DNA of 64,000 nt from Squalus acanthias. Its lineage: Eukaryota. The notes below the pieces were generated by a model that did not search any database, was not told where the DNA came from, and saw only the letters and a list, made by a program, of their open reading frames with translations. Of the stretch, positions 1-64,000 are shown one piece after another. The stretch is taken from contig CM059431.1 in assembly GCA_030390025.1 (NCBI GenBank), positions 136,092,001 to 136,156,000 of the forward strand. The letters are read 5' to 3'. The position numbers and the translations under genes were made by a program. Positions within the stretch are counted from its first letter, which is position 1, and each line of letters begins with the position of its first letter.

Positions 1-1662
1 CACCAACCTTACCTTGTTGAATAGCCTCAATTGCCTCACAAATTGGCTCCAATGTACTGCTAGCTTTTTGTCCAATGTTGTAGCAATAGGTTGTACTTGC
101 CGCTGGACTGCTTCTACTGCTGATGTTGCTCAACGACCTTTGCTATGCCACTACCTGCTCAGGTTTTGTGGCCGTGGACTCTGCTTCACTCCGTACTGCC
201 TTTCTGATATTCCTCATCACTGGCTGGCTCTTCATGCTGTGCAATAACTTCCTCATCTCCACCAGTCTCCTGAATTACTCTTCTACCTTCTTCAGCTTCC
301 TAGTCTTCAGTACTCCAGCCTCCTGGATTTTACTCCTCCTCCTCTGTTGGTCTCTGGATCTTCTGATCTTCATTGTTAGCACCTGTAACTACTTTGCAGC
401 TCTGATGGACCCTGGATTTACTTGTGCTGGATCTACTGCCACTGGTTCTTAGTCGACTCTCCACTCCTTTATTGGCTCCCTGAATCCACTAGTTTTTCCA
501 ATTGCAACCCCTGCCAGTGCATTGGCTGACTGTCTGCTACCTTTGCCCTTCCAAGTGTTCCCAAATCCACTTTTGCTCTTCTATCATCTCCAAACCGGAC
601 CTCTCTCCTTATGACTGATAGCTGCTCAAAGCTCCTCCTCACACTGTCTTCAAGTGGTGTACAGTGCCTCCTGCTCCTCCCTCTCTCATTTGGGACTATT
701 TTATATACCCTCTTCTCTGCCCTCAGTTTTAAGCCTTGTTTTGTGTAAATCTCCATCTTACCATCAAAAAGTAATTCAGGCTTACTTTTGTAACCACTTG
801 TGTGCACACCTTGCCCCAAGTCACCTACTCTTATTTCCCTTTCTCTGGCCCTTCCTGGAATCTGCTCACCTCTCCTATTCCACTCATCCAACCATCCAAC
901 CTTTCAACTCCACCTTCTCCAACATCCAATGTTTAGTGATCCTTACTCCAACGTCCATTACTCCTCAACCTATTTTATCTCCTGCTGCCATCCCAGTCTT
1001 GAATCTTTGTAAATGAGTCATAGCTTTGCCTTCTGCCTTGCTTGGCATTCTCCACCAGACCCATTGTGACAGCCATCATTGCCTTTCTGTGAGTAGTAGC
1101 CTCAATTACCCATCCATCTTCTCTCCTTGTCCATCTCAGCCAACATGCTCCTCAGGAGGTAATCTCTTCACCTTCCTTCTCATTCCAGTTACTCAACCCA
1201 TTGCCCAGAGACCTCCAAGGACTCTGCTACCAGATCTACAATCATTAACCCTCTCTGTATTTCTCTCGAGAATGGTCACTCACTCACAAAGAAGGTGCTC
1301 TCTGTCCATGAGCCATGAAACTGACCAAAACATGGCTCAGGGGGTGATGATTCCCTCTTTTCTGCACTGAAACAGCCCCAAAAAAGTCATGACTAACATT
1401 CTATGTGACTGTTGTGCATTATTCCTCCTTTTGGATGAGTCCACAGCATTGGACACGTTCAACCAAGCCATCCTTTTCAGTACCTCTGCTTCGTTGTCCA
1501 GCTCCATGGGGTAGCCCTCACATAGTTACAGTCCTTACTTTCTCAGCACCAGAGCATCCCCAGCATTAGCTTCCCTTCCCACCTCAGGAGTCCCCCAAGG
1601 ATCCTTCCTTGGCCCCCTCCTCTTCCCCATCTACATGTTGCCCCTTGGTGACACCTTCTGCA
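1..1662 (+). mobile_element. Degraded L2-clade LINE, ORF2 portion (5' segment of an interrupted element)
   Basis: Decayed RT motifs on +: about 1420-1480 resembles LLLD.S.A.DT....IL, and 1588-1660 reads GVPQGSFLGPLLFPIYMLPLGD. The IYMLPLG continuation is typical of L2. The boundary upstream of about 1400 is inferred from C/T-rich composition only. Confidence 0.6.
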
Positions 1663-4047
1663 TAGAATCATAGAAAGTTACAGCACGGAAGGAGGCCATT
1701 TCGGCCCAACCTGTCCGCGCCGGCGAACAAAGAACTATCCAGCCTAATCCCACTTCCCAGCTCTTGGCCCGTACCCCTGCAGGTTAGAGCATCCCAAGTG
1801 CACATCCAAGTACTTTTTAAATGTGGTTAGGGTTCCTGCCTCTACCACCCTTTCAGGCAGTGAGTTCCAGACCCCCACAACCCTCCGGGTGAAGAAATTT
1901 CCCCTCAAATCCCCTCTAAACCTTCCACCAATTACTTTAAATCTGTGCCCCCTGGTTTTTGACCCCTCTGCTGAGGGAAATAGGTCCTTTCTATCCACTT
2001 TATGCCCCTCATAATTTTATACACCTCAATAAGGTCTCCCCTCAGCCTCCTCTGTTCCAAGGAAAACAGACCCAGCCTATCCAGTCTTTCCTCATTGCTA
2101 AGATTCTCTACTCCTGGCAACATCCTTGTAAATCTCCTCTGTACCCTCTCTAGTGCAATCACATCTTTCCTGTAATGTGGTGACCAGAACTGCACGCAGT
2201 ACTCTAGCTGAGGCCTAACTAGTGTTTTATACAGTTGAAGCATAACCCCCCCCCCGCTCTTATATTCAATGCCACGGTTAATAAAGGCAAGCATTCAGTA
2301 TGCCTTCTTAACCACCTTATCTACCTGGCCTGCTACCTTCAGGGATCTGTGGACATGCACTCTAAGGTCCCTTTGTTCCTCTACACTACTCAGTGTCCTA
2401 CCATTTAATGTGTATTCCCTTTCCTTGTTAGCCCTCCCCAAATGCATTACCTCACACTTCTCCGGATTGAATTCCATTTGCCACTGTTCTGCCCACCTGA
2501 CCAATTTATTGATATCTTCCTGCAGTCTACAGCGTCCTTCTTCAGTATCAACCACACAGCCGATTTTAGTATCATCTGCAAACTTCTTAATCATACCCCC
2601 TATATTCAAGTCTAGATCATTCATATATACCACAAAAAGCAAGGGACCTAGTACTGAGCCCTGCGGAACCCCACTGGAAACAGCCTTCCAGTCACAAAAA
2701 CACCCATCAACCATTACCCTCTGCTTCCTGTCTCCGAGCCAGTTTTGAATCCGACTTGACACTTTGCCCTGGATTCCATGGGCTTTTAACTTCGTGACCA
2801 GTCTGCCATGTGCAACCTTATCAAAAGCCTTGCTAAAGTCCATATACACTACATCAAACGCACTACCCTCATCTACCCTCCTTGTTACCTCCTCAAAAAA
2901 TTCAATCAAGTTTGTCAGACACGACCTTCCCTTAACAAATCCGTGCTGACTATCCTTGATTAATCCGTGTCTTTCTAAATGAAGATTTATCCTGTCCTTC
3001 AGAATTCTTTCCAATAATTTTCCCACCACCGAGGTTAGGCTGACTGGCCTGTAATTACTTGGTCTATCCTTTTCTCCCTTTTTAAACAAGGGTACCACAT
3101 TAGCAGTCCTCCAGTCCTCCGGCACCACACCTGAAGCCAGAGAGGATTGAAAAATGATGGTCAGGGCCTCTGCTATTTCCTCTTTTGCTTCGCTTAACAG
3201 CCTGGGATACATTTCATCCGGGCCTGGGGATTTATCCACTTTTAAAGCTGCTAAACCCCTTTATACTTCCCCTCTCTATGTTTAGTTCATCTAATATTTC
3301 ACACTCCACCCCCCTGATAGCAATATCTGCTTTGCCCCTCTCCTTTGTGAAAACAGACACAAAGTATTCATTAAGAACCCGACCGACGTCTCCCGCCTCC
3401 ACACACAGATTACCCTCATGATCTCTAATAGGCCCTACCCTTTCTTTGTCCTCTTACTCTTAATATATTTATAAAACATCTTTGGGTTTTCCTTGATTTT
3501 ACTTGCCAAGAATTTTTCATGCTCTCTCTTTGCTTTCCTAATATCCTTTTTAATTGCACCCCTGTACTTTCTGTACTCCTCTAAAGATTCTGGAGTATTT
3601 AGCCCTCGGTATCTGTCATAAGCCTCCCTTTTTTTCTTTATCCTACCCTGTATGTCCCTAGACATCCAGGGGGTTCTAGATTTGTTAGTCCCACCTTTTT
3701 TCTTTAAGGGCACATATTTGGTCAGAACCCTCCGGATCTCCTCCTTGAATGCCCCCCACTGCTCTGACACTGATTTACCTTCAAGTAGCTGTTTCCAGTC
3801 CACTATGGCTAAATCCCCTCTGAGCTTAGCAAAATTTGCTTTTCCCCAATTTAGAATTGTTATTCCTGGTCTATCCTTGTCCTTTTCCATAACTACCTTA
3901 AATCTAACAGAATTATGGTCACTCGCACCAAAATGCTCCCCCACTGATACGCCTTCTACCTGCCCAGCTTCATTCCTTAAAACTAAGTCCAGAACGCCGC
4001 CTCCCTTGTTGGGCTTGCTACATACTGGCTAAAAAAGTTCTCCTGGA
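1663..4047 (-). mobile_element. 5'-truncated CR1 LINE (end of endonuclease, RT, 3' UTR) inserted into the L2
   Basis: ORFs 3435-3944, 2295-3239 ([41 protein letters not shown]), 1932-2294 and 1744-1998 are linked by frameshifts. There is a CR1 3' hairpin and a TTCTATGA-type tail at about 1663-1710. TGCA is present at both junctions (1659-1662 and 4048-4051). Confidence 0.92.
2295..3239 (-). pseudogene. CR1 ORF2 reverse-transcriptase domain (open 314-codon segment of a frameshifted ORF2)
   Basis: Full set of non-LTR RT motifs including FADD. Flanking segments lie in other frames. Confidence 0.88.
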
Positions 4048-4832
4048 TGCAGGTGAGGAGTCAGCCTCCATATGTACGCCAATGATATGTAAAGCAATAG
4101 AAGCACTGCCTGGAGCTTGGGGTTCTCAGCAGCAGAGCTCTATTTGCATTGTGAAGACCAAAGCCATTGTTTTCAGTCCCCGCCACAAACTCTGTTCCCT
4201 AGCCATTGTCAACCTAGCAACTGTCTGAGGCTGAACCAGATTTTTCGCAACCTTGGTGTCGTATTTGACCCCGAGATGAGCTTCTGACCACACATCCACG
4301 GCATCACTAAGACCCCCTACTTCCACCTCCAGAACATTGCCCAACTCCACCCCTGCCTCAGCTCATCTGCTGCTGAAACCCTCATTCATGTCTTTGTTAC
4401 CCCTAGACTTCACTATTCCAATGTTCTCCTGGCTAGCCTCCCACGTTCTACCCTCTGTAAACTTGAGGTCATCTAAAACTCGGTTGCCCATGTCCTAACT
4501 CGCACCAAGTCCCGTTCACCCATCACCCCTGTGCTCGCTGACCTCATTATCTCCTGATTAAGCAATGCCTCAATTTTTAAATTCTCATCCTTGTTTTCAA
4601 ATCCCTCCATGGCCTTGGCACTCCCTATCTCTGTGACTTCCTCCAGTCTCAAAACCCTCTGAGATATCTGCGCTCCTCCAATTCTGGCCTTTTGCGCATC
4701 CCCGATTTTAATTGCTCCACCATTGACGGCCATGCCTTCAGCTGCCAAGGCTCTAAGCTCTGGAATTCCTTCCCTAAACCTCTCCGCCTCTCTACCTCTC
4801 TCTCCTCCTTTAAGGCGCTCCTTGAAGCCTAC
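4048..4832 (+). mobile_element. L2 LINE continuation (RT C-terminus)
   Basis: Resumes with GVSLHMYAND (decayed YADD) directly after the CR1. It then shows L2-type NLGVVFDPEMSF, AAETLIHVFVTPRL.YSN and HITPVLADL segments. Confidence 0.75.
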
Positions 4833-5067
4833 ATAGAATCATAGAGTCATTACGGCACAGAAGGAGGCCATTTGGCCCTTCGAGTCCATGCCGGCTCTCT
4901 GTAGAGCAATGCAGCCAGTCCCATTCCCCCGGTCTATCCCTATAGCCCTGCAAGTTTATTTCCCTCAAATGCCTATCCAATTTCCTTTTGAAATCATTGA
5001 TCGTCTCCGCTGCCACCACCCTTGTCGGCAACGAGTTTCAGATCATTACCACTCACTGCATAAAAAA
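4833..5067 (-). mobile_element. Short CR1 3'-end fragment
   Basis: Translates as (WNS)LPTRVVAAETINDFKRKLDRHL. It carries the CR1 3' UTR (GGGCCAAATGGCCTCCTTCTGTG) and a TATGATTC-type tail. Confidence 0.8.
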
Positions 5068-5598
5068 GAACACAAGAAATAGGAGCAGGAGTAGGCCATT
5101 CGGCCCATCGAGCCTGCTCTACCATTCAGTAAGATCATGGCTGATCTTCTACCTCAACTCCACTTTCCTGCACTATCCCCATATCCCTTGAGTCCCTTAA
5201 TATCCAAAAATCTATTGATCTCTGTCATGAATACACTCAATGACTGAGCCTCCAAAGCCCTCTGGGGTAGAGAATTCCAAAGATTCACCACCGTCTGAGT
5301 GAAAAAATTTCTCCTCATCTCAGTCCTAAATGGCCAACCCTTTATTCTGAGACTGTGACCCCTGGTTCTAGACTCCCCAGCCACGGGAAACATCCTCCCT
5401 GCATCTACCCTGTCAAGCCCTGTAAGAATTTTGTATGTTTCAATGAGATCACCTCTCATTCTTCTAAACTCTAGAGAATATAGGCCTAGTCTACTCAATC
5501 TGTCCTGATAGGACAATCCCCCCATCCCAGGAACCAGTCTGATGAACCTTCGCTGCACTCCCTCTATGGCAAGTATATCCTTCCTTCGGTAAGGAGAC

Positions 5599-6773
5599 AT
5601 AGAAACATAGAAAAATAGGAGCAGGAGTAGGCCATTCGGCCCTTCGAGCCTGCTCCGCCATTCAATATGATCATGGTTGATCATCTATCTCAATACCATA
5701 TTCCCGCTCTCTCCCCATACCCCTTGATGCCTTTTGTGTCTAGAAATCTATCTAGCCTCTGAGTGAAGAAATTTCTCCTCATCTCAGTCTTAAATGTCCT
5801 ACCCCGTATCCTGAGACTCACTCCTCATACCATCGTAGTTTCCTTTGTTTAGATTTAGGACCCTAGTTTCGGATTGGACTTCTTCACTTTCCATTTTAAT
5901 GAAGAATTCTACATGTTATGATCACTCTTCCCTAAAGGACCCCGCACAACAAGATTATTAATTAACCCCTTCTCATTGCACAATACCCAATCTAGGATAG
6001 CCTGTTCCCTAGTTGGCTCCTCAACGTACTGCTCTAAAAAACCATCTCGTATACACTGCCGGAATTCATCCTCCACAGTATTATTGCTAATTTGGTTTGG
6101 CCAGTCTATATGTAGATTAAAGTCACCCATGATTACTGTAGTACCCTTGTTACATGCATCTCTAATTTCCTGTTTGATGCCATCCCCTACATTACCACTA
6201 CAGTTTGAAGGCCTATAGACAACTCCCACCAATGTTTTCTGCCCCTTGGTGCTTCTTCACTCCACCCAGACTGATTCTACACCTTGATTTTCTGAGCCAA
6301 TATCCTTTCTCACTATTGCTCTGATTTCATCCTTTACTAACAAGCCCACCCCACCTCCTTTTCCTTTTCGCCTGTCCTTCCTAAATATCGAATATCCTTG
6401 GATATTCAGCTCCCAGCCTTGGTCACCCTGCAGCCATGTCTCCGTAATCGCAATTATATCATATCCATTAACATCTATTTGTGCTGTTAATTCGTCTACC
6501 TTATTACGAATGCTTCGTGCATTCAGATACAGTGCCTTTAGATTTGTCTTTTTAACATTTTTAGACATCTTAACATTTTTTTGTACTATGGCCCTATTTG
6601 TCTTATTACCATTTTTTCTTACCCGGACCCTATTTGTTAGTGCACTCCTTTGTTTGTATTCTCTGTCCCTTCCTGACACAATCTAGTTATGCTTACCCCA
6701 ATCACTTTCCTGCACTGCTTCCTTGTCTTTTCTCTTTAGCATTCTAGATTTCTCTCCACCAGGACCCTCCCCC
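5599..6773 (-). mobile_element. Internally deleted CR1 copy (element B): endonuclease joined directly to the 3' end
   Basis: LYLNARSI, IAITETW, VYRP, MGDFN and GKSDHN endonuclease motifs (5909-6679) are fused at about 5820 to a CR1 3' end with a TATGTTTC tail. The flanks GGAGAC|CAAAACT rejoin element A. Confidence 0.8.
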
Positions 6774-7442
6774 CAAAACTCCCCACAATACTCCAGGTGT
6801 GGTCTCACCAGGGCCCTATATAATTGCAGTAAGACATCTTTACTCTTATACCCAAATCCTTTTGTAATAAAGGCTATCATACCATTTGCTTTCCTAATTG
6901 CTTGCATGTTAACTTTCAGTGATTTGTGTACAAGGACACTCCAGTCCCTCTGAATACCAACATTTCCCAATCTCTCGCCATTTAAAATATATTCTGCTTT
7001 ACTATTTTTCCTACCAAAGTGGATAACTTCACATTTCTCCACATTATATTCCATTTGCTATGTTCTTGCCCACTCACTTAGCCTGTCTATATCCCCTTGA
7101 AGCCTCCTTGCATTCTCCTCACAACTTACATTCCCACCCAGCTTTGTACAGGAAACTCTTTGGTATCCGGCACCGGCGTGGTGCCGGTTGATCGAAAGTT
7201 CCGGATAACGGAGAGTTATATCTACCGAGGCTATTTTTAACAAAGAAAAATAAAAAAATCAAGAAATGTGCAGTATACAGTATTTGGGTACTCACCTACA
7301 GAATGTTGTGTTAAATGGATGGTGGAAGATGCTTGATTAAGTACAGTACTGCCAGTTGAGGGTAATCCATAACTCTTTAATTACTTAACAGTAAAACAAA
7401 ACTTATAAACGACTGTCTACAGTACTGTAGTTGACTGTACAC

Positions 7443-9209
7443 TTATTCCGAGTCACCTGGTTCATCAGAAATATCCGTGCCAGCTGGGTCACCAGCAGCA
7501 CGCAGTTCTACAGATGCCACAGATTCTTCAGGCACTTCCGCTGCTGCGACTCTTTTGGAAGCTTTCTTAAACATGTTGCGGATGTTGGTTTGCTTAGTGG
7601 ACTCTTCCCTTTTCTGTAGAAAGGTGGAATGCAGAATATGGAGTTGCATACCTTCTTGTGCAGAGTAGCAAGTCTGCCTTTCAGCAAATTTGAGGATTGA
7701 AGAAAATCCTTCTGCAGCTTTAGCCCAAGAAATCTTCTCTTCTTCAGAAATATCATCCTCTTCACTTTCCATCTCACTTTCCTTTTCTTTCTTTGGATTC
7801 AAAACATTCTCAATTATTTCATCATCACTTAGCATATGCACAACACCAACTTCTCTATCTGCAGCAACCCACTGCTCGATATCACTTTCACTGAGGTGAT
7901 GTAGAGGGTTTGCTGGGCCTGCATTTTTCACCATGCCAGCCATTTCCATTATTGTACTCTTCTTGGGACGAACATTGAACCCATGAAATTCCTCCTCTGA
8001 AGAAGAACCTTCAGCAAACATTACAGAAGGCCACAATTTGCACCAGGCTTGCCTCAGAGTGTGACCTTTCACAAAGTTCCAGGAACATGCAACATTATAG
8101 ATGGCATCTTTAATATTGTATTCCTTCTGAAATTCTTGAATATTGTCATCTTGGCTTATCAGTTTACGTAGGAAGTCTTTCTTGTAATGACTCTTCAGAT
8201 TTTGGACAACGCCCTGGTCCATGGGTTGGATGAGAGAAGTTACATTTGGTGGCAAATAAATGGTGAAAATATTTCCTGAAATCAACTCGGATTCATGCGG
8301 ATGGGCTCTGCAATTATCAAGCAATAAAATGCATTTGCTATCTTCAGGTTTCCCTATTTTGCGGAAATTTTCCCTCACAGATGGAACAAAAATATGATGG
8401 AACCAATCGGAGAAGATTTCCTTATCCATCCAAGCATTTTTTTGAGCTTTGTACTCAACAGGTAAGTGCCTCACATTTTTAAATGCACGGGGATTTTTAT
8501 ACTTCCCGATAACAAGAAGTTTAACCTGGTGTGATCGAGCGGCGTTCGCACATGTTAGCACGGTTACACGATCTTTATTTTTCTTGTAACCTGAAGCATT
8601 AGCCTCACTAGCCCCAGCAAGCGTTGATTGTGGCAAAAACCTCCAAAACAAGCCAGTTTCATCGGCATTGTATATCTGTGCTGGCGACAAATCATGTTGC
8701 TGCACAATCCGATTGAAATAATCGCAGTATTCTTCTGCGACGTCGTGATCAGCTGATTTCTTCTCCCCGGAAATATCGAGTCGTCGTATCCCGTGCCGTA
8801 ACTTGAAGCACGTTAGCCATCCCTCGGAGAAAGCACACTTGTCAGTGAGCTCCATCCTTTCGTAGAATTCCTTCGCTTTCTCGATGAGCATGGGTCCGGA
8901 AATTGGAACACCCTCTGAACGCTTAAGAGAAAACCATTCAAAAAGCACGGTATCCAGCTCTTCAAGCTTAGGCTTACGAAGCGTACGCCGTTTCTCTACA
9001 CTCTTAGATGTCTCCGAGCTTGAATAAAACTTGAGCAGCTTATCCTTCTGCGATTTGATGTCGTAGATTGTTGACGAACCAATTTTGAATTCATTCATAA
9101 TGTTGATACGCTTCTCTCCCCTTTCTAGTCGTTGGCATATCTCGATTTTCTGTTTTAAAGTTAAGACCACTCTCTTCCTTTTGCTTGGACCAGCTTTTGG
9201 GAATTCCAT
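7443..9209 (-). CDS. Tigger/pogo transposase (CENP-B/Jerky-like HTH plus DD32D catalytic domain), 588 aa from the first ATG
   Basis: N-terminal [12 protein letters not shown] psq-type HTH and CENP-B HTH ([25 protein letters not shown]). Catalytic motifs [16 protein letters not shown] and IQPMDQG with 32 residues between the last two Asp. Acidic C-terminus. No stops or frameshifts. Confidence 0.93.
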
Positions 9210-9269
9210 AATGCAAGATGGAGGAGATAATTGCCGATGAAGATGGAAAGACACACAGAACAATGGTGG

Positions 9270-9507
9270 CTAGGAAGAGACTACCACCAGCGTGGGAGAC
9301 ACACAGTAAAATGGTGTATCAGAAGAGACTACAGTACCAGCAGCGTGGGAGACACACAGTAAAATGGTGTATCAGAAGAGACTACAGTACCAGCAGCGTG
9401 GGAGACACACAGTAAAATGGTGGATCAGAAGAGACTACAGTACCAGCATCGTGGGAGACACACAGCAAAATGGCCGATCAGAAGAGACTCCCGGCAGCGT
9501 GGGAGAA
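9270..9507. repeat. 53-bp tandem repeat (about 4.5 copies) in the Tigger 5' non-coding region
   Basis: Unit GAAGAGACTACAGTACCAGCAGCGTGGGAGACACACAGTAAAATGGTGTATCA, with starts at 9322, 9375, 9428 and 9481. Confidence 0.9.
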
Positions 9508-11984
9508 TCAACTCCTGCTACTGCAGTGTTCGGACTTCTGACAGCGCCAGGAGGCCGAGTAGTGGCACTTTTGAAAACTACCCCTACTGACTAAATCGGC
9601 GTTCTCGGACTCGGACTCGGGATCGGCAACATTGCCGGTTATTTGAGAGGAGTTTTCGGAGTACTCGGCGTTCGCGGGAGACTCGGACTGTGACTCGGCA
9701 ACATTGCCGGTTATTTGAGAGGAGTTTTCGGAGGATGATTTTTGCCGGTTAAGCGAGAATTCCGGATATTTGGGTGCCGGTTAAACAAGAGTTTCCTGTA
9801 TCATCAGCAAACTTGGATAAATTACATTTGGTCCCCTCATCCAAATCATTGATGTAGATTGTGAATAACTGAAGCCGAAGCACTGATCCTTGCGGTACTC
9901 CACTAGTTACAGCCTGCCAACACGAAAATGACCCGTTTATTCCTAATCTCTGTTTTCTGTCCGTTAACCAATCCTCAATCCATGCTAGTATATTACCCCC
10001 AATCCCATGAGCCCTAATTTTGTTTAATAACCTCTTGTGTGGCACCTTATCGAATGCCCTCTGAAAATCCAAATGCACCACATCCACTGGTTCCCCTTAT
10101 CTATTCTGCTAGTTATAACCTCAATAAACTGTAACAGATTTGTCAAACATGATTTCCCTTTCATAAATCCGTGTTGACTCTGCCCAATCCTATTATTATT
10201 TTCTAAGTGCCCTGTTACCACATCCTTAATAATAGATTCTAGCATTTTCCCTACTACTGATGTCAGGCTAACTGGTCTGTAGTTACCCATTTTCTTTCTC
10301 CCTCCTTTCTTAAATAGTGGGGTTACATTTGCCACCTTCCAATCCGTCGGAACCGTTCTGGAATCTATGGAATTTGGGAAAATGACAATCAATGCATCCA
10401 CTATCTCTATAGCCACCTCTTTCAAGACCCTAGGATGTCGGCCATCAGGTCCAGGGGATTTATCAGCTTTCAGGCCCATTAATTTCTCCAGTACTATTTT
10501 TTTACTAATAATTTCTTTCAGTTCCTCCTTCTTGCTAGACCCTTGGTTCTCCACTATTTCCGGGAGGTTTTTTGTGTCTTCCTCCGTGAAGACAGACGCA
10601 AAGTATTTGTTTAATTTCTCTGCCATTTCCTTATTCACCATTATAATTACTCCTGTCTCAGCCTGTAAGGGATCCACATTTACTTTCGCTAATCTTTTCC
10701 TTTTTACATACCTATAGAAGCTTTAACAGTCTTCACTAGTTTACTCTCTCATTCTATTTTCCCTTTCTTTATCAATTTCTTGGTCCTCTTTTGCTGAATT
10801 CTAAAATCCTCCCAATCCTCAGGCTTACTACTCTTTTTGGCAACATTATAAGTCTCTTCCTTTGATCTAATACGATCTTTAACTTCTCTTGTTAGCCACG
10901 GTTGGACCTCTTTTTCTGTGGGGTTTTTGTGGCTTAAAGGAATGTATATTTGTTGTAAATTATGTATTAATTCTTTAAATGCTAGCCATTGCTTGTCGAC
11001 CGTTATACCTTTTAATGTAGTTTCCTAATCTACCTTAGTCAACTCGCCCCTCATACCTACATAGCTTGCTTTGTTTAGATTTAAGACCCTAGTTTCAGAT
11101 TTAACGAAATCACTTTCAAACTCAATATAAAATTCTATCATATTCTGGTCACTCTTCCCTAAAGGCCCCTTTACTACAAGGTTATTAATTAGCCCCTTTC
11201 TCATTTCACAATACTGGATCTAAAATAGCCTGTTCCCTAGTTGGTTCCTCAACATACTGATCTAGAAAATTATCTTGTATACATTCCATGAATTCGTCCT
11301 CCACACTATTACTGCAAATTTGGTTTGCCCAGTCTATATGTAGCTTAAAGTCCCCCATGATTACTGTATTACCCTTGTTACATGCGCCTCTAATTTCCTG
11401 ATTTATACTCTGCCCTACATTACAACTACAGTTTGGGGGCCTATAAACAATTCCCAGCAATGTTTTCTGCCCCTTGCTGTTTCTTAGCTCCACCCAAACT
11501 GATTCTACTTCTTGAATTTCAGAGCTAAGATCCTTTCTCTCTACTGTCTTTATCCCATCTTTTATTATCAGGGCTACTCCTCCTTTTCCATTTTGCCTAT
11601 CTCTTATAAAAGTTTAAGTATCCTGGAATATTTAGTTTGCAACCTTGGCCACTTTGCAACCACGTCTCCGTAATGGCTATTAGATCACACCTATTAATTT
11701 CTATCGGCGCTACTAATTCATTTATTTTGTTGCGAATGCTTCGCGCATTCGGATATAGTGCCTTTAGTTTTGACATTTCTATTTTTCCCTGATGTCACCT
11801 TAGTCACTGATGCCTTATTACCTTTGTTACTCTCTCTGTCCCTTCCTGACCCACTCTGCTTATTTTTACCCAAAACTCTACTCTGCTCTAGAGCCTTGAC
11901 ATTTCTCTTGCTGCTTTTAAATTTACTCTTTCCTGAATCCTCCCACCCACTCCCCTTCATTAGTTTAAAGCCCTGTCTATTGCC

Positions 11985-12920
11985 CTAGTTATTCAGTTTG
12001 CCAGGACACTGGTCCCAGCCCAGTTTAAGTGGAGCCCGTCCCAATGGAACAGCTCCCTCTTTTCCCCAGTACTGATGCCAGTGCCCCATGAACTGAAACC
12101 CATTCCTCCCACACCACTCTTTGAGCCACGCATTTAAACCTCTAATCTGTTTGTCCCTATGCCAATTTGTGCGTGGCTCAGGTAACAATCCAGAGATTAG
12201 TACCTTTGAGGTTCTGCTTTTTAATTTGGATCCTAGCTCCTCAAACTCCCTCAGCGGAACCTCATTCCTCATTCTATGTATGTCGTTGGTTCCTACGTGG
12301 ACCACGACAACTGGATCCTCCCCCTCCCACTCCAAGTCCTTCTCCAGCCGCGAGGAGATATCCTTAACCCTGGCACCGGGCAGGCAACACAACCTTCAGA
12401 ACTCTCGGTCGTGGCTGCAGAGAACAGTATCTATCCCCCTGACTATACTGTCGCCTACCACAACCACATTCCTTTTTACTCCCCCCCACTTGATGGCCTC
12501 CTGTACCACGGTGCCATGGTCAGTTTGCCCATCCTCCCTGCAGTCCTTGTTCTCATCCATACACGCCGCAAGTACCTCATACCTGTTGGACAAGGTCAAG
12601 GGCTGAGGCTCCTCCATCACTACATCCTGGGTCCCCATACCTTCCTAACTCGCAGTCACACCCTCCTGTACCTGACCATTGACTATTTCAAACGTACTGC
12701 TTAACCTAAGGGGTCTGACTGCCTCCTGAAACAAAATGTCCAGGTAACTCTCCCCTTCCCTGATGTATCGCAATGCCTGCAGCTTGGACTCCAGCTCAAC
12801 AACTCTGAGCCGAAGTTCCTCGAGCTGCAGACACTTACCGCAGATGTGGTTGCTCGGGATCTCATTGGTCTCCACCAACTCCCACATGCGGCAGTTACGA
12901 CACACCACCTGCACTGCCAT
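11985..12920 (-). pseudogene. CR1 ORF1 (zinc finger/leucine zipper plus SGNH esterase), interrupted by stops
   Basis: CRNC..CGKC followed by a leucine heptad (12645-12920). SGNH blocks VVVGDSIVRG and VHVGTNDI at 12396-12638 and 11985-12392. Confidence 0.85.
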
Positions 12921-13210
12921 CTCTATCTAACCTTATTTTATTTATATAATTAGTTACAGTATTTATTCAAATTATTTTTACTGTTAATTTTTAGTTTTAA
13001 TTTGTTTATTGAATTAATAACTTAAACTAAATGAAGTTATAGTAGTTAACACTCTCCCAGTTCTGAATTTAATCCACTTACCTAACCTAGAGAGCAAAAG
13101 AGCTGTACTACTCACCAACCAATCACCTACCTGCTGTCCTGTAACGTCACTCCTTTTTGTTTAAGCCGCTGCTCCCGCTGCCTCCGCTCTCACTCAGGTC
13201 CGTGCTGTGT

Positions 13211-13340
13211 CTTTTGGTCATCTCCTCTAATACCTTCTTATTGCTTGGTGTCAAATTTTGCTTGATAACACTCCTGTGAACACCGTGGGACGTTTTACTA
13301 CGTTAAAGGCGCCATATAAATACAAGTTGCTTTGTTGTTG
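13211..13340 (+). mobile_element. L2 LINE 3' UTR/tail (resumes the L2 interrupted at 4832)
   Basis: CTTTTGGTCA...CTCCTGTGAA..GGGACGTTTTACTACGTTAAAGGCGCCATATAAATACAAGTTG(TTG)n. The same tail type is seen on the SINE at about 22250-22300 and, inverted, at 35415. Confidence 0.7.
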
Positions 13341-13879
13341 TCACACACGTTTCATTGTGCACAGGCACATCTTCCTGTGCATGTTTCAGCCATGTACAGA
13401 CCGATTTCAGCCATGTACAGGTATGTTTCACCATGTACAGACCCGTTTCAGTCGTGCAATATGCACGTCTCTGCCATGCACAGTCACGTCTTGGCCTTTC
13501 ACCTTGCACCTTGCACAGGCATGTTTTACCATCCACGTTTCGGCCCTGTGCAGGCACATTTCAGCTGTGTAACAGGCACGTTTCGAGCCAGCAACAGGCA
13601 TGTTTCGCCGTGCACAAGCACATCTTTTCCTTCTGATCCTAGAGACTGCAGTTATATGCAGACAAACCTTTGAATATGTATTTGTCTGCACACTGCTTAC
13701 CAGAAATAGACTGATGCACATTTGGTCATGGGTCGTTCTTCTCAAGAGCAGTGATGTGTTGTTTTCTGAAATAATGTTTCTTTGAACATTCATTCGACCT
13801 GAATTCATTTTTAAAAAGAATAAATAAAAGTTACACAACTTTCATCCTGGGGATTGTTAGCAATTTGACAAACTTTTGT

Positions 13880-14340
13880 ACTCAGATTTCTGCATATGTC
13901 CTACACTGGTTTCTGTATATGTTGTTCACCACTTTCTGTGTATGTTGTACATAGCTTTCAGCATATGTTGTGCACAAGTTTCTGTAGATGTGCACAAGTT
14001 TCTGCACGTGTTGTGCACAAGTTTCTGCACGTGTTGTGCACAAGTTTCTGCACGTGTTGTGCACAAGTTTCTGCACGTGTTGTGCACAAGTTTCTGCACG
14101 TGTTGTGCACAAGTTTCTGCACGTGTTGTGCACAAGTTTCTGCATGTGTTGTGCACAAGTTTCTGTAGATGTGCACAAGTTTCTGCACGTGTTGTGCACA
14201 AGTTTCTGCACGTGTTGTGCACAAGTTTCTGCACGTGTTGTGCACAAGTTTCTGCACGTGTTGTGCACAAGTTTCTGTAGATGTGCACAAGTTTCTGCAC
14301 GTGTTGTGCACAAGTGTCTGTATATGTTGTACACAGCTTT
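13880..14340. repeat. 23-bp minisatellite (GTTGTGCACAAGTTTCTGCACGT), about 15 near-perfect copies with decayed flanks
   Basis: Period 23 (13991 to 14014). Three shorter GTAGAT variant units are interspersed. Confidence 0.95.
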
Positions 14341-14919
14341 CTTTATATGTTGCCTTTAACCAGATTTATCCCTTGTGTTTCTCTCTCCTTCTGCCCTTCT
14401 TTCCTCTGCTCCTGACTACTCATCCTCCGTTGTTTGTAAATGAATATTGGGCTTCCATGTCCTACTTTCACCTGGAAAATCACAGGCAAAGCGAAAGTAC
14501 CTTTCTGCTGAACAGTCTACCATCTTTATGCTTTCCCAGACTTCCAGTAGTCTAAGTTTCTAAAGGAATAAAGGTGACTCTTTTTATCTTCAAGGTGCGT
14601 GAGAGACGGCTTTTCAGTGTAACCATGGTAACTACTGTCAGTGCATATTTAAAATAATAACAAACTATCTCTTCAAAGGAGACTCTCCTTAAAATAAATC
14701 GGGTAGAACCAAGGCTTTAAACTGTGTACTGATGTCCACAGTGAAACCAAATTAGTAATCTTTGACCTTTTGAGCTGTGTGAATAGGAAGTGATTATTTT
14801 GGGATTGTTGTGTGATGTGGAGTTATGGCGTTTCTAGAATAGTGGCAGAAGCCACTGAGCCTTCGCAATGTGAGAAATTCTCATCCGAGGGAAGGAAAGT
14901 TTCTGGGAAGTGAATCGTG

Positions 14920-14992
14920 GTGCAGATCTTTGTCGGCCTGTGCGGTCAAGATGGGCCGAAGGGCCTCCTTCTGTGCTGTAAAATTCTATGAC
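14920..14992 (+). mobile_element. CR1 3' tail remnant
   Basis: GATGGGCCGAAGGGCCTCCTTCTGTGCTGTAAAATTCTATGA. Confidence 0.65.
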
Positions 14993-15159
14993 AATAAATG
15001 GTGCACTGGGAGTCGGGCGTAAGCTCGGATTCCCAGTTAGAGAAAGCATTTTGAAAATGGTTGTACACTCATGAAAACAATGTGAATTCAGTGGTGGGGT
15101 CAGTGACTAATGTACTTCCCCTGGAATCCTTGATGGTTGACTAATATCTGAAACGATTT

Positions 15160-15440
15160 GTTTGTGGGATGTTGGCGACATGTTGCCCATTCCTCGTGCC
15201 CTAAGGTGATGGCAGGCCTTCTCCTTGAACCTTTGTGGTGATGGTGCTCCCACAATGGAATTAGGTGGAGCATTCCAGGATATTGACTGAACTAGTGATG
15301 GAACAGTGCTATATATTGAAGTCAGGATGTTCTGTGACTTGGAGGTAATGACTTTGTTGCTCGTCTTTCTCAGTGGTAGAGGATGAAGATAAAGGAAATG
15401 CTGTTGAAGTAAGCTTGGTCCATCCTGTAGATTGTACATA
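15160..15440 (-). mobile_element. Degraded LINE 3' fragment (shark HER1-like, CR1/L2 group)
   Basis: The minus-strand translation resembles a LINE ORF2 C-terminus (...SISWNAPPNSIVGAPSPQRFKEKACHHL, cf. WNSLP...FK...HL). The family label comes from recall only. Confidence 0.5.
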
Positions 15441-15794
15441 AATCAGTCCCACAAAAGGGAGCTGAAGAGGTTTCTGAGTGTGAGTTTGTAGATCACCAGT
15501 GACTGGTCTTATAGTTATTGCAGGTTTCTGGAGCTTCATCACTTCCCAGAGTTTTTTCCTAAACTTTTGCTTTTCCCAGAGAATTTGGGCACAATTGGGA
15601 GGACGGGGTTGTTAATACTTGTAGGCTCCTGCCTTTCCGGTCCCAGATTTTCATACCCTATCAATTCCGATTTCCCAACTCATGGAATTTTCATACCTAT
15701 TCTGCTTCTGAGTTTCATACTTCTGATTCTCTCCCTCTCTCCATTTTTGCACCACTTCCACTCCAGATTTTCACACATCTCCTTAGTTTTTAAA

Positions 15795-15978
15795 TCTCTC
15801 CCACTCTGATCCTCACACCTCACTCTGATCCCCACACCTCTCCCACTCTGACCCTCGCAGCTCTCCCACTCTGACCCTCGCAGCTCTCCCACTCTGACCC
15901 TCGCAGCTCTCCCACTCTGACCCTCGCAGCTCTCCCACTCTGACCCTCGCACCTCTCCCACTCTGATCCTCGCACCTC
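15795..15978. repeat. 23-bp pyrimidine-rich minisatellite (CTCTCCCACTCTGACCCTCGCAG), about 7 copies
   Basis: Direct tandem repetition visible at 15838-15978. Confidence 0.92.
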
Positions 15979-16814
15979 CTGCTTTTGACCTTTACCTCTC
16001 CTGCCGCTGCCTACACCATAGCTGCAGGTTCTCCGACTGTCACTCTTGTTCCTGCTGCATCTGCAGTACGGGAAGGATCCTGTGTGTCAGTGATTGAAGC
16101 AAGTGTCTGAAGGTATTCACTGCAATCAGAAAGGAAGCACAAGTTTGCCTCCAGAACTTTAGCATGGGCACACACTGCATGCGTGCTTATAACCTCGGCT
16201 ACATCCAGCCTACCCCTAGTTACCACTTTCTATCTCTTTTATATTTTTACAGTTTTACCTGTTTGGCCTAGAAGGAATTTTGGTTTAATTTGCATTATGC
16301 TGTTGCTATGAAGTTAGATTCAGTTCCCAAAAGGTTAACTCCCAGACACACAAGCTATCTGAGATGTTTTAAGACAAATTAGTTGAAATGCCAGATGAAT
16401 CAGCCAGCAAAAATATGAACTCTTGCTTATCATACAAGTTTTGAGACAATGGGGAGTCATCCAGCATATCCTCCAACAGTTTTCATCTTTTATGTTGGAA
16501 TGGTTTTCATTCAATATGCTGAGCAGAGGAGTTAGCTTAACAGAAAATTAAGTTCTCATAGCTCCCACACCAAGGGAGGGGCAGTATTTTATTCAAGATG
16601 GCAGCTTTGATTGGCAGCTTGGCAGGCTAATCGTCCACATTGTGAGCTGAGGGAAGGGTTAGCAGTCAGTCTTTATATCTGTACAAGCCAGTCTCCAGTA
16701 GATTTTGAATCTGGAACAGTGAGAGTGGCAGCAGTCTTGCCCTCTCCAGCCAGGATGCGGCCCCCTGTAAGAGTAAAGTTAGTGGCAATTAGTTCAGGAA
16801 GTCATAATTCAGGC

Positions 16815-18303
16815 TTGCCATAATTTTCCAATCTTCCCTAGATGCGGGGGAGGTGCCTGAGGATTGGAAAGTGGCAAATGTGACATTTTTCAAGAAAGGG
16901 TGTAAGGATAATCCTAATAACTACAGGCCGGACAGTTTAACATCAGTGGTGGGTAAAGTTTTAGAAACAATAATCAAGGAAAAAATTAACGGACACTTGG
17001 AGAGGTTTAAGCTAATTAAGGAGAGCCAACATGGATTTGTAAAAGGCAAATCGTGTTTGACTAATCTAATTGAATTTTTTGATGAAGTAACAGGGAGGAT
17101 TGATGAAGGGAATGCAATGGATGTTGTCTACATGGATTTTCGGAAGGCGTTTGACAAAGTATCACATAGAAGGCTGGTTAACAAAATTGAGGCTCATGGA
17201 ATAGGTGGGTCAGTGGCAGCTTGGATAAGGAATTGGCTTAAGGACAGAAAACAGCGAGTTGTGGTAAATGGCTGTTTTTCAGACTGGAGGATGGTAGACA
17301 GTGGTGTTCCCCAAGGGTCAGTGCTAGGGCCACTGCTTTTTTTGATCTATATAAATGACCTGGATATTGGAATACAGAGTAGAATTTCAAAATTTGCCGA
17401 CGACACCAAACTTGGGGGTGTGGCAAACAGTGAGGATACCAATCGACTGCAACAGGACATAGAAAGGCTAGCAGAATGGGCAGACAAGTGGCAGATGGTA
17501 TTTAATACAGAGAATTGTGAAGTGATGCATTTTGGCAGAAGGAACAGGGAGAGGCAATATACACTTAATGGCACAGTTTTAAAGAGTGTGCAGAGACAGA
17601 GGGACCTGGGAGTTAATGTGCATAGGTCCCTGAAGGTGGTGGGACATATTGAGAGTGGTTAGCAAAGCATATGGGATCTTGGGCTTCATAAATAAAGGTA
17701 CTGAGTACAAAAGTAGAGAAGTTATGCTGAACCTTTATAAAGCGCTGGTTAGGCCACAACTGGAGTATTGCATCCAGTTCTGGTCACCACACTTTAGGAA
17801 GGATGTGAAGGCACTTGAGAGGGTGCAGAGGAGATTTACCAGAATGGTTCCGGGGATGGGGGATCTTAGCTACAAGGACAGGTTGGAGAAGCTGGATTTG
17901 TTTTCATTAGAGCAAAGGAGGTTGAGGGGTGATTTGATAGAAGTGTACAAGATTATTACGGGTTTGGATAGGCTAGACGGGGAAAGGCTGTTCCCACTAG
18001 TTGATGGTACAAGGACTAGGGGACACAGATTTAAGGTTTTGGGCAAGAGATACAGGAGGGATGTGAGGAAAAGTTTTTTTAGCAGCAAGTGGTGAGGACC
18101 TGGAACTCGCTGCCGACGGAAGTGGTGGAAGCGGAGAAACTCAAATGTTTTCAAGGGGAGACTGGATAGGCACTTGAGGGAAATAAACTTGCAGGGCTAC
18201 GGGGATAGAGCGGGGGAATGGGACTAACTGGATTGCTCTACAGAGAGCCGGCACGGACTCGATGGGCCGAATGGCCTCCTTCTGTGCCGTTATGACTCTA
18301 TGA
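16815..18303 (+). mobile_element. 5'-truncated CR1 LINE (RT plus 3' end)
   Basis: ORF 16853-17662 ([35 protein letters not shown]) is frameshifted to 17649-18095. 3' UTR and TATGACTCTATGA tail at about 18290-18303. Confidence 0.92.
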
Positions 18304-19287
18304 AGTGCTGACTAGTTAAGTGAGTTCAGACCATAACTGGGCCAGGTTGTATATTTTGTTACGTTTTATGATGCAAGCGCAATAGGGAATTGTTTGAATC
18401 TCACCAGAAAACTATATTCTGTTCATTCATATATTTTGTGTAAAGTAAATCAGTTTATTTGTTTGCATTTGGCATCATGTGCCATGAGTGGATTCAGATA
18501 TTAGAGTGGAATGGGAGGAATATGTGGGATTATCGTATCTCGCTCACAACAAGAGGTTTTATTGTTGCCCTCCGCAGGTCTCACTCTCATTTTAGCAAAT
18601 ATTGAGCAGTAAAGGTGCGCTCCAGATTGTAGGGGAGGTGAGATCCACTACAGAGTAATCAGTAACTGGGGAGAATACTCAGTGCGGACCCAAAATCTGA
18701 AACACTCCCTGTCCCCATGCGCAGAGCAACTTTCTGCCTCCCCATAATTCAGAGACATTTGTTTCTTCACCTGCCAATCCCCATTCCACGTTTCACCGGG
18801 GGACTCTTTACCCGTTTCTCCCCCCCCCCCCCCCCGCCCTCAGTTCACCGGGAGACCCTTTACCCCTCCGTTTGCCTTCAAATTGAGGGCGGATCGCTGA
18901 ATGATGTTTACCTTAGGCAGTTCTAATGTTAAAAAGGCAAGTGGGGCCTGAGTTCTATACACTTGGGCATAGAATGTAAAAACAAGGACGTGATGTTGCA
19001 ACTGTTCTACATAGGAACAAGAGTAAGCCATTCAGCCCCCTCGAGCCTGTTCCGCAAAGACACAGCGAGAGTATTATGTGCAGTTCCTATACCCAATTAT
19101 AGAAAGGATATTAGAACCTTGGTAAGGATACATTGAAGATTCACTGGAATAATAGCAAGAACGAGAGATTATAGTTACGAAGGGTCAAAAATTTGGGGCA
19201 TTTTACACGGAAACAGAACAGCAGAAGTTTACAGCACAGGAGACTGGTCAATTGTGCTAGCTCTTTGCTCAAGCAATCCAAAACTAA

Positions 19288-19866
19288 CTGTATACTGTAT
19301 TTGCTGCTCACGATGCGGTCTCCTCTACATTGGGGAGACCAAATGCAGATTGGGTGACTGCTTTGCGGAACGCCTCTGTTCAGTCCATAAGGGTTACCCC
19401 GAACTTCCGGTCACCTGTCACTTTAATTCTCCGCTCCATTCCCACTCTGACCTCTCCGTCCTCGGCCTTACACTGTTTCAATGAAGCTCAACGTAAGCTC
19501 GAGGAACAGCACCTCATCTTTCGATTAGGCACTTTAGAGCCTTCTGGACTCAACATTAAGTTTAACAATTTCAGACTATAGCCCCTGCCCCCATTTTTTC
19601 AGGCGGCAACTATTGATGGTGCTGCCATCTCCATTTGCAACATTTAATCTCTCCTGCCTTCCATCCTAGCACAGACCGTCCCTTTTGTTTCTTCCTCCCC
19701 TCCCCCCACCCCTTTCCCTGCCTCTACACCTGCTTAAAACCTGTTACATCCCTAACTTTTTCCAATTCTGACAAAGGGTCACAGACCTGAAACGTTAACT
19801 CTGTTTCTCTCTCCACGGATGCTGCCTGACCTGCTGAGTGTTTCCAGCATTTTCTGTTATTATTTC
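19288..19866 (+). mobile_element. Penelope-like retroelement 3' fragment (GIY-YIG endonuclease plus terminal repeat)
   Basis: VYCICCSRCGLLYIGET..RL...F.E(H), CHFN, then a frameshift to RKLEEQHLIFRLGTL.PSGLN. Followed by a C-rich UTR and a hammerhead-like terminal sequence. Confidence 0.85.
19764..19800 (+). ncRNA. Minimal type-I hammerhead ribozyme motif of a Penelope-like element (probably inactive copy)
   Basis: aatt-CTGACAA-ag-GGTC-aca-GACC-t-GAAA-CGTT-aact. The core CTGANGA has a G>A change. Stem II is GGTC/GACC and stem III is the palindrome ACGT. Confidence 0.6.
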
Positions 19867-19879
19867 AAAACTAACTCCT

Positions 19880-20930
19880 CTCTCTCTCAAGCCTTGTATC
19901 TTTCTCTGCTCCAAATGTTTATCAACTTTTCCCTTAAAACATGCGATGGTCTCTGCCTCAACCACTCTCTGTGGCAAAGCACTCCAGGCTCCAACAATTC
20001 TTTACATAAAGAACTTTCTCCTAACTTCTCTCCTCACCCTCTTAGTGATCATTTTAAATTGATGACCCCTTATCACTGACTCCCTAGCCAGAGGAAATAG
20101 TCTCTCCCTAGTCACTCTATCAAAACCCTTCAACATTTAAAAAAAACTCTATTAAATCTCCTTTGCCTTGCCTTCTCTGCTCCAGTAGAAATAGTCGCAG
20201 TATCTCAAGTCTCCCCTCATGACTATAGTTTTCTGCCCTGGTGAATCTATGTTGAATTCTCTGGCTTCAATGTCTATAATGGGACCCAAAATTACACAGT
20301 GACCTAATCAATGTTTTTCATAAATTCATAATTACTTCTTTACTTTTGTATTCCACACCACTCTTTATAAAACCCAAAATTCTGTTGGCCTAGGTCCCCC
20401 TCAGTCTCTGTTCAGCATCATTCCATTGAGTGTAAACGTACGTCTTTGCTTTTCCTCCAAAATTGAATTACCTCACACTTATCCATATCAAATTGCATCT
20501 TCCACCTGTCTGTCCACCCTGCTAACCTGTCTGTCCACCCCGCTAACCTGTCTGTCCACCCCGCTAACCTGTCTGTCCACCCCGCTAACCTGTCTGTCCA
20601 CCCCGCTAACCTGTCTGTCCACCCCGCTAACCTGTCTGTCCACCCCGCTAACCTGTCTGTCCACCCCGCTAACCTGTCTGTGTCTTGAAGTTATTTACAG
20701 TTTCTTTGCCATTGTGTTTTTGTGTCATCAACTTTTGAGATTGTGTCGCCTAAACCCAAGTTCAAATCATTAAATACAGAGAACATGTGGACCCAGCACT
20801 GACACCTGCAGTGCACCACTTCCAATCCTTCTCCAATCCGAGCACCGCCCATTTACCCTAACTCTTTGTTTCTTGTCCATAAACCAACTTTCTATCCATG
20901 CTGCTACATTTCCTCTTGTACCATAAGCCT
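19880..20930 (-). mobile_element. Highly degraded CR1 fragment
   Basis: Minus-strand W..LPQRVVEAETI..FKGKVDKHL. Decayed GAxQVSVLGP at about 20790-20820. Confidence 0.6.
20502..20682. repeat. 21-bp minisatellite (CCACCCCGCTAACCTGTCTGT), about 8 copies
   Basis: Near-perfect tandem copies inside the decayed CR1. Confidence 0.93.
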
Positions 20931-21853
20931 AAATGCCAATGATGTGCTCAATTATTATTTTGATACATGAATGAACATCATTATACTGGTGCTCAGCTGG
21001 CATCCTGGGAAACCACACAGGTATCATGAACCATATCTGCAAAGAATAGCCTTAATCTTTGAGGAGCCACCACTTACCTTTCTGGGTGAAGCAGTTCGGC
21101 ACGGTTCAGTACCTTTAAAGTCAATGGACCATGGTAACTGACAAGGAAGTGAGCATTCACTTGCATGATGCTGGTCACAAACCAGGTGGAGACTAAGAGA
21201 ATGAAATCCATTCCTCTTGATTTTGGTTGTGGAATTGAACAAGGAGCGTGTCATCAATCTATGACACTTTAGACTATTGTGCTATCTTGCTGCCGTTGGA
21301 TTTCCATGGAGAAGAAGATGAAATTGCTTGCTCTAGCGAACAATACATCTGTGATTTGCTTTCTGCATCTATGCAAAGCTGACTGGAAAAGTTACTTACG
21401 TGCTAAGTAACAGCCTGGAATGATCTTAGAACAAAAGTTAAGAGCAGTTATGATCTTTACAGGCTGTACGGTACCTGGAGTGGAAATGGGCTATGTCCAT
21501 TTGCAGCATGCGCGTAACTCTGAATCTTCAGTGGTAAAGCCTCCATAGGCACTGCTTCTGAGACTACTGGAGGAATGTGTCTTTCTGCCTGGTGTGGGGC
21601 ACTGGTGGGCAGGGCTGCCTGACCAGCCTGGCATAGCTTCATTGCTCTTTCAACAAGCAAAACTTCATGAGAAGATTCTGTGTAAAGGAACTTTGCTCAA
21701 TTGAAAAACTGAGCTGGGTCTATAAATCTGGGTCTTGGAGTGAAGACAGGTGTGTGCATAATATGTTCGTGGGGTAAGGAAGAATATGTATATTATGTGG
21801 GACTGCGGTAAGGATAAGTGTGTACATAATCTAGGGCTGGGGTAAGGAAGAGT

Positions 21854-22312
21854 GTCAGCTGTGGCTCAGTGGGCAACACTCTCGACTCTGAGTCAGAAGG
21901 TTGTGAGTTCAAGCCCCACTCCAGAGACTTGAGCACATAATCCAGGCTTCAGTGCAGTACTGAGGGAGTACTGCATTGTCAGAGGTGCCGTCTTTCGGAT
22001 GAGACGTTAAACCGAGTCCCCGTCTGCTCTCTTAGGTGGACGTAAAAGATCCCATGGCACTATTTCGAAAAAGAGCAGGGGAGTTCTCCCTGGTGTCTTG
22101 GCCAATATTTCTCCCTCAACCAACATAACTAAAACAGATTATCTGGTCATTATCACATTGCTGTTTGTGGGACCTTGCTACGTGCAGATTGACTGCCGGG
22201 TTTCCCTATAATACAACAATGATTACACTTCAAAAGTATTTCATTGGCTGTAAAACATTTTGGGACGTCTTGAGGTCGTGAAAGGCGCTATATGTAAGAA
22301 AGTTTCTTTCTT
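21854..22312 (+). mobile_element. tRNA-derived SINE with a Deu-type central domain and L2-like tail (SacSINE1-like)
   Basis: Pol III A box TGGCTCAGTGG (21862-21872) and B box GTTCAAGCC (21907-21915). Core GCCGTCTTTCGGATGAGACGTTAAACCGAG...AAAAGATCCCATGGCACTATTT. Tail GAAAGGCGCTATAT. Confidence 0.82.
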
Positions 22313-23338
22313 TTTTACATTATATATGGCTAGGGTAAGGACGGACGTGTATATAATGTGGAGCTTGGATAAGGAGAGGTGTGTACATAATGTGTGGTTG
22401 GCATAGAATGGGCACATACACAAGGTACATAATATGGGTTTGGGGTACAGATGGGTAGAGACAGAATCACTCCGGTGTAATTGCATTTAACATTCATGTA
22501 GCTTGTGTGAAATCATCGGCCAAATTGTGCACCATTATTAAAGCTCCAAAGGAATCACCGTCCTGAGATTGGCTTAGGGTCGCCGCTGGGGCAGTGCAGT
22601 GAAAGAAAGTCCCTTCGCACCACATTTCCAGCGATGGGTTGGAGTGCCTGGAATTTCTATGCTGAGTTATTTACCTCATTTAACTGCACCAGATTGGAAT
22701 CCAGATCCCACCTCTAAGTTCAAGTGCTCCAATATGGGTTAATAAATCAAATGCTTGTTCATTTTGTGAACAGTTAGTTAAAGAAAAATGAGCATTTAAC
22801 CATAAAGTTATAAAGAGATCCCATTGTGGAGAATGTTCTCTCCTGTTTAATACAAACAGCTTCTTGCTTTAAAAGGAGTTTCTCCTCATCATTGCAGGAG
22901 ATGCTCAAAGATAAAGCTGGCAATGTAATAACAGGCTCTGAAAACAACGTGCAACCTTTGGAGAGTGCAATCGACTGCTGAAGCGTAATGTAAACTGTTA
23001 GGTAACAGCCACACATTTCAGTTATTTATGATTTTCCACTCTGCCTGCTTTGCTCTGCATATTTTCTTGTTTATTCTCTGGTGTAACAAGTAACCCAACC
23101 ATATTCTGAGCAAGACCAATGGGTCAAAAACCCACAGCCCTTTTGGAAAATTCCCACCACAACTCTGGCAAGAGTGCATCAGAAGGGCCAGAAATTAGGC
23201 CTGGACCCAGATAAACCTGATCCCTGCCTACCCTGAGTAAGCCAGGCCCCGGCCTGACATCAGGATTTTTGTGTGGCCATGTAAACAGCAGAGTGCGCAC
23301 GTGCCTCTTAACAGACAATTGGTGCAGGAGGGATGTCC

Positions 23339-24945
23339 TGTAGAGTTTCGCAATTATCGCGATTCAAAATAACATGAGAGAAGCAGATTCAATTGATCAT
23401 TTTTATTAAACGAAATGCTGTCCTAATAATAAAGGACACAGAAGCCTGTAAAATGGCCGCCGCGCATCGTGGCAGAAGCTTCCAGAGACACAGTGGGCAG
23501 ACAAGATGACGTCGAATATACATTCAGTATGAGATCGTATCATACTCGGTACACATTGAAAAGGCAGGATGCAACCCGTTTGCATCCTGGACAATAGCAA
23601 TGATATAAGTGCTGGAATCGTTTCCTATGCACAGTAAGGATCATTGAACTGGGCCATCGAGAACCCATCTAGACACATCAATACACAAATACCCCCCCGG
23701 CTCAACAATGAGAGAGACATTGGCGGGTGATTAAGCCAGTATTCGGGGGGCCCCAAAACCAGTCGAGGAGACGATTCATACACATCCTGGCTGGCTCAAC
23801 AATGGAGAAGGTATTAACGGATAGTTGGCCAGTTTCAGGTGCCACCGAAACCCGTTAAGAAGATAATCGCCCCATGCTGGGAGTTTTGGGCGCCAAAATC
23901 ACACAAAGAATAAACGTTTAGATATGAGCGGGAGATAAGGCCGACAAAGCAGTATAACTATAGGGGACAAATGTCCATCGGTCTCTTGACTCTCTTGACT
24001 CGGGCTGAACTCTCTTGACTCTTGACTCTTCCTGAAGCTCTGGCTGGACGCTTTTTGACTTTTGACTCTTAGCCGTGCTGGTCGGTTATTCGAGTATTGG
24101 GTGGAGCTCAATCGGAACGAGCCACCTCGACAAGGGCAAGTAACAGGGTACACCATCCCGAGTGTCGGTAAACGGTGTCCGGACCCGGAGGCCTGAGTGA
24201 CGAGAAGAAAGACGAGAAAAAATTCCACGTGCCGCCACGGTCAGTAAACCCCGACCGCGCCCGAAGATATAACGACAGAACTCCTCTTTGAATTCTACCG
24301 ACTTCTACATGTACCGTTTCCTTTGAATTCTACGGATTACTGCACGATCCGGTTTGAATCCATCGATTGCTTCATGACATCAGGGAGTCTGGCTTGCCTT
24401 TCGCGGCAGCGAGAGTAAACAAGTGGGGTGCAGAAACCCTTCCAAACACGTGACAGTCAGGCGCTGCAGCGAAACGAGCTGAGTGCCTCACTTTAAATTT
24501 CCGAAGTGAACCGAGTGGTGAGCATGTTTTCCGATCCTACAAATCCAGACGTAGTTTAGGTATATTGAGGGAGGGTGGTTTTTCTAAGGTTAATGTATAA
24601 TGTGTTCCCCCTTTTACGATGTGTCGTGTGTTCCTCATTTCCATAGACCAAGTTTTATGAACGTGTGTATACTTGTACTCTTTTTGATCTGCGCCTATGA
24701 CATGTATTTCATGATTTTAGACGCCATGCAATAAAGATATTCATTTTGTGCTATTCAACCGGGTCTATTTGAGTTTTTCTCTGCATTACTGCTCCTTGCA
24801 TCTAAGTCCAGTTGTCAGAACCGTAAGGGCGAGTGGGTCGAACCACTCACAGGTGCTTATTGCAAAAAGGCTGGCCGGAGACCAGAGCAAGCAATAGTAT
24901 AGCCAACGAAGGCCTCACCTCGCACCAGTACCGTGACCCCTTACA
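23339..24945 (+). repeat. 5' LTR (about 1.6 kb, TGTA...TACA)
   Basis: Starts TGTAG and ends CTTACA 5 nt before the PBS. TATAA at about 23954 is followed by a CT-rich tract, with AATAAA at about 24730. The 3' boundary is inferred because the 3' LTR covers only the first 863 bp. Confidence 0.75.
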
Positions 24946-24949
24946 GAAA

Positions 24950-26749
24950 ATGGCGACCGCGGCAGGACCCTGGCAGCAACAGAGTAATGTCTTAGACCCA
25001 GGTTTGAATAGACGAAATGTAATGGACGAGAAGGTAGCCGACTATGTGTTTGGGAAAGTTAACTTAACCAAACAGTGGATATGTGACCTACTGACGGATA
25101 GGCGTCCGCTAGACGCCGCCATCAGATGGACAGGTAGCAAAGATCATAAGAAGTCGGTAGAGAAAGCGGTCTGGCTGATGTGCTACAAGAAGCAAGTCCA
25201 ACTTTCGGACCAGGTCATTGCAGCACAGGCAGCTCAGATCAGGGAATTAGAAACAGAGATGGAGGAAAAGGTTACGGGAGGACAGAGACTGATTGCATCA
25301 TTGAATGCGTTGCAACAGGACCGCCAAGTAGTAGCCAACCACCACGAGGCTAGGATTGATTACCTAGAATGTCAGGTCACGGAAGCAAAATTAAGTGAGG
25401 GAAGGATTAGAGAACGGTGTATCCGCCTAGCTAACCAGATAAAGGCCCAGGAAGAAAGTTTGAGGGGAGTTAGGGCGGCATACAAGATGGCTCTCGAGGA
25501 TAGGCATGAGGGAGCCGACCACAGCGTTTGTCAGAGGGAGTTAGAGAACCTGAGAGAGGCCCTGAATAAGGCAAACGGCTTGGTGTGTCTCATCAGCCCA
25601 TCAGCGAGCCAGCCACAGGTAGGTAGGGAATTCCCAAAATCCCTACCGGGAAAAGCAGAAGTGGTATCAACCACCAAGCCCTCCGCGCCACCCAGCTATA
25701 CGGAAACCTGGGTAAGGGAGGAAGTGGAGGAAATAGAGAAGAAGGTTCCCGAGGTAGGACAATCCCCAGAGGTAGTGTCGAGACCGGGACCGATGTGTCC
25801 GGTCCAAGGTCATAAGAGAGGCCCGAATGGGAACAATGGGGAAGACGGGGATATCCTGAACCAACTTGTAGTGCCCCACAGCTCACACCAGCTGAGGGCA
25901 ATGATCAGCCATGTCCGGAAGCTGTCCGAGTCAGGAGACCCTTCCGTGCATTTTAGGGAAGTAGAACAGACCGCAGCGATTAATGGCTGCGACAACGAGG
26001 AAAAGACCAAGATGTTGCTGTTCTCTTTAGATAGCTCAATCTTTCAGTGTCTCTCCGACGAGAGCAAGAGGGGAGCTAAAGGCTATGGGGATTTACGGGA
26101 CGAGGTCCTAGAAGTGTTAGGGGCAGATGACGAAGGTCCGTTCGTCAGACTGGGTCAGACCGTGCAGATAGAGGGAGAACCCCCACGGGTTTTCGCCGAC
26201 AGACTGTGGCCAGTATACCAGTGTAGCTGCCCAGGTGCGCCAGAGCGCAACTATCTGGACGGCGCCGGGAAAGCTCATTGGCTCAGGTGCATAGTAGCCA
26301 ACAGCTTGCCAGCCATCAGGGAGCAGGCCAGAGCGTGGTTTGATCCCACCAACCCCGAGACAACGGAGGAGTCTGTCCTGAGTCACCTCACCATATGGTA
26401 TCGGAACACTAGAAGCACGGGAGCGCGTCCCCTTAAGGGAAAAGTGCATGAAGCAAAGCCCGCAGCTCCGGCTCAGAAAGAGTGGCATCAGGAGGGAAAT
26501 CGCGCCCCACAAACCAGTAGTGTTTGTTACGGGTGCGGGAAGGCAGGTCACTGGCGTAAAAACTGTAGGGATCCCTGGAAGGACTCCAGGGAAAAAGCTC
26601 CCGCAGTCCGAGCCCAGACGCCTGTCTCTGAGAGAGGAGCTGGTGTGCCTATCCATCCCGACGCGATCGAATCAATGTTAGGAGCCATGCGGTCTCTCAT
26701 GACCTCACACGGGGAGGTAGCAACAGCCCCATACAACCCAGACTTCTGA
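24950..26749 (+). CDS. gag: Gag polyprotein (599 aa from the ATG at 24950)
   Basis: Open frame with an N-terminal coiled coil and PSAPPSY late domain (25679-25699). A putative helical capsid region follows (Q.EGEPPRVFADRL is MHR-like), then the zinc knuckle CYGCGKAGHWRKNC (26525-26566). Confidence 0.88.
   Translation: MATAAGPWQQQSNVLDPGLNRRNVMDEKVADYVFGKVNLTKQWICDLLTDRRPLDAAIRWTGSKDHKKSVEKAVWLMCYKKQVQLSDQVIAAQAAQIRELETEMEEKVTGGQRLIASLNALQQDRQVVANHHEARIDYLECQVTEAKLSEGRIRERCIRLANQIKAQEESLRGVRAAYKMALEDRHEGADHSVCQRELENLREALNKANGLVCLISPSASQPQVGREFPKSLPGKAEVVSTTKPSAPPSYTETWVREEVEEIEKKVPEVGQSPEVVSRPGPMCPVQGHKRGPNGNNGEDGDILNQLVVPHSSHQLRAMISHVRKLSESGDPSVHFREVEQTAAINGCDNEEKTKMLLFSLDSSIFQCLSDESKRGAKGYGDLRDEVLEVLGADDEGPFVRLGQTVQIEGEPPRVFADRLWPVYQCSCPGAPERNYLDGAGKAHWLRCIVANSLPAIREQARAWFDPTNPETTEESVLSHLTIWYRNTRSTGARPLKGKVHEAKPAAPAQKEWHQEGNRAPQTSSVCYGCGKAGHWRKNCRDPWKDSREKAPAVRAQTPVSERGAGVPIHPDAIESMLGAMRSLMTSHGEVATAPYNPDF
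24951..24968 (+). promoter_or_regulatory. Primer-binding site, tRNA-Ser-like
   Basis: TGGCGACCGCGGCAGGAC. TGG complements the tRNA CCA end. It shares TGGCG....CGGCAGGA with the complement of the vertebrate tRNA-Ser 3' end as recalled, an imperfect match. Confidence 0.7.
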
Positions 26750-27856
26750 CTGGAACCGGTGCAGCCTGCCTACCTGTGTCCCCTTGAAAGACACGCACAG
26801 GAGGGGGCCTCCTGTAAGGAGGCCAGGTTAAGAGAGCAGGCCTTACGGGAAGAGAACGCCCGCTTAATGGGGAAAGTAGACGGGCTAGAAGGGCAGCTTA
26901 GAGACATAAAGGCAGCCTACAGGGTAGCCAGGAGCAGGGAGTATGAGGATTTAAACCACGGGCCCTGTGAGGAAAGGATAAAAGGTCTGACCCAAGCCCT
27001 ATCCAAAGCCAGAGGGATGGTTTGCTCAACAACCCCGGGGGAATTCACCACCCTGCAGTTGCAAGCCATGGTAGCAGTGTTGCCCAAACTAAAACAGAAT
27101 AGAAATCTTCAGCCTCCAGCAGGCGAGATTTCACAGAATGCACAAGCAGGGGCGGTGGCCTGTCATAGGGGAGGGGCCAGACCTGCGAGTGGGGACTCTC
27201 AGCCCCGGGTAGAACCGCAGGGCACACAGGCCGGTAAAGCAGCCTGCGTGAGGGGAGAGGACATTCTGGAAAAGTGTAGGATCTTTTCTTTTTCTTGGGA
27301 TTCAGATGAGGAAGAGCTCGGAGGGCTCAACCAAGTTTGTGACCCGGTCGGAGAGGTGGTGGGGTCGGAGGACGGAGGTTCCGCCCTCGACCCAAGTATA
27401 GGGGAGGTAGGGATTGCGAGTGGAGATCCACCTACTGGAGAAACAAGTAGGGTGGAGTCGGAAACCGCAGATCCCGAGCCCAGGGGGGCGGAGCCAGGGG
27501 AGACAGAGCCGGCAGCTGTGGTGGGACCACAGGCTGTGACGGCGGAAGTCCCGGTCCGTCGGTCCTGGGGGTCTTGCCCAAGGTGGCCCTCCGCAGGTCG
27601 AGTCGGACACCCCAGCCCAGGAAGTTGTGGTCAGATCCCTCGTACACCCCCAGGCGTAAGTTCAAGGCAGCCCAGGAAGGTCCCAGTCCCAGCTCAGCAG
27701 CGACAGGCTGCGGCAGATCAAAGACAAGGGTCAGTGCCCCCCCCCCCCCCCGCAACGGGGAAGAGCTCGTGGCAGTCTTTTCAGGATCTAGGTAGGCCGC
27801 CCTGGGAACGGGCGGCGCTGTACAGTTATTTTAGGAGGATAAGTTTAGGTTTATAG
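26750..27856 (+). CDS. Gag-in-frame ORF2: divergent paralogue of the Gag coiled-coil region plus an acidic/Pro-rich low-complexity tail
   Basis: Same frame as gag after the single TGA and open for 368 codons. It has 26/69 ungapped identities to Gag residues at 25382-25588. Confidence 0.6.
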   Translation: MEPVQPAYLCPLERHAQEGASCKEARLREQALREENARLMGKVDGLEGQLRDIKAAYRVARSREYEDLNHGPCEERIKGLTQALSKARGMVCSTTPGEFTTLQLQAMVAVLPKLKQNRNLQPPAGEISQNAQAGAVACHRGGARPASGDSQPRVEPQGTQAGKAACVRGEDILEKCRIFSFSWDSDEEELGGLNQVCDPVGEVVGSEDGGSALDPSIGEVGIASGDPPTGETSRVESETADPEPRGAEPGETEPAAVVGPQAVTAEVPVRRSWGSCPRWPSAGRVGHPSPGSCGQIPRTPPGVSSRQPRKVPVPAQQRQAAADQRQGSVPPPPPATGKSSWQSFQDLGRPPWERAALYSYFRRISLGL

Positions 27857-28094
27857 TGTTTTAATATCAGGTTAAGATTGTAGTTTAATTTCATAAGTAA
27901 ATGGTAAGATTGTAGTTTAATTTCATAAGTAAATGGTAAATGATGGGAGTTAGTGATAGGAACAGTTAAGGTCTATCCAGTATACATGTCTTGTACGTGA
28001 GACGAGGTCAAGGGACCCGCTCACCCTTCACAAAAGCCAGAGACTCTTGGGAGGCTGGCTACATCATTTTATCTGATCACAGGAACCAGGAGAT

Positions 28095-29515
28095 ATGGAA
28101 AGGATTCTGGTAGTGCTCGCAACGATCGGATATGGATTGGCCTATCGGGGCCTCACCAAGGATGTCGTTGTGTTCGGTTGCTCCGGGGACACTGCCCCCA
28201 TCACAACGGATGGGACCGGGGAGCGAAAGGCTGAGGAAACCGCCACTTAGTTCCACAAGGGAAGGTGGCCGGGATGGCTGGGAACGAATTCGACGGAATA
28301 CTCCAGCGCATCCGGGTTTGCGTACAAAGAGACTTCTTTACTGTGTTCCAGGGTGAGGATCGTTGCACCCAGAATCAGCGTCACCATCGGCAAAAGGATT
28401 TGTTTGGTGTGCAATGGGAACGTCCCATTGAGCCGATGGTGGTGGTTACGGAAATTAAGCAAGACTATGAGAAATTCCTCGGTCGAGTGGGAGCGATTGG
28501 GTAACAATACCCATCGGACAATTACGGGGACTAACGGACAATTGAAAGTCTGTTGGGACAAATGGTGGGAGCCGGATGAGGGAATATATGTTTGTATGTG
28601 GGGATCGAAGTACGTTTGCCCCAAGGGTATATCCATATTTTTCCTACAACAGTGGCAGGATGCCGGGGAAGGGATGAGGTGGGATGTCAGTACTAAGGGG
28701 TGCGGAGCTCCATTCTCCCCGATCCCGGTAAACGCCACTGAACTCATCACACGCCCACGCAAGTCTCCACCCACGATTCCGGTGGCATTGGCTCAGGAGG
28801 AAGGGTGCCCTAAAACCACTAAGGGGCCCGGGAATGGTCTGGTACTGGTGCCAACAGATCAGATACTATATCAAGGGGTACATTACGCGGTGGCCTCGGT
28901 GATTCTAAATCTCACCGAGGTGCATTTACCAGAGTGGTGCCCCAAAGAAACGGAAAAATTGTACCAGGTCCGGTTAACAAACATGTTCAGGCAATTTTAT
29001 GAGTTTGATTTTGCAGAGGTTGACAAAACAAGCTTATACACCACACCACATGAAGTTTTGGGTCAGGTGGGAAGACAAAGACGGGGTGCTGTGAACGATG
29101 TGTTCACTGCTTTTAATACGGGAACATCTGTGGTCAACGCTCTAGATAATGTGGAGCTGCAGACACAGATCAACGGTTTAAAGACATCATTCCCCCTCTC
29201 CCTGAACACCTCACCAAGATTTTAAAAGCCGTCATGGTATCACAGAAACATTTTTACACCCTGGAACAGAAAACTGCAGAGATAGGGGCAGAGATATTGG
29301 ATATAGTAACCCCACCGTGGTGGGATCTGTTCACTAATATTGAGGTCCCGTCATGGATCAGGATAGCCTCCCACATTTTGGTAGTATGTCAAGTTGTAAT
29401 TGTAGTGTACCTGTTGTTCGTGCACTGCAAAAGAGGCAAAAGCCTCACGAAGCAGGAGAACACAGGGGAGTGGAGAGAACGTTACGTGCGCGTGAACGAG
29501 GAAAGTACCGCGTAG
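28095..29515 (+). pseudogene. env: env-like class I fusion glycoprotein, disrupted
   Basis: ATG at 28095 gives the signal peptide MERILVVLATIGYGLA, with an in-frame TAG at 28248. A Cys/Trp-rich surface region and furin site RQRR (29073-29084) are followed by a fusion-peptide/heptad segment. A frameshifting junction at about 29188 leads to a heptad, PPWWDLF, a transmembrane helix (ILVVCQVVIVVYLLFV) and a cytoplasmic tail. Confidence 0.8.
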
Positions 29516-29901
29516 ACTGCCAGGATGACGCCCCTCCATTTTACCGTGTGTGTTTTTGTAATTGTTGTAGTTATAAGTATTTGTGACTAAGTTTGGAACT
29601 TTTGTATTTTTAAAACAGTTGGTTTAATTGTTTTTTCTTTTGTAATAAAACATGCATATACAGGTAGTGCGAGAGGCATCGGCCTTTTGCACCTGGAAGG
29701 CGAATACGCAGTGTAAGTTTAAAGGCAATACTGCCTACGATTTGTCCAAGATAGACAATGTGTTTTCTCTGGGAAATGAGGACTACATGTGTCATGGAGG
29801 CCATAGATAGTTTAATTACCGGAAGTGTTTGGATGTGGAGAATTGGGATAATTTGCTCACCAGCATTTAATTGATACGAAAAGCGGAGTTATTCGCATCA
29901 A

Positions 29902-29911
29902 CAGGAGGGAC
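29902..29911 (+). promoter_or_regulatory. Polypurine tract
   Basis: CAGGAGGGAC immediately 5' of the TG of the 3' LTR. Confidence 0.7.
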
Positions 29912-30760
29912 TGTAGAGTTTCGCAATTATCGCGATTCAAAATAACATGAGAGAAGCAGATTCAATTGATCATTTTTATTAAACGAAATGCTGTCCTAAT
30001 AATAAAGGACACAGAAGCCTGTAAAATGGCTGCTGCGCATCGTGGCAGAAGCTTCCAGAGACACAGTGGGCAGACAAGATGGCGTCGAATATACATTCAG
30101 TATGAGATCGTATCATACTCGGTACACATTGAAAAGGTAGGATGCAACCCGTTTGCATCCTGGACAATAGCAATGATATAAGTGCTGGAATCGTTTCCTG
30201 CGCACAGTAAGGATCATTGAACTGGGCCATCGAGAACCCATCTAGACACATCAATACACAAATACCCCCCCGGCTCAACAATGAGAGAGACATTGGCGGG
30301 TGATTAAGCCAGTATTCGGGGGGCCCCAAAACCAGTCGAGGAGACGATTCATACACATCCTGGCTGGCTAAACAATGGAGAAGGTATTAACGGATAGTTG
30401 GCCAGTTTCAGGTGCCACCGAAACCCGTTAAGAAGATAATCGCCCCATGCTGGGAGTTTTGGGCGCCAAAATCACACAAAGAATAAACGATTAGATATGA
30501 GTGGGAGATAAGGCTGACAAAGCAGTATAACTATAGGGGACAAATGTCCATCGGTCTCTTGACTCGGGCTGAACTCTCTTGACTCTTCCTGAAGCTCTTG
30601 CTGGACGCTTTTTGACTTTTGACTCTTAGCCGTGCTGGTCGGTTATTCGAGTGTTGGGTGGAGCTCAATCGGAACGAGCCGCCTCGACAAGGGCAAGTAA
30701 CAGGGTACACCATCCCGAGTGTCGGTAAACGGTGTCCGGACCCGGAGGCCTGAGTGACCA
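29912..30760 (+). repeat. 3' LTR (shortened)
   Basis: Matches 23339-24201 with about 13 substitutions by eye and two small indels (16 bp total) in the CTCTTGA repeats. Similarity stops at TGAGTGAC, which is followed by CA. Confidence 0.93.
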
Positions 30761-32269
30761 TTTCCTACGTCCACTGCCCTCTGAAGCACTCGGTGTCTGA
30801 TCAGTGGGGACCAGACCACCAGAAAATGCATGTGGGCCCTACTTGAGGATCTAGGCTCAGGGCCCGGATTCCAGGATCTCCAACATTTGAGTGTTTCTGC
30901 CTCCTTATAAAGGGGCTGATGGAGAATATATTCTATGTTTTTTGGGGGGCTTAGAACCTGCTCAGCAGGCTAACATTGGCTGGAATGGCATGCCTGCTCG
31001 GGCAGGTGGGTACTACAGACGAGCCCCTAGTGGCACAGGCAGCCACTATTGCCATGCTACTGAAGGGACCTCTGCCTAATCCCACAACCGTTGGCAGGGT
31101 CAGCGCCACAGGTGTGACCCAGCATGTATCCCAGGATGTGCCCCCCCCCCCCCCAGCTCCATTGATCTTTAGACCCCAGTTAATGTGGTCTTTTCAGTGG
31201 ATGTGACCCAGCGAGATTGGTAGAAACAGCAGGCAAGACTGAGTGTATTCTGAAGATTGTGACATGGACTGGGAATTTCATCTGAGCTGCTCCCGCTCCA
31301 TTGCCGTAACTTTATCAGAACTGCAGTGGAAATTTGGTTTACCTTTGTAATCGGGGTATTGGCTGCATTTCCAGGAAAGTTATGGCGTCTGAGCACCTGT
31401 GAGGAATGTTTTGGCTAGTGACTAACGGGGTCTGGTTTTGACTCATCTTTACAAACAATAATCAAAAAGTGTGACTGTCTTAGAAATGAGCCAGTTCTTG
31501 TCGACATTTTAATCTATAGGCATATACATTGACATTTGTAACCTATCGAGCATATATACACTGCACTTTTAATCTACAGTGCATATATATGGGCACTTTC
31601 AATCTATAGGCTATATGTACTGGGTGTGTTTAATCTATGGGGTATATTAATGGGCCACTTTTAATCTATAGGGTATATGTGGGACACTTAATCTATATAT
31701 GGCCCTAGAAAGTCGGCCATGCAGTGCCCATTTTTTGGCGCCTCTTAAGGTCCCAATATGACGGGCACATTTCCAGCTGTAAATTCAGCACCTGCCATTT
31801 TGGTGATGAAGGTTGCACTGGTGCATGTTGGGATCATTTAAACGGGGGTAAGAGTTTATTCAAAATAGGGTCCTGCCCTTCTTCCTGCACCCTGTTTTCC
31901 ATTATTGATCGTCCCAACGCTTCACTTACCATGTGCTGACCTCACACAACACAAAGTGATAGTTAAAGGCATCATGTTGAACTTGCAGGTTAGTTGCTGG
32001 GTTCTCATTTCAGGCTACTGGTTGACTTCTGGGTGTTTCTTGGTATGTTTTTTGACTCTGGAATGTTCACTTTGTCTAAACAGGGAAAGATGTTGCTGGT
32101 GTTGCACAGTTGTTGTTGGCTGCCTCAGAAGTATTTTGGCTGCAGTCATGGGTGGTCTCATAGGACTGTCTTTGGGGCTGGAGGTGGGGGAGCAGCAAGG
32201 AAGATAGCAGAGAGAAGGAGCTGCTGAGATGAGGGAGGGGGGAAAGCACTGAGCAGGAGGCCAGGCCCA

Positions 32270-33170
32270 CAACAGGTCTTCAGGGAGCACTTCTCGTACA
32301 TTAACTTCACCGAGGAGCAGTGTCCGAAGCACCTTTGCTTCACTGAGGAGACTGTCACTGAGCAATGTCACCTTGAGCAGCCACAACTCCAGCCTTGCAC
32401 CATGGCATGGACAGCACTGCCTGTGGCGGTCAGGGTCACCGTGGCCCCTAACCTTGATGCCACAGGCTCCTTTCAGGCGTGTGACATGTGACATCAGCAA
32501 CATCTCCCAGTTCCCAGTACTTGTACCAGGGAGGTCCCTGAGGCTCTCTGTCAATAGGGAAGGAGATGTAGGTGTTCCTCCTGGTGCAGAGAGAAGGACG
32601 AGACAGCAAGAGGTTTCGCCTGCATGGCAGGCTTCCCAATGGTGCAAGGTGCCATAGATTGCACCCGCATTGCTTTACGTGCTCTCCATCACCAGCCAGG
32701 CATCTTTATCAATCAAAAGAGATTCCACTCCCTCGATGTCCAGCTGGTTTGCGACCACAGGCAGTACATCGTGCAGGTCTGTGCCTGCTATCCTGGCAGC
32801 ATTCACAACTTTCAGCCTGCGCCAGTCCTCTGTGCCACCTTTATTCAAATCATCAAGTTACAGGCTGACTATTAGGCGACAAGGTATATGTCCTCTGGCT
32901 CATGACTCCTGTCAGGAACCCGGGCACAGACACAGCAGGCCTACAATGAGAGCCAAGCTGCCACAAGGAACATCATCGAGCAAACAATCTGTGTGCCTGA
33001 CCAACGCTTCTGCTATCTGCACTGTTCGAGGGAGCTTTGCAACACACCCCCGAGTGGGTCTCCAGATTTGTTTTTGTCTGCTGCATGCTCCACAACTTTG
33101 CCAGCCTCAGGGACCAACCCTTACCACCACCTCGGCAGCAACAAATACAGGAAGAGGAAGAGGGAAGGAG
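32270..33170 (+). pseudogene. PIF/Harbinger (HARBI1-like) DDE transposase pseudogene
   Basis: ALPVAVRVTVAL..ATGSFQ; GFPMVQGAIDCTRIAL..FINQKRFHSLDVQLVCD..YPGSIHN; LLGDKVY; YNESQAATRNIIEQTI; CCMLHNFA. Multiple frameshifts. Confidence 0.88.
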
Positions 33171-33202
33171 AGGCAGCAGCCACCAGTGCCTCTACCTGCC
33201 AG

Positions 33203-33370
33203 GTCTTCGGGGAGCATGTCACCTAAACCAGCCCTCCCATTCCCCAATACACCCACAGTCTTCGGGGAGCATGTCACCTAAACCAGCCCTCCCATTCCCC
33301 AATACACCCACAGTCTTCGGGGAGCATGTCACCTAAACCAGCCCTCCCATTCCCCAATACACCCACAGTC
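33203..33370. repeat. 55-bp exact tandem triplication
   Basis: Unit starts at 33203, 33258 and 33313 (GTCTTCGGGGAGCATGTCACC...CACCCACA). Confidence 0.95.
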
Positions 33371-33717
33371 TCTCAATCCTTCTCAGCCCCCTATCTGATT
33401 GCTTTCCTTCAATCCAAACTGTTGGCTCTTGTCATCACTTCACTACAAAGATAAACACCAAATCCACAACAACCAAAAACTATCAACTCAATTACATCTA
33501 TATGTGATAGTTTGCAGAAACAATTAAGAATCCCCCTTGTGCCAGGCCTTAATGCCCGTACTGAGTGCACCTTTCCCTATCCTGGTGCTCCTACAAAGTA
33601 TTTCTCCAATGGCTACAGCTTGGGAGGTGGGAGGCTGCTGAGCTTCCATTGAGGACACTTTAGATGGCCTGGTAGTTGACCTCCAGCAGCTCTGGGCTTT
33701 GAGGGCCCGACTGCAAA

Positions 33718-34020
33718 CTGGGTTTTGGGGGGAGCCTGGGGGGTTGGGGGGGGGAGGCGTGGGCAGCATGGGGTGAGCCTAGAGTTGGGGGGCAGGGAGC
33801 CGGGGGTGGGGGGAAGCCTCGGGTGAGAGCTTGGGGTTGCTGGGGAGAGCCTGAGGGGAGGGGGAAAGGGGTTAGGGGCAGCCTGAGGTGAGGGCTGTGG
33901 GGGGGACGCTGTGGGGGGGATCTGGGGTTGTGGAGGGGAGCCTGGGCGGGGGCAGCCTGGGGTGAGGTGAGGGTGGGGGGAGGTGGGGAGGGAAGCCTGG
34001 GGCGGGGCGGGGCCTGGGTT
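33718..34020 (+). repeat. G-rich low-complexity tract (G-quadruplex-prone)
   Basis: Many runs of three or more G, with a recurring GAGCCTGGGG motif. Confidence 0.75.
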
Positions 34021-35414
34021 TGTAATCCTTAACTTCTTGTTTCCTTGAATGATCATGAAGTGCGGAATTTTGAACATTACGTTTGTTGCAATTTTGTTGG
34101 TGATAAAACTAATAACTGCTTTTGTTTGGTGGTAGGATAACCTTAGGCAATCCAAGAAGGACCGAGTGTCAGAATTCACCCCACTGGCTCCTGCTCAGAG
34201 TTCCATCTACACAAATAACATCCACAGCTCCCATCAACAAACAAAGTCTGTCTCTGCTCCACATTCCAGGAAGGTGATGCAAACGTATTGGACTGAGGAT
34301 GCTTATTGTAACAATCCATCACCGTTTAACTATTCTGGTAATCACTGCCCTTCCAATGCTCGCTGCACTTTTGTTGGATCTGGTTTGGAAACTGCAGTCT
34401 AGCCTAGGGAATATTGCCTTTGAATCCTGTGGTTTTGAGTTTAATTACTCCTGTTTTAGCAAGACTGCTGCACTAAAGACTTGAGAGATCTTTTTGACTC
34501 CAGAGGTTTCAAGTATTCATTAAGAACTTGAATAAGACATGCTGCATTCTGCCTGGGCCAGTCAGTCCCACGTGATGAAGTGAAACTAATACATACTAAT
34601 AGTACTGTGTGGCTATTACATGACTTTACTGTCCTATCCTATTCCTTGTGATGCTGCTTTGTCTTCCACTAATACTCAAATCTGTGTGACATCCGACAAT
34701 TGGATCATCAAATTATCAGCAAGGTGGCATCAACAAAAGGGAAGTCTGCGAGCGATCAGTCTGTCTATTAATGTTCCTTTATACTCTGTTCCTTTAATAA
34801 AGCTTCCTTTATTCCACTTTCTATGTAAAAAATCCTGTGCATAAACAATGTTTCAAGAAATATACTTTTAATTGTTTACCTATTGTAACTGGCAAAACCA
34901 GTTCATATCCGCGTCAGGTGAAACTTATAGGCTGAGATCTTGTGCCAATTTTAACCCACCCCGCCAGTTGGAATGGGGTAGAGGGAGCATTGTGACTTGT
35001 CACCCATTCCTGCTGGAATCAAGTTGGCCACTACTGCAGTTAGGTGGTAGCCTTATGAATTTATGCACACTTGGGGCCCTGTTACATCAATGGGACACTG
35101 ATTGCATTTTAACCCGGGCCTGAGCGTGGAATCCGCCGTGGGTTTCCTGCCAGGTTGGCCCTCCATGGTAAGTGGAAATCTTTGTGGAGCCAGAAGAAGC
35201 AGGAGAGCCACGTTATCGACCCCTTGTTTTGTCACAGTCTGTTAAAGTGCTTCAGAGATTCTCAAGCCAGTTTAAAATGCCTGGTTACTGCACCACTAAT
35301 TCCCATCTTCAGCTTGATTTTATTCGTTGTCTACCGTTATAATAATGATGAATGTTGCAAACAGTTTGAAAGCCTGGTTCAGGGAGAGTAGCTATATTAT
35401 TTTTCCATTCTGAT

Positions 35415-35535
35415 TCAACAGCAACTTGCATTTATATAGTGCCTTTAAAGTAGTAAAACATCCCAAGGCGCTTCACAGGGGCATTATCAGACAAAATTTG
35501 ACACTGAACCACATAAGGAGATATTAGGACAGGTG
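35415..35535 (-). mobile_element. L2 3' tail fragment
   Basis: Reverse complement of the tail at 13240-13340 (CAACTTGCATTTATATAGTGCCTTTAA...CCCAAGGCGCTTCACAGG). Confidence 0.7.
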
Positions 35536-36012
35536 CAAGGTAGAAGAGTAGATTAAAAAACAACCCCTAACCAGAATGCCAGAGTGCTAACTTGTTGACC
35601 TCAAAGTCCAAATTCAAAAATACTAAAAAAACACAACAGTAACATTAACCAAAATGCCCCAACCATAAAGCCCAAAGCCCTTAATGCAAAATCTTGACCC
35701 ATGTCAATAGGTTGCCTCCAATTCCAAGCACTCCCATTTTTTGTTCACAGTCTCTTATATGGAACATTATCGAATGCCTTCTGGAAGTCCATATCAATAA
35801 CGTCGATCCATGTTAGTTACCTCTTCAAAAAAATCAACTAGGTTCATTAGACATGACTTACCCTTTACAAATCCGTGCCGTGTTCCTTAAATGTAAAGAA
35901 TTAAGAACTGATATGCTGACATACCTGTCAAACCATTTTCTCTATCAAGAATCACAAGTAGCAATTGTCCAAATTGACAAGATATGAAAAGACTAGAACA
36001 GAAGAAAACATT

Positions 36013-36442
36013 GGCCCAGATTTTGCTGCCAATAAAAGTGAGTTTAATGGTGCTCACTGTTATTAATGTGTAAATTTCCCAGCAACTTATGGCAAGGAAG
36101 AGATACCCCATGAATTGCGAATCGCCACAAGTTGCTGGATGATCAACACATTAATAACAGTGAGCTCCGCCATTAGCCTCGTGAAATTGGCAGCTCACCC
36201 TCAACCTCCCTGTGAGTTGCACATTATTTGCCAATTAAACTCTCTGCAGAAGGTTAGGGCTGGTACTTAACAGTGCAAGTACCTTTTGAATTACAAGATT
36301 TATGTTCCTGCAATGCCACTCAACCTCTCTGGCCCAGAAAGGGAACAATTTAAACTGTGGAGTCTCATTCCTGTAGGTAGTAAATTGTTGTTCTAACCAA
36401 CAGGGCAGCCGTGAGTTGCCCTGTTCCAGCAAAATCTGGGCC
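36013..36442. mobile_element. MITE (probably a Harbinger-type non-autonomous element)
   Basis: Perfect TIRs GGCCCAGATTTTGCTG / CAGCAAAATCTGGGCC, flanked by ATT and AAT. Confidence 0.75.
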
Positions 36443-36474
36443 AATAACTTATACTGAGATGGTACATACTATAG

Positions 36475-37010
36475 CTTTCTCGAAGTGTGAAGTGATGTAT
36501 TTTGGAAGGAAAAATGATGATAGGCAAGTATAAATGGTACAATTTTAATGGGAGTGAAGGAACAGAGAAACTTGGGGGTTCACATACACAAATCTTTGAA
36601 GGACAAATTCATAAAGCTGTAAACAATGCATACGGGATCCTGGACTTTATAAATAGAGGGTTAGAGTACAAAAGCAAGGATGTTATGCTAAACCTTTATA
36701 AATTACTGGTTAGACCTCAGCCTGAGTATTGTGTCCATTGCTGGGCACCACACTTTAAGGAGGCCAAGTCCTTAGAGAGGGTGCAGAGGAGATTTATTAG
36801 AATTGTACCAGGGATCAGTTACATGGAGAGACTAGAGAAGCTGGGGTTGTTCTCCTTACAGCAGAGAAGGTTAAGGGGAGATTTAATGGGTGTTTGAAAT
36901 TATATGGAGTTTTGATAGAGTAGGTAGGGAGAAACTGTTTCCATTAACAGGAGGATCAGTAACCAGAGGACGCAGATTAAAAATAATTGGCAAAATAACC
37001 AGAGAGGAGA
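36475..37010 (+). mobile_element. Degraded CR1 ORF2 C-terminal fragment
   Basis: AYGILDFINRGLEYKSKDVMLNLYKLLVRPQPEYC...LERVQRRF...LGLFSLQQRRLRGDL. Confidence 0.85.
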
Positions 37011-37119
37011 TTTACCAGTATTTACCAGACAGACAGATCAGGTGGACATGACATCAGAAGATGAGATTAGAAATTATATAACTGCATTTTTTAAAAAATA
37101 TTAAATAAACTAATCATAG

Positions 37120-39022
37120 AGGATAACATCCCTGGTTCGGACAGATTGCATCTGCGCATTTTTAAATAATCTAGGGAAGAGATAGCAGAGGCATGATTAC
37201 ACATATTTAATAATTCGTTAGAAAAAGTTGTAGTGCCAGATAGCTAACGTAATAACTATATTGAAGAAGGGAGATAGAACATATCCAGGGAACTATAGAC
37301 CAGTCAGTTTCACATCGGTAGTAGGAATGATAATGGAATCCTACGAAAGGAGAAAATAAAAAAAATGTAGAAACCAAATAAATAATGGCCCAAAAATTCG
37401 GCCCTTCCCGGGTGAGTACGGACTGTGTACTCACCCATATTGCTTCCCAAAGTGCCGGTTTCCTGCATGCACTGCGCATGCGCGGGAAACCGGAACTTCT
37501 GGTATAGTGAAGGGGGCGGTTCCTAGGTGAACCGCGTGCGCGCTAGAGGCTGCGCGCACGCAGCACACTTAGATTTTTTTTCAGGTTTCTACGCGAGGTT
37601 AAGTATGGAAGATACTACGCTAATGAAAAGGAAGCGCAAGACCCGTTTTGAACAAGGTAAGTGGTTAATTAAGTATAATTTTAAATTTTTTTCAACAGGT
37701 TTATCTTTTTTAGATACTTTAAAGAAAGGTAAGTTTATTTTTATAACTTTTAAAAAGTATTTTAATTTTTTCAAAAATTTTAATTTTTGTTTAAAGTGGT
37801 TAATTTATTTAACTATAGTTATTTTATAAATGTGATGGGTTTTTAAAAAAATGTATTTTAAGTTTAGCTGTTCTTTTGGGGCCGATTTCAATTCACAGAT
37901 TTGACAGGTCTCCTGTCAAATCTATGAATGAAAGATGGTCTGCTGCCATTGGCTCTCCATGGCCCACGTGATCCCAGGGGTCGCATCGCACTAACTGCAC
38001 CCCTGGAACACGCAAGCACTGCGCGCCGGCAGTTGGGAGAGGCCCAGGACCCGAAGTTCCCATGGGCCCAAAACACAACGGCAGGCGCGGTAGGTAAGCC
38101 AGACACGCGAATTTCTGGGCCAATAAATAGCATGGTTTTCAAAAGGGAAAGTCTTGCTTGACCAACCTCATTTAATTCTTTGAAACGGTAACAGAGAGAG
38201 CAGACAAGGGTAATGTAGTAGAAGTAATATATCTAGATTTCCAAAAGTCCTTTGATAAGGTACCACATAATAAACTAATGAATAAGGTCAGAGCATGCAG
38301 AGTCAGGGGACAAGCAGCAGAATGGTTAGCTAGCTGGCTTCAAGACAGAAAGCAGAGAGTAGGGATAAAGGGTAGCTATTCAGAGTGGCAGAAGGTGAGA
38401 TGTATAATAAACCATTTAGACTTTGGAATCAAAAACACAATTTCTAAATTTGCGGATGACACCAAATTGGGAGGGGTAGTCAACACTGAGGACAACTGCA
38501 ACAGATTACAAGAAGACATTAATAAACTTGCAGAATTGTAATATAATTGGCAATTGATTTTCAACATAGATAAGTGCGAGGTAATACATTTTGGTAAGAA
38601 AAATAGGAGGTCAAATATTATTGGAAAATAAGAATTTAAATGGGGTAGAGGTGCAAAGGGATCTGGGAGTACAAATGCACAAAACACAAAGTTTGCACCA
38701 CAGGTCAATATGGTCATAAAAACAACCCAATCACTAGGGTTTATTTCTAGAGGGATAGAATTGAAAAGTAGAGAAGTTACGCTAAACTTTTATCAAACCT
38801 TGGTTAGACCACACTTGTACATTCTGGTCGCCATATTATTAAAAGGATATAGAGGCACTGGAGAGGGCACAAAAAGGAGTTACAAGGATGAACTAGTAGG
38901 TTATACCTATCAGGAAAGTATGAATAGGCTGGGTCTCTTTTCTCTTGAAAAGAGAAGGCTGAGGGGTGAACTAGTAGAGGTTGTTAAAATTAGGAAAGGT
39001 TTTGATAGAGTAGACACAGAGA
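37120..39022 (+). mobile_element. Degraded CR1 RT fragment split by the 37387-38121 MITE
   Basis: GNYRPVS before the MITE. HGF.KGKSCLTNL, DFQKSFDKVPH, KFADDTKLGG and LGLFSLEKRRLRG after it. Confidence 0.8.
37387..38121. mobile_element. MITE with a 3-bp AAT target-site duplication, inserted in a CR1
   Basis: TIRs GGCCCAAAAATTCG / CGAATTTCTGGGCC (13/14 match). AAT at 37384-37386 and 38122-38124. GC-rich arms surround an AT-rich core. Confidence 0.82.
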
Positions 39023-39518
39023 GGGGCAGGAATTTTCCCATTGCCAAGCATACGGGTTTGGGGGTGGGTCAGCAGTAAAAAATCATCGAAATTGCCAGCG
39101 CGTCGGGAATCCACCGTCATCCCACCAACATCTGCATCTAACTCAGGTGCATTTTACAGTGCGCCACGGACCCGATTGGGAGAGGCGGGCGACCTCGTTC
39201 AAGTAATTAACTGCTTGTTGAGAGACTCTTGAGGGTTTTTAACACCAGGTTTTTGGCTTTAACTTCAGGAACACAGGTATCACGCACCTCGGGAACCTCA
39301 CCTGTGAAGGGGAGGCGGAAGCTCAGTGGCCATTGTGCGAGTGCATTAATTGAGAGCTGGGGAAAACACAAATACTCACACATTAAACCTGATTACTTGG
39401 TTAATGGAAAGGCTCTTGCTGACTCCATTTTGTGCAAAGATTTAGCTGTCAGCAGTTTGCAGGTCATTTCTGCAACTGCGGAACCCACTCTCACCACATT
39501 GTGTGTCACGAACATAAC

Positions 39519-40003
39519 ATTAGAATCATAGAACTTTATGCAGCACAGAAGGAGGCCATTCGGCCCGTCGAGCCCGTGCCAGCTCTCTGCAAGAGCACTT
39601 CAGCTAGCCCCACTCCCCCAACCTTTCCCTGCATATTTTTTTCCTTCAGGTACTTATCCAATTCCCTTTTGAAAGCCATGATTGAGTCTGCCTCCACCAC
39701 ACTTTCAGGCCGTGCATTCCAGATCCTAACCACTCGCTGAGTAAAAAAGTTTTTCCTCATGTCGCCTTTGGTTCTCTTGCCAATCACCGTAAATCTGTGT
39801 CCTCTGGTTTTCACCCCTCCACCAATGGGAACAGTTTCTCTCTATCTACTCTGTCTAGACCCCTCCATGATTTTGAACACCTCTATCAAATCTCCTCTCA
39901 ACCTTCTCTGCTCTAAGGAGAACAAACCCAGGTTGTCTAGTCTATCCACGTAACTGAAGTCCCTCATCCCTGGAATCATTCTCATTAATTTTTTCTGCAC
40001 CCT
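39519..40003 (-). mobile_element. CR1 3' fragment ending abruptly at the telomeric array
   Basis: TRGHRF..IGKRTKGDMRKNFFTQRVVRIWN, with a 3' tail at about 39520. The sequence stops within the LERVQ motif (CTGCACCCT). Confidence 0.88.
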
Positions 40004-41015
40004 AGGGTTAGGGTTTAGGGTTAGGCTTCGGGTTTAGGGTTAGGGTTTAGGGTTTACGGTTAGTGTTAGGGTAAGGGTTAGTGCATTGAGGGTTAGTGTT
40101 AGGGTAAGGGTTAGGGATAGGGCATTTAGGGTTAGGATTAGGGTTAGTGCATTTAGGGTTAGGGGTTAGGATTAGGGTTAGGGTTTAGGGTTAGAGTTAG
40201 GGTTTAGGGTTAAGGTTAGGGTTAGTAACACTATTTAGGGTTAGGGGTTAGGTGTTAGGGTTTAGGGGGTAGGGTTAGGGGTTAGGGTTAGGGTTTAGCA
40301 TTTAGGGTTAGGCGTTAGGTTTAGGGTTAGGGTTTAGGTTTAGTGTGAGGATTTAGGGTTAGAGTTAGGGTTTAGGGTTAGGGTTTAGGGTTAGGGTTAG
40401 TGTTAGGGTTTAGGGTTAGGGCTAGGGGCTAGGGTTATGGGTGAGCATTAGGGGCTAGGGTTAGGGTTTAGAGTTAGGTTTAGGGTTAGGGTTTAGGCTT
40501 AGGTTTAGGGTTGGGGTTTAGGGTTGGGGTTTAGGCTTAGGATTCGGGTTAGGGTTCGGGTAGGGTTAGGTTTAGGGTTAGGGTTAGCGCAGTTAGGGTT
40601 AGGGTTTAGGGTTTGGGTTAGTGATTAGGGTTAGGTTTAGGGTTAGGGTTACGGTTAGTGTTAGGGTTAGAGTTAGGGTTAGGGTTAGGATTAGGGGCTA
40701 GGGTTATGGGTTAGCATTAGGGGCTAGGGTTAGGGTTTAGAGTTAGGTTTAGGGTTAGGGTTTAGGGTTGGGGTTTAGGGTTGGGGTTTAGGCGTAGGAT
40801 TCGGGTTAGGGTTTAGGGTTAGGGGAGGGTTAGGGTTAGGTTTAGGGTTAGGGTTAGTGCAGTTAGGGTTAGGGTTTAGGGTTTGGGTTAGTGATTAGGG
40901 TTAGGTTTAGGGTTAGGGTTACGGTTAGTGTTAGGGTTGAGGGTTAGGGTTCGGGTTAGGGGTTAGGGGTTAGGTTTTAGGGTTAGGGTTAGGTTTAGCG
41001 GTTAGGGTTAGGGTT
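40003..41015 (+). repeat. Degenerate telomeric (TTAGGG)n array, interstitial or subtelomeric
   Basis: About 1 kb of TTAGGG with variants TTTAGGG, TTAGGGG, TTAGTG, TTGGGG and CTAGGG. The G-rich strand is on +. Confidence 0.97.
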
Positions 41016-41019
41016 TGCA

Positions 41020-41101
41020 CTTCCACTAGCGGCACAGGGATCTTTCACACCCACCTGAGAGAGCAAACGGCGCCTCGGTTTAACGTCTCATCCAAAAGAC
41101 G
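41020..41101 (-). mobile_element. Deu-SINE core fragment
   Basis: Reverse complement of the core in the SINE at 21985-22060 (GGGATCTTT...CCACCT..GAGAGCA..CGG..CTCGGTTTAACGTCTCATCC.AAAGACG). Confidence 0.75.
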
Positions 41102-41262
41102 AGGAATTTAAATTCCGTTCATTAAATAAATCGAATAAAAAGCTAGTTTCAGTAATGGTGACCATGAAACTACCGGATTGTCCAACAACCCATCTGGTTC
41201 ACTAATGTTCTTTAGGGAAGGAAATCTGCCATTCTTCCGCGGTCAGGCTGGCATGTGACTCC
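41102..41262 (+). mobile_element. V-SINE (HE1-like) fragment
   Basis: AAAAAGCTAG...TGGTGACCATGAAAC...CCCATCTGGTTCACTAATGT.CTTTAGGGAAGGAAATCTGCC...ATGTGACTCC resembles the V-domain of elasmobranch HE1 SINEs, from recall. Confidence 0.65.
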
Positions 41263-43054
41263 TCGGGCCTGAGGAGCCGCTGTGTCCGGGGTCGGTCCTC
41301 CAGCCTGGGGGTGGCGCTGTTTCCAAGGTTGGTCCACCGTCCTGAGGGAGGCGCTATGTGCGGGGTCGGTCCTCCGCCCTGGGGGCGGTGCTGTGTCCGG
41401 GCCCGGGGTCGGTCCTCCGGCCTGGGGGTGACGCTGTTTCCGGTGTCGGTCCTCCGGCCAGAGGGAGGCGCTGCGTCCGGTGTCGGTCCTCGGGCCTGGT
41501 GGTGGCGCTGCATGCGGGGTCGGTCTTCCGGCCTGGGGTTGGCGCTGTTTCCGGGGTTGGTCCTCCGGCCTGGGGCTGCCGCTGTGTGCGGGGTCGGTCC
41601 TCCGGCCTGAGGGATGCGCTGTTTCCAGGGTCGGATCTCTGGTCTGAGGCAGGCGCTGTGACCGGAGTCGGTCCTCCGGCCTGGGGCTGGCGCTGTGTGC
41701 GGGGTGGGTCTCCGGCCTGGGGGTGGCGCTGTTTCCGGAGTCGGTCCTCCTGCCTGCGGGTGAAGCTTTGTCCGGAGTCGGTCCTCCGGCCTGAGGGAGG
41801 CGCTGTGTCCGCAGTCGGTCCTCCGGTCTGGGGGTGACGCTGTGTCCGGAGTCGGTCCTCCGGGCTGGGGTTGGCGCTGAAGGCGGAGTCGGTCCTCCGG
41901 CCTCGGGGTGGCGCTGTGTCCGGTGTCGGGCCTCCGCCCAGGGGAGGCGCTGTGGCCGGGGTCGGTCCTCCAGCCTCTGGGTGGTGCTGTGTCCGGTGTC
42001 GGTCCTCCGGCATGGGGGAGGCGCAGTTTCCGGGGTCGGTCCACCGGTCTGAAGGAGGCGCTGTGTCCTGACTCGGTCCACCGGCCTGGGGGTGGCGCTG
42101 TGTCCAGAGTCGGTCCTCCAGCCTGGGGGTGGCGCTGTTTCCGTGGTCGGTCCTCCGGCCTGAGGGAGGCGCTGCGTCCGGTGTCGGTCCTCCGGCCGGG
42201 TGGTGGCGCTGTGTCCGGAGTCGGTCCTCCGGCCTGGGGTTGGCGCTGTGTCCGGAGTCAGTCCTCCGGCCTGGGGGCGGCGCTGCATGCGGGGTCGGTC
42301 TTCCGGCCTGGGGTTGGCGCTGTTTCCGGGGTTGGTCCTCCGGCCTGGGGCTGCCGCTGTGTGCGGGGTCGGTCCTCCGGCCTGAGGGATGCGCTGTTTC
42401 CAGGGTCGGATCTCTGGTCTGAGGCAGGCGCTGTGACCGGAGTCGGTCCTCCGGCCTGGGGCTGGCGCTGTGTGCGGGGTGGGTCTCCGGCCTGGGGGTG
42501 GCGCTGTTTCCGGAGTCGGTCCTCCTGCCTGCGGGTGAAGCTTTGTCCGGAGTCGGTCCTCCGGCCTGAGGGAGGCGCTGTGTCCGCAGTCGGTCCTCCG
42601 GTCTGGGGGTGACGCTGTGTCCGGAGTCGGTCCTCCGGGCTGGGGTTGGCGCTGAAGGCGGAGTCGGTCCTCCGGCCTCGGGGTGGCGCTGTGTCCGGTG
42701 TCGGGCCTCCGCCCAGGGGAGGCGCTGTGGCCGGGGTCGGTCCTCCAGCCTCTGGGTGGTGCTGTGTCCGGTGTCGGTCCTCCGGCATGGGGGAGGCGCT
42801 GTTTCCGGGGTCGGTCCACCGGTCTGAAGGAGGCGCTGTGTCCTGACTCGGTCCACCGGCCTGGGGGTGACACTGTGTCCGGAGTCGGTCCTCCGGCCTG
42901 GGGGTGGCGCTGTTTCCGTGGTCGGTCCTCCGGCCTGAGGGAGGCGCTGCGTCCGGTGTCGGTCCTCCGGCCGGGTGGTGGCGCTGTGTCCGGAGTCGGT
43001 CCTCCGGCCTGGGGTTGGCGCTGTGTCCGGAGTCGGTCCTGCAGCCTGAGCGAG
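41263..43054. repeat. CpG-rich 37-bp satellite with a 775-bp higher-order repeat
   Basis: Consensus GGCGCTGTGTCCGGAGTCGGTCCTCCGGCCTGGGGGT (period 37, 42131 to 42168). The variant pattern repeats at offset 775 (41834 versus 42609). Confidence 0.95.
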
Positions 43055-43254
43055 NNNNNNNNNNNNNNNNNNNNNNNNNNNNNNNNNNNNNNNNNNNNNN
43101 NNNNNNNNNNNNNNNNNNNNNNNNNNNNNNNNNNNNNNNNNNNNNNNNNNNNNNNNNNNNNNNNNNNNNNNNNNNNNNNNNNNNNNNNNNNNNNNNNNNN
43201 NNNNNNNNNNNNNNNNNNNNNNNNNNNNNNNNNNNNNNNNNNNNNNNNNNNNNN
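43055..43254. other. Assembly gap (200 N)
   Basis: Run of exactly 200 N, likely a fixed-size scaffolding spacer. Confidence 0.99.
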
Positions 43255-46200
43255 AGACCACTACAGGAGTAGAATAATCACAGACCACACAGAGTAGATC
43301 ATCACAAACCACGACGAGTAGAATCATTACAGACCACTACAGGAGTAGAATCTTCACAGACCACTACAGGAGTAGAATCATCACAGACCACTACAGGAGT
43401 AGAATCATCACAGACCACTACAGGAGTAGAATCATCACAGACCACTACAGGAGTAGAATCATCACAGACCACTACAGGAGTAGAATCATCACAGACCACT
43501 ACAGGATTAAATCATCACAGACCACTACAGGCGTAGATCATCAGAACCCACTACAGGAGTAGGATCATCACAGACCACTGCAGGATAGAATCATCACAGA
43601 CCACTACAGGAGTAGAATCATCACAGACCACTACAGGAGTAGAATCATCACAGACCACTACAGATAGAATCATCACAGACCACTACAGGAGTAGGAATCA
43701 TCACAGACCACTACAGGAGTAGAATCATCACAGACCACTACAGGATAGAATCATCACAGACCACTACAGGAGAGGATCATCACAGACCACTACAGGAGTA
43801 GAATCATCACAGACCACTAAAGGAGTAGAATCATCACAGACCACTACAGGAGTAGAATCATCACAAGACCACTACAGAGTAGAATCATCACAGACCACTA
43901 CAGAGTAGAATCATTACAGACCACTACAGGAGTAGAAACATCACAGACCACAACAGATGTAGAATCATCACAGACCACTGCAGGAGTAGAATCATCACAG
44001 ACCACTACAGGAGTAAATAATCACACAGACCACTACAGGATAGAATCATCACAGACCACTACAGTAGAATCATCACGACCACTACAGGAGTAGAATCATC
44101 ACAGACCACTACAGGATAGAATCATCACAGACCACTACAGGAGTAGAATCATCACAGATCACTACAGGAGTAGAATCATCACAGACCACTACAGGAGTAG
44201 AATCATCACAGACCACAACATGAGTTAGATCATCACAGACCACTACAGGAGTAGAATCAACACAGACCACTACAGGAGTAGAATCATCATAGACCACTAC
44301 AGGAGTAAGAATCATCACAGACCACTACAGGAGTAGAATCATCACAGACCACTACAGGAGTAGAATCATCACAGACCACTACAGGAGTAGAATCATCACA
44401 GACCACTACAGGAGTAGAATCATCACAGACCACTACAGGAGTAGATCATCACAGACCACTACAGAAGTAGAATCATCACAGACCACTACAGGAGTAGGAT
44501 CATCACAGACCACTACAGAGTAGAATCATCACAGACCACTACAGAAGTAGAATCATCACAGACCACTACAGGAGTAGATCATCACAGACCACTACAGGAG
44601 TAGAATCATCACAGACCACTACAGAGTAGAATCATCACAGACCACTACAGGAGTAAATCATCACAGACCACTACAGGAGTAAATCATCACAGACCACTAC
44701 AGGAGTAGAATCATCACAGACCACTACAGGAGTAGAATCATCACAGACCACTACAGGAGTAGGATCATCACAGACCACTACAGGAGTAGAATCATCACAG
44801 ACCACTACAGGAGAATCATCACAGACCACTACAGGAGTAGGACATCACAGGACTAGTAGAATCATCACAGACCACTACAGGAGTAGAATCATCACAGACC
44901 ACTACAGGATAGAATCATCACAGACCACTACAGGAGTAGAATCATCACAGACCACTACAGGAGTAGATCATCACAGACCACTACAGGAGTAGAATCATCA
45001 CAGACCACTACAGGAGTAGAATCATCACAGACCACTACAGGAGTAGAATCATCACAGACCACTACAGGAGTAGAATCATCACAGACCACTACAGGAGTAG
45101 AATCATCACAGACCACTACAGGAGTAGAATCATCACAGACCACTACAGGAGTAGGATCATCACAGACCACTACAGGAGTAGAATCATCACAGACCACTAC
45201 AGGAGTAGAAGCATCACAGACCACTACACAAGAGTAAATCATCACAGACCACTACAGAGTAGGATCATCACAGACCACTACAGGAGTAGAATCATCACAG
45301 ACCACTACAGGAGTAGAATCATCACAGACCACTACAGGAGTAGGATCATCACAGACCACTACAGGAGTAGAATCATCACAGACCACTACAGGAGAATCAT
45401 CACAGACCACTACAGGAGTAGAATCATCACAGACCACTACAGGTGTAGGATCATCACACAGACCACTACAGAATAGAATCATCAAGACCACTACAGGAGA
45501 AATCATCACAGACCACTACAGGAGTAGAATCATCACAGACCACTACAGGAGTAGAATCATCACAGAAACACTACAGGAGTAGAATCATCACAGACCACGA
45601 CAGGAGTAGAATCATCACAGACCACTACAGGAGTAGAATCATCACAGACCACTACAGAGTAGAATCATCACAGACCACTACAGGATAGAATCATCACAGA
45701 CCACTACAGAATAGAATCATCACAGACCACTACAGGAGTAGAATCATCACAGAAACTACAGGAGTAGTCATCACAGACACCTACAGGAGTAGAATCATCA
45801 CAGACCACTACAGAGTAGAATCATCACAGACCACTACAGGAGTAGAATCATCACAGACCACTACAGGAGTAGGATCATCACAGACCACTACAGGAGTAGA
45901 ATCATCACAGACCACTACAGGAGTAGAATCATCACAGACCACTACAGGAGTAGAATCATCACAGACCACTACAGGAGTAGAATCATCACAGACCACTACA
46001 GGAGTAGAATCATCACAGACCACTACAGGAGTAGAATAATCACAGACCACTACAGGAGTAGAATCATCAAGACACGACAGGAGTAGGATGATCACAGACC
46101 ACTACAGGTGTAGAATCATCACAGACCACTACAGGAGTAGAATCATCACAGGCCACTACGGAGTAGAATCATCACAGACCACTACAGGAGTAGAATCATC

Positions 46201-49200
46201 ACAGACCACTACAGGAGTAGGATCATAACAGACCACTACAGGAGTTGAATCATCACAGACCACTACAGGAGTAGAATCATCACAGACAACTACAGGAGTA
46301 GATCATCACAGACCACTACAGAGTAGAATCATCACAGACCACTACAGGAGTAGAATCATCACAGACCACTACAGGAGTAGAATCATCACAGACCACTACA
46401 GGAGTAGAATCATCACAGACCACTACAGGAGTAGGATCATCACAGACCACTACAGGAGTAGAATCATCACAGACCACTACAGGAGTAGATCATCACAGAC
46501 CACTACAGGAGTAGATCATCACAGACCACTACAGGAGTAGGATCATCACAGACCACTACAGGAGTAGAATCATCACAGACCACTACAGGAGTAGAATCAT
46601 CACAGACCACTACAGAGTAAATCATCACAGACCACTACAGGAGTAGGATCATCACAGACCACTACAGGAGTAGAATCATCACAGACCACTACAGGAGTAG
46701 AATCATCACAGACCACTACAGAAGTAGATCATCACAGACCACTACAGGAGTAGAATCATCACAGACCACTACAGGGTAGAATCATCACAGACCACTACAG
46801 CAGTAGAATCATCACAGACCACTACAGAGATGAAATCATCACAGACCACTACAGGAGTAGAATCATCACAGACCACTACAGGAGTAGAATCATCACAGAC
46901 CACTACAGGAGTAGAATCATCACAGACCACTACAGGAGTAGAATCATCACAGACCACTACAGGAGTAGAATCATCACAGACCACTACAGGAGTAGAATCA
47001 TCACAGACCACTACAGGAGTAGAATCATCACAGACCACTACAGGAGTAGGATCATCACAGACCACTACAGGAGTAGAATCATCACAGACCACTACAGGAG
47101 TAGAATCATCACAGACCACTACAGGAGTAGAATCATCACAGACCACTACAGGAGTAGAATCATCACAGACCACTACAGGATAGGAATCATCACAGACCAC
47201 TACAGGAGTAGAATCATCACAGACCACTACAGGAATAGATCATCACAGACCACTACAGGAGTAGAATCATCACAGACCACTACAGGTGTAGAATCATCAC
47301 AGACCACTACAGGAGTAGAATCATCACAGACCACTACAGAAGTAGGATCATCACAGACCACTACAGGAGTAGAATCATCACAGACCACTACAGGAGTAGA
47401 ATCATCACAGACCACTACAGGAGTAGAATCATCACAGACCACTACAGGAGTAGAATCATCACAGACCACTACAGGAGTAGATCATCACAGACCACTACAG
47501 GAGTAGAATCATCACAGACCACTACAGGAGTAGAATCATCACAGACCACTACAGGAGTAGAATCATCACAGACCACTACAGGAGTAGAATCATCACAGAC
47601 CACTACAGGAGTAGAATCATCACAGACCACTACAGGAGTAGAATCATCACAGACCACTACAGGAGTAGAATCATCACAGACCACTACAGGAGTAGAATCA
47701 TCACAGACCACTACAGGAGTAGAATCATCACAGACCACTACAGGAGTAGAATCATCACAGACCACTACAGGAGTAGGATCATCACAGACCACTACAGGAG
47801 TAGAATCATCACAGACCACTACAGGAGTAGAATCATCACAGACCACTACAGGAGTAGAAACATCACAGACCACTACAGGAGTAGAATCATCACAGACCAC
47901 TACAGGAGTAGAATCATCACAGACCACTACAGGAGTAGAATCATCACAGACCACTACAGGAATACGATCATCACAGACCACTACAGGAGTAGAATCATCA
48001 CAGACCACTACAGGAGTAGAATCATCACAGACCACTACAGGAGTAGAATCATCACAGACCACTACAGGAGTAAATTCACAGACCACTACAGGAGTAGAAT
48101 CATCACAGACCACTACAGTAGTAGAATCATCACAGACCACTACAGGAGTAGAATCATCACAGACCACTACAGGAGTAGAATCATCACAGACCACTACAGG
48201 AGTAGAATCATCACAGACCACTACAGGAGTAGAATCATCACAGACCACTACAGGAGTAGAATCATCACAGACCACTACAGGAGTAGAATCATCACAGACC
48301 ACTACAGGAGTAAAGTCATCACAGACACTACAGGAGTAGGATCATCACAGACCACTACAGTGTAGAATCAATCACAGACCACTACAGGAGTAGACTAATC
48401 ACACAGACACTACAGGCATAGGAATCAACACAGACCACAACAGGAGTAGAATCAGCACAGACCACTACAGAATAGAATCATCAAAGACAACTACAGGAGT
48501 AGAATCATCACAGACCCACTACAGGTGTAGAAACCATCACAGACCACTACAGGAGTAGAATGATAACAGGACCACTACAGAAGTGGGATCACACAGACCA
48601 CTACAGGAGTAGAATCATCACCGACCACTACAGGTGTAGAATCATCACAGACCACTACAGGAGTACGATCATCACAGACAACTACAGGAGTAAGATCATC
48701 ACAGACAACTATAAGGAGTAGGATCATCACAGACCACTACAGATAGGATCATCACAGACCACTACAGGAGTAAATCATCACAGACCACTACAGGAGTAGG
48801 ATCATCACAGACCACTACAGGAGTAGATCATCACAGACCACTACAGGAGTAGATCATCACAGACCACGACTGGTGTAGATCCATCACAGACCACTACAGG
48901 AGTAGAATCATCACAGACCACTACAGGAGTAAAGTCATCACAAGACAACTACAGGAGTAGATCATCACAGACCACTAAAGGTGTAGAATCATCACAGACC
49001 ACTACAGGAGTAGAATCATCACAGACCACTACAGGAGTAGAATCATCACAGAGCACTACAGGAGTAGGAATCATCACAGACCACGACAGTAGTAGAAATC
49101 ATCACAGACCACTACAGGTGTAGAATCATCACAGACCACTACAGGAGAGAATCATCACAGACCACTTACAGCAATAGAATCATCACAGACCACTACAGGA

Positions 49201-52200
49201 GTAGAATCATCACAGACCACTACAGGAGTAGAATCATCACAGACCAATACAGGAGTAGGATCATCACAGAATACTACAGGAGTAGAATCATCACAGACCA
49301 CTACAGGAGTAGAATCATCACAGACCACTACAGGAGTAGAATCATCACAGACCACTACAGGAGTAGGATCATCACAGACCACTACAGGAGTAGAATCATC
49401 ACAGACACACCGGAGTAGAATCATCACAGACCACTACAGGAGTAGAATCATCACAGACCACTACAGGAGTAGAATCATCACAGACCACTACAGGCATAGA
49501 TCAACACAGACCACAACAGGAGTAGAATCATCACAGACCACTACAGGAATAGATCATCACAGACACTACAGGAGTAGAATCATCACAGACCACTACAGGA
49601 GTAGAATCATCACAGACCACTACAGGAGTAGAATCATCACAGACCACTACAGGAGTAGGATCATCACAGACCACTACAGGAGTAGAATCATCACAGACCA
49701 CTACAGGAGTAGAATCATCACAGACCACTACAGGAGTAGAATCATCACAGACCACTACAGGAGTAGAATCATCACAGACCACTACAGGAGTAGGATCATC
49801 ACAGACCACTACAGGAGTAGAATCATCACAGACCACTACAGGAGTAGAATCATCACAGACCACTACAGGAGTAGAATCATCACAGACCACTACAGGAGTA
49901 GAATCATCACAGACCACTACAGGAGTAGAATCATCACAGACCACTACAGGAGTAGAATCATCACAGACCACTACAGGAGTAGAATCATCACAGACCACTA
50001 CAGGAGTAGAATCATCACAGACCACTACAGGAGTAGAATCATCACAGACCACTACAGGAGTAGAATCATCACAGACCACTACAGGAGTAGAATCATCACA
50101 GACCACTACAGGAGTAGAATCATCACAGACCACTACAGGAGTAGAATCATCACAGACCACTACAGGAGTAGAATCATCACAGACCACTACAGGAGTAGAA
50201 TCATCACAGACCACTACAGGAAGGATCATCACAGACCACAACAGGAGTAGAATCATCACAGACCACTACAGGAGTAGGATCATCACAGACCACTACAGGA
50301 GTAGAATCATCACAGACCACTACAGGAGTAGAATCATCACAGACCACTACAGGAGTAGAATCATCACAGACCACAACAGGAGTAGAATCATCACAGACCA
50401 CTACAGGAGTAGAATCATCACAGACCACTACAGAGTAGGATCATCACAGACCACTACAGGAGTAGAATCATCACAGACCACTACAGGAGTAGATCATCAC
50501 AGACCACTACAGGAGTAGAATCATCACAGACCACTACAGGAGTAGAATCATCACAGACCACTACAGGAGTAGAATCATCACAGACCACTACAGGAGTAGA
50601 ATCATCACAGACCACTACAGGAGTAGAATCATCACAGACCACTACAGGAGTAGAATCATCACAGACCACTACAGGAGTAGAATCATCACAGACCACTACA
50701 GAGTAGAATCATCACAGACCACTACAGGAAGGATCAACACAGACCACCACTACAGGAGTAGAATCATCACACAGACCACTACAGGATAGAATCATCACAG
50801 ACCACTACAGGAGTAGAATCATCACAGACCACTACAGGTGTAGAATCATCACAGACCACTACAGGAGTAGAATCATCACAGACCACTACAGGAGTGGATC
50901 ATCACAGACCACTACAGGAGTAGAATCATCACAGACCACTACAGGAGTAGAATCATCACAGACCACTACAGGAGTAGAATCATCACAGACCACTACAGGA
51001 GTAGAATCATCACAGACCACTACAGGTAGAATCATCACAGACCACTACAGGAGTAGAATCATCACAGACCACTACAGGAGTAGAATCATCACAGACCACT
51101 ACAGGAGTAGAATCATCACAGACCACTACAGGAGTAGAATCATCACAGACCACTACAGGAATAGAATCATCACAGACCACTACAGGAGTAGAATCATCAC
51201 AGACCACTACAGGAGTAGAATCATCACAGACCACTACAGGAGTAGAATCATCAGAGACCACTACAGGAGTAGGATGATCACAGACCACTACAGGTGTAGA
51301 ATCATCACAGACCACTACAGGAGTAGAATCATCACAGTCCACTACAGGATAGAAACATCACAGACCCACTACAGGAGTAGAATCATCACAGACCACTACA
51401 GGCATAGGATCAAAACAGACCACAACAGGAGTTGAATCATCACAGACCACTACAGGAATAGGATCATCAAAGACAACTACAGGAGTAGAATCATCACAGA
51501 CCACTACAGGAGTAGAATCATCACACACCACTACAGGAGTAGAATCATCACAGACCACAACAGGAGCAGAATAATCACAGACCACTACAGGAGTAGAATC
51601 ATAACAGACCACTACAGTAGTAGGATCATCACAGAACCACTACAGGAGTAGAATCATCACAGACCACTACAGGAGTACGATCATCACAGACCACTACAGG
51701 AGTAGGATCATCACAGACCACTACAGGAGTAGGAATCATCACAGACCACTACAGGAGTAGAATCATCACAAGACCACTACAGGAGTAGAATCATCACAGA
51801 CCACTACAGGAGAATTCATCACAGACAACTACAGGAGTAGGATCATCACAGACCACTACATGGTGTAGAATCATCACAGACCACTACAGGAGTAGATCAT
51901 CACAGACCACTACAGGAGTAGAATCATCACAGACCACTACAGGCAGTAGGATCAACACAGACCACTACAGGAGTAGAAGTCAGCACAGACCACTGCAGGA
52001 ATAGGATCATCAAAGACCACTACAGGAGTAAATCAATCACAGACCACTACGAGGTTAGTATCATCACAGACCACTACAGGAGTAGAAATGATCACAGACC
52101 ACTACAGAAGTGGATCACCACAGACCACTGACAGGAGTAGAATCATCACAGACCACTACAGGTGTAGAATCATCACAGACCACTACAGGAGTAGAATCAT

Positions 52201-55200
52201 CACAGACCACTACAGGATAGAATCATCACAGACCACTGCAGGTGTAGGATCATCACAGACCACTACAGTAGTAGAATCATCACAGACCACTACAGGTGTA
52301 GAATCATCACAGACCACTACAGCAGTAGAATCATCACAGACCACTACAGAATAGAATCATCACACACCAATACAGGAGTAGAATCATCACACACCACTAC
52401 AGGAGTAGAATCATCACAGACCACTACAGGAATAGAATCATCACAGACCACTACAGGAGTAGAATCATCACAGACCACTACAGGAGTTGAATATCACAGA
52501 CCACTACAGGAGTAGAATCATCAGAGACCACTACAGAGTAGGATGATCACAGACCACTACAGGTGTAGAATCATCACAGACCACTACCGGAGGTAGAATC
52601 ATCACATTCCATACAGGAGTAGAAACATCACAGACCACTACAGGAGTAGAATCATCACAGACCACTACAGGCATAGGATCAAAACAGACCACAACAGGAG
52701 TTGAATCATCACAGACCACTACAGGAATAGGATCATCAAAGACAACTACAGGAGTAGAATCATCACAGACCACTACAGGAGTAGAATCATCACACACCAC
52801 TACAGGAGTAGAATCATCACAGACCACAACAGGAGCAGAATAATCACAGACCACTACAGGAGTAGAATCATTCACAGACCAATACAGTAGCAGGATCATC
52901 ACAGACCACTACAGGAGTAGAATCATCACAGACCACTACAGGAGTACGATCATCACAGACCACTACAGGAGAAGGGATCATCACAGACCACTACAGGAGT
53001 AGATCATAACAGACCACTACTGGAGTAGAACATCACAGACCACTACAGGAGTAGAATCATCACAGTCCACTACAGGAGTAAAGTCATCACAGTCAACTAC
53101 AGGAGTAGGATCATCACAGACCACTACAGGTGTAGAATCATCACAGACCACTACAGGAGTAGAAACATCACAGACCACTACAGGAGTTGAATAATCACAG
53201 ACCACTACAGAGTAGAATCATCACAGACCACTACAGGAGATGAATCATCACAGATCCACTACAGGAATAGAATCATCACAGACCACTACAGGAGTAGAAT
53301 CATCACAGACCACTACAGAGTAGAATCATCACAGACCACTACAGGAGAAGGATCATCACAGAATACAACAGGAGTAGAATCATCATCACAGACCACTACA
53401 GGAGTAGAATCATCACAGACCACTACAGGAGTAGAATCATCAGAGACCACTACAGGAGTAGGTATCAACACAGATCACTACAGGTGTAGAATCATCACAG
53501 ACCACTGCCGGAGTAGAATCATCACAGTCCACACAGGAGTAGAAACATCACAGACCACTACAGGAGTAGAATCAATCAAAAGACCACTACAGGCATAGGA
53601 TCAACACAGACCACAACAGGAGTAGAATCAGCACAGACCACTACAGAATAGGATCATCAAAGACAACTACAGGAGTAGAATCATCACAGACCACTACAGG
53701 TGTAGAATCATCACAGACCACTACAGGAGTAGAATGATCACAGACCACTACAGAAGTGGATCACCACAGACCACTACAGGAGTAGAATCATCACAGACCA
53801 CTACAGGTGTAGAATCATCACAGACCACTACAGGAGTAGAATCATCACAGACCACTACAGGAGTAGAATCATCACAGACCACTGCAGGTGTAGGATCATC
53901 ACAGACCACTACAGGTAGTAGAATCATCACAGACCACTACAGGTGTAGAATCATCACAGACCACTACAGGAGTAGAATCATCACAGACCACTACAGTATA
54001 GAATCATCACACACCACTACAGGAGTAGAATCATCACAGACCACTACAGGAGTAGAATCAATCACAGACCACTACAGGAATAGAATCATCACAGAACCAC
54101 TACAGGAGTAGAATCATCACCGACCACTACAGGAGTTGAATAATCACAGACCACTACAGGAGTAGAATCATCAGAGACCACTACAGGAGTAGGATGATCA
54201 CAGACCACACAGGTGTAGAATCATCACAGACCACTACCGGAGTAGGAATCATCACAGTCCACTACAGGAGTAGAAACATCACTGACCTACTACAGGGAGT
54301 AGAATCATCACAGACCCCTACAGGCATAGGATCAAAACAGACCACAACAGGAGTTGAATATCATCACAGACCACTACAGGAATAGGATCATCAATGACAA
54401 ACTACAGGAGTAGAATCATCACAGACCACTACAGGAGTAGAATCATCACACACCACTACAGGAGTGAATCATCACAGACCACAACAGGAGCAGAATATTC
54501 ACAGACACTACAGGAGTAGAATCATCACAGACCACTACAGTAGTAGGATCATCACAGACCACTACAGGAGTAGAATCATCACAGACCACTACAGGAGTAC
54601 GATCATCACAGACCACTACAGGAGTAGATCATCACAGACCACTACAGGAGTAGGATCATAACAGACCACTACAGGAGTAGAATCATCCACAGACACTACA
54701 GGAGTAGAAATCATCACAGACCACTACAGGAGTAAAGTCATCACAGACAACTACAGGAGTAGGATCATCACAGACCACTACAGGTGTAGAATCATCACAG
54801 ACCACTACAGGAGTAGAATCATCACAGACCACTACAGGCATAGGATCAACACAGACCACAACAGGAGTAGAATCAGCACAGACCACTACAGGAATAGGAT
54901 CAATCAAAGACAACTACAGGAGTAGAATCATCACAGACCACTACAGGTGTAGAACCATCACAGACCACTACAGGAGTAGAATGATAACAGACCACTACAG
55001 AAGTGGGATTCACCACAGACCACTACAGGATTAGAATCATCACAGACCACTACGGGTGTAGAATCATCACAGACCACTACAGAGTAGAATCATCACAGGA
55101 CCACTACAGGAGTAGAATCATCACAGACCACTACAGTGTAGAATCATCACAGACCACTACAGGAGTAGAATCATCACAGACCACTACAGGAATAGAATCA

Positions 55201-58200
55201 TCACACACACCACTCAGGAGTAGAATCATCACAGACCACTACAGGAGTAGAATCATCACAGACCACTACAGAATAGAATCATCACAGACCACTACAGGAT
55301 AGAATCATCACAGACCAATACAGGAGTTGAATAATCACAGACCACTACAGGAGTAGAATCATCAGAGACCACTACAGGAGTAGGATGATCACAGACCACT
55401 ACAGGTGTAGAATCATCACAGACCACTACCGGAGTAGAATCATCACAGTCCCACTAGCAGGAGTAGAAACATCACAGACCACTACAGGAGTAGAATCATC
55501 ACAGACCACTACAGGCAAAGGATCAAAACAGACCACAACAGGAGTTGAATCATCACAGACCACTACAGGATAGGATCATCAAAGACAACTACAGGAGTAG
55601 AATCATCACAGACCACTACAGGAGTAGAATCATCACACACCACTACAGGGATGAATCATCACAGACCACAACAGGAGCAGAATAATCACAGACCACTACA
55701 GGAGTAGAATCATCACAGACCACTACAGTAGTAGGATCATCACAGACCACTACAGGAGTAGAATCATCACAGACCACTACAGGAGTACGATCATCACAGA
55801 CCACTACAGGAGTAGGATCATCACAGACCACTACAGGAGTAGGATCATCACAGACCACTACAGGAGTAGAATCATCACAGACCACTACAGGAAGTAGAAT
55901 CATCACAGACCACTACAGGAGGAATGTCATCACAGACAACTACAGAGTAGGATCATCACAGACCACTACAGGTGTAGAATCATCACAGACCACTACAGGA
56001 GTAGAAACATCACAGACCACTACAGGAGTAGAATCATCACAGACCACCTACAGGCATAGGATCAACACAGACCACAACAGGAGTAGAATCAGCACAGACC
56101 ACTGCAGGAATAGGATCATCAAAGACAACTACAGGAGTAGATTCATCACAGACCACTACAGGTGTAGAATCATCACAGACCACTACAGGAGTAGAATGAT
56201 CACAGACCACTACAGAGTGGGATCACCACAGACCACTACAGGAGTAGAATCATCACAGACCACTACAGGTGTAGAATCATCACAGACCACTACAGGAGTA
56301 GAATCATCACAGACCACTACAGGAGTAGAATCATCACAGACCACTGCAGGTGTAGGATCATCACAGACCACTACAGTAGTAGAATCATCACAGACCACTA
56401 CAGGTGTAGAATCATCACAGACCACTACAGCAGTAGAATCATCACAGACCACTACAGGAATAGAATCATCACACACCACTACAGGAGTAGAATCATCACA
56501 GACCACTACAGGAGTAGAATCATCACAGACCACTACAGGATAGAATCATCACAGACCACTACAGGAGTAGAATCATCACAGACCACTACAGGAGTTGAAT
56601 AATCACAGACCACTACAGGAGTAGAATCATCAGAGGCCACTACAGGAGTAGGATGATCACAGACCACTACAGGTGTAGAATCATCACAGACCACTACCGG
56701 AGTAGAATCATCACAGTCCACTACTGGAGTAGAAACATCACAGACCACTACAGGAGTAGAATCATCACAGACCACTACAGGCATAGGATCAAAACAGACC
56801 ACAACAGGAGTTGAATCATCACAGACCACTACAGGAATAGGATCATCAAAGACAACTACAGGAGTAGAATCATCACAGACCACTACAGGAGTAGAATCAT
56901 CACACACCACTACAGGAGTAGAATCATCACAGACCACAACAGGAGCAGAATAATCACAGACCACTACAGGAGTAGAATCATCACAGACCACTACAGTAGC
57001 AGGATCAACACAGACCACTACAGGAGTGAATCATCACAGACCACTACAGGAGTACGATCATCACAGACCACTACAGGAGTAGGATCATCACAGACCACTA
57101 CAGGAGTAGGATCATAACAGACCACTACAGGAGTAGAATCATCACAGACCACTACAGGAGTAGAATCATCACAGTCCACTACAGGAGTAAAGTCATCACA
57201 GACAACTACAGGAGTAGGATCATCACAGACCACTACAGGTGTAGAATCATCACAGACCACTACAGGAGTAGAATCATCACAGACCACTACAGAAGTGGGA
57301 TCACCACAGACCACTACAGGAGTAGAATCATCACAAACCTCTACAGGAGTAGAATCATCACAGACCAATACAGCAGTAGAATCATCACAGCCCACTACAG
57401 AAGTAGAATCATCACACACCACTACAGGAGTAGAATAATCACAGACCACTACAGGAGTATAATCATCACAGGCCACTACAGGCATAGGATCAACACAGAC
57501 CACAACAGGCGTAGAATCAGCACAGACCACTACAGGAATAGGATCATCAAAGACAACTACAGGAGTAGAATCATCACAGCCCACTACAGGAGTAGAATCA
57601 TCACACACCACTAAAGTAGTAGAATCATCAAAGACCACAACAGGAGTAGAATCATCACAGACCACTACAGGTGTAGAATCATCACAGACCACTACAGGAG
57701 TAGAATCATCACAGACCACTACAGGAATAGAATCATCACACACCACTACAGGAGTAGAATCATCACAGACCACTACAGGAGTAGAATCATCACAGACCAC
57801 TACAGGAATAGAATCATCACAGACCACTACAGGAGTAGAATCATCACAGACCACTACAGGAGTTGAATAATCACAGACCACTACAGGAGTAGAATCATCA
57901 GAGACCACTACAGGAGTAGGATGATCACAGACCACTACAGGTGTAGAATCATCACAGACCACTACCGGAGTAGAATCATCACAGTCCACTACAGGAGTAG
58001 AAACATCACAGACCACTACAGGAGTAGAATCATCACAGACCACTACAGGCATAGGATCAAAACAGACCACAACAGGAGTTGAATCATCACAGACCACTAC
58101 AGGAATAGGATCATCAAAGACAACTACAGGAGTAGAATCATCACAGACCACTACAGGAGTAGAATCATCACACACCACTACAGGAGTAGAATCATCACAG

Positions 58201-61200
58201 ACCACAACAGGAGCAGAATAATCACAGACCACTACAGGAGTAGAATCATCACAGACCACTACAGTAGTAGGATCATCACAGACCACTACAGGAGTAGAAT
58301 CATCACAGACCACTACAGGAGTACGATCATCACAGACCACTACAGGAGTAGGATCATCACAGACCACTACAGGAGTAGGATCATCACAGACCACTACAGG
58401 AGTAGAATCATCACAGACCACTACAGGAGTAGAATCATCACAGACCACTACAGGAGGAATGTCATCACAGACAACTACAGGAGTAGGATCATCACAGACC
58501 ACTACAGGTGTAGAATCATCACAGACCACTACAGGAGTAGAAACATCACAGACCACTACAGGAGTAGAATCATCACAGACCACTACAGGCATAGGATCAA
58601 CACAGACCACAACAGGAGTAGAATCAGCACAGACCACTGCAGGAATAGGATCATCAAAGACAACTACAGGAGTAGAATCATCACAGACCACTACAGGTGT
58701 AGAATCATCACAGACCACTACAGGAGTAGAATGATCACAGACCACTACAGAAGTGGGATCACCACAGACCACTACAGGAGTAGAATCATCACAGACCACT
58801 ACAGGTGTAGAATCATCACAGACCACTACAGGAGTAGAATCATCACAGACCACTACAGGAGTAGAATCATCACAGACCACTGCAGGTGTAGGATCATCAC
58901 AGACCACTACAGTAGTAGAATCATCACAGACCACTACAGGTGTAGAATCATCACAGACCACTACAGCAGTAGAATCATCACAGACCACTACAGGAATAGA
59001 ATCATCACACACCACTACAGGAGTAGAATCATCACAGACCACTACAGGAGTAGAATCATCACAGACCACTACAGGAATAGAATCATCACAGACCACTACA
59101 GGAGTAGAATCATCACAGACCACTACAGGAGTTGAATAATCACAGACCACTACAGGAGTAGAATCATCAGAGGCCACTACAGGAGTAGGATGATCACAGA
59201 CCACTACAGGTGTAGAATCATCACAGACCACTACCGGAGTAGAATCATCACAGTCCACTACTGGAGTAGAAACATCACAGACCACTACAGGAGTAGAATC
59301 ATCACAGACCACTACAGGCATAGGATCAAAACAGACCACAACAGGAGTTGAATCATCACAGACCACTACAGGAATAGGATCATCAAAGACAACTACAGGA
59401 GTAGAATCATCACAGACCACTACAGGAGTAGAATCATCACACACCACTACAGGAGTAGAATCATCACAGACCACAACAGGAGCAGAATAATCACAGACCA
59501 CTACAGGAGTAGAATCATCACAGACCACTACAGTAGCAGGATCATCACAGACCACTACAGGAGTAGAATCATCACAGACCACTACAGGAGTACGATCATC
59601 ACAGACCACTACAGGAGTAGGATCATCACAGACCACTACAGGAGTAGGATCATAACAGACCACTACAGGAGTAGAATCATCACAGACCACTACAGGAGTA
59701 GAATCATCACAGTCCACTACAGGAGTAAAGTCATCACAGACAACTACAGGAGTAGGATCATCACAGACCACTACAGGTGTAGAATCATCACAGACCACTA
59801 CAGGAGTAGAATCATCACAGACCACTACAGAAGTGGGATCACCACAGACCACTACAGGAGTAGAATCATCACAAACCTCTACAGGAGTAGAATCATCACA
59901 GACCAATACAGCAGTAGAATCATCACAGCCCACTACAGAAGTAGAATCATCACACACCACTACAGGAGTAGAATAATCACAGACCACTACAGGAGTATAA
60001 TCATCACAGGCCACTACAGGCATAGGATCAACACAGACCACAACAGGCGTAGAATCAGCACAGACCACTACAGGAATAGGATCATCAAAGACAACTACAG
60101 GAGTAGAATCATCACAGACCACTACAGGTGTAGAATCATCACAGACCACTACAGGAGTAGAATCATCACAGACCACTACTGGTGTAGAATCATCACAGAC
60201 CACTACAGGAATAGAATCATCACAGACCACTACAGGAGTAGAATCATCACAGACCACTACAGGAGTAGAATCATCACAGACCACTACAGGAGTAGGATCA
60301 TCACAGAATACTACAGGAGTAGAATCATCACAGACCACTACAGGAGTAGAATCATCACAGACCACTACAGGAGTAGAATCATCAGAGACCACTACAGGAG
60401 TAGGATGATCACAGACCACTACAGGTGTAGAATCATCACAGACCACTACCGGAGTAGAATCATCACAGTCCACTACAGGAGTAGAAACATCACAGACCAC
60501 TACAGGAGTAGAATCATCACAGACCACTACAGGCATAGGATCAACACAGACCACAACAGGAGTAGAATCATCACAGACCACTACAGGAGTAGAATCATCA
60601 CAGACCACTACAGGAGTAGGATCATCACAGACCACTACAGGAGTAGAATCATCACAGACCACTACAGGAATACGATCATCACAGACCACTACAGGAGTAG
60701 GATCATCACAGACCACTACAGGAGTAGAATCATCACAGACCACTACAGGAGTAGAATCATCACAGACCACTACAGGAGTAAAGTCATCACAGACAACTAC
60801 AGGAGTAGGATCATCACAGACCACTACAGGTGTAGAATCATCACAGACCACTACAGGAGTAGAATCATCACAGACCACTACAGGAGTAGAATCATCACAG
60901 ACCACTACAGGTGTAGAATCATCACAGACCACTACAGTAGAAGAATCATCACAGACCACTACAGGTGTAGAATCATCACAGACCACTACAGGAGTAGAAT
61001 CATCACAAACCTCTACAGGAGTAGAATCATCACAGACCAATACAGCAGTAGAATCATCACAGCCCACTACAGAAGTAGAATCATCACACACCACTACAGG
61101 AGTTGAATAATCACAGACCACTACAGGAGTATAATCATCACAGGCCACTACAGGCATAGGATCAACACAGACCACAACAGGAGTAGAATCAGCACAGACC

Positions 61201-64000
61201 ACTACAGTAATAGGATCATCAAAGACAACTACAGGAGTAGAATCATCACAGACCACTACAGGTGTAGAATCATCACAGACCACTACAGGAGTAGAATCAT
61301 CACAGACCACTACTGGTGTAGAATCATCACAGACCACTACAGGAATAGAATCATCACAGACCACTACAGGAGTAGAATCATCACAGACCACTACAGGAGT
61401 AGAATCATCACAGACCACTACAGGAGTAGGATCATCACAGAATACTACAGGAGTAGAATCATCACAGACCACTACAGGAGTAGAATCATCACAGACCACT
61501 ACAGGAGTAGAATCATCACAGACCACTACAGGAGTAGGATGATCACAGACCACTACAGGTGTAGAATCATCACAGACCACTACCGGAGTAGAATCATCAC
61601 AGTCCACTACAGGAGTAGAAACATCACAGACCACTACAGGAGTAGAATCATCACAGACCACTACAGGCATAGGATGAACACAGACCACAACAGGAGTAGA
61701 ATCATCACAGACCACTACAGGAGTAGAATCATCACAGACCACTACAGGAGTAGGATCATCACAGACCACTACAGGAGTAGAATCATCACAGACCACTACA
61801 GGAATACGATCATCACAGACCACTACAGGAGTAGGATCATCACAGACCACTACAGGAGTAGAATCATCACAGACCACTACAGGAGTAGAATCATCACAGA
61901 CCACTACAGGAGTAAAGTCATCACAGACAACTACAGGAGTAGGATCATCACAGACCACTACAGGAGTAGAATCATCACAGACCACAACAGGAGCAGAATA
62001 ATCACAGACCACTACAGGAGTAGAATCATCACAGACCACTACAGTAGTAGGATCATCACAGACCACTACAGGAGTAGAATCATCACAGACCACTACAGGA
62101 GTACGATCATCACAGACCACTACAGGAGTAGGATCATCACAGACCACTACAGGAGTAGGATCATCACAGACCACTACAGGAGTAGAATCATCACAGACCA
62201 CTACAGGAGTAGAATCATCACAGACCACTACAGGAGGAATGTCATCACAGACAACTACAGGAGTAGGATCATCACAGACCACTACAGGTGTAGAATCATC
62301 ACAGACCACTACAGGAGTAGAAACATCACAGACCACTACAGGAGTAGAATCATCACAGACCACTACAGGCATAGGATCAACACAGACCACAACAGGAGTA
62401 GAATCAGCACAGACCACTGCAGGAATAGGATCATCAAAGACAACTACAGGAGTAGAATCATCACAGACCACTACAGGTGTAGAATCATCACAGACCACTA
62501 CAGGAGTAGAATGATCACAGACCACTACAGAAGTGGGATCACCACAGACCACTACAGGAGTAGAATCATCACAGACCACTACAGGTGTAGAATCATCACA
62601 GACCACTACAGGAGTAGAATCATCACAGACCACTACAGGAGTAGAATCATCACAGACCACTGCAGGTGTAGGATCATCACAGACCACTACAGTAGTAGAA
62701 TCATCACAGACCACTACAGGTGTAGAATCATCACAGACCACTACAGCAGTAGAATCATCACAGACCACTACAGGAATAGAATCATCACACACCACTACAG
62801 GAGTAGAATCATCACAGACCACTACAGGAGTAGAATCATCACAGACCACTACAGGAATAGAATCATCACAGACCACTACAGGAGTAGAATCATCACAGAC
62901 CACTACAGGAGTTGAATAATCACAGACCACTACAGGAGTAGAATCATCAGAGGCCACTACAGGAGTAGGATGATCACAGACCACTACAGGTGTAGAATCA
63001 TCACAGACCACGACCGGAGTAGAATCATCACAGTCCACTACAGGAGTAGAAACATCACAGACCACTACAGGAGTAGAATCATCACAGACCACTACAGGCA
63101 TAGGATCAAAACAGACCACAACAGGAGTTGAATCATCACAGACCACTGCAGGAATAGGATCATCAAAGACAACTACAGGAGTAGAATCATCACAGACCAC
63201 TACAGGAGTAGAATCATCACACACCACTACAGGAGTAGAATCATCACAGACCACAACAGGAGCAGAATAATCACAGACCACTACAGGAGTAGAATCATCA
63301 CAGACCACTACAGTAGCAGGATCATCACAGACCACTACAGGAGTAGAATCATCACAGACCACTACAGGAGTACGATCATCACAGACCACTACAGGAGTAG
63401 GATCATCACAGACCACTACAGGAGTAGGATCATAACAGACCACCACAGGAGTAGAATCATCACAGACCACTACAGGAGTAGAATCATCACAGTCCACTAC
63501 AGGAGTAAAGTCATCACAGACAACTACAGGAGTAGGATCATCACAGACCACTACAGGTGTAGAATCATCACAGACCACTACAGGAGTAGAATCATCACAG
63601 ACCACTACAGAAGTGGGATCACCACAGACCACTACAGGAGTAGAATCATCACAAACCTCTACAGGAGTAGAATCATCACAGACCAATACAGCAGTAGAAT
63701 CATCACAGCCCACTACAGAAGTAGAATCATCACACACCACTACAGGAGTAGAATAATCACAGACCACTACAGGAGTATAATCATCACAGGCCACTACAGG
63801 CATAGGATCAACACAGACCACAACAGGCGTAGAATCAGCACAGACCACTACAGGAATAGGATCATCAAAGACAACTACAGGAGTAGAATCATCACAGACC
63901 ACTACAGGAGTAGAATCATCACAGACCACTACTGGTGTAGAATCATCACAGACCACTACAGGAATAGAATCATCACAGACCACTACAGGAGTAGAATCAT
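43255..64000. repeat. 27-bp satellite (GACCACTACAGGAGTAGAATCATCACA)n, more than 20 kb (about 770 units), running off the window
   Basis: Continuous tandem array with 9-residue periodicity in all translated frames and higher-order variant blocks. Confidence 0.98.

Follow-up and report, generated by a model that had tools for sequence, protein, structure and literature searches.

An open frame behind gag in an endogenous retrovirus of Squalus acanthias is a recombination mosaic and appears selected to stay open to the native Pol stop

In a 64,000-nt stretch of DNA from Squalus acanthias (GenBank assembly GCA_030390025.1, contig CM059431.1, positions 136,092,001 to 136,156,000 of the forward strand; hereafter the window, numbered from its first letter), the open frame following gag in an endogenous retrovirus (ERV), termed ORF2, is a recombination mosaic in which a cassette of about 420 nt together with the C-terminal tail of Pol has replaced protease, reverse transcriptase (RT), RNase H and integrase. 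Of this anatomy and origin of ORF2 we are virtually certain. The frame would best be explained as the remnant pol frame of a non-autonomous ERV that is kept open for a benefit acting most likely in cis, a reading to which, anatomy and mechanism taken together, a probability of about 0.58 is assigned. In a previous sequence-only reading, ORF2 had been regarded as an ancient duplicate of the N-terminal domain of Gag, possibly serving as an accessory protein, for example an assembly modulator or a dominant-negative superinfection factor. The similarity of the Gag-like block is real, yet an ancient duplication of the element's own gag is not the origin of ORF2.

The LTR element and its surroundings

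ORF2 resides in an LTR element occupying 23339-30758 of the window, in a host genome of 3.7 Gb. The element has the order 5' LTR, primer-binding site, gag (599 aa), TGA, ORF2, broken env and truncated 3' LTR. Outside ORF2, the following features were delimited, all on the plus strand:

23339..24945, + strand: 5' LTR (TG...CA), aligned with the 3' LTR
24951..24968, + strand: primer-binding site, assigned from the sequence
24950..26749, + strand: gag of family A, 599 aa, ending in TGA followed by CTG G
25382..25588, + strand: coiled-coil block of the element's own Gag, homologue of the ORF2 block and not its source
28095..29515, + strand: env, broken by an in-frame stop at 28248-28250 and the loss of about 305 codons at 29186
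29912..30758, + strand: 3' LTR, ending after about 846 nt, with a purine tract just before it

The primer-binding site, which we take to be of the tRNA-Arg type, overlaps the first ATG of the gag frame (window 24950-24968), and a methionine at gag residue 26, common to the sibling families, may be the real start. The gag product comprises an N-terminal coiled coil, a capsid-like region and one CCHC knuckle, the coil being modelled as helix 2-101, a loop and helix 108-127 (numbering of the modelled part). Its closest named relatives are Gags from skate, catshark, horn shark and whale shark. In a predicted whale shark protein, a further rearrangement with the same coil, a Gag coiled-coil block is fused directly to an Env N-terminus. 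Elsewhere in the window, a 608-codon open frame on the minus strand (7443-9269), presumably a Tigger/pogo-type transposase lookalike, is found amid CR1-like LINE fragments, and in 41200-64000 a GC-rich repeat, spanning about 41200-43300, gives way to roughly 21 kb of a 27-nt tandem satellite that contains assembly gaps.

Mosaic composition of ORF2

As had been noticed from the sequence, window 26819-27025 matches Gag 25382-25588 without gaps at 26 of 69 residues (99/207 nt). This similarity is significant in a composition-adjusted BLASTP (E = 2e-13), and its score was reached by none of 2000 shuffled sequences in each of four schemes (whole sequence or windows of 10, 7 and 4 residues) and by none of 5000 heptad-preserving shuffles. 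The block is Gag-derived, but its source is the gag of another family: its DNA agrees with one family G gag at 204/225 nt versus 105/225 nt for the element's own gag, and a tree in which ORF2 is constrained to group with the latter is rejected (p-AU 0.00026; one family H row left out for lack of letters). At the protein level, families C, D and E reach 48-49% against the ORF2 block, compared with 37% for the own Gag. The DNA difference of 53%, previously taken as a divergence far older than that of the LTRs, is the distance between two families. From the ORF2 coil to its donor, the distance amounts to about 9% (21/225 nt), while 5' and 3' LTR differ by 13 substitutions in 846 aligned nt. ORF2 is identified as a mosaic because its segments match the protease start, a G/F coil, an F helix, an H tail and the family A Pol tail:

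26723..26749, + strand: last gag codons and stop, which arrived with the cassette from a family B/H-type element
26750..26788, + strand: ORF2 residues 1-13, protease N-terminal stub (start of pol), from sequence comparison
26789..27043, + strand: ORF2 residues 14-98, Gag coiled coil of sibling families G/F, with a 10-codon in-frame deletion
27044..27097, + strand: ORF2 residues 99-116, first capsid helix from family F gag (93-95% DNA identity, 5/5 F copies)
27098..27171, + strand: ORF2 residues 117-141, start of the family H tail (Pol-tail-type motif), from the H match
27172..27791, + strand: Pol C-terminal tail of family A, from behind integrase to the Pol stop (92-95% nt identity, 4/4 pol-bearing copies)

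Identity to pol-bearing family A stops at 26713-26722, and the gag-end segment is 84-86% identical to family B over 63 nt and 90% to one family H copy from 26726. The ORF2 start is identical to the pol start of pol-bearing siblings at 10/16 positions. The match of QLQAMV...KL to Gag is genuine and corresponds to the first capsid helix, and the linker as well as the remaining capsid and nucleocapsid are missing from ORF2, as had been stated. An origin of residues 125-141 from the RNase H-integrase linker was considered and dropped, as these residues matched the family H tail instead. From residue 142 onward ORF2 is Pol tail, and no protease core, RT or integrase is present in it. Pfam gave only a coiled-coil match below threshold for ORF2, and protein searches with it gave no match, which is weak evidence since readthrough frames are seldom annotated. 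Across the families, the Pol tail comprises about 200-250 residues after integrase and is acidic and rich in Pro, Ser and Arg; motifs common to families A, B, H and I are AG.AAC/AG.VAC, an acidic W(D/E)S patch and RRS..PQP..W. The tail may be an uncharacterised accessory peptide.

Sibling families and spread of the cassette

A second group of gag matches is pol-bearing, with protease-RT in 4/4 sampled, and the Gags of these siblings of family A are about 88-95% identical. Families B-E were found with other Gags as queries. For the donor search, two sequence patterns were built to exclude ORF2 itself, resulting in 111 matches for family F (control 0) and 73 for family G, the latter being common to family H. 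In family H, the cassette is about 90% identical and stands behind a B-like gag end and in front of a different tail (11/12 loci, one partial). Family I represents a third context in the same genome, with stub and coil behind an A-like gag end at 12/12 loci, which were picked by the gag-end motif only and blind to frame. The cassette occupies at least three host families. Moreover, its junctions are bridged in contigs from three other organisms, where a third host context is also shown, so the cassette either predates the split of these organisms or moved between them; it would be young in sequence terms, not necessarily in years.

In a tree of the second coil repeat, family H branches at the base and A is derived, with I falling inside A (support 97/94 and 98/93, to be taken as modest since the tree rests on 105 nt). 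The cassette thus originated in family H or close to it, passed into A and underwent remodelling in I. A genome search for the stub/coil junction allowing up to 3 mismatches gave 1,490 matches (control 0), compared with 3,050 for the RT motif across families.

Family B (L043, L044, L066, L067) carries an independent pol deletion and no coil, and its readthrough frame fuses, in frame, a piece of protease, the RNase H end, the two integrase ends and the Pol tail. Two F/G recombinants (L050, L051), the gag of which is an F/G mosaic, are RT-less, with protease joined in frame to the RNase H end and integrase. Family D includes a copy type (L041, with numerous matches having a 246-codon frame) found repeatedly on small contigs and close to contig ends, which suggests amplification in subtelomeric repeats.

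Expression by stop codon readthrough

Of 14 loci examined in the various families, 12 have a gag stop of the form TGA-CT(A/G) lying in phase with protease, while the search pattern did not match the other two; the CTG form following TGA in the window is also present in one pol-bearing copy (L040). Given this in-frame arrangement at 12/14 loci, the pol-bearing siblings would have to make Pol by gag-UGA readthrough. UGA-CUA is a readthrough context of animal viruses (PMC13517186), for which the accessible portion of this source names alphaviruses and a dicistrovirus, with other contexts given for fish retroviruses. UGA-CUA(G)-type readthrough is apparently used by the whole ERV group. A conserved stimulatory structure after the gag stop was not found in 6 loci (z from -2.6 to +1.1).

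An own start codon and a place between pol and env of pol-bearing relatives had been suggested as checks for ORF2. Of 11 family H copies that span the codon of its first methionine (residue 40), 10 have threonine there, and 4/4 pol-bearing relatives examined lack such an ORF between pol and env. Since there is no conserved start and the frame lies in phase behind a leaky-type UGA, ORF2 could only be a readthrough extension of Gag and not a separate gene. The predicted product, made at low level, would be Gag-stub-coil-tail.

Maintenance of the open frame

The frame of ORF2 is the clearest signal of selection. All ten family-level rearrangements of the cassette keep the ancestral frame, i.e., five junctions, a 69-nt duplication and four family I events (a 6-nt insertion, a 138-nt deletion, a coil-to-integrase-end junction and a 9-nt deletion). 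At a chance of one in three each, this corresponds to 1.7e-5, where the first six were seen in a frame noticed for being open and where in-phase template switching at microhomology raises the chance of an in-frame junction above one in three; one cassette junction carries 7 nt of microhomology. Among indels in the non-coding pol-env spacer, 2/17 are multiples of three. In family I, with a mean divergence of 13%, 12/12 copies are open over all 329 codons fetched, showing 0 stops versus 11-27 expected and 14-22 in each of the other two frames. All four family I copies that were traced beyond this stretch terminate at the Pol stop and have env downstream. The tails of this family may have been imported from pol-bearing relatives, in which case the stop test overstates selection in pol-less elements because Pol keeps the tails open there. 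An automatic DNA-level indel count for family I (7/16 in frame, p = 0.26) splits gaps in divergent alignments and is unreliable.

Among 30 family A copies picked by ORF2 similarity, 18 are open to the common Pol stop, mostly over 346 or 369 codons, 346 being typical and 369 including the in-frame 69-nt coil duplication. The 368 open codons previously emphasized for the window are a copy-specific length, the last about 100 codons lying outside the family frame: in this copy, 7 nt are missing near 27550 and the C run near 27740 is extended, by which the frame is shifted twice. When family A copies were picked by gag, 3/10 whole copies reached the Pol stop (14 fetched; two pol-bearing, one at a contig end and one truncated left out). 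At least 311 codons are open at 2/12 family H loci, and of two family B copies, without coil, one is fully open to the tail and the other shifted in the tail. Stops and frameshifts accumulate copy by copy after insertion. Shared losses of 7 nt in two family A copies and of 1 nt in two family H copies are both located at slippery repeats, and three +1 shifts in the duplicated coil are private, as they lie at different places. The earlier view that the frame is maintained appears correct, with the frame apparently selected to stay open to the native Pol stop, whereas a separate accessory gene is unsupported.

A benefit in cis as preferred explanation

Recombination among sibling families swapped the enzymes for the cassette joined to the Pol tail. 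According to the preferred explanation, few ribosomes would pass the gag UGA to produce the extended Gag, and selection would preserve an open frame as far as the native Pol stop. A benefit in cis could come from translation up to the Pol stop stabilizing the element RNA and/or from delivery of a Pol-tail peptide into the particle built on the element's own RNA. The enzymes would be supplied in trans by a helper, and pol-bearing helpers are present in the same genome (the 4/4 sampled siblings with protease-RT). The coil would mainly be an in-frame filler, perhaps weakly oligomerizing, and not the purpose of the gene. A benefit in cis is considered most likely, as has been reported for mouse IAP 1-delta-1. 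Against this account, the amino acid constraint on the coil between families exceeds the need of a pure filler; an explanation via NMD is weak, as the frame cuts the stop-to-poly(A) distance by only about 1 kb.

Codon-level constraint and alternative explanations

For family A, in the 28 copies left after removal of two tandem twins and with codons observed at least 3 times, omega (dN/dS) was 0.29 (0.20-0.41) in gag and 0.32 (0.15-0.66) in env, values which may partly reflect recombination with pol-bearing siblings, 0.73 (0.24-4.1) in ORF2 residues 1-141 and 1.18 (0.66-2.3) in the tail (range 0.96-1.18). Neutrality of the tail does not discriminate between explanations because the Pol tail is about neutral in pol-bearing copies too (63 S/133 N versus 142/129 in protease-RT). 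Between families, omega of the coil is 0.35 (0.15-0.91) for I versus A and 0.36 (0.13-0.98) for I versus H, compared with 1.15 for the tail. In the comparison across copies proposed earlier, the coil hence seems to be under modest constraint between families, a post hoc result as the coil and tail segments were chosen after seeing the data, whereas the tail is about neutral.

These between-family values favour an alternative that we consider possible but rather unlikely, i.e., that the coil is the functional part, which dimerizes the readthrough product or binds the coil of a helper Gag or Gag-Pol (G/F), thereby importing the enzymes. Also in its favour, the coil is the sole part of the cassette kept in all three host families, duplicated and not lost, and its second repeat in family I has accumulated 7 synonymous changes versus 5-6 mostly conservative replacements (manual codon-table count). 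In addition, the cassette is first seen behind a B-like Gag, the sampled relatives of which are pol-deleted. However, besides the post hoc choice of segments, the intervals span 1 within families and for A versus H (0.66-0.86, CI 0.26-3) as well as for I versus I (0.61, 0.30-1.32). The duplicated 23 residues do not amount to whole heptads, in lineages B and G pol was lost in frame with no coil in its place, and family A has pol-bearing siblings with the similar Gags mentioned above and needs no adaptor. Moreover, if attached to the C-terminus of Gag, the coil would be expected to face away from the N-terminal coils in the lattice. The S/N ratio of the coil was 7/11 (p = 0.32 versus gag plus env, p = 0.22 versus neutral). 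A 2-residue insertion in family I thought to restore the heptad register was not upheld by eye, and a complex prediction for the own Gag coil with the ORF2 coil (score 0.04, run without alignments) is counted neither way. If the adaptor reading were true, it would amount to cross-family parasitism through a mobile protein module; the wider claim that a transferable cassette of about 1,500 copies replaced pol in at least three other backgrounds and recruits helper Gag-Pol is regarded as unlikely.

Quite improbable is a neutral scar, by which a pol-less recombinant spread owing to its shortness, was passed on by recombination and is open through in-phase microhomology and youth. It would agree with the tail omega of about 1, with the decay of copies after insertion, with the amino acid identity of the cassette to family G over residues 45-98 at its origin, and with ORF2 residues 1-124 being less constrained in A plus H than gag plus env (S/N 13/24 versus 83/70, p = 0.044). 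At odds with it, the frame was kept in ten of ten rearrangements, including four in a family sampled blind to frame, 12 diverse family I copies are free of stops, and the three +1 shifts in the duplicated coil are private. Finally, it is hardly credible that the element duplicated its own gag long ago and retained the copy as a separate accessory or dominant-negative superinfection factor: although the similarity to the own Gag is significant and the frame maintained, the coil came from a sibling family (91% nt), pol-bearing relatives lack such an ORF (4/4), a conserved start is missing, and the features stressed in that reading (H-x2-C, VC and QLQAMV..KL, the latter in the capsid helix) are all absent from 12/12 family I copies via two different in-frame junctions. 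Nothing supports a dominant-negative or superinfection role, as the cassette belongs to a mobile family of high copy number (1,490 junction matches), not to a fixed host locus, and decays after insertion.

With the claim of an ancient Gag-derived accessory gene removed, the remnant pol frame with a benefit in cis is preferred, and translating ORF2 probably helps enzyme-less elements to spread. Several independent pol-less lineages in one genome, with the gag-readthrough frame open after enzyme loss, constitute a natural experiment, and the findings suggest that non-autonomous retroviruses depend to some extent in cis on translation of the readthrough frame or on the Pol tail. Since the copies number about 1,500 and the junctions are many, counting alone could address this question. 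Furthermore, protein-coding modules move among co-resident ERV families.

Comparison with known systems

Fv1 and enJSRV Gag, restriction factors derived from Gag, are host loci that arose by domestication and comprise capsid domains. ORF2 likewise is a Gag-derived protein fragment, but it belongs to a mobile high-copy cassette and has at most one capsid helix, which is lost in one family. A literature search, with Repbase and subscription journals outside its reach, found no report of such a cassette.

In its coiled-coil Gag, the element resembles lokiretroviruses and zebrafish BHIKHARI, yet it is not classed with them. The lokiretrovirus 'smc' is a coiled-coil region in a fish retrovirus-like element; as far as the accessible text of PMC7947760 goes, it forms the N-terminal part of Smc-Gag(-Pol), equivalent to the normal Gag coil of the shark element. 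An identification of ORF2 with the 'smc' gene was rejected, as the latter is the N-terminal part of Gag and not a second copy in pol position. LTR-gag-pol-env organization with a coiled-coil Gag N-terminus is a lokiretrovirus trait present here. Nevertheless, the element is not classed as a lokiretrovirus because its Env is without PF00523 (no Pfam family at E <= 0.1 in the 789-aa sibling Env) and the lokiretrovirus host list, in the portion of PMC7947760 at hand, names no cartilaginous fish. The best solved matches of the RT are MLV-type (205 bits) and foamy (190), ahead of Ty3 (138), and no lineage is assigned from them. In the part of a pol-bearing sibling that was compared, an RNase H-like domain follows RT; lokiretroviruses have a dual RNase H (tether plus RNase H). 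Snakehead-retrovirus-like and epsilon-like lineages are named in excerpts of a shark ERV survey (PMC4422223).

Like the shark element, BHIKHARI (Bik-1) is a pol-less fish ERV with an N-terminal coiled coil in Gag, and it is thought to be mobilised by a partner; unlike the shark element, it has a single gag ORF, and the preprint parts available (bioRxiv 10.1101/2024.03.25.586437) describe no second coiled-coil frame, Pol tail or env. For MoMLV, avoidance of NMD has been linked to readthrough, according to the accessible part of PMC7566565.

The only precedent found for a benefit in cis is mouse IAP 1-delta-1, a non-autonomous element in which an in-frame fusion of gag and pol aids retrotransposition in cis, as stated in the available portions of PMC6466679 and PMC7411935 citing Saito et al. 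(2008). Unlike IAP 1-delta-1, the shark element has a complete gag, so that the fusion needs stop readthrough, carries foreign gag pieces in place of the enzymes, keeps env, and has a cassette that moved between families. Both elements are highly successful, cis action being reported for the IAP fusion only. As in IAP 1-delta-1, a gag-pol rearrangement in a non-autonomous LTR element has left an open fusion frame, with the enzymes needed in trans.
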